NCBI GenBank assembly: GCA_964354495.1
Contig: CAYHAA010000019.1
Span: 1 to 32,000 of the forward strand
Origin: an uncultured archaeon
GTDB lineage: Archaea > Asgardarchaeota > Thorarchaeia > Thorarchaeales > Thorarchaeaceae
Direction: 5' to 3'
DNA: 32,000 nucleotides
Part shown: in pieces, positions 1 through 32,000 of the stretch
How the letters are laid out: every line of letters begins with the position of its first letter
Numbering within the stretch: the first letter of the stretch is position 1
The notes under the pieces: model-generated
The model's input: only the letters and a program-made list of their open reading frames with translations
Database searches by the model: none
Told to the model about the DNA's origin: nothing
Translations under genes and position numbers: made by a program

Positions 1-2
1 CC

Positions 3-482
3 CTAGTCTTCATCTTCCATTGGCGATTCTACGAGCTCCTTTTGCATCACTACTATCTCTTCTCCCAGACGCATCAAACGACCTGTTTCGTGATACCCTA
101 TCTTCTCGTAGAAAGAGAGCTGCATCTCAACTGCCCCATATACTTCTATTTCAATTACTGATGCACCCATGTGAGACATGAGATTCTCGGCGTATTCTAC
201 AAGCATTGAACCAATTCGTCGCCCTCGAAAACCGCTTCGAACTGCAACTCTCGAGATGACACCTACATTTCCTGCAATTCTGGCCCTCATCGTACCTATA
301 ACTTGGTCACCAATCAATGCTACATACTGATCTCCCATCTGGATATGACGTGAGATCTTGGCCAGACCTTCCTGGAGCGCGCCTGGCATTCGTGAAAGCT
401 GCTTCCTGATGGGTTCGTAAGCCTCGGTAACAATCTCCTTTATGGTATCAACTTCGGAGAGATTAGCTCGGCGGATGGTCAC
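3..482 (-). CDS. GNAT family N-acetyltransferase
   Basis: 159 aa, GTG start; acetyl-CoA motif A (VAVRSGFRGRRIGSMLV) and C-terminal FYEKIGY motif. Confidence 0.85.
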   Translation of the reverse strand: MTIRRANLSEVDTIKEIVTEAYEPIRKQLSRMPGALQEGLAKISRHIQMGDQYVALIGDQVIGTMRARIAGNVGVISRVAVRSGFRGRRIGSMLVEYAENLMSHMGASVIEIEVYGAVEMQLSFYEKIGYHETGRLMRLGEEIVVMQKELVESPMEDED

Positions 483-628
483 TTCAGCATAGTTGTAGAT
501 GGGAGATACCTCCTGAGAACTACAGGTGTTCTATATGCTGCAATGAGTCATAAAGCATTTGGAGCCGGAACATCTTTTGAGTACCTCGAAAATCAGTTGG
601 CAGTTGCCATTAGGATGTGATATGAACC

Positions 629-1117
629 ATGCCTTTCGTGATTCGGCATTCAACTGAGAGCGACAGAGAGTGGATAATTGAGGTTCTCCTTGACAACTGG
701 GCGTCTAATATAGTGGTAACCAGAGGCATTACATACGAAGCAGATAGGCTTCCGGGCATCATTGTGGAGATTGATGGAAAGAGAGTAGGACTCCTAACAT
801 ACAAGATAAAGAACCACGAACTCGAAATCGTCACGATGAATGCACTGGACGAAGGCAAAGGTGTCGGGACTGCGCTTTTGAATGAGGTAGAGGCCGTCGC
901 GAGAAAGAACAGATGTCGGCGCCTTTGGCTAATCACCACGAATGACAATGTCGATGCGATTCGATTCTACCAGAAGAGAGGGTTTGAGATAGCTGCAGTT
1001 CATAGATATGCAGCGGAAGAATCAAGGAAACTCAAACCCCAATTGCCGTTTGTGGGCAAGTACGGTATACCCATCCGCGACGAGATAGAGATGGAGATGA
1101 ATCTGAAGGAGGATTGA
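629..1117 (+). CDS. GNAT family N-acetyltransferase
   Basis: 162 aa; GKGVGTALL motif A, TTNDN and AIRFYQKRGF motifs; divergent from the first GNAT. Confidence 0.9.
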   Translation: MPFVIRHSTESDREWIIEVLLDNWASNIVVTRGITYEADRLPGIIVEIDGKRVGLLTYKIKNHELEIVTMNALDEGKGVGTALLNEVEAVARKNRCRRLWLITTNDNVDAIRFYQKRGFEIAAVHRYAAEESRKLKPQLPFVGKYGIPIRDEIEMEMNLKED

Positions 1118-1168
1118 AAACGTACGTTTTTAACGGTGCGCGTTGAAGAAGTGGAAGGTGGCACGCAA

Positions 1169-1315
1169 TTGAACGAAGATGACAAAGATGAAATTCAGGA
1201 GTCACAAAAGATGAGCAAACGCGACAAAAGAGAGATTGAAGAAGGCGCTTGCGTGAATTGCGTCATCGCAGGTGTCATTGTCACCATTCTACTAATGTTT
1301 GCCATGGTAGCATAG
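1169..1315 (+). other. Possible 48-aa membrane peptide or 5' part of a decayed membrane-protein gene
   Basis: TTG after GAAGGTGG; reads MNEDDKDEIQESQKMSKRDKREIEEGACVNCVIAGVIVTILLMFAMVA* (charged head, CxxC, one hydrophobic helix). Not in the ORF track because it is short. Confidence 0.3.
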
Positions 1316-1486
1316 ATTGGTTGGCAGGGAAGTTGCCCTTCTTATCGAACTATCACTTTCGATGTTCTTCTAATCGATTGTCTTTTTGATTGGCACAGCT
1401 GCCAGAGGATAGACTCATAGTATCGTTGGCAAGATACACTCAGGAAATAGAAGCGAGGGTCTTGTCAGACCCTATATGCTTGTAGT

Positions 1487-2905
1487 CTAACTTTCCTTAT
1501 CTTCCTCGTCTTCGCCGTATCGCTTTACCTTGCCGAGTCTGCGACTGCTCTCAGCTGTGAAGCGATTGGGGTCAGGTGCTGAAAGGTCATGACCGGGTTT
1601 TCCTTTCTCTACGCCCTCGGCTCTCTCGCTGGGCCAAGCTTTGCCAGGCTCTGGTGCCCGCTCTGCCAAGTCCTTATCAACCTTGCCGGGCTCGAAGGTT
1701 TCACCTGATTCCTTGGCGCGCTCAACAATGCGCTCAGTGCGTTCATGAGTAAGATAGTACAAAGCTGTGAAGATTGCAGTCAATGGGAATGCAGCAAGCT
1801 TGGCAACATCCCGGAATAAGAATAGGAATCGCGGATCGGCAAGGATACCCGTTTCAAACCAACCAGTGCCGGGTATTCCTGAACCACCCATGATCGTGAG
1901 GGGATTCGAAGCGACAGCGATTATGCTATCAACAAAGAAGAATCCGCTCGCAAGGAAGAATGTGACTAGCGGACCGAAATCACCGATTCGGCCACCTGGT
2001 TTCTCAGCAGCCTCGGTCGCAGTCCGACCTATCCCACTCAAAGCATATGCCAAGAAGAACAGAGACATGGCGATGTCTACTGGTCCCATTCCAAAGACAC
2101 CGGTCCTCCTCATTACATTGACAAGAAAGTAGCCGGCATAGATTCCAATGAATAGTGTTAGAAGAGAAATATTCAGAGCGGCTCCTTTCCCAGCATATCT
2201 GACAAATGCGAGAAGCATGACTAGAGCAAACAGTCCCATGCAGGCATACGCTACAATAAGATAGGTGAATTGGTTTGCAAGGTTGGCCGTAGCTAATGGA
2301 AAGATCCCGTTGATCATTGTACCTAAGCCGAGAATATCATTCGGAACTAAGTATAAAGCGAGCAGGGCTTCTGCAGCAATTATTACTAGACCAATTATTA
2401 GGATTATGAAACTCCCTGTACCTAGGAGAAAACCACCTTTCTTTGGTTCGGCAATTGTGGCAATCCTAAGACTCGTTCGTGTTGAAAGATATCCTTGAAA
2501 AGCAATCCAGCCAACCCAACCGAATATCGCGAAGAATAGCAGGGCCGTACGACCGACCAGAATTGATAGGAACACAGCGATAGCGAATGAAACAACCATC
2601 CAACTGAGTCCTTTCATTTCAGTGACCCTACCCCGACCTCGTCTTGTAATCCAGAGTCGGTCTGCTCCCAAGCCTGTGAATAGTGCACCTAGAGCGAAGT
2701 AGATTGTACCAGCTGAACCTACATATGTGAAGAAGTAAACAAGTATTTCCTCTATATCGCTCCCAGGATTGGTATACATCATCCAGGATACCAACAGGCC
2801 TAGAAAAGTAGTGGCTACAAACACAATGAGATACGCAAGGTATCTTCTAGTCTTAAAGAATACACCAAGACCACTTATTATTCCAGAGAGAATGGGAATC
2901 TGCAA
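1487..2905 (-). CDS. Multi-pass membrane protein of unknown function
   Basis: 472 aa, TTG start with GGAGGT upstream; about 11-12 hydrophobic segments and a highly charged C-terminal tail. Confidence 0.85.
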   Translation of the reverse strand: MQIPILSGIISGLGVFFKTRRYLAYLIVFVATTFLGLLVSWMMYTNPGSDIEEILVYFFTYVGSAGTIYFALGALFTGLGADRLWITRRGRGRVTEMKGLSWMVVSFAIAVFLSILVGRTALLFFAIFGWVGWIAFQGYLSTRTSLRIATIAEPKKGGFLLGTGSFIILIIGLVIIAAEALLALYLVPNDILGLGTMINGIFPLATANLANQFTYLIVAYACMGLFALVMLLAFVRYAGKGAALNISLLTLFIGIYAGYFLVNVMRRTGVFGMGPVDIAMSLFFLAYALSGIGRTATEAAEKPGGRIGDFGPLVTFFLASGFFFVDSIIAVASNPLTIMGGSGIPGTGWFETGILADPRFLFLFRDVAKLAAFPLTAIFTALYYLTHERTERIVERAKESGETFEPGKVDKDLAERAPEPGKAWPSERAEGVEKGKPGHDLSAPDPNRFTAESSRRLGKVKRYGEDEEDKES

Positions 2906-3042
2906 ATTTGGGACCTCCCTTAATGAGCATCGTTAGTAGCTAGAAGGATTTAAGCTTTGGCGGAATCAATTTGCTTTCTCAAGTGAAGAGTAATAAGGCG
3001 TTTCTCACTAGATAAGCAGTCTGTTAGGGGGACAAGTGCCCA

Positions 3043-5637
3043 ATGGCCGTTCGCGTTCTAATGGTAGATGATGATTTAGTTCATCTTGAGCTAAGTGAAC
3101 GATTTCTGCATAGACAGAGTCCAGACTATGAGATAGTGCCAGTTCAAACCTCAGCTGAAGCCATCAAACATCTTGAGGAAGGCGGTTTTGATGCCGCTGT
3201 ATGCGACATTGATCTTGCTGAAGAAACTTGGAGTGGACTGGACATCCTCGAACATGTGAGGAGTTCTGGTGATGAGATTCCATTGATCATCTTCACCGGA
3301 AAGAGCAGAGAAGAGTTTGCAATCCAAGCACTCAATCTTGGAGCTGACTACTACCTCAGAAAAAGCGAATCAAACATTCAGGGGCTCTATGCAGAGTTGT
3401 CCTATTACATTCTCATGGCTGTCGAGAAGCGCAGGACAAAGAAAGCTCTGAAAGAGTCAGAACAAAAGCTCAGGGAAAGTGAAGCCAGGCTTGCTGAGGC
3501 TCAGAGGATATCCCATTCGGGGAGCTGGGTCTGGGACATTGTTGAAGACAAGGAGGTCTGGTCAGATGAGATCTATCGTATCTTCGGCCTTGCACCACAG
3601 GAATTCCTGGCAACATACAAGGCGTTTCTGGATTCGGTCCATCCAGACGATAGAGACTTGATCAGGAATTCCGTTGATGAGGCATTGAATAAGAGGACTC
3701 CCTATAGCATAGACCATCGGATTGTTCGTCCGGATGGATCTATCCGTCATGTTCACGAAGAAGGAGAAGCAACATTCGATGATGAAGGCAGAGCCGTCAG
3801 AATGATAGGCACTGTCCAAGACATAACAGGACGCGCAAATGCCGAGCCCAGAACAGGGGAAGAATGGTGGCAGGGAGTCTTCGAACACTCCCCGGCAGGC
3901 ATTGGTATCTTCAATTCCGAAGGCCTGCTCATTGACGCAAACAAGGCGGCTGTCGAACTGCTAGGCACGAAGAATCGTGAGTCGCTCTTGGGTTTGGATC
4001 TCTTCAAGGAATCCAGACTGCCGGAGAAAGTGCTGGAAGGCCTGCGGAAAGGAGAAGCGCAACGTTTCGAATACAAATGGGATTTCAAGTATGTAAGAAA
4101 GAGGAATATCCTGGACACCTCAAGAAGCGATGTCATCTATATGGATGTGGTACTCTCTGTTCTTCAGGGTCCTAATGGGCATACGAGGGGGTACGTCATG
4201 CATGTTACTGACATGACAAAAAGCCGTGGGATCGAGGCATCTCTAAGAGCCAACGAAGAGAGGTTCAGGACGATTTTTGAGGAATCACCCATTTGTATAG
4301 AGCTGTTCGATTCGGACGGCATTCAGGTTGGAGCAAATAAAGCCAGCCTTCAGCTCTTTGGGCAGGAGGATTTGGAAGATGCCATGGGTTTTGATCTCTT
4401 CGCAGATCCCAATACGCCGCAATTCGTCAAAGAGAAACTGCGTAGGGGAGAGGCCGCCAGAACGAAAACACGATTCGATTTCTCAAAAGTCAAGAAGAGT
4501 GGGCTGTATAAGACAACAAAGTCAGGGATTATGTATCTCGATGCTGTCGCTTCCCCTCTTCGCTATGGAAGGGAAGATGAACTTAATGGATTCATCGTTC
4601 ATATTCAGAATGTCACCGACACGTACCTTGCAGAGCAAGCGCTTCTCGAGAGCAGACAGAACTACAAGGAATTGTACAACAACGCGCTCATCGGGCTCTT
4701 TCGTGCAAGAACCTCAGACAGCATGATTCTTGAGTGCAATGATTACTTCAGTAGAATCTTTGGTTTTGAAAATCGACAAGGTCTCATTGACGAATCGAGT
4801 CACTTCAAGGATTTGTTGGTGAGCTCAAAAGACTGGACGAGTCTAAAGGAGAGACTCAAGAAAGAGGAACGGATTGTGACAGAGTTGCAGGTCACTGGAA
4901 GAAACGGGCAGCATCTCTGGGTGAGATTTTCACTGCATCGACTATCAGAGAAAGGCTACATTGAGGGTGTGATGTCAGATATTACGCAGCAGAAAGAGGC
5001 AGTTGAGATGCTTGAGAAGCAGAGAGAAGAGCTGAGTGATTTTGCACATTCAATGAGCCACGATTTGAAGGGCATCTTTCATAACATCATGGGATTCATT
5101 GAACTTGCAGAAGATGAAAGGAGTCTCAAGCATCTCGAACGTATTCACAGCCTCATTCGGGACACAAGCGACCTGCTGGATCACTCAGTCATGCTGGCAG
5201 ATGCAGGTCTCGTTGTTGAAGAGAATTTCACTGATGTGGACCTTGGCAGACTGGTCAGCAGTGTGGCAAGTTCAACAATACCTGAGAGCATCGAGTATTC
5301 ACAGGATGCGTTGCCTGTTGTGAAAGCGGATGAAATGAAGATCACTCAGGTCTTTAGGAACCTGTTTGACAATGCTGTGAAGCATGGTAAACCAAATCGC
5401 ATTCAGGTCAGACTTGCAGAGCGAGGAGGTATGTATTGCATTGCTATCTCTAACGATGGTATGGAGATACCAAGCAAGTACCGACCTAATCTCTTCCAGA
5501 GGGGTTTTACGACCAGCAAAACAGGAAAAGGATTCGGATTGACGATTGCCAGACGGATTGTCGAGGCTCACAGATGGAGCATTCAATTGGGAGATGGCAA
5601 TGGAACTACCTTTGAACTACTCATTCCTAAGCACTAG
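3043..5637 (+). CDS. Hybrid sensor histidine kinase (REC-4xPAS-HisKA-HATPase)
   Basis: Receiver motifs VDDD, CDID and GADYYLRK; four PAS/PAC repeats; H-box SHDLK, N-box NLFDNAVKHG, G-box GKGFGLTIARRIVEAH. Confidence 0.95.
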   Translation: MAVRVLMVDDDLVHLELSERFLHRQSPDYEIVPVQTSAEAIKHLEEGGFDAAVCDIDLAEETWSGLDILEHVRSSGDEIPLIIFTGKSREEFAIQALNLGADYYLRKSESNIQGLYAELSYYILMAVEKRRTKKALKESEQKLRESEARLAEAQRISHSGSWVWDIVEDKEVWSDEIYRIFGLAPQEFLATYKAFLDSVHPDDRDLIRNSVDEALNKRTPYSIDHRIVRPDGSIRHVHEEGEATFDDEGRAVRMIGTVQDITGRANAEPRTGEEWWQGVFEHSPAGIGIFNSEGLLIDANKAAVELLGTKNRESLLGLDLFKESRLPEKVLEGLRKGEAQRFEYKWDFKYVRKRNILDTSRSDVIYMDVVLSVLQGPNGHTRGYVMHVTDMTKSRGIEASLRANEERFRTIFEESPICIELFDSDGIQVGANKASLQLFGQEDLEDAMGFDLFADPNTPQFVKEKLRRGEAARTKTRFDFSKVKKSGLYKTTKSGIMYLDAVASPLRYGREDELNGFIVHIQNVTDTYLAEQALLESRQNYKELYNNALIGLFRARTSDSMILECNDYFSRIFGFENRQGLIDESSHFKDLLVSSKDWTSLKERLKKEERIVTELQVTGRNGQHLWVRFSLHRLSEKGYIEGVMSDITQQKEAVEMLEKQREELSDFAHSMSHDLKGIFHNIMGFIELAEDERSLKHLERIHSLIRDTSDLLDHSVMLADAGLVVEENFTDVDLGRLVSSVASSTIPESIEYSQDALPVVKADEMKITQVFRNLFDNAVKHGKPNRIQVRLAERGGMYCIAISNDGMEIPSKYRPNLFQRGFTTSKTGKGFGLTIARRIVEAHRWSIQLGDGNGTTFELLIPKH

Positions 5638-5698
5638 ACCAGAAAGCGTATGAATTGCAGTCAGTTAACTCAAATTTATGATTCATTATTCAACAGCC

Positions 5699-5706
5699 TT
5701 AATAAG
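5699..5706 (+). promoter_or_regulatory. TATA-like element, candidate promoter of the 5726-5832 RNA
   Basis: TTAATAAG ends 20 nt before the first base of the hairpin, close to archaeal TATA-to-start spacing; no clear purine-rich BRE. Confidence 0.35.
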
Positions 5707-5725
5707 CAGAGAATCGCATGAACCT

Positions 5726-5832
5726 GTGTGGTCAGTGTTTCAGTAGGGCTTGATTTTTCGTAACATGCCCTCATTACATAACTCCCCCCCCCTCCTACCA
5801 CATTGAGTCCTACTGTCCCTGACCACACTACA
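5726..5832 (+). ncRNA. Candidate archaeal H/ACA box guide RNA (single hairpin)
   Basis: 10-bp lower stem (5726-5735 with 5819-5828); internal loop UGUUU/UCC; 9-bp upper stem (5741-5749 with 5807-5815); opposed UUGAU/UUGA K-turn-like motif; ACA at 5830-5832, 14 nt from the top of the pocket. G-U pairs favour the + strand. Confidence 0.5.
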
Positions 5833-5957
5833 CCATCTTGTTACCCTGCAGTTTCTAGGATATATGGCTCAGTCGTCATACAGCCACTTGCTCTCTCGAA
5901 TCTGCAGTTGCATAGACTTTATCACAATCAGAAGAGACACCCCTTTCAGAATTCAAG

Positions 5958-6950
5958 TTGTCCGATCAGTTTCTCAGAACTCATAGTTCAGCAATTGAAT
6001 GGTTACTCCAACGTTCAGACCCGTCGGTGAGATACAGAACACTTACTGACATCAATGCTCTACCGAACACTCATCCTGATGTAATAGAAGCACAGTGTTC
6101 TGTGAAAGGAAGCGCTCTCCTGAAGGAGATTCTTGGGCATCAATTAGCAGATGGCAGCTGGAGAGGGCCCAGAGGAGATATCTGGGAGGAGAAGGGAACT
6201 GTGTTCTCATTGCTTCTTCTAGGCGAACTCGGCGCAGATACCTCTGCGGCGACGGAAAGAGCACTCGATCATCTGCACAACTACTATCAGCTGCCTTCTG
6301 GAAGAATCACTTACAGGCCTGTTCGGAATTCTCGCAATCAAGAAACATCATCCACATGGATGTGGTGCATCACAGCAGCTGTTCTTCGGGCTGGCGCGCT
6401 GCTTGGTCATCTGAAGAGCCCTGCTATCCAGCATGCCATACAGTTCTTCGAGGACACCCACTGCAATGAAGGCGGCTGGTATTGCTCTACGTACTCCAGG
6501 AATCCCTCAAAGGTCACCCCGCATAACTGCTACATGGGGACTTTGAAGGCACTTGGCGCATTCTCTGCAATCCCGCCAAGACGACGCTCAAAGAAGGTAC
6601 GGTCAATCATCAATAGTGAGGTACAGACATGCCTAGACAACGAGGTCTGCTATTACAGGGTGAACCGAGAAGGGAAACCAACCATAAAGAGGGCATGGCT
6701 GAAGTTTGCATTCCCCAGATACTGGAGAAGCGACGTATTAGAGGCAGTTGATGTCCTTGCTTATCTAGGAGTACACGATTCCAGGTTGGATAAAGCTCTT
6801 GCCATTATCACCGAAAAGATGCAGCCTGATGGGAGATGGCTGATGGACTTCTCAGAAACGAAGCGGGCATGGGTACAAATCGAAATTGAAGGCAAACCAA
6901 GTAAGTGGATCACTCTGCGAGCGCTCAGAGCCCTGAATCGCCTCAAATAG
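5958..6950 (+). CDS. Prenyltransferase/squalene-cyclase-like alpha/alpha-barrel protein
   Basis: 330 aa; N-terminal WLL...PSVRY motif; QW-like repeats (QLADGSW, QLPSG, NEGGW, QPDGRW); C-terminal FAFP and GKPSKWITLRALRAL typical of this conserved family. Confidence 0.7.
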   Translation: MSDQFLRTHSSAIEWLLQRSDPSVRYRTLTDINALPNTHPDVIEAQCSVKGSALLKEILGHQLADGSWRGPRGDIWEEKGTVFSLLLLGELGADTSAATERALDHLHNYYQLPSGRITYRPVRNSRNQETSSTWMWCITAAVLRAGALLGHLKSPAIQHAIQFFEDTHCNEGGWYCSTYSRNPSKVTPHNCYMGTLKALGAFSAIPPRRRSKKVRSIINSEVQTCLDNEVCYYRVNREGKPTIKRAWLKFAFPRYWRSDVLEAVDVLAYLGVHDSRLDKALAIITEKMQPDGRWLMDFSETKRAWVQIEIEGKPSKWITLRALRALNRLK

Positions 6951-6987
6951 TGTAAACAGATGAAATTAAGCTCTCAGGCCATCACTT

Positions 6988-8256
6988 CTAAACATCAAAA
7001 ACCGCTGGCTCTGGTTTGGCTGGTGATGGACTTTCCCCCTTGTTTTTCCCAAAGAAGATGTAGAATAGAACGACACTAGCAGCATAGAAGATGCCAGCAA
7101 TTGCAAAGGGTTCTCTCAAGAGCCCTACAGCCATTAGAGCGCCACCCAGATTGAGACCGAAGGCTCTCGATAGTGAATCGCCCGCAGTGATTACACCCAT
7201 TGCGGTAGACCGCTCTTCCATATCTAGTCCTTCCATGTAAAATACATCCATAACCGGCCACGCAATATTCATGAATAGAGCCCTTGAAACAAATGCGATT
7301 GCTGCGATGTAGAATGTAGGTGACCATGACAACAGGAAAAGGAATGGAAATGAGAGTGCCTGAAACCAGATTATTGCACTGAGTTTTCCAAATCTATCAA
7401 CAATCGCTGGAGATACGAAATTGCCACCTGCCATTACCAGCGTGTTAACAGTAAAGATGATTCCGATTGTGACTTCATTAGCTTCAAAAGCTCGATTGAA
7501 GAAGACATTGACGAACTGGATGAAAAGGCCTGCACCAAAACCCGAAACAGACCAAGCTAATGCGTACTTACCGATGAAGCCTCGATTACGGATATTTGAG
7601 AATCTGAAGGAGATTTTTCGCATATTTGAGGGCTTGTCAACTGACATTGGAACAACTGCCAGTGCAGCCAGTGCAATGGGTATGATGGCAACCCAGAGAG
7701 AGAACCTGTATGCTGAAAGCAAGTCAACCGCAATGCCCAGATTCCTCCAGACCGTTGGCAAGAGGCCACCAGTCAAAGAACCCAATAGACTTGCAACCAG
7801 ATAGAAAGCATAGCGAACGCTGAACACATGCACTCGTTCCTCATCAGTTGTGACATGAGCTGTATAGGGTTGCCAGCAAACATTGGTGAAGCCAAAACCC
7901 AATCCCGAAAGAACTTGCGAGAATAAAAGAAACAGCGGGTCCAGCGTCGTGTACTGAATCGCAACGGCAATTACGACGACTATGTTCGCCCAGAGAAGGA
8001 TTCTCTTCCGTGAGTATCGGTCAGCCACCATCCCTGCAAAGACTGCTAATCCACCAGCAATGAACATCGATATCGAGAGAAAAAAGCCAAGGAAATCTTC
8101 TGCAAATCCAGCTTCGATGAGATAAAGGTTGAAGATCACATCGCTGATGCCAAAGGCAAAAGCTGAGAACATCCAGCTGACAATAGTAAGCCGAGCATCT
8201 CTGCTAATGAGTCTAATCTTATCCACGTAACGCAACTTCATGGTGCTGGTGGCCAT
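6988..8256 (-). CDS. Major facilitator superfamily transporter
   Basis: 422 aa, about 12 TM; motif A in both halves (GMVADRYSRK, PAIVDRFGK). Confidence 0.92.
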   Translation of the reverse strand: MATSTMKLRYVDKIRLISRDARLTIVSWMFSAFAFGISDVIFNLYLIEAGFAEDFLGFFLSISMFIAGGLAVFAGMVADRYSRKRILLWANIVVVIAVAIQYTTLDPLFLLFSQVLSGLGFGFTNVCWQPYTAHVTTDEERVHVFSVRYAFYLVASLLGSLTGGLLPTVWRNLGIAVDLLSAYRFSLWVAIIPIALAALAVVPMSVDKPSNMRKISFRFSNIRNRGFIGKYALAWSVSGFGAGLFIQFVNVFFNRAFEANEVTIGIIFTVNTLVMAGGNFVSPAIVDRFGKLSAIIWFQALSFPFLFLLSWSPTFYIAAIAFVSRALFMNIAWPVMDVFYMEGLDMEERSTAMGVITAGDSLSRAFGLNLGGALMAVGLLREPFAIAGIFYAASVVLFYIFFGKNKGESPSPAKPEPAVFDV

Positions 8257-8453
8257 GATGAACTCGATTCACGGAGGACTTTTGTCTATTGTGACCGGAG
8301 CAGAAAGCGACCTTCGTAGTGTTGCACCGTCTTTCTAGGGGAGTCTTCTGCAATGTGTGATATGAAGAAACAAGACGAGCTATTCAACATTGCCCGTCAG
8401 CCATCACATGGACGTTGCGATTTCATCAATGTTGTAAGACCACAGCTGGGCTA

Positions 8454-9305
8454 CTAGACCTCTTCTAGCTCATCTGTCTTCAGAGTAAGCCTTCTTGGAT
8501 TGGCGAGAAGACTCACTTCATTTCTATCTTGAGAAGGATGTTTCTTGCCGCCCTGCCATAGATGAAATCCCTTGTCGATTTTTCCATGGATGTCTCCGCG
8601 GTAGGCAATCATGATAGAGAAGCACTGAAGTATGCGGCAGAACCATTCATTCTCTGCTAACACAGGGTCCTTTATCTTGACGCTGAATTCACCACCGAAA
8701 TCGCCGAATTTGCTGTCAATCTCAGCGACAGTCTGATTTCCCTTCAAACGAATGGTCTTGAAGTCATCACCGAGCGTGCCACGTGAACCCTCAATCCTGT
8801 AGGTATCGAATGTATTGTCCGGTCCAAGGATGTAGAAAACAAAGTTCTCGGTTGAGAGACCGCCCCTACGGAGTTGTTTCACCCAGGTCACAAACTCGTT
8901 TTCCTTTGTAAAGACAGTGAATGCAACAAGAGGCCGGTCAGATGCAAAACTGGATGCATACTCCTCTGCAATCATCTCTTCCAGCGAGGCAATCCAGCCG
9001 CCACTATTTGAGAACAACTTCACAACAAGCCTACGGTCCTGCTCATCAGCTTGACTCCACATAGACTGCCTGAGAACAAAGAACCCGGTTTTCTTCAAAG
9101 GAGCGATTTTCTCCTTTTCATTAGAACGACGACTTTCCTCGATCTTGCCAATGATGTCTGCGTCCTTCGAGAATTGACGACTCTTTGAGCGCCACATCTC
9201 ATCCTGTCGATAGCCTATCTCCTCACCGTGGAATCCGGTCCGGTAGAGATCTTGTGAGAGCACTCTGTATATTGGCCCAACCTTTCTTGCATCTTCCTTG
9301 GACAT
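8454..9305 (-). CDS. Hypothetical protein, possible tubby/LURP-one/scramblase-like fold
   Basis: 283 aa from ATG 9305 (GGGTGA five nt upstream; the ORF track extends to 9428). The fold guess rests on the C-terminal pattern only. Confidence 0.7.
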   Translation of the reverse strand: MSKEDARKVGPIYRVLSQDLYRTGFHGEEIGYRQDEMWRSKSRQFSKDADIIGKIEESRRSNEKEKIAPLKKTGFFVLRQSMWSQADEQDRRLVVKLFSNSGGWIASLEEMIAEEYASSFASDRPLVAFTVFTKENEFVTWVKQLRRGGLSTENFVFYILGPDNTFDTYRIEGSRGTLGDDFKTIRLKGNQTVAEIDSKFGDFGGEFSVKIKDPVLAENEWFCRILQCFSIMIAYRGDIHGKIDKGFHLWQGGKKHPSQDRNEVSLLANPRRLTLKTDELEEV

Positions 9306-9608
9306 GTGATTCACCCGGCCATTAGGATGATACACCCAGAGATAAGCTTTAGTCCATGCAGTTGTCGATAGCATCAGGCCCGTGTCTTGCTGCTCGGAAT
9401 CCAAAATACTCAACCTAGTGATGAGCAAGGTGCTCTAAGGGAAACGAAGGTAGATTCCTAGAATTCCACTGCATCAATCAAAAGGACCGCAATCAGCAAG
9501 TCATGCGCACTCCGTTGGTATCATCGAGTGTTTCTTCTTCTAGGATGGTTATTTGGGCGACCCAGAAAACTCATATGCAGCGCATAATGTGTGCGGCACT
9601 CGTTAGAA

Positions 9609-11219
9609 ATGACAGAAATTTGGATCATAGTATTCGAGATTGTCGGCGGCCTAGCCCTATTCATGTTCAGTATCAATCTTCTCAGAGAAACCCTTGGGAA
9701 AACCTCTGGGAAGGCTGTTGCCAAAGTTCTAGAAAAAGTGAGTAATGATCCACTTCGAGGCATGGCTGCAGGTGCGGCAGCGACGGTCATGACTCAGAGC
9801 TCCAGTATTACGGTTCTAACATTGATTGGTTTTGTCAATGCAGGCATAATGACATTTAGACAGTCAGTCAATATGATACTGGGGGCAGAAATAGGAACAA
9901 CTGCGGTCGCTCAGCTCGTTTCATTTGATATCGGCGACATATTTTGGCCTCTCATAGCTTCAGGTTTCTTCATGAAGCTGCTTTCAAAGAGAGAGAAAGT
10001 GCAGCTAGTTGGGACCATCATCTTCAGTCTCGGTCTCCTGTTTTTATCAATGGAGTTCATGAAAGATGGAGCAGCTCCACTCACAACTGAATATCCGTTC
10101 TTCAGGAGCCTCATCAATGATTACGGAGCAATACCGATACTCGGGATTCTAATCGGTGCGCTCATCGCAGGAATCACACAGGCTAGCGCTGCAGCAGTCA
10201 GTCTTGTCATCGCGATGGGAGCAGTGGGTGCGATAGATCTAGGTCCTGGAATTGCGATTGTCTTGGGTGCCAACATTGGGACGTGTTTTCTAGAACTGTT
10301 TGCGGGAGTAGGAGCTACGAGCCCGGCAAAACGAACAGCGTTGGCTCAGGCGCTCATTAATGTCACGGGAGTGGCCATATTCCTACCATTTCTGGGGTAT
10401 TATACCAACCTGGTCATGGCAACTTCAGCTGACCTCCCCCATCAAATAGCCAATGCCCATACAATATTCAACGTTATCGTGAGTTTCCTATTTGTCCCTT
10501 TGGTCGGCCTTGTTGTTAAACTCTGCGAGAAGCTAATTCCAGACAAGGAGGGAGAAGTGATTGGAAAGCACTTCTTCGATAATGAGATGCTGCACTATCC
10601 TGTGTTGGCTTTGATGGAATCAGAACGCGAAACCATAAGGACAGCCGAGAAGACCATTGAAATGATTCTTCTCAGCAAGACTGCTCTCATCGATAGAAAC
10701 CTCGAGGATGCAAGAAAGGTCATGCTGCTCGAGGATGAGGTCGATGAAGCCTGTCGGGCCACAGAAGATTTCATAGACAAGATTAGAGAGGAAGAGCTCA
10801 ATCAGAAAGAAGCCATCTGGAGAGTCAAGCTACTGGCTATTCTCACAGATGTCGAGCGTGTTGGCGACTTGGCATCGAATATCGGAGAGTTCGTTCTTTA
10901 CAAATTGCAGAGTGGTGTGACATTCTCAAAAGAGGGTATTAACGACCTCAAACAGATGTTCGACCTAGCTGAGGAAACCTATTGGACCGCCATAGAATCG
11001 CTCAAGACGAAAGACAAGGATCTGGCCACAAAGGCGGAGAAACTTGAGGACAGAGTGGACAACCTGGAGAGAAGACTCAAGGAGTCTCACATCACACGCA
11101 TGCGAGAGGGGATATGCGATCCTCAAGCTGACCAGATATACGTCGAGACCCTGCGAAATCTTGAGAGAGTGGGTGACCATGCCGATAACATCGCGTACGA
11201 TGTCATCAAGAACACCTAG
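9609..11219 (+). CDS. Na+/phosphate cotransporter family protein with C-terminal PhoU-like domains
   Basis: GGLALF, TQSSS and GAEIGTT in repeat 1, GANIGT in repeat 2; IANAHTIFN; two PhoU-like repeats (ERVGDLASNI, ERVGDHADNI). Start 9609 is preferred over 9591. Confidence 0.92.
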   Translation: MTEIWIIVFEIVGGLALFMFSINLLRETLGKTSGKAVAKVLEKVSNDPLRGMAAGAAATVMTQSSSITVLTLIGFVNAGIMTFRQSVNMILGAEIGTTAVAQLVSFDIGDIFWPLIASGFFMKLLSKREKVQLVGTIIFSLGLLFLSMEFMKDGAAPLTTEYPFFRSLINDYGAIPILGILIGALIAGITQASAAAVSLVIAMGAVGAIDLGPGIAIVLGANIGTCFLELFAGVGATSPAKRTALAQALINVTGVAIFLPFLGYYTNLVMATSADLPHQIANAHTIFNVIVSFLFVPLVGLVVKLCEKLIPDKEGEVIGKHFFDNEMLHYPVLALMESERETIRTAEKTIEMILLSKTALIDRNLEDARKVMLLEDEVDEACRATEDFIDKIREEELNQKEAIWRVKLLAILTDVERVGDLASNIGEFVLYKLQSGVTFSKEGINDLKQMFDLAEETYWTAIESLKTKDKDLATKAEKLEDRVDNLERRLKESHITRMREGICDPQADQIYVETLRNLERVGDHADNIAYDVIKNT

Positions 11220-11224
11220 ATCCC

Positions 11225-12673
11225 TCATGGGCTGTTGTCGCTCTTTTCGGAGTGCTTCTGGCCAAGGCTTCCTGCTTGTGTCATGCGTTTGGCCGAGAGT
11301 ATGAAGTCCAGCCACTTTTCATCCAAAAGCCCCTCCTCCAGGACAATCTCTCGAATAGGGCGACCTGTGTCTAGTGCCTTCTTTGCTATACGTGATGAAG
11401 CTTCGTACCCCAAGACGGGATTAAGGGCCGTGACTAGGCCGATACTACGGTGAACAATATCCAGACCTGCGGCGTTGGGTTTGATCCCTTTGATGCATTT
11501 GTCCGTGAGAATCGGAATTGCATTCTTCAGAACCTTCAATGCCTGGAAGAAGTTGTAGGCTATCACTGGTTCAAATGCATTCAGCTCCAACTGACCCGCT
11601 TGTGACGCTATGGTGATAACAAGATCATGTCCCATGACTTGAAATGCCACTTGTGTGACCATTTCGGGAATAACTGGGTTCACTTTTCCCGGCATGATAG
11701 AAGAACCGGGCTGGACAGGTGGAAGTATGATCTCGTGAAATCCGCCAACTGGTCCAGAGGACAACAAGATGAGATCACCACAGATCTTACCGAGATTAGT
11801 CGCAAGGACCCGTAGCAGTCCTGATGCATGAGCAAACTCATCAGAGTTTTGAGTGTCGTCAATGAGATTCTCAGCTGTTGTAAGCTCCTGAATACCGGTC
11901 ACTTCGATAAGATGCTTCTCAGCAAGTTCGATATACTCCGGGTCTGCATTCAACGATGTGCCAATTGCAGTTGCGCCGATGTTGTGGGTCTTCAAGACTT
12001 CCTTGGCGGCAGTGATTCGCTGCAGATCCCTCTTGAGAGCACTAGACCACGCAGAGAATTCTTGCCCAAGGGTTATGGGGACTGCATCTTGCATCTCAGT
12101 CCGGCCGAGCTTCAGAATGTCCTTAAACTCCCGCGACTTCTCTTCCAATGCTTCAATCAGCCTAGTGAAACCTGCAGATAATTCTCTCAACCCATAGATT
12201 GTCGCAATCTTGATAGCCGTTGGATAGACGTCGTTCGTAGACTGAGAGAGATTGACGTGGTCATGTGATGAGATGGGAGTCATTGAATTGCGTTGCTCTC
12301 CAAGCAGCTCATTGGCTCGTGAGGCGATCACTTCATTCACGCACATATTCGTAGAGGTCCCGGCGCCGCCCTGAAGCATATCGACAACGAATTGGTCTAG
12401 GAGGCTTCCTGCAATAATCTCGTCACAGGCATTCACGATAGCTTCCGCGTAGTCAGGACTGAGATGTCCAAGGTCCAGATTCGCCAGTGTGCAAGCCTTC
12501 TTCACCATTGCCGTCGCTACGACAAGGGCGGGATATTTGTAGAGGCTGACTTGTGATACACCAAAGTTCTCCTGAGCACGGAGAGTTTGAATTCCCCAAT
12601 ATGCACTCTTTGGAACCTGTCGAGTCCCAAGTAGGTCGCGTTCTTCCCGGAATTCACCTTCTTCTCCACTCAA
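11225..12673 (-). CDS. aspA: Aspartate ammonia-lyase (class II fumarase/aspartase superfamily)
   Basis: GGAGTSTNM, SQSTNDVYPTA and the GSSIMPGKVNP signature loop. TTG 12673 follows AGGTGA; the longer 12850 start would overlap ggt. Confidence 0.85.
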   Translation of the reverse strand: MSGEEGEFREERDLLGTRQVPKSAYWGIQTLRAQENFGVSQVSLYKYPALVVATAMVKKACTLANLDLGHLSPDYAEAIVNACDEIIAGSLLDQFVVDMLQGGAGTSTNMCVNEVIASRANELLGEQRNSMTPISSHDHVNLSQSTNDVYPTAIKIATIYGLRELSAGFTRLIEALEEKSREFKDILKLGRTEMQDAVPITLGQEFSAWSSALKRDLQRITAAKEVLKTHNIGATAIGTSLNADPEYIELAEKHLIEVTGIQELTTAENLIDDTQNSDEFAHASGLLRVLATNLGKICGDLILLSSGPVGGFHEIILPPVQPGSSIMPGKVNPVIPEMVTQVAFQVMGHDLVITIASQAGQLELNAFEPVIAYNFFQALKVLKNAIPILTDKCIKGIKPNAAGLDIVHRSIGLVTALNPVLGYEASSRIAKKALDTGRPIREIVLEEGLLDEKWLDFILSAKRMTQAGSLGQKHSEKSDNSP

Positions 12674-12737
12674 TTCTATCACCTGTTCAAGCACCAGTCT
12701 AGTGCTTTCTTGGTTGATTAATCTCTTGGTAGCGAAG

Positions 12738-14318
12738 CTAGAATCCAGCGGCTTGCCCGTCCTTTCTGTAGTCTGATCCGGCAATCCAGGAGTCCTCGAT
12801 TCGAAGAATAGCCTGCCCACCACCAAAGACCGATGCAGCATCACGAACAATCACATGGCCAAGACGACGTAGTTCGCTTCGAACTTTGGAAGGAATTGCG
12901 TTCTCCAGAGCAACAAGGTTCCTCTCGTGATTATGGTTGAATCGGGGATGATCGAGGGCTGCCTGTGGCCACATCTCATAGTCGACAAGGTTGCTCACGA
13001 ACTGGGCATGTGCCTGAGCTTGATGTGCGCCACCCATTATACCGAATACGCCCACGAAATCTCCATCGCGGTACAATGCCCCAGGAATGATAGTATGAAA
13101 CGGCAGTTTCCTAGGTGCATAGCAGTTTGGGTGCCTTGAATCCAATGAGAATAGGTTCCCTCTGTTCTGAAGCTTGATTCCAGTACCGGGCACAACTAGA
13201 CCACTGCCAAAGCCCATATATAGGCTGTTGATGAATGATACTGCTCTTCCATCCCCATCTGCAGTTGCAAGATACACAGTATCTCCGCCTACAGGTATTC
13301 CTGATTCATACTCGGCCATTGAGAACGTCTTACTGATGAGCTTCGATCGTTCACGCGCATATTCCTTGGAAAGCATCTTTTCCATCGGGGCATCATAGAA
13401 TGACGGGTCTGCATTGTGTTGATGCAGGTCTGCGTAGGCAAGCTTCTTCGCTTCTATCATCAGATGATAACGCTGTGCAGAGAGAGAGGCGTATTCTGAG
13501 AATTCAAACTGCTCCATCAGATTGAGCATGATGAGCGCGGCAAATCCTTGTCCATTGGGCGGATGCTCAAAGATTTCCATTCCGCGGTAACCCGAAGAGA
13601 CAGGAATGGTCTCTTGGGTCTTGTGCGATTCGAGATCTTCGACAGTGAGAAATCCATGATGTTTCTGAACTGTACTAGCAATGGATTCTGCGATCTCACC
13701 CGAATAAAATGCCTGCAATCCTTCAGCAGCCACCAACTCGAATGTTCGTGCGAGGTCCGGATTCCGCATCGTTTCGCCCAGTCTTGGAGCTCTACCATCG
13801 ATGGTGTAGGTTTGTCGAGCTTCATCATTGACCAGCGCGCCTACCAGATTCGACCAACTCTGAGCAATCAGATATGAAACCGGAAACCCATCATGTGCAT
13901 AATGAATTGCAGGAGCGAGGACTTCACTCATCTCGAGGGTCCCATAGGTCTCCACCAAATGAAACCACATATGCATTGCACCAGGAACTGTGACCGGGGA
14001 ACCACCCCTTAGCGGCATCGACGTCCACTCCTTTTCCAGCAGATCATCTAGTGTGACAAGCGACCCGGACCTCCCGGAGCCATTGATACTGAGTGGCCGA
14101 CCTTTTCCAGGAAGGTGAATGAGTGCAAAGGCATCGCCTCCGCAACCAGTGCTAAAAGGTTCTACGACATCCAGGACCGCAGCTGTGGTCACTGCCGCAT
14201 CGATAGCATTTCCACCCCTCCGCATAATCTCAAGACCGGCCTGCGTCGCAAGGGGTTGTGAGGAAGCAACGACTCCCTGTTTAGCAAGGACATCTGATCC
14301 ACCTGCGGGTTTCTGCAA
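12738..14318 (-). CDS. ggt: Gamma-glutamyltransferase family protein
   Basis: GGNAIDAAV, GCGGDAF, VTVPGA, nucleophile segment GDTVYL, NSLYMGFGSG, LQNRG and GSDYRKDGQAAGF. Confidence 0.93.
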   Translation of the reverse strand: MQKPAGGSDVLAKQGVVASSQPLATQAGLEIMRRGGNAIDAAVTTAAVLDVVEPFSTGCGGDAFALIHLPGKGRPLSINGSGRSGSLVTLDDLLEKEWTSMPLRGGSPVTVPGAMHMWFHLVETYGTLEMSEVLAPAIHYAHDGFPVSYLIAQSWSNLVGALVNDEARQTYTIDGRAPRLGETMRNPDLARTFELVAAEGLQAFYSGEIAESIASTVQKHHGFLTVEDLESHKTQETIPVSSGYRGMEIFEHPPNGQGFAALIMLNLMEQFEFSEYASLSAQRYHLMIEAKKLAYADLHQHNADPSFYDAPMEKMLSKEYARERSKLISKTFSMAEYESGIPVGGDTVYLATADGDGRAVSFINSLYMGFGSGLVVPGTGIKLQNRGNLFSLDSRHPNCYAPRKLPFHTIIPGALYRDGDFVGVFGIMGGAHQAQAHAQFVSNLVDYEMWPQAALDHPRFNHNHERNLVALENAIPSKVRSELRRLGHVIVRDAASVFGGGQAILRIEDSWIAGSDYRKDGQAAGF

Positions 14319-14431
14319 TTACGGACTTCAGTCCTCCTTTGAAGATTCTTGAGTCTTCCAGTCCTTCATTATACGATATGTAGTCACAGAGACTTGGCCG
14401 GACATATCTTTTAAAAGATGAGGTTTGCCGC

Positions 14432-14980
14432 TTGGAGAGTCCCAGAATAGCAAGCCAAAAGGTTAAACCCAAGGCATGCTCTGGAAACGTGGTGCACCTT
14501 ATGAAAGGACGACTTGATAACAAGAAACTCGATACAGGTGAAGGAATAATTGTTGAAGCCTCCCTGGACATCATTAGGAAAGCCGCTGAGAAGGTTTTGT
14601 TCGAGTTCAGTGAAACTCTTGTTACATCTGACGGCGAGAAAGGGAAGCCTGCAGAAGACGTAAGTATAGGAGACTCGGTTCTCTTTGAAGAAGACATCAA
14701 ACCCTGTCCTCCTGAAATAGTGGTGACCAAGGTAGCAGAGAACACTTGGTATGTGATTTCCACAAGTGATATACCAACGGGCGGATACCCATCAGGGGTA
14801 GATGCGACGCGTGCAGCTCAAGCAGAGGAGAGGAGACTTCGGATTATCAAAGAATACTTATCGAAGTCAAAAGCTGTGAAGAAGGTAGAAGATGTTCGAG
14901 ACTGGGAGCCTGACATGCGAGCTGAAGCAATTGACGTTCTTAGCATCATCAATTCTGCGTCAAGAAAGTGGATGCACTGA
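14432..14980 (+). CDS. Hypothetical soluble protein
   Basis: 182 aa, TTG start with GAGGT upstream; fills the gap between ggt and the signal peptidase; no motif recognised. Confidence 0.7.
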   Translation: MESPRIASQKVKPKACSGNVVHLMKGRLDNKKLDTGEGIIVEASLDIIRKAAEKVLFEFSETLVTSDGEKGKPAEDVSIGDSVLFEEDIKPCPPEIVVTKVAENTWYVISTSDIPTGGYPSGVDATRAAQAEERRLRIIKEYLSKSKAVKKVEDVRDWEPDMRAEAIDVLSIINSASRKWMH

Positions 14981-15039
14981 AACACCTTTTTCGTCAGTTT
15001 TATTAGAGCTGCCAAAGGGCTGAATATGGAGTTCTCACC

Positions 15040-15600
15040 ATGGAGAGAGCACGTCGAGCCTTGAAATGGAATGAACGGTCGGAACTTGTAAAGACCGTGT
15101 TTGTCATTCTGATAATCGTGGGGGTCACTCTAGGCGCCTTTGGTGCCTTCGCTCTAGCCATGGGAACTTCAAGCCCCCTTGTTGTAGTCGAAAGTGAGTC
15201 GATGATTCCCACGCTGGAGAGAGGGCATCTGCTGGTACTTCAGGCGCAATCTCCAGAGGCCATCGATGTGGGAGACATCATTGTCTACACTGCAGCATGG
15301 CACGACAAGCCAATTGTGCATAGAGTCGTTGAAAGGCAACTCGTAGGAAGCGAATATCGCTATTTCACGCAGGGCGACAACAATTCCGTCAGGGACCCAG
15401 GCTATCGTATCTATGGGGACATCGTTGGCGTAGTGATTCTCGCAATTCCATATCTGGGTCATGTGACGCTGTTTCTTCACGAGCCATACGGCATCGCTAT
15501 CGTTATAGTGGTCTTCGTCGCACTGTTCATCCTACCGGAGCTTCTTTCCAAGAACAAGAAAGAAGAGAAGAAGCCATCCTCTGAAGATGCAGTTACATAG
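15040..15600 (+). CDS. sec11: Signal peptidase I, archaeal/eukaryotic Sec11 type (S26B)
   Basis: TM anchor, catalytic Ser in SESMIPT, His in PIVHRV, TQGDNN..RD motif, C-terminal TM segments. Confidence 0.93.
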   Translation: MERARRALKWNERSELVKTVFVILIIVGVTLGAFGAFALAMGTSSPLVVVESESMIPTLERGHLLVLQAQSPEAIDVGDIIVYTAAWHDKPIVHRVVERQLVGSEYRYFTQGDNNSVRDPGYRIYGDIVGVVILAIPYLGHVTLFLHEPYGIAIVIVVFVALFILPELLSKNKKEEKKPSSEDAVT

Positions 15601-15713
15601 CGTCTTATGGATGGACACTATTTCTAACACTTCTTTCGATTCGTATGAAAATGCCACTCCTGCATCAGCTGCTTCATAGATTCACTCGTATTGAAGCGAA
15701 TCGCTGAGGATGT

Positions 15714-17282
15714 TCATCCCACAAATAGAGCGTCCACGAAGCCCGTAAAAGCCTCCGCATACCCATGAGGCAATCTGCTGCTGCTAGTGTCCTGGACCAG
15801 TGATGTTGCAGTTTCACTATTCAAGCGAAGGACAAGCAGCTTAGATCCGATCTCATCAACAAGTGAATTGAACTTTGCACCCTTAGTTGCAGCAGGAACT
15901 GCGATGATGGCACACTTTATTGTGTTGTCATCCAGAATGGTCTTGAGCCGTTTTCCTGCGTAAAAAGCAGTGACTCCGCCACTACGGTCCCAATCCTTAA
16001 CATTGGGCACATCAATCCCGATGTGCTGAATTGATTCGCCTTTGAATAGCTCAACGATTGTGGCTTTTTGTTTTTGACCATCATCTGGCGTCATCTGAAG
16101 ATGGACACCAATCCCAAGTGGTGCTCCAGCAAGAGTGAGGGCTTCAACCATGGTGTTTGTCAGCACATTCGCTGTGAGTTTAATCACGTGATCATCCTGC
16201 TCGGCAAGTTTCTCCATCGGCCTATCAGACAACAGCGCGTCCAATTTCGGAATAAGCTGTTTGATTACTTCTCGTGGAATTCCGTCGGAATGCTGGAGAG
16301 CTTCATCGATGTCGCTCTCACTGAACGGGAATAATGCTGATGGAGGGGGCTGTACATTCTGCAGTCGCCAGTATCTGGCCATGCTCTCCTTAACAAAAGC
16401 TGATACGTCATCACGTGAGAAGGGCGCCAGTTCCACAGGCGGTTCCATTCGAGACCTCATCGGACCATCTGCAACACCATAGATCCGTTGCCATACCTCA
16501 GTCAGGCAAGAGGCGACAATTACAATGTTCTTTGATTCATTATAGATTCTTTTCAGAACCTCCAAGAAGTGACGCTCACCTGTTTCTCCATATGTGTTGT
16601 AGGGTCCTTCCATCTCATCCACAAAGAGGAGCAGAGGCACGTCAGAGCCTTCAGCTAAGAGCTTAATCGTTGCCAGAGTAACGTCGTCCTCCTCCAGAAT
16701 GGTACGAACTCCAAGATGCTCAAGGTCATCATCGCTCAGCGCATCTCCAAGCAACCATCGTCTGGCCAAGTATCTGGCTGCAGGATCAAGACGATATCTC
16801 AGAAGAGCTTTCACAACGTCTGCAGAGATGCCAGGATAGTCGATCAATAGCCTTTCGAAGGCGTAAGTATAGTCATACATATCACGGGATACGCCCTTCA
16901 CTCCTCCGAATTTCATTATCAACATGTCAATAGCTTGTTCAAAGAGCCGGTCACCGGCCTCATCGACAATGCAGGCATGCAGGTGTAGTGGAACTCGAAC
17001 GGGAGAAGGGGGTGAAGGGACATATACTGCAAGAAACCTGCCAGCCGCAAAGTAGTCTTCCTGATCCTTCAGGGCCCAATACAGATGCGTCTTTCCAATT
17101 CCAGCGTTGCCTAGAATAGGCTGGAAGCGTGGAGTGGAATCCTTCATGGTGAATCTTACTGCTTTTAGAATCGCGCGATCTGCACCCTTGTGAGGACTTG
17201 GAATATCAATCTCATCTCTCATATCGCCTCGAGATACGAATCGTTTTAGGGGCGGGTCCTCTCGGAGAATCTCAAGATACAT
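15714..17282 (-). CDS. AAA+/P-loop ATPase with BrxD/DUF2791-like core and an extra C-terminal alpha/beta domain
   Basis: Walker A GNAGIGKT, Walker B LLLFVDEME, likely Arg finger in RSRM; the RWLLGD..LG segment before Walker B resembles DUF2791. Confidence 0.8.
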   Translation of the reverse strand: MYLEILREDPPLKRFVSRGDMRDEIDIPSPHKGADRAILKAVRFTMKDSTPRFQPILGNAGIGKTHLYWALKDQEDYFAAGRFLAVYVPSPPSPVRVPLHLHACIVDEAGDRLFEQAIDMLIMKFGGVKGVSRDMYDYTYAFERLLIDYPGISADVVKALLRYRLDPAARYLARRWLLGDALSDDDLEHLGVRTILEEDDVTLATIKLLAEGSDVPLLLFVDEMEGPYNTYGETGERHFLEVLKRIYNESKNIVIVASCLTEVWQRIYGVADGPMRSRMEPPVELAPFSRDDVSAFVKESMARYWRLQNVQPPPSALFPFSESDIDEALQHSDGIPREVIKQLIPKLDALLSDRPMEKLAEQDDHVIKLTANVLTNTMVEALTLAGAPLGIGVHLQMTPDDGQKQKATIVELFKGESIQHIGIDVPNVKDWDRSGGVTAFYAGKRLKTILDDNTIKCAIIAVPAATKGAKFNSLVDEIGSKLLVLRLNSETATSLVQDTSSSRLPHGYAEAFTGFVDALFVG

Positions 17283-17446
17283 ATTATTGTCAAACTCATT
17301 GGATGAATTGGTTGGCGCGCTAATCGTTATCAGCCTCCTAGCGGTCTTTGAAATACGCGGCTAGTCATTTGAATTTACCTAAGCTCCATACCGACGCACC
17401 AGTAGCATTATCTAATGGTCATATTGTCAAGTCATAGGCGACAGCT

Positions 17447-17890
17447 GTGAAAGATTCACTTGATCTCTTGAAGAACGTGACCAGCAATTTGAATATTGGA
17501 GTAGTCGTCGTTGACAATGACAACCGCATTATCTTCTTCAACAGGCTTGCTGGAGAGATGCTCCAGCAGGAACCAGAGAGCAGGATTGGGTCTTCAATAA
17601 TGCGATGTCATGGCAAGGTGTCTGAGGCACCTGTTGCCAAGATGATTTCGGACCTCAGAAACAGAGTCATGGACCACTATGAGGGGTGGGTGAACTTCAA
17701 GGGTCGCATGCTTTACGAATACATCTATCCCATATGGAACTCAAATGGCGAATGTCTCGCAATAATCGAAGAATTGCATGATGCAGCTGAGAAGGCAGAA
17801 TACCTGAAAATGCAGGGGAAATGGAAAGATATTCATGTTTCAGGACTCGGAGAGAAATCGCCACGTAGTCCACACGAGCGGGTCCCGTAG
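17447..17890 (+). CDS. Stand-alone PAS domain protein
   Basis: 147 aa, GTG after AGGCGA; PAS N-terminus GVVVVDNDNRIIFFNRLA; IGSSIMRCH resembles PAS_10-type domains. Confidence 0.8.
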   Translation: MKDSLDLLKNVTSNLNIGVVVVDNDNRIIFFNRLAGEMLQQEPESRIGSSIMRCHGKVSEAPVAKMISDLRNRVMDHYEGWVNFKGRMLYEYIYPIWNSNGECLAIIEELHDAAEKAEYLKMQGKWKDIHVSGLGEKSPRSPHERVP

Positions 17891-17955
17891 ACGATGTAGA
17901 GAGCAGTATGAAAGTGATGCAGCTTGAGATGAGCTGCGGATCTGACAGTATTCAA

Positions 17956-18525
17956 CTAAGGTATGGTTCTTACAGTGAATTCAGGATTCGCTCTAAAGAA
18001 GTCCTCTCGGAGAATGTCCATATACAGCAGTTCCTTGAACCCACCATCGAGGAACTCGCTCTCACGCAGTATGCCAACACGTTTGAAGCCGACCTTCTCA
18101 TAGACATGAATTGCTCTTTCATTATCGGCCATTGTATCTAGGTAGATGCTATGTAGACCAAGTATTTGGAAACCGACCCAAATGATAACGCGTATTGCAT
18201 CCGTGCCGTACCCTCGTGACAAATGAGCTGGATTGTGAATAGATACTCCAAGCTCCGCCCGGTTATGGGGCTTTACAATGTGCTCAAGATGAATAAAACC
18301 TAGGAACTCTCCGCACTGTTTGTCAGTGATTGATAGCTCTAAGAGTCCATCTGCCCACGGGTCAGAAGATCCTCGCTCCTGTAAACGCTGCTCAAGACAA
18401 TGTCTCGATCTTGGAATTGGCACGCCCAGAAACCTGCGGAGTTCTAGCTGATTATAGTGTTTCATCACCTGATTCAGATCAGAGTCTTCAATGGCCCTAA
18501 GGCAAACCAAGTCGCCATAGTACAT
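17956..18525 (-). CDS. RimJ/RimL-type GNAT N-acetyltransferase
   Basis: LRAIEDSD, AELGVSI, RGYGTDA, NERAIHVYEKVGFKRVGILRE. Confidence 0.9.
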   Translation of the reverse strand: MYYGDLVCLRAIEDSDLNQVMKHYNQLELRRFLGVPIPRSRHCLEQRLQERGSSDPWADGLLELSITDKQCGEFLGFIHLEHIVKPHNRAELGVSIHNPAHLSRGYGTDAIRVIIWVGFQILGLHSIYLDTMADNERAIHVYEKVGFKRVGILRESEFLDGGFKELLYMDILREDFFRANPEFTVRTIP

Positions 18526-19144
18526 ATTCTACGCACCAAATGACTTTGCAGATGAATTTCGGTGGCGTGCTGACACTGTTATGTATTGTGATGAGGGAAG
18601 GAACTGCAAAGCTGGCTGAATAGATGAGAGAAGTTGTTGAACTACTCGCGGCAGAAGGCTATGGCAGTGACCAAGTGGATTGGATGCGCACGAAATCCCC
18701 TCAAGATAGGAAACCGGTGAGGTCCATTTCACGAATTCTAAAGGCCCGGGGATATTCTCCCCGGGCTCAAGGAGATAGTGGGTTGGTGAATTCTTTGCTT
18801 CCAGGATGACCCACATAAGTTAGGAGAACAACTTGGGCAGTACTACTCCCGAATGAATATAAGATACAGGATTCGCGCCATACTAAAACCGACGTCTTCT
18901 ATGATCCTTTTATCTAGAGTTCATCGTGGGCGGCATGTCTAGACGAATGCTCATTTTTCGGAAGCCTGCTACGTAGACCAATTGAGGTTTCATGGGGGTA
19001 GTCTCAGGATGAAATGAACAGGTGCGTAAATGACATTCGTGTTGCATTGTGGCGCACAGCTCATTCTTGCCGGTGTTGGAATCCTTAAAACAGGCATCGC
19101 CTCTCTTTGTCACTTCTGGCCGCACTCGGAGGTTTCGATAAGAT

Positions 19145-19996
19145 ATGAGAATTCGACAAGTGAAGACAATTTTGCAGAGCCGAACAACAACCGACGGAGC
19201 AGGAGTTCGACTACAGCGAGTTTTCAGCAACCGAGAAACCAAGCTCACGGATCCCTTTCTCCTGCTTGACTTTTTTGGCTCAGATAATCCGAATGACTAC
19301 ATCGCTGGTTTCCCGTGGCACCCGCACAGAGGTATTGAAACAATTACATACTTGCTGGAGGGAAAAGTGAAGCATGAGGATAGTATGGGTAATGGCGGGA
19401 CAATTGAGGCTGGGGACTGTCAGTGGATGACAGCAGGAAGCGGGATTATCCATCAAGAGATGCCTAAGGGCGTGAATGGAGCGATGAGAGGATTCCAGCT
19501 CTGGGCAAACCTGCCCAGTAGTTTCAAGATGATGCATCCTCGTTACAGGGAAATCAAAGCAGTAGATATTCCGGAGGTCAAAACCAAGAGCGGAGCTCGA
19601 GTCAAAATCATCTGCGGAGAGCTAGAAGGAACAGTGGGTCCAGTTCGTGAGATTGTCACTCAACCAGAATACTTAGACGTCACACTGCCTCCAAATACTG
19701 TGTTCAGACATCCCACAAAGCCTGGTCACACGGTGTTTGTTTACATCTTTGAGGGCAAGGGCCATTTCAGTGAAGATACAGAGAGGATTATTCAAACAGG
19801 CCATCTTGTAATCTTCGGCGACGGCAATGAAATCGTTGCTTCTTCAGAAGAGGGCCAGCTACGGTTCCTACTGATATCCGGCAAGCCCATTGGCGAGCCA
19901 ATAGCGTGGCAAGGCCCGATAGTCATGAACACTCAGGAGGAACTAGATCAGGCTTTTCGTGAGTATCGAGATGGGACATTCATCAAGCACCAGTAA
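19145..19996 (+). CDS. Pirin family protein
   Basis: DPFLLLD, FPWHPHRGIETITY, QWMTAGSGIIHQE, QLWANLP, GPIVMNT; GGAGGT upstream. Confidence 0.95.
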   Translation: MRIRQVKTILQSRTTTDGAGVRLQRVFSNRETKLTDPFLLLDFFGSDNPNDYIAGFPWHPHRGIETITYLLEGKVKHEDSMGNGGTIEAGDCQWMTAGSGIIHQEMPKGVNGAMRGFQLWANLPSSFKMMHPRYREIKAVDIPEVKTKSGARVKIICGELEGTVGPVREIVTQPEYLDVTLPPNTVFRHPTKPGHTVFVYIFEGKGHFSEDTERIIQTGHLVIFGDGNEIVASSEEGQLRFLLISGKPIGEPIAWQGPIVMNTQEELDQAFREYRDGTFIKHQ

Positions 19997-20176
19997 GACT
20001 TGTTTGACCATGCATGAACCGGACTCGAGCCGAGATTTCCTCGTATCCAGATTCTAGTATTTCTCCTATTCAGAGTCTGCGAGTGAGGATACCTTGATTC
20101 CTTGGACGTCCAACAATACTTATCTTCTGTCACGAGAAAACACCTGTGGATTCTACTACAGAGAACCGGTGAGCGC

Positions 20177-20758
20177 ATGAGAATCAGACTGTTCGTGGAA
20201 CCGCTTGGGAAGGCGAGAGAAGAGGTACTCCTAGAGTCCTGCATACCTTTAGAGATGCAGCAGATAAGGCAGTGGAGGGAGTCCTGGATATCACAGAGCG
20301 ACTTCAAGAATTGGAGCACGGAATCCAAGTCGAGTGAAGTGCTCGGCGAGATAATGCCAGGAAAGATAGTGGATGCAAAGCTGAGAAGCACTGGCAGCGA
20401 AACTCCCTTCAAGGGGGAACTCCTAGCGTGCCGCTCCTATATCACCGATGTCACTGGTTCAAAGAGGAGGCTTCCCATGGTCCTCTTTGTCAAACTGAAG
20501 AAGACAGTCGATTTCGAGTTCTTCAAGAAGAATATGAGTCTCAGTCCTGAGCAAGAAGCAGAGCTCAAGGATGCGTTGAAGGAGGATGTGTGGGCGCCAA
20601 TTTCAGTATGGCATCCCCAACCTGTGGATCGAAAGCATTTGCTTGAAGCGGCAGATGTTCTTCCTTATGCAATTCAATATGCCAAAGCACTCTTCAGTCT
20701 AGATCCAAAAAGCGTAGGACTGTCATCGTTTGCAGAAACTGAGGTACTCACAGGATAG
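20177..20758 (+). CDS. Hypothetical protein
   Basis: 193 aa from ATG 20177 (GGTGA five nt upstream; the ORF track starts at 20102); no motif recognised. Confidence 0.7.
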   Translation: MRIRLFVEPLGKAREEVLLESCIPLEMQQIRQWRESWISQSDFKNWSTESKSSEVLGEIMPGKIVDAKLRSTGSETPFKGELLACRSYITDVTGSKRRLPMVLFVKLKKTVDFEFFKKNMSLSPEQEAELKDALKEDVWAPISVWHPQPVDRKHLLEAADVLPYAIQYAKALFSLDPKSVGLSSFAETEVLTG

Positions 20759-20887
20759 CGAGGGTTATTCAACACAGCACAAAGGTCACCAGCGAAGCCC
20801 ATATATAGGGAATAATTCGCGCCGTCACGTGCATGCGCCTGCAATACTGGCGTACAACGACCGTTTTTCGGAAATATGGTGAGATTG

Positions 20888-22075
20888 ATGAGAGACCCAA
20901 CCAGCTGGATGCGCGAGGAATACAACAAACTCGTTGAGCAGAATTTGAACTGGAGAATCAGAGAACTGCAGGGACCAAGCGCCCCGACAGCAAAGATGGA
21001 TGGCAAAGAGGTCATCATGCTTTGCTCTAACAATTACCTGAACCTCAGCAATCACCCAAAGCTGAAGAAGGCAGCAGTAGCTGCTATCAGGACACATGGC
21101 GTAGGCTCAGGCTCAGTTCGTGCCATCGCTGGAACCATGGACTTGCATTTAGAGCTGGAGAGACGCCTCGCAAAATTCAAGGGTGCTGAAGCCTCTCTAA
21201 CGTATAGCGCAGGCTTTACAACAAACGAAGGTCTCATCCCGCAGCTTGTTGACCAGGGTGATGCAATCATATCAGATGAGCTCAATCATGGCTCTATTAT
21301 TGATGGGGTTCGACTCACCAAGGCAGACCGCTATGTCTACAAGCACACTGATGTAGCAGACCTTGAGAGAGTTCTCGTCGAGGTAGAGAAGAAGAACCCA
21401 AAGAAGATGCTCATCATCACCGATGGAGTCTTCTCGATGGACGGAGACATTGCGCCCCTTGATGGAATCGTAAAGGCTGCAAAGCCCTATGGCGCAATGA
21501 TATACGTGGACGATGCACATGGCGAAGCGGTTCTTGGCAAGGGCGGAAGGGGTATTGTGTCTCACTTCAACCTGACACACAATGATGTTCATTTTGAGAT
21601 GGGCACCTTCTCCAAGGCGTTTGGAGTCATGGGAGGCCACGTCTCAGGTAGTCGCGACATGGTGAATTATGCTTTGAACAAGAGCCGATCATGGCTTCTC
21701 AGCGCATCGCACCCACCTGCGACTGCAGCTGCTTGTATTGCTGCTATTGATGTCCTTGAAACCGAAGAGAGGCATGTCAAGACCCTCTGGAAGAATAGAG
21801 AGTACTTCGTAAAGGGCCTCCAACAGATGGGCTTTGATACAGGTCGCAGTCAGACACCTATCGTTCCAGCAATGTGCAGTGAGAGCGCAAAGGCGGTAGC
21901 CCTCAGTGACGGTCTCTTCAAGCAGGGGATTCTTGCCTTGCCAATCGTCTTCCCGATGGTTGCCCGTGATAAGGCACGGATCAGGAACATGATGAACTCT
22001 GGTCTGACCAAGGCACAGCTGGATACTGCTCTGGCAGCCTATGAGAAGGTCGGCAAGAAACTCACTATCATTTAG
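20888..22075 (+). CDS. kbl: PLP-dependent alpha-oxoamine synthase, most likely glycine C-acetyltransferase (Kbl/BioF family)
   Basis: SNNYLNL, GSGSVRAIAGT, SDELNHGSIIDG, DGVFSMDGD, DDAHG and PLP lysine in TFSKAFG; ATG 20888 follows GGTGA. Substrate cannot be proven from motifs. Confidence 0.75.
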   Translation: MRDPTSWMREEYNKLVEQNLNWRIRELQGPSAPTAKMDGKEVIMLCSNNYLNLSNHPKLKKAAVAAIRTHGVGSGSVRAIAGTMDLHLELERRLAKFKGAEASLTYSAGFTTNEGLIPQLVDQGDAIISDELNHGSIIDGVRLTKADRYVYKHTDVADLERVLVEVEKKNPKKMLIITDGVFSMDGDIAPLDGIVKAAKPYGAMIYVDDAHGEAVLGKGGRGIVSHFNLTHNDVHFEMGTFSKAFGVMGGHVSGSRDMVNYALNKSRSWLLSASHPPATAAACIAAIDVLETEERHVKTLWKNREYFVKGLQQMGFDTGRSQTPIVPAMCSESAKAVALSDGLFKQGILALPIVFPMVARDKARIRNMMNSGLTKAQLDTALAAYEKVGKKLTII

Positions 22076-22086
22076 TAAACAATGAC

Positions 22087-22127
22087 GTAGGACTCTAGAG
22101 GGTCCTACTCTCTACTTCTTTTTCTCA
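22087..22127 (+). terminator. Hairpin plus U-rich tract after kbl
   Basis: GTAGGACTC-TAGA-GGGTCCTAC (9-bp stem, one G-U) followed by TCTCTACTTCTTTTTTCTC, starting 12 nt after the stop codon. Confidence 0.55.
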
Positions 22128-22277
22128 AGTTTCATTTGAAACCAATGCTTATATTCACGGAGAAGAATAGGTATGTACAACTCGGAAATCCAAGAAGCTG
22201 TACGTGGGATGCATTGGAGCAGAAAGACGAAGAACCGAGGGGCGCATCACTCATGTAGGAGGAGAGGCGAGAGGTCA

Positions 22278-23161
22278 ATGAGGCAAGAAAAGGGTGTCTT
22301 GATTATCATCAGTTTCTTGTTCGTTACATGCGCTCTTCTTGAAAATCCGAATACGTGTGTGGCCGATGTGGCAACCTGGACGGATGTACGTGCGAACGGA
22401 ACGTTTCACAATGGCACTTTTCTCATGATGCCTGAAGCCAATGTTGAGAAAACATCACGAGAAATGAATTTGGGTGCTTTGTGAACATTACATGTCTATT
22501 CACTATTCGGACCAATGTCACGCAGAATTCCACCCTTGCGTTTGTATTCCCTGAAGAGAGATTTTACTCGATTTGGTCTGATATGCTAATCAGCCTCAAT
22601 GGGACTCTTGCCAACTACACAGTCTTAGACTGGGAAGAATTGGGATGGGACCTAGACAATATCACATCCGAATACTATCAAGATTGGTACACTGATTCGT
22701 GTTATGCCGTGTTCGGGACTACAATACAAGCCAATATAACCATACTAGTAGGGGTCACTGCTTGGGGAGAGATAGAAGAGTATGCCAACTACTGCCATTT
22801 GGATTACATCGTCGGAAGCGCTCGAACCTTCTTTGGCGATACACATCAGAGGATCACGGTCAACATCATCGAGTACGTTTCATTCTTGGGCAGGCAGTTC
22901 TATCCTGAATCGCATCTAACGATTTGTACAGACGACTTAGTCATAACTGCAACTTGGGATTTCCAGATTAGCGAGTTTGAAAGCGACGCGGTTTCAATTA
23001 CTCTTCAGAGTTCGGAACATACTCCATGGACAATACCAATACCGACAACAACGAATCCAGGATTTCCTGACGACTATCCGAATTACGTGCCTATTGGCAT
23101 TATAGCAGTCTCGGTAATAGGACTGATTGCCATCATTGTTTTGTGTACAGTGAAGCGCTGA
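22278..23161 (+). pseudogene. Cell-surface glycoprotein gene split by a one-base frameshift (pseudogene or assembly error)
   Basis: The signal peptide is in one frame and the body plus C-terminal TM anchor in another; adding one base at the A4 run 22449-22452 gives a single 294-aa ORF. Confidence 0.7.
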
Positions 23162-23342
23162 TGGATTGCACAACTGCAAAGCAGAGAGCACATCCTTGTT
23201 GAACCTAGCGGGCAATCCATACATGCCCAAAGAACAACTGAATGTGTCCACAGCGTCCCCTGTATCCATTCATCTTCTCCTCATTCTTGCCAGTACCGCT
23301 TTTTGCGAAGACTTATTTCTATCAGCTGTAACAGGTATGTAC

Positions 23343-23579
23343 ATGTCTGATATTCAGAAGGACTACACTCTCAGAAGCATCTTGCAGAACGCATCAAAGA
23401 CTGGAGAACGCCTTCGATTCTATGGACCAGGCATGATGATAGTGGCAGAGGGACACGTAGCATTCGTCGGAAAGGAAATTGTCGCTATCAAACATGCTGA
23501 AAGCAAGGGACCCGACGAGTTCGTCAATCTCGACTGCATCATCAAAGTCCAAGTCTTAGGCGAGTATGGCAATTATTAA
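23343..23579 (+). CDS. Small hypothetical protein, 78 aa
   Basis: ATG 23343 after CAGGT; the upstream extension to 23166 in the ORF track reads as non-coding. Confidence 0.6.
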   Translation: MSDIQKDYTLRSILQNASKTGERLRFYGPGMMIVAEGHVAFVGKEIVAIKHAESKGPDEFVNLDCIIKVQVLGEYGNY

Positions 23580-23642
23580 TGCATATCTGAAGGTTAGATG
23601 ATTGCCGGAACCATCAGGAAATGCTGCTTGGTAGGCGAGGGT

Positions 23643-24173
23643 CTACACGTCTTCAGCAAGAACCTTTCTGATTATTGTGGTTGCAGTCCTGCCAATTGTC
23701 GCGATGACGACCTGCACAAGAAATGACATGACCAAAATCCCGAGCGATAATGAAATCCCCAGAAAACTCAGAGATGTCAGTGCTACGGCTGCAAAGAAGT
23801 ACTTGTAGACAAGCCAATACCCATACACTCCGATGATCAGGATTAGTCCCACAGCCAATCCATAGATGATGACCACCGTCCTCACACCCTTACTCTTGAG
23901 GTCGACGGAACCAATTCCATCTCCAATTACGGATCGGCCAATTCTCCTATTGAAGCGGACAAAGAAACCAATAGCTGCAAGGAAGATGAACAGAGTAATC
24001 ATGGCTCCGCCAAGTAGAAGAAAGACAGCAACATCAAATTCGATTTCCTCAATGAGCCCTGAACGACTAATGACGTAAGCAGTTGCAGAACCAAGAAGCA
24101 TGATAGCGGCAACTATCTCGGCAACCAGTGTGATGGTCGCAGTCCCCTTGAAGAGCGAGCCTACATCAAGCAT
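23643..24173 (-). CDS. Four-TM membrane protein of unknown function
   Basis: Four hydrophobic segments; the true start may be CTG at 24218 (see findings). Confidence 0.8.
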   Translation of the reverse strand: MLDVGSLFKGTATITLVAEIVAAIMLLGSATAYVISRSGLIEEIEFDVAVFLLLGGAMITLFIFLAAIGFFVRFNRRIGRSVIGDGIGSVDLKSKGVRTVVIIYGLAVGLILIIGVYGYWLVYKYFFAAVALTSLSFLGISLSLGILVMSFLVQVVIATIGRTATTIIRKVLAEDV

Positions 24174-24427
24174 TTCAGATTTCTCATCAGCGTGCGTCTC
24201 TGAATCATGAGCAGACAGTTCTTTTCCCTCCGTACAATGTCGGATACTGGAGTAGTGGATGCGAGGCTGATAAAGGATTGTGGTGCCATCATTTTCGGTA
24301 AAGGCAGATAGTACGCCATTGGGCAGGTCACATCACATTCATGTTAGTCTTCAATTGGAGCTAGACCAAAACTGTCTAAAGCGAATGACCAATGAATTTG
24401 GAAGCCGAATGTGACGAGTGATGATAC

Positions 24428-25081
24428 ATGCCCAAAAAAATACCGTGCAGCGCCATCGTTTTCGACTTTGATGGCACATTGGCTGACAGTATGCCATTCC
24501 TCGAGAGCATAGGTGTGGAAATGATGATGAAGTACTTTGGGATTTCGAAGGAAGAAGCCACATCCAGATATCGGTCGACAACAGGACTACCATATGAACA
24601 ACAGGTCAAGATGAATTTCCCCGACGATCCAAAAAATCAGGGGGCAATAGAAGAGTTCGAGCACTTGAAGATAGAACGGATATTCGAACAAGAGCTGTTT
24701 CCGGACTCAGTGGACACTGTAAAAAGAATCAAAGCAAAAGGCATTGATGTGTTTGTTTCATCATCTACATTCCAGCCAACAATTGAGGAATACTTCAGAA
24801 GGCGAGGGATTCTGCAATTGTTCAAAGCGATACTGGGATATCGACCGGGTTTTGAGAAAGGAGCCGACCACTTCAATCACATTCACAAGACTTTCAATAT
24901 ACCCTTTGACAAGATGGTGTTCGTGGGAGACTCCCTCAAGGACTACGAACGTTCCAAGGGATTTTGCAGGTTCATTGCACTGAGCAGAATGTTCAGGTCT
25001 AGGGATTTCGGAAACCTGGGCTACAAAGGACCTGTGCTTCATAGTTTGTCAGGAGTGGCAAGGAACATCATTGCGGCATAG
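24428..25081 (+). CDS. HAD-superfamily hydrolase (phosphoglycolate phosphatase-like)
   Basis: Motif I FDFDGTLADS, motif II VSSS, motif III Lys in FEKG, motif IV FVGDSLKD. Confidence 0.9.
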   Translation: MPKKIPCSAIVFDFDGTLADSMPFLESIGVEMMMKYFGISKEEATSRYRSTTGLPYEQQVKMNFPDDPKNQGAIEEFEHLKIERIFEQELFPDSVDTVKRIKAKGIDVFVSSSTFQPTIEEYFRRRGILQLFKAILGYRPGFEKGADHFNHIHKTFNIPFDKMVFVGDSLKDYERSKGFCRFIALSRMFRSRDFGNLGYKGPVLHSLSGVARNIIAA

Positions 25082-25083
25082 CA

Positions 25084-27306
25084 TTAGGTCTGTTGCCTCC
25101 TTGCATCACTATCAGCTGACATAGAAGACACCTCCAGCTCATCTCCATCCTCATATGCCTGCCTTAGCCAGACAAGGAATGATAACGTCACAAACGCGAT
25201 AGCGGCAGTAGGAAAGGCAGTGTATCCAAGAAGTAGTGCCCCCGGGAGCGTGGAGAGATAGGTGAGTACTGACCCAATGGGAACCCAAACCAAGGAAACC
25301 TCTCTGCGAATGTATCTCCAGAGCGCCACTATCGTGAAGAACCCACCTAGGCAGTATGGTACACCAATGAACAGAGATGCAAGATGGAAACTGGGAAAAT
25401 CCCAGCCACCCCCAATGCCACTCGCTCCTGAAAGCGGAAGGAAAAGAAAGGATTCATCTGTGATGGCACACGGGAGGACCAGGAGAAGAAAGAAGAGGAA
25501 TGCTACGAACCAGCCTCTCCGAATTGCAAAGTCATCAAGGAATTGCATGGAGAGCGAGAATTCATCTGGCTTTCTTTCTATGACCTCTTTTGTCACCGGC
25601 TCAGGAGTGGAATCCCTTGCAAGTAGACCATATAGGTCGCTTACCTTGTACTTCCCAGTAATCGATAGGACACAGACCAGGAACAACCACGCAGTCGGGA
25701 TAGCGACTACTAACCCAATTGGGAGAAGAATACTCCCCGGTACTCCAGTCGTGAGGATTGTCGCGAATTGTGCGTCTATGATGTAGAGTGATGGAAGGAA
25801 AAGAAGAAGACCCATTCCGATATCATTTCGTCTGTTACTCGGCGTGCCAAAATGCAGGGCCGACCCGAGGACAGGCAGCCAGTACAGTATTATTGAAACA
25901 ATCGACCAGATGACCACTTCAGAAGGAATTGTCCAGACGATGGAGGAACCCTCCACCCAGTAGCCCACAAGCGGAAATGGGCCCATTAATAGACTGTGTA
26001 TAGGGATTGCGAAATCCTGATGGTATGGAGCGAAGACGTGTGCATTATAGAACCATGGAATCACTGAGAGAATCGAAAACACCAAAAAAGGAATCAACCT
26101 GAAATCCCTGTGTATCTTTCTCCTGGAAATGTGCAAGTACAGTGATACTCTTAGCAGGATGAGAAGGAATAGCATGAACGTAAGAAGAACTGAGATTATA
26201 TGAGTGGTAGTTTCAAATCCCCCGAATGTCAGATTATGAAAATCAACCTGTACAAGCAGATTGTATGAGCCATTGAGATTGATGTTCCCCGAAGAGTGGA
26301 CTGATGCTACATCCATTCTATCCGCGTGTTCAAAGTCTATCTTGGAGAGCGATACTTCAATGTGAGTGGAGTACTCTTTTGGAGCATAGAGGTAGGCAGG
26401 CATCAATTTGGGTGGAACATACAAATCATACATTATATCGTAGTATCGCAATAGACGTATGTGAGTTATGGGATACAGCGTGTCAATATCTAGGTCAATA
26501 CGAATTGTGAGAAGTCGGACATCTACAGCAACCTCTTCGTTCTGGAAATAAGTAATATTCACTGGAATTGAAGAGCTATGTTCTGGATACCACCTGGCGC
26601 TGCCAGTGAGATTCCCGGGTCGTAGATATAATGTATGATTGACGAATCTTGGATATAGGTCAGCAGCACTCGACGTATTGTTGTCCTTGTATAGACGAAG
26701 AGAGGGAGGGTAGCTAGAAATGCTTCCGAGTAATACACTATCGAATAGACTCTGGCCATCTGTTGTTTGCATGTCGATCGCAACAGGCACGAGGGGAACA
26801 GTCGAAAAGACCCAGACCACGAGGCCATGAACGATGACATCGTCAATCGGCCTAATGCTCGGTGATAGATCCACAAGCCAGCGAGCGGAAAGCTCCTTTA
26901 TCCAGGTCATATTAAGCTCTATGGACAGAGTACGAGATTCGCTGAGATTCTCTGCTACTGACACACCCCGCCCATCACAGTAGACGCTGAATGTAACGGC
27001 AGTTGTGGCGACACGGGGCTCCAAACTCACGTTGAATACTATACGATTGTAATCAAAACGCGGCAGTTGAAAATAGTGAAAATGCCCATAGGGGTCAACA
27101 TAGGATCTGTTTAGCACGATGTGAGAATTGACTGAAATCAGAGGTGCCCGCTCTATAGAATAGGTCATGTTTTGGCTTATGGGCGTTGTATACTGAATGT
27201 CCATTTCTCCCTGCTGGCCGAATACAGAGTTGTCTACCTCATTGGCGGACACAAGAAAGTACGCCACAAGAAGTATTGAGATGGTGACGATTCTCACCTT
27301 CGACAT
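25084..27306 (-). CDS. Large membrane protein: signal anchor, beta-rich extracellular region, multi-TM C-terminus
   Basis: 740 aa from ATG 27306. A TATAAA at 27379-27374 puts the expected transcription start downstream of the ORF-track start at 27360. Several N-X-S/T sequons lie in the N-terminal half. Confidence 0.8.
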   Translation of the reverse strand: MSKVRIVTISILLVAYFLVSANEVDNSVFGQQGEMDIQYTTPISQNMTYSIERAPLISVNSHIVLNRSYVDPYGHFHYFQLPRFDYNRIVFNVSLEPRVATTAVTFSVYCDGRGVSVAENLSESRTLSIELNMTWIKELSARWLVDLSPSIRPIDDVIVHGLVVWVFSTVPLVPVAIDMQTTDGQSLFDSVLLGSISSYPPSLRLYKDNNTSSAADLYPRFVNHTLYLRPGNLTGSARWYPEHSSSIPVNITYFQNEEVAVDVRLLTIRIDLDIDTLYPITHIRLLRYYDIMYDLYVPPKLMPAYLYAPKEYSTHIEVSLSKIDFEHADRMDVASVHSSGNINLNGSYNLLVQVDFHNLTFGGFETTTHIISVLLTFMLFLLILLRVSLYLHISRRKIHRDFRLIPFLVFSILSVIPWFYNAHVFAPYHQDFAIPIHSLLMGPFPLVGYWVEGSSIVWTIPSEVVIWSIVSIILYWLPVLGSALHFGTPSNRRNDIGMGLLLFLPSLYIIDAQFATILTTGVPGSILLPIGLVVAIPTAWLFLVCVLSITGKYKVSDLYGLLARDSTPEPVTKEVIERKPDEFSLSMQFLDDFAIRRGWFVAFLFFLLLVLPCAITDESFLFLPLSGASGIGGGWDFPSFHLASLFIGVPYCLGGFFTIVALWRYIRREVSLVWVPIGSVLTYLSTLPGALLLGYTAFPTAAIAFVTLSFLVWLRQAYEDGDELEVSSMSADSDARRQQT

Positions 27307-27585
27307 ATAGAACGACCATGGGCCCACTCGAAATATCAATTCCCTCGCCTGCAAAACCAATGGCCTACGATGTTTTATATCTTTGCAGAGTCATGAGAAA
27401 GAGCAATCGCATTCAATCATCTGTACTCATTCTCAATTCTCGTGAACACACACCAGGACGGTAGTCAGGCTCTGTCGAATAGCTTTGCCTATTCACATGA
27501 GAGAGAATTCTGCGGCAATTGCAGTGATTCAGTATCGGAGGAAGCCAATAGCCCAGCGATTGACCTGCACTGATACTGCAGAGGT

Positions 27586-28518
27586 TTAGCCCCGTACCTT
27601 GTTCATCCTCTCCAGTATGGTTCGTATATGAGGAATATACTGTTCAGGCACAGTGACTCTGTTTTCCTCCGGGAAGTTCTCCAGGACACTGATGATCTTT
27701 TCCAAGGTATGCTTCTTCATTTGTCGGCATATCGCAGCATCATACACGGGAATTATCTTCTTCTCCGGATGCCTCTTTTGTAGTTGTTGAACCATGCCTA
27801 GTTCTGTGGCAATCAGGAACACCTTTGCATCGGACTCAGCCACCGTCTTTGCCATCATCCCAGTGGACCCAACCATATCTGCGGCATCCTGAACCTCAAT
27901 GGGGCACTCGGGATGAGCTATCGCCACAGAGTCGGGATACTTTGCCCTCAATGACTTGAACATCTCAAGATTGAACATATTGTGTACGTAGCAATGGCCC
28001 TCCTCATCCAAGTCAATGATCTGAACTGAGGTGTGCTTTCTGACATAGTTCGCAAGATTGACGTCGGGCCCAAAGAGCACCGTGTCAACTCCGAGTGACT
28101 CCACGACCTCGACTGCACTACCTGATGTGCATATCATGTCAGCCTCGGATTTTGCTTCAGCAGTTGTATTCACATAGACAACGACAGGGACACCCGGATA
28201 CTCTCTCTTCTTCGCTCGTATCTTCTCCGCATCAAGGCATGCTGCAAGGGGACAGAGTGCCTTGGGATCAGGAATGTAGACGGAGACTTCAGGTGAGAGG
28301 ATTGCCGCCATCTCGGCCATAAAGCGCACTCCTGCGAAGAGGATGGCGCTGTGGGCATTCGACTCAGCAGACTTCCTAGCAAGTTGGAGAGAGTCTCCCA
28401 CAAAGTCAGCTATATCCTGAATGTCTAAAGTCTGGTAGTTGTGAGCCAGAATGAGGACTCTCTTCTGTCCCTTCAAACTAAGAATCTTCTTCTGAAGCTT
28501 GTTGTATCTAGGCGGCAT
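27586..28518 (-). CDS. nadA: Quinolinate synthase A
   Basis: LAHNYQ, GDSLQLA, GVRFMAE, YVNT and HPEC motifs; three [4Fe-4S] cysteines (ALCPLA, GHCYVH, AICRQMK). Confidence 0.96.
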   Translation of the reverse strand: MPPRYNKLQKKILSLKGQKRVLILAHNYQTLDIQDIADFVGDSLQLARKSAESNAHSAILFAGVRFMAEMAAILSPEVSVYIPDPKALCPLAACLDAEKIRAKKREYPGVPVVVYVNTTAEAKSEADMICTSGSAVEVVESLGVDTVLFGPDVNLANYVRKHTSVQIIDLDEEGHCYVHNMFNLEMFKSLRAKYPDSVAIAHPECPIEVQDAADMVGSTGMMAKTVAESDAKVFLIATELGMVQQLQKRHPEKKIIPVYDAAICRQMKKHTLEKIISVLENFPEENRVTVPEQYIPHIRTILERMNKVRG

Positions 28519-28553
28519 ACAATTGCACCTTTTCTCAACTCGCCTAGAATTAC

Positions 28554-28626
28554 TTTTAATGAAATCTCAAACGGCAATGATTCCCGTGTAGAAGGGGAGT
28601 AGGCAACTTTTGCCATGTCATTTAAG
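28554..28626. promoter_or_regulatory. Divergent promoter region between nadA and the NAD kinase-wHTH gene
   Basis: TTAAAA on the - strand (28559-28554) and TTTAAG on the + strand (28621-28626) flank two GGCAA-N3-TT(G/C)CC motifs at 28573-28585 and 28602-28614. Confidence 0.5.
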
Positions 28627-28671
28627 TGGACTGAGCTCCAGTGAAGATGCGCCTATTTGATGGAGAATGCA

Positions 28672-29718
28672 ATGATGAGAATCGGTGTCATGTCTGGACT
28701 GGAAGCAGGCATGCTTGAGGACACCAAGAGCGTTATTGATACACTTGTCAAGAGCAAAGCAGAATTTGTCCTTGATGAGAAACTCGCGGACAGTATCGGA
28801 ATGAAGAGTGGTCCCACCAAGAGGATGAACGTAGACATCCTGACGATTATTGGATCTGACAGGTTTCTTTTGAAGACACTCTTGGAGCTCGGACAGGCTG
28901 ACACTCCAATCCTCCCAGTAGCCTCGAAGGGCCAGCCAGATTTTCTCTTCGATGTTCATGTGACAAATTTCGAGAGCGTCATTGATGACTTGCTTGAAGG
29001 GAGATGGAATCGTGAGGAGAAGAAACGGCTAGTTGCAGAAATCTCCGGAAAAGAGACCCCACCTCTCCTCAACGACATAGGCATTTTTGCACGGAGAAGT
29101 GCGACTCTGATACGATACTCACTTCTGTTAGGTGGAGAACATTTCTGGAAAGACGGAAGTGATGGATTGATAGTGGCCACGCCAACGGGCAGCACTGCTT
29201 ATTCGCTGAGTGTCGGTGGTCCGGTCATACTCAATGCCTCCCCCGTGTTTTCAATCATTCCCGTGAACAGTGTGAATCCTTCCAGAAGGCCGCTCATCTT
29301 GCCCGAAGACCTAGAAGTTGAGGTCAGAGACCTGACAAGTTCTGTCGCCATAGAGGCAGTTCTCGACGGCCAGATTAGAAGGAGAGTTGACAGCAAACCA
29401 GTCAGGATCCGGAGAGCCGACTCAAGTGCATTCTTCGTCAAATTCGAGGTGGAGAGGATTGCAGCCCTCAGGGGTAAGCTTCTAAAGAAGTCCGAGGCAT
29501 CAGAAGGGCACACTCAAGAACTCCCTCCGAGTGCGAAACTCGTTCTCAAGGTCCTTGAGTACCAAGACCAAATGAGCCAAAAGGAAATAATAGAGGAAAC
29601 GATGCTCCCTGCGAGGACAGTTCGCTATGCACTCTCACTCTTGATGAGTGAGGGACTGGTCACAAAGAAGCTGTCTCTTCGAGATAGTCGCCAGGGACTA
29701 TACCAAGTAAAAGAGTAG
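28672..29718 (+). CDS. nadK: NAD kinase family protein fused to a C-terminal winged helix-turn-helix
   Basis: LND, DGLIVATPTGSTAYSLSVGGP and VLDG kinase motifs; the GGDG motif is altered to GSDR; wHTH from LPPSAKLVLK (29521) to the end. Start could be 28657, 28660, 28672 or 28675. Confidence 0.85.
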   Translation: MMRIGVMSGLEAGMLEDTKSVIDTLVKSKAEFVLDEKLADSIGMKSGPTKRMNVDILTIIGSDRFLLKTLLELGQADTPILPVASKGQPDFLFDVHVTNFESVIDDLLEGRWNREEKKRLVAEISGKETPPLLNDIGIFARRSATLIRYSLLLGGEHFWKDGSDGLIVATPTGSTAYSLSVGGPVILNASPVFSIIPVNSVNPSRRPLILPEDLEVEVRDLTSSVAIEAVLDGQIRRRVDSKPVRIRRADSSAFFVKFEVERIAALRGKLLKKSEASEGHTQELPPSAKLVLKVLEYQDQMSQKEIIEETMLPARTVRYALSLLMSEGLVTKKLSLRDSRQGLYQVKE

Positions 29719-29757
29719 AGAAACCAAAGAAGAGAGGATTTCGACCTAAAGTATGGA

Positions 29758-31896
29758 GTGAAGGATTTGAAAGGGCCCCTAGAAACAAAGCACGAAGGAA
29801 TCAAGAGCATACTTCGCCAAGCAGAAGAGGATTTGAAGGAGGTTCTGAGAGGCAAGAAGGTGCCTGAGGGAGAGGGGTTTTTCGGTGAGTCTCGGGAGTT
29901 CATGGTGTTCGAGCTCGCCAAATCCAAGAATCAGGATACTGCAACGCTTCATATTGCTAATGCAGCCAACGAGGCCTTGCTTGAGATATTCAGGGATGTC
30001 AAAGAAGAAGCAAGTGCATCTGACTGTATTGAGTCAATGACTCTCTGCGCATACGGTCTCATCCTGGGAAATTACAATGAAGAGGATTTCCGTTTCTTGT
30101 ACAGGCAATCACTGCGGTATGTGAGAAATCAGAACACCATAGAAGAGTGGCTGCGCAACGCAATGGTCCTCCTTGCAGCAATCAACAACGATGACGCCCA
30201 TAGTCTTCTGACAGAAATACGCCACTGGATTCAGTTCCTTGGAGCACCTCTTTTCGGTACAACTTCCTTCATAGATGCCGGTAAGAAACTGGGGATAGAT
30301 TTACAGCCCATCGTCGAATCCGAGGAGTATCGTCTGGTGAATGCTGTCGCACGTCATCCACAGTATCTCAGTGAGGCTGTAATGAATAGGTCGTTCTTTG
30401 ACGCATTTGAATCGATGAAAGAGTGGGCGCCTGATGCTGTCCTGCTCAATCTTCTCAAGATAAAGAAAGAGGAGGTCTACGGACATGGGCAGAATGAGAT
30501 TAGACCAGACATGGCTGTTGAAGAAGCAGTCAAGACTATATCGAGAATATTTGTGAAAGAGCAATTCAGGACAAACAAGCAGACAGTCCTACCAGTGAGA
30601 CTTCAGGAGCTTGCTCGACCTCCGCCTGGCGAAGTTGTAGATCCAATCATCTTTGAGATGATACCGCAAAAGCTCCGAATGGATCTTCTTCCATCAGTTG
30701 CCTATTCTACCAAAATCAAGCACATTGAAATCATATTCCTCGGAGGGCACAGGATTGGTAGAAGCGGCATTCTCATAAAGACAGACACAGGCGGCATTCT
30801 GCTAGACTATGGTCTCTCAGTAGCGAATCACAGAATTCCTGAATGGATTCCGGAGATGGACATGATAGATACCGTTCTTATCAGCCACTCACATCTGGAT
30901 CATGTTGGAGGGCTACCAGTTCTCTATGAGGAGTTCACAGGGAAGTGGTGCTCTGTTGGTCCAACAGGAGCAGTCACAACGATTCTGCTTGACGATGCCC
31001 TGAAGGTTGGGACTCCATTCCCTCCTCGCAAGTATGATGAGCTAGATCTCATCTCACGCTACAATGAAGAGAATATACAGAAGGTCGCAAAGAACCACGT
31101 GAAACTGGAATACGGGCAGAGCAGTGAGGTCGGTCCGGGCATAGTTGTCACCCCCATCGATGCATGTCATATACCCGGAAGCGCAGTCTATGCAATAGAC
31201 ATTGAAGGCGTCAAGATTCTATACACTGGTGACTTCAATCTTGACAAATCAGTACTATTCCCTGGAGCAAACATACCTACTGATGCACAGTACGTTATCT
31301 ATGATGGCACCTACTGGGGGAGAGAGGATTTTGATAGAGCCAAGGTGGCAGAACAAATCAGCAGGACAGTTGCGACTCACGGACCAGTGATAATACCGAG
31401 CTTCGCCGTGGGACGCTCGCAGGAAATTCTGCTAATCTTGGAGGAACTTGGCATAACAAAGAACCGAAATGTCATGGTCACTGGGATGGCCGAGCGAGTG
31501 ACAAAGGTTGTGGGTGTTACAGGCAGCTGGCAGAGCATGAAGAAGAACAGGACGCATCTTGAAGAGGAGGATGTACTTGTTGCGGGAGGAGGCATGATGA
31601 GTGGCGGGCTTGCAAGGCAGCACTTCAACGAACAGAGAAACAATCCAAAGGCAGCAGTGATTCTCTGCGGGTATCTAGCTCCGAGAACTTCAGGATGGAA
31701 TCTTCTTCACGGCTATGAACCTCATGAGTGTGCTTTCGAATACGCTCGGTTAAGCGCTCATTCTTCATCGTCCAACCTTGAGAGATACGTCAACTCATGC
31801 AAAGGAAAGCGGATAATGGTGCATACACCAGTCTTCAGCCAGCCAAAGGGCATCATGATACCAAGCTACAAAGAGAGAATAACCATATCAATCTAG
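29758..31896 (+). CDS. MBL-fold beta-CASP ribonuclease (aCPSF-like) with an approximately 320-aa N-terminal extension
   Basis: LLDYG, HSHLDH, ACHIPG and YTGDF MBL motifs; beta-CASP motifs DGTY, SAH and VH; PSFAVGRSQE. Confidence 0.88.
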   Translation: MKDLKGPLETKHEGIKSILRQAEEDLKEVLRGKKVPEGEGFFGESREFMVFELAKSKNQDTATLHIANAANEALLEIFRDVKEEASASDCIESMTLCAYGLILGNYNEEDFRFLYRQSLRYVRNQNTIEEWLRNAMVLLAAINNDDAHSLLTEIRHWIQFLGAPLFGTTSFIDAGKKLGIDLQPIVESEEYRLVNAVARHPQYLSEAVMNRSFFDAFESMKEWAPDAVLLNLLKIKKEEVYGHGQNEIRPDMAVEEAVKTISRIFVKEQFRTNKQTVLPVRLQELARPPPGEVVDPIIFEMIPQKLRMDLLPSVAYSTKIKHIEIIFLGGHRIGRSGILIKTDTGGILLDYGLSVANHRIPEWIPEMDMIDTVLISHSHLDHVGGLPVLYEEFTGKWCSVGPTGAVTTILLDDALKVGTPFPPRKYDELDLISRYNEENIQKVAKNHVKLEYGQSSEVGPGIVVTPIDACHIPGSAVYAIDIEGVKILYTGDFNLDKSVLFPGANIPTDAQYVIYDGTYWGREDFDRAKVAEQISRTVATHGPVIIPSFAVGRSQEILLILEELGITKNRNVMVTGMAERVTKVVGVTGSWQSMKKNRTHLEEEDVLVAGGGMMSGGLARQHFNEQRNNPKAAVILCGYLAPRTSGWNLLHGYEPHECAFEYARLSAHSSSSNLERYVNSCKGKRIMVHTPVFSQPKGIMIPSYKERITISI

Positions 31897-32000
31897 GCCA
31901 CGATTTCAAGAACGCCATCGAGAACAAGCTTCGTTGCCACGAATTTCATGGCCTGCATGCTCACGTTAATCTTGCGGACTACATCCTCCATTGATGTTTG
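31893..32000 (-). CDS. 3' end of a convergent gene truncated by the window edge (wHTH-like C-terminus)
   Basis: Open frame QTSMEDVVRKINVSMQAMKFVATKLVLDGVLEIVA*; its TAG overlaps the RNase stop within CTAG. Confidence 0.65.
   Translation of the reverse strand, partial: QTSMEDVVRKINVSMQAMKFVATKLVLDGVLEIVA

Follow-up and report, generated by a model that had tools for sequence, protein, structure and literature searches.

A NAD-kinase-fold protein fused to a winged helix and encoded divergently from nadA: a probable NAD(P)-sensing transcription factor in Thorarchaeota

We propose that a gene lying head-to-head with nadA in a Thorarchaeota (Asgard) MAG encodes a dimeric NAD(P)-sensing pseudoenzyme transcription factor, which would have arisen from a duplicated NAD kinase and would regulate both nadA and itself; we put the probability of this reading at about 0.72. 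The protein joins an NAD-kinase fold to a winged helix-turn-helix (wHTH) at its C-terminus. Its fold, the state of its catalytic motifs, the existence of a canonical paralogue, the linkage to NAD genes, the conservation of candidate operators and their loss together with the regulator were all computed here. An earlier note on this DNA had suggested that the kinase fold serves as an NAD/NADP sensor that controls NAD synthesis through the wHTH, and the suggestion is now supported by the paralogue, by the linkage and by the operators that are lost with the regulator. DNA binding, the identity of the ligand, the loss of catalysis and the sign of the regulation are what we infer.

The window, by which we mean the whole 32-kb stretch of DNA that was analysed, comes from Thorarchaeota and not from Nitrososphaerota. 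The fusion gene and nadA are indeed divergent, as had been noted, and are separated by a spacer of 153 bp (28519–28671); the GSDR, GQPDFL and TPTGSTAY motifs and the fused wHTH are likewise present where they had been described (Table 1). The longest frame of the fusion gene opens with a TTG at 28657. A start at ATG 28672 is supported by a conserved GGAG(G) Shine-Dalgarno sequence and by the N-termini of homologues, and the length of 348 residues follows from taking the gene to run from this ATG to 29718. Only 39 nt downstream begins the gene of a beta-CASP protein, which is probably co-transcribed with the regulator gene; this gene order is kept in the Thorarchaeota family and in one sister family. 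The beta-CASP protein scored 177 bits with the NCBIfam aCPSF1 model, far under the cut-off, and its N-terminal part (about 320 residues) matched no Pfam model and no known family.

Table 1. Features of the nadA–regulator locus (positions in the window)
Feature	Position	Strand	Evidence or remark
nadA (quinolinate synthase), 310 aa, proposed regulated target	27586–28518	-	Pfam NadA E=2.4e-100; NCBIfam nadA equivalog 347 bits, cut-off 294
TATA-like box of nadA, CTTTTAAT on + strand, ATTAAAAG in nadA sense	28553–28560	-	Conserved block
Candidate operator O1, GGCAATGATTCCC, one mismatch to GGCAA-N3-TTGCC	28573–28585	.	12 nt from nadA TATA-like box
Candidate operator O2, GGCAACTTTTGCC, perfect 13-bp palindrome	28602–28614	.	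Ends 5 nt before regulator TATA-like box
TATA-like box of regulator gene, ATTTAAGT	28620–28627	+	Conserved block (G)TCATTTAAGTG, mean column identity 0.93
Shine-Dalgarno-like GGAG, 6 nt before ATG 28672	28662–28665	+	GGAGG conserved there in spacer alignment
Fusion gene (NAD-kinase-fold + C-terminal winged helix), 348 aa	28672–29718	+	
Putative NAD-kinase-fold sensor module, residues 1–265	28672–29466	+	NAD_kinase_C match, NCBIfam end-to-end alignment, Foldseek
GSDR motif (residues 61–64)	28852–28863	+	
GQPDFL motif (residues 87–92)	28930–28947	+	
LND motif (contains N134-D135)	29068–29076	+	
SDG motif (contains D164-G165)	29158–29166	+	
TPTGSTAY motif (residues 170–177)	29179–29202	+	
Flexible linker, residues 266–282	29467–29517	+	AlphaFold2 pLDDT <50 at residues 268–278
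C-terminal winged helix-turn-helix, residues 283–348 + stop codon	29518–29718	+	Below-cut-off Pfam matches; AlphaFold2 model
Beta-CASP/metallo-beta-lactamase protein, 712 aa	29758–31896	+	Pfam Lactamase_B_6 and Beta-Casp

The N-terminal module is built like an NAD kinase. The AlphaFold2 model of the fusion protein (pLDDT 86.8) has the two-domain NAD kinase fold, and its top Foldseek matches were all NAD kinases (E=1e-26, target TM 0.82–0.86), including 7mh7, 7qvs and 4hao (target TM 0.82–0.85). At the sequence level, phmmer matched 14 NAD kinase sequences in the PDB, and Pfam PF20143 (NAD_kinase_C) matched with E=1.3e-17 and 64 bits against a cut-off of 23.7; PF01513, the N-terminal NAD_kinase model, found no match in the protein. 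Compared with the canonical NAD kinases M. tuberculosis Ppnk, A. fulgidus Afnk and L. monocytogenes NADK1 (PDB 1u0r, 1suw and 2i1w; PMC8553519), the fusion protein has the same two-domain fold (target TM 0.76–0.86), the same NE/D motif and conserved region II and, as a prediction, the same dimer through the C-domain. It differs from them in having GSDR for GGDG, GQPDFL in the glycine-rich loop, an added linker and wHTH, and a score of only 127 bits, against a cut-off of 326, with the NCBIfam NAD kinase model, which nevertheless aligns end to end.

In Ppnk, Asp85, Asn159, Glu160, Thr200 and Tyr202 are essential, and Asp189 of the neighbouring subunit forms part of the NAD site (PMC8553519, from which the definition of the GGDG motif is also taken). 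Their counterparts in the fusion protein are D63, N134, D135, T175 and Y177 for the essential set and D164 for the NAD site. At the position of GGDG the alignments show G61-S62-D63-R64, in which only the first glycine and the aspartate remain, and GxLGFL has become GQPDFL; the NE/D motif (N134-D135) and conserved region II (D164-G165 and T170–Y177) are intact. Among 29 aligned fusion proteins, N134, D164, G173-S174-T175 and Y177 are invariant or nearly so, N134, G173, S174 and T175 being identical in every one. The kinase body would thus keep the residues that hold NAD(P), namely Asn134-Asp135, Asp164, and Thr175 and Tyr177 of TPTGSTAY, and would be without the glycine-rich loop (GGDG) by which the phosphoryl donor is handled, a combination that makes it most likely a ligand sensor and not the NAD kinase of the cell. 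That job would belong to a paralogue elsewhere in the genome. The earlier note had proposed looking for a second, canonical NAD kinase, and one was found on contig C1, with GGDGT, GTVGFL and TPCGSTAY motifs, both Pfam domains above cut-off (PF01513, 62 bits; PF20143, 85 bits) and an NCBIfam score of 219 bits versus 127 for the fusion protein. A third gene of the NAD kinase family (contig C4, 376 residues, VGGDGT, weak DAGK_cat match) is without a wHTH and was set aside as outside this system.

The motif states also bear on whether the protein could be a bifunctional enzyme-regulator, that is, an active NAD (or NADH) kinase that also binds DNA, like RbkR, BirA or enterobacterial NadR, with occupancy of the working site by substrate or product controlling the binding. 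We consider this unlikely. The catalytic aspartate D63 is kept in the Thorarchaeota fusion proteins, so that some residual or altered kinase activity may remain, and the NE/D motif and region II are kept as well. At one locus of another family (L038, family f5) the fusion is fully canonical, combining GGDGT and GNLGFL with the wHTH and scoring above cut-off for both Pfam NAD kinase domains; it may well be that the fusion began as an active kinase. In the window protein, however, both flanking glycines of GGDG are replaced (by Ser and Arg), and neither the unmatched Pfam N-domain model nor the NCBIfam score, lower than that of the paralogue, favours activity. Moreover, the GGDG column varies freely among the fusion lineages (GSDR/K/G/T, GNDK, GDDG, GGDG, GGAA, GRDR, GDTG, GGTG, GEDR/K and GDDN), with families f8 and f30 lacking even the aspartate. 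There is, besides, a canonical paralogue, and it stays while the fusion is repeatedly deleted. The fusion sequences form a natural series that starts with an intact kinase (GGDGT), passes through partial degeneration and ends without the catalytic aspartate, the putative steps from an enzyme to a pseudoenzyme sensor.

The altered loops, GSDR and SKGQPDFLF, show strong conservation inside the Thorarchaeota family and therefore point to a remodelled pocket, not a decaying one. If the pocket was selected for something new, it might have acquired a specificity for a ligand other than NAD(P)(H), such as ATP/ADP, ADP-ribose, nicotinate adenine dinucleotide or an intermediate, e.g. quinolinate; the bacterial regulator NrtR, a Nudix pseudoenzyme, senses ADP-ribose instead of NAD (PMC2330246). 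We regard a switch of this kind as rather improbable, since the residues that contact nicotinamide and adenosine in solved NAD kinases are the very ones that are invariant across all fusion lineages, and since the genes linked to the fusion loci (nadA, nadA-nadC, a phosphoribosyltransferase gene and NfnAB) differ, with only NAD(P) in common, as end product or substrate.

The C-terminal domain has, in the AlphaFold2 model, the make-up of a winged helix: three helices, a short strand between the first two and a beta-hairpin wing (H286–298, E300–302, H303–310, H314–326, E330–334 and E342–346). It carries the signatures LPPSAKLVLKVLEY, RTVRYALS and SLRDSRQG. The Pfam matches stayed below cut-off, both for MarR_2 on residues 289–346 (E=6.4e-5, 23.5 bits, cut-off 27) and for HTH_24 (E=6.7e-4, 19.6 bits, cut-off 21.9); the L038 fusion passes Pfam MarR, with 29.8 bits against a cut-off of 24.6. 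Across all fusion lineages the wHTH is the best conserved segment of the protein. Halobacteria and Methanosarcinales commonly have small stand-alone proteins that share the LPPSAK signature.

A homodimer was predicted for the fusion protein with an ipSAE of 0.47 against 0.00 for the best control, with at least 63% of the contacts common to the runs and a partner pLDDT of at least 81; of the proteins solved as one-chain pairs, 20 of 30 reach the ipSAE mark, as against 1 of 23 among those solved as single chains, and the pass may reflect only the resemblance to solved NAD kinase dimers. The predicted interface (residues 153, 174, 179, 182–194 and 206–214) lies in the C-domain. The protein would dimerise through its kinase C-domain, as NAD kinases do, and each dimer would bring a pair of winged helices to a single 13-bp palindrome, GGCAA-N3-TTGCC.

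Two sites of this form, the candidate operators O1 and O2, stand in the spacer with their centres 29 bp apart. In 32 related spacers the columns of the two sites are 97–100% identical against a background of 44–50%, although the loci compared are kin and such conserved-locus counts overstate independence. Column identity is 0.97–0.99 for O2; for O1, the left half, GGCAA, is identical in 32/32 spacers of the Thorarchaeota family and the right half is mostly TTGAC. The offset between the sites is 29 bp in 27 of the 29 loci that have both, and 30 bp in the remaining two. The TATA-like box of nadA, 35–42 nt upstream of the nadA ATG, has a mean column identity of 0.84 versus 0.44–0.50 for the background (32 aligned spacers), and archaeal promoter architecture leads us to infer that it is a promoter element. 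On this layout O1, 12 nt from the nadA TATA box, would adjoin the expected BRE position, and O2 would abut the TATA box of the regulator itself.

The window holds four sites with at most one mismatch to the palindrome against 0.82 expected, a number that none of 100 shuffles reached, and two of them fall in the 153-bp spacer. Exact palindromes in the 3.3-Mb genome number five against 2.8 expected; four lie inside long ORFs and O2 is the sole intergenic one. O2 is also the best PWM match of the whole genome (20.8 bits), and among the top 45 PWM matches O1 and O2 are the only clearly intergenic sites. Because the site scans found no operator at nadB, nadC, the aspartate dehydrogenase gene or the canonical NAD kinase gene of the same genome, the regulon looks purely local, as judged from sequence, and a wider regulon in this genome was rejected on the positions of the exact palindromes and of the top PWM matches. 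Three borderline sites, at the 5′ end of a GNAT acetyltransferase gene (C4:141869), before a gene of no family (C4:65968) and between sucC and sucD (C16:19909), have no NAD link and were taken as chance.

The linkage to nad genes, which the earlier note had marked for checking in other genomes, holds in several Asgard families and, beyond them, in other archaeal phyla. All 32 of the Thorarchaeota-family loci with the flank present have nadA divergent from the fusion gene, and the same arrangement is found in the sister family and in families f6 and f8; in f8 the identity of the proteins is just 27–35% and nadA forms an operon with nadC. MAGs labelled Brockarchaeota, Thermoproteota, Nitrososphaerota, Woesearchaeota and Baldrarchaeota also show divergent nadA(-nadC(-nadB)). 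Next to the fusion gene of two further Asgard families lies a nicotinate-type phosphoribosyltransferase gene, a neighbour that recurs in a Njordarchaeota-labelled MAG. The earlier note's mention of similar fusions in Nitrososphaerota was only loosely right: MAGs labelled Nitrososphaerota, Brockarchaeota and Thermoproteota do contain fusions, but the window itself belongs to Thorarchaeota.

The palindrome often accompanies the divergent pair. At four of five loci of family f8, the lone site with at most one mismatch in 11 kb falls in the spacer between nadA and the regulator gene. The same palindrome occurs in the spacers of Brockarchaeota, Woesearchaeota and Baldrarchaeota, and in the Brockarchaeota-labelled MAGs the site stands at an O1-like spacing from the nadA TATA box. 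GGCAA-N3-TTGCC was looked for and not found at the phosphoribosyltransferase-linked loci (L040, L041/L115 and L117). L115 and L117 have only the stretch GTTGCAATT in common.

Nature has also removed the regulator. Five or more Thorarchaeota genera have had its gene deleted, and decay of the operator has mostly gone along with the deletion. Twelve genomes of the family have nadA without the regulator, whose gene has been cleanly cut out of the stretch from nadA to the beta-CASP gene. Eight of the twelve have no palindromes left; in four there are remnants, including wHTH pseudogene fragments. Where the palindromes decay, nadA and its TATA box stay, and in one deletion genome the TATA-like box of the regulator now stands in front of the beta-CASP gene. 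Since it was lost many times, the regulator gene is dispensable in nature, and any control that it exerts is non-essential. Because many genomes keep nadA without the fusion, the phyletic co-occurrence of the two was discarded as a test, which led to this deletion series.

It is very improbable that the wHTH serves protein contacts of a kinase-like enzyme or scaffold instead of reading DNA sequence-specifically, with the palindromes belonging to another factor or to the promoters: although the wHTH falls under the Pfam thresholds and a family relative, akin to the stand-alone LPPSAK proteins, could in principle read similar sites, the palindromes follow the fusion gene across phyla and decay upon its deletion while nadA and its TATA box persist, the wHTH is conserved above the rest of the protein, and a 5-N3-5 palindrome is what is expected for a dimeric wHTH protein.

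For the NAD(P)-sensing pseudoenzyme regulator that we favour, occupancy by the ligand, most plausibly NAD+ or NADP(H), would alter DNA binding and thereby set how strongly nadA, the gene of the committed iron-sulfur step in de novo NAD synthesis, is transcribed; the same switch would set the regulator's own operon, probably including the downstream beta-CASP gene. As to the sign, we lean slightly towards repression through occlusion of BRE and TFB, by analogy with the bacterial NAD regulators. An archaeal repressor would not classically sit where O1 and O2 do, both upstream of the putative nadA TATA box, and with sites upstream of the nadA core promoter an activator fits equally well. A bolder version, which we offer tentatively, is that the fusions form an ancient pan-archaeal family (Asgard, TACK and DPANN) derived from a duplicated NAD kinase, in which the basic residue of G-x-D-R/K, at the position of the 2′-phosphate of the product, would make the protein read NADP(H) or the NADP/NAD ratio and not NAD+; a tetramer, as in NAD kinases, would bridge O1 and O2 across their 29 bp, and the ligand would switch the protein between activator and repressor of the nadA step. 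If this NADP(H)-sensor version is true, it would be the first transcriptional circuit of NAD(P) homeostasis known in Archaea, in the lineage closest to eukaryotes.

In the literature searched, with most subscription journals outside it, we found no description of an NAD kinase–wHTH regulator or of any archaeal transcriptional regulator of NAD synthesis, and the bacterial regulators NadR, NiaR and NrtR are without archaeal counterparts. Among archaeal proteins the nearest parallel is RbkR (Rodionova et al. 2017, PMC5397151), a regulator of a cofactor pathway in which a MarR-like wHTH is fused to a precursor kinase, and which was recognised by comparative genomics through conserved palindromes before biosynthesis genes; RbkR is also autoregulated. 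In RbkR, however, the wHTH is N-terminal and is joined to a CTP-dependent riboflavin kinase domain that has no relation to NAD kinase, is catalytically active and is the sole riboflavin kinase in most genomes, whereas the fusion protein has a C-terminal wHTH, a degenerate kinase signature, a separate canonical kinase in the same genome and a dispensable gene. The Pfam scan and Foldseek found no riboflavin kinase domain in the fusion protein, and RbkR is an analogue, not a relative.

NrtR (PMC2330246; PMC6800001) resembles the fusion protein in coupling a catalytically degenerate enzyme-fold effector to a C-terminal wHTH, in acting as a dimer on palindromes before nadA/nadB/nadC or salvage genes, and in being often divergent from its targets and autoregulated with them; it is bacterial, however, has a Nudix effector that senses ADP-ribose, and is without sequence relationship to the fusion protein. 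NadR of enterobacteria and NiaR/YrxA of Bacillus, Clostridium and Thermotoga (PMC2330245) repress de novo NAD genes, including nadA, in response to the pyridine nucleotide/niacin pool, and NadR couples its HTH to enzyme domains of the NAD pathway. As effector domains NadR has NMN adenylyltransferase plus ribosylnicotinamide kinase and NiaR has the 3H domain, all of them unrelated to the fusion, and both regulators are confined to bacteria; Pfam and NCBIfam scans found none of these domains, nor a Nudix domain, in the fusion protein.

With a sensor derived from NAD kinase, the known enzyme-derived domains of transcription factors would gain a new ligand-binding module. The defined 13-bp operator, the small local regulon and the natural deletion strains make the hypothesis testable in vitro even though Thorarchaeota are uncultured. 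The finding also improves annotation: the fusion proteins are currently called "NAD+ kinase", "sugar kinase" or "hypothetical", and such names would inflate the NADP-synthesis capacity in metabolic reconstructions of Asgard archaea.

Comparative genomics supports the interpretation of the fusion, a NAD-kinase-fold protein with a winged helix-turn-helix (wHTH) at its C-terminus, as a regulator. The gene on the other side of the 153-bp spacer unambiguously encodes quinolinate synthase, and sequence analysis bore out the reading of 27586-29718 as two divergent genes, nadA and the kinase-fold/wHTH gene. The longest plus-strand frame of the latter begins at a TTG (28657); the start at ATG 28672 proposed in the earlier note was upheld because of the conserved GGAG, GGAGG in related spacers, at the Shine-Dalgarno position before it and because of the N-termini of homologues. 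Each feature that the note had pointed out is present: the divergent nadA, the altered GGDG signature (GSDR, residues 61-64) and loop (GQPDFL, 87-92), TPTGSTAY (170-177) and the fused wHTH. The protein matches NAD_kinase_C of Pfam (E=1.3e-17), with no match to the Pfam N-terminal NAD kinase model, and the NCBIfam NAD kinase models align with it end to end at 127 bits vs a cut-off of 326. In its AlphaFold2 model (pLDDT 86.8, built on 29 sequences), the body superposes on solved NAD kinases (target TM 0.82-0.86) and is followed by a disordered linker (residues 268-278) and a winged helix, which scores slightly below the MarR_2 and HTH_24 thresholds. As a functional NAD kinase, the protein has the fold and fails on the GGDG motif and the curated score thresholds.

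Positions of genes, promoter elements and comparison loci (in the window unless a contig or a fetched locus, L, is named)
Feature	Position	Strand	Remarks
Membrane protein gene	25084-27360	-	758 aa
nadA (quinolinate synthase, 310 aa)	27586-28518	-	Pfam NadA, E=2.4e-100; NCBIfam nadA, 347 bits vs cut-off 294
nadA TATA-like box	28553-28560		conserved block in aligned spacers
O1, GGCAA-N3-TTGAC-like, here GGCAATGATTCCC	28573-28585		conserved block
O2, perfect palindrome GGCAACTTTTGCC	28602-28614		conserved block
Regulator TATA-like box	28620-28627		conserved block
GGAG before regulator start	28662-28665		
Regulator gene	28672-29718	+	348 aa
beta-CASP gene	29758-31896	+	712 aa
Canonical NAD kinase, 293 aa	contig C1		GGDGT, GTVGFL, TPCGSTAY; both Pfam domains above cut-off; best NCBIfam model 219 bits
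NAD-kinase-family protein, 376 aa	contig C4		VGGDGT; without wHTH
Canonical NAD kinase/Lrp/AsnC-type gene pair (G000:C1)	L001:44-496; L001:1054-1935	-; +	
NfnAB-like genes, family f5	L038:2400-4647	-	
Fusion gene, family f5	L038:4986-6026	+	
HAD phosphatase gene, family f5	L038:6026-6721	-	
wHTH coding remnants (pseudogene fragments)	L067:5097-5255; L071:3768-3844		
Common stretch upstream of phosphoribosyltransferase-linked fusions	L115:1940-1975; L117:455-490		
Stand-alone LPPSAK wHTH proteins	L113, L116, L118, L123, L124, L126, L128, L131, L137-L156		

The genome (97.7% complete) contains three NAD-kinase-family genes. The second, canonical NAD kinase that the note had suggested looking for was found on contig C1; since this gene and that on contig C4 exist beside the fusion, the fusion is an extra, divergent NAD kinase paralogue. 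The canonical gene lies about 560 bp from a divergent gene for an Lrp/AsnC-type regulator.

NAD kinases are characterized by the motifs GGDG, NE/D and conserved region II; Asp85, Asn159, Glu160, Thr200 and Tyr202 are essential in M. tuberculosis Ppnk, and NAD binding needs a dimer, since the NAD site is complete only with Asp189 from the partner subunit (PMC8553519). When 28 fusion proteins were aligned with the canonical paralogue, the counterparts of the NAD contacts, N134, D164, G173-S174-T175 and Y177, showed little or no variation. In the GGDG column, the Thorarchaeota family has GSDR/K/G/T, other Asgard families have GNDK, GDDG, GGDG, GGAA, GRDR, GDTG or GGTG, and fusions outside Asgard have GEDR/K, GDDN or GSDR; the Asp of this column is lost in two fusion lineages, and the Thorarchaeota family keeps the altered loops GSD and SKGQPDFLF conserved. 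This pattern, with NAD-contact residues that hardly vary and a GGDG column that does, fits a pseudoenzyme sensor, whose ligand-binding pocket would be maintained and whose phosphoryl-donor machinery would be freed from constraint. The homodimer prediction passed with an ipSAE of 0.47 (best control, 0.00). Among proteins of solved structure, 20 of 30 one-chain pairs attained this mark, as did 1 of 23 single chains. The pass may be memory of known structures, because NAD kinase dimers have been solved. The runs had at least 63% of contacts in common, partner pLDDT was at least 81, and the predicted interface is in the C-domain, adjoining the NAD site.

The linkage to nad genes that the note had asked about is conserved in several Asgard families and in MAGs of other archaeal phyla. 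Searched with the regulator protein, 400 genomes from the phylum gave full-length matches, including the wHTH, in the majority of genera in the window's family and in eight or more other families. A divergent nadA adjoins the fusion at all 32 family loci that retain the flank (contig ends truncate the remaining four). It does so too in a sister family and in families f6 and f8; the f8 fusions are only 27-35% identical to the window's regulator, and there nadC follows nadA. Two other Asgard families instead have a QRPTase/NAPRTase-like phosphoribosyltransferase gene (420-454 aa) as the neighbor. The family f5 fusion, alone among the loci fetched in having GGDGT intact, is divergent from NfnAB-like genes and overlapped at its 3′ end by a HAD phosphatase gene; this locus is possibly a variant of the system centred on NADP(H). 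Scanning one genome per prokaryote species for the wHTH signature yielded at least 575 relatives, and those with a NAD kinase body include MAGs labelled Brockarchaeota, Thermoproteota, Nitrososphaerota, Woesearchaeota, Baldrarchaeota, Njordarchaeota and Methanodesulfokora. Ten fusions of these labelled lineages are divergent from nadA, nadA-nadC or nadA-nadC-nadB, and two lie upstream of a phosphoribosyltransferase gene. The sole common factor of the fusion neighbors is NAD(P). Halobacteria, Methanosarcinales and Marine Group IV commonly encode stand-alone wHTH proteins (~90-150 aa) that share the fusion's signature, LPPSAK[LFY][VI][LF][KT]; these apparently represent a large archaeal wHTH family from which the DNA-binding domain of the fusion came.

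We aligned 34 nadA/regulator spacers, 32 of which were used for column statistics, and found five conserved blocks: two TATA-like boxes, the candidate operators O1 and O2, and the Shine-Dalgarno sequence. Column identity is 1.00 in the left half of O1 and 0.97-0.99 in O2, vs 0.44-0.50 in the DNA between and beside them, and O1 and O2 are offset by 29 bp at 27 of 29 loci and by 30 bp at the other two. A 5-N3-5 palindrome is the form expected for a dimeric wHTH reader. The window contains four sites with at most one mismatch, two of them in the spacer, vs 0.82 expected, and no shuffle gets to four. Genome-wide, O2 is the top PWM match, and apart from O1 and O2 none of the top 45 is clearly intergenic. 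In four of five family f8 loci, the 11 kb hold a single site with no more than one mismatch, located in the nadA/regulator spacer. Brockarchaeota-type spacers carry the same palindrome as GGCAATAATTGCA, again 12 nt from a nadA TATA box; it also occurs in Baldrarchaeota spacers and, as GGCAAATTTTGCC, in Woesearchaeota spacers. In the window's genome, nadB, nadC and the genes for aspartate dehydrogenase and the canonical NAD kinase showed no operator site, and the regulon appears to comprise nadA and the regulator's own unit. An upstream stretch, CGTTGCAATT...ATCCTCCATA, is common to two fusion loci linked to a phosphoribosyltransferase gene and could be a variant operator half-site.

Natural deletions provide the strongest in silico argument that the regulator reads this operator, as the operator is kept only with the protein. 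A nadA match is missing in 15 of 86 family genomes, mostly incomplete ones, and many family genomes have nadA without the fusion. In twelve of the latter, whose nadA neighborhoods we fetched, the fusion gene is absent between nadA and the beta-CASP gene; as they span five genera, the regulator has been lost at least five times. Eight of the twelve loci lack any palindrome. In the other four, one or two sites are left as remnants, in one case still at the 29-bp spacing, and two of these four also retain wHTH coding remnants. Remnants aside, operator persistence is thus limited to regulator carriers. At L071, a single collapsed operator is left, as if O1 and O2 had recombined.

The nadA promoter is ordered as TATA box, 12 nt, O1 and, 29 bp further, O2. 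The 12 nt should hold the BRE, and if the TATA box has its centre at about -26, those of O1 and O2 fall at about -49 and -78. A regulator bound beside the BRE could keep TFB off and so repress, NAD(P) serving as co-repressor, an arrangement resembling bacterial NadR, NiaR and NrtR; equally, the regulator could activate by recruiting TBP/TFB when the ligand is absent. Autorepression is also suggested by the short gap between the end of O2 and the TATA box of the regulator itself, which is 5 nt in the window's genus and varies in other genera.

Functionally, the closest known systems are RbkR, an enzymatically active archaeal riboflavin kinase-wHTH fusion whose DNA binding is tuned by CTP and FMN (PMC5397151), and NrtR, a bacterial Nudix pseudoenzyme-wHTH fusion controlling NAD genes (PMC2330246), although neither is related in sequence to the regulator. 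The fusion is a putative new family within a known kind of regulator, an enzyme-derived sensor joined to a wHTH. In the literature searched, with incomplete coverage, no NAD kinase-wHTH regulator or any archaeal NAD regulator was described; the fusion would give Archaea their first candidate NAD regulator.

Immediately downstream of nadA, the window encodes a predicted multi-pass membrane protein with no Pfam family at E<=0.01. On the other side, 39 nt downstream of the regulator gene, lies the beta-CASP gene. The C-terminal half of its product is an aCPSF1-like beta-CASP/metallo-beta-lactamase nuclease, far below cut-off, and its N-terminal 320 aa match no Pfam family. The deletion locus L062 still has the TATA boxes of nadA and the regulator and the GGCAA half of O1, and the regulator's box now precedes the beta-CASP gene; this inheritance suggests that the window's beta-CASP gene is transcribed from the regulator promoter. 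Since in the Thorarchaeota family it stays beside nadA after regulator deletion and inherits this TATA box, it may be under the same control as the regulator.
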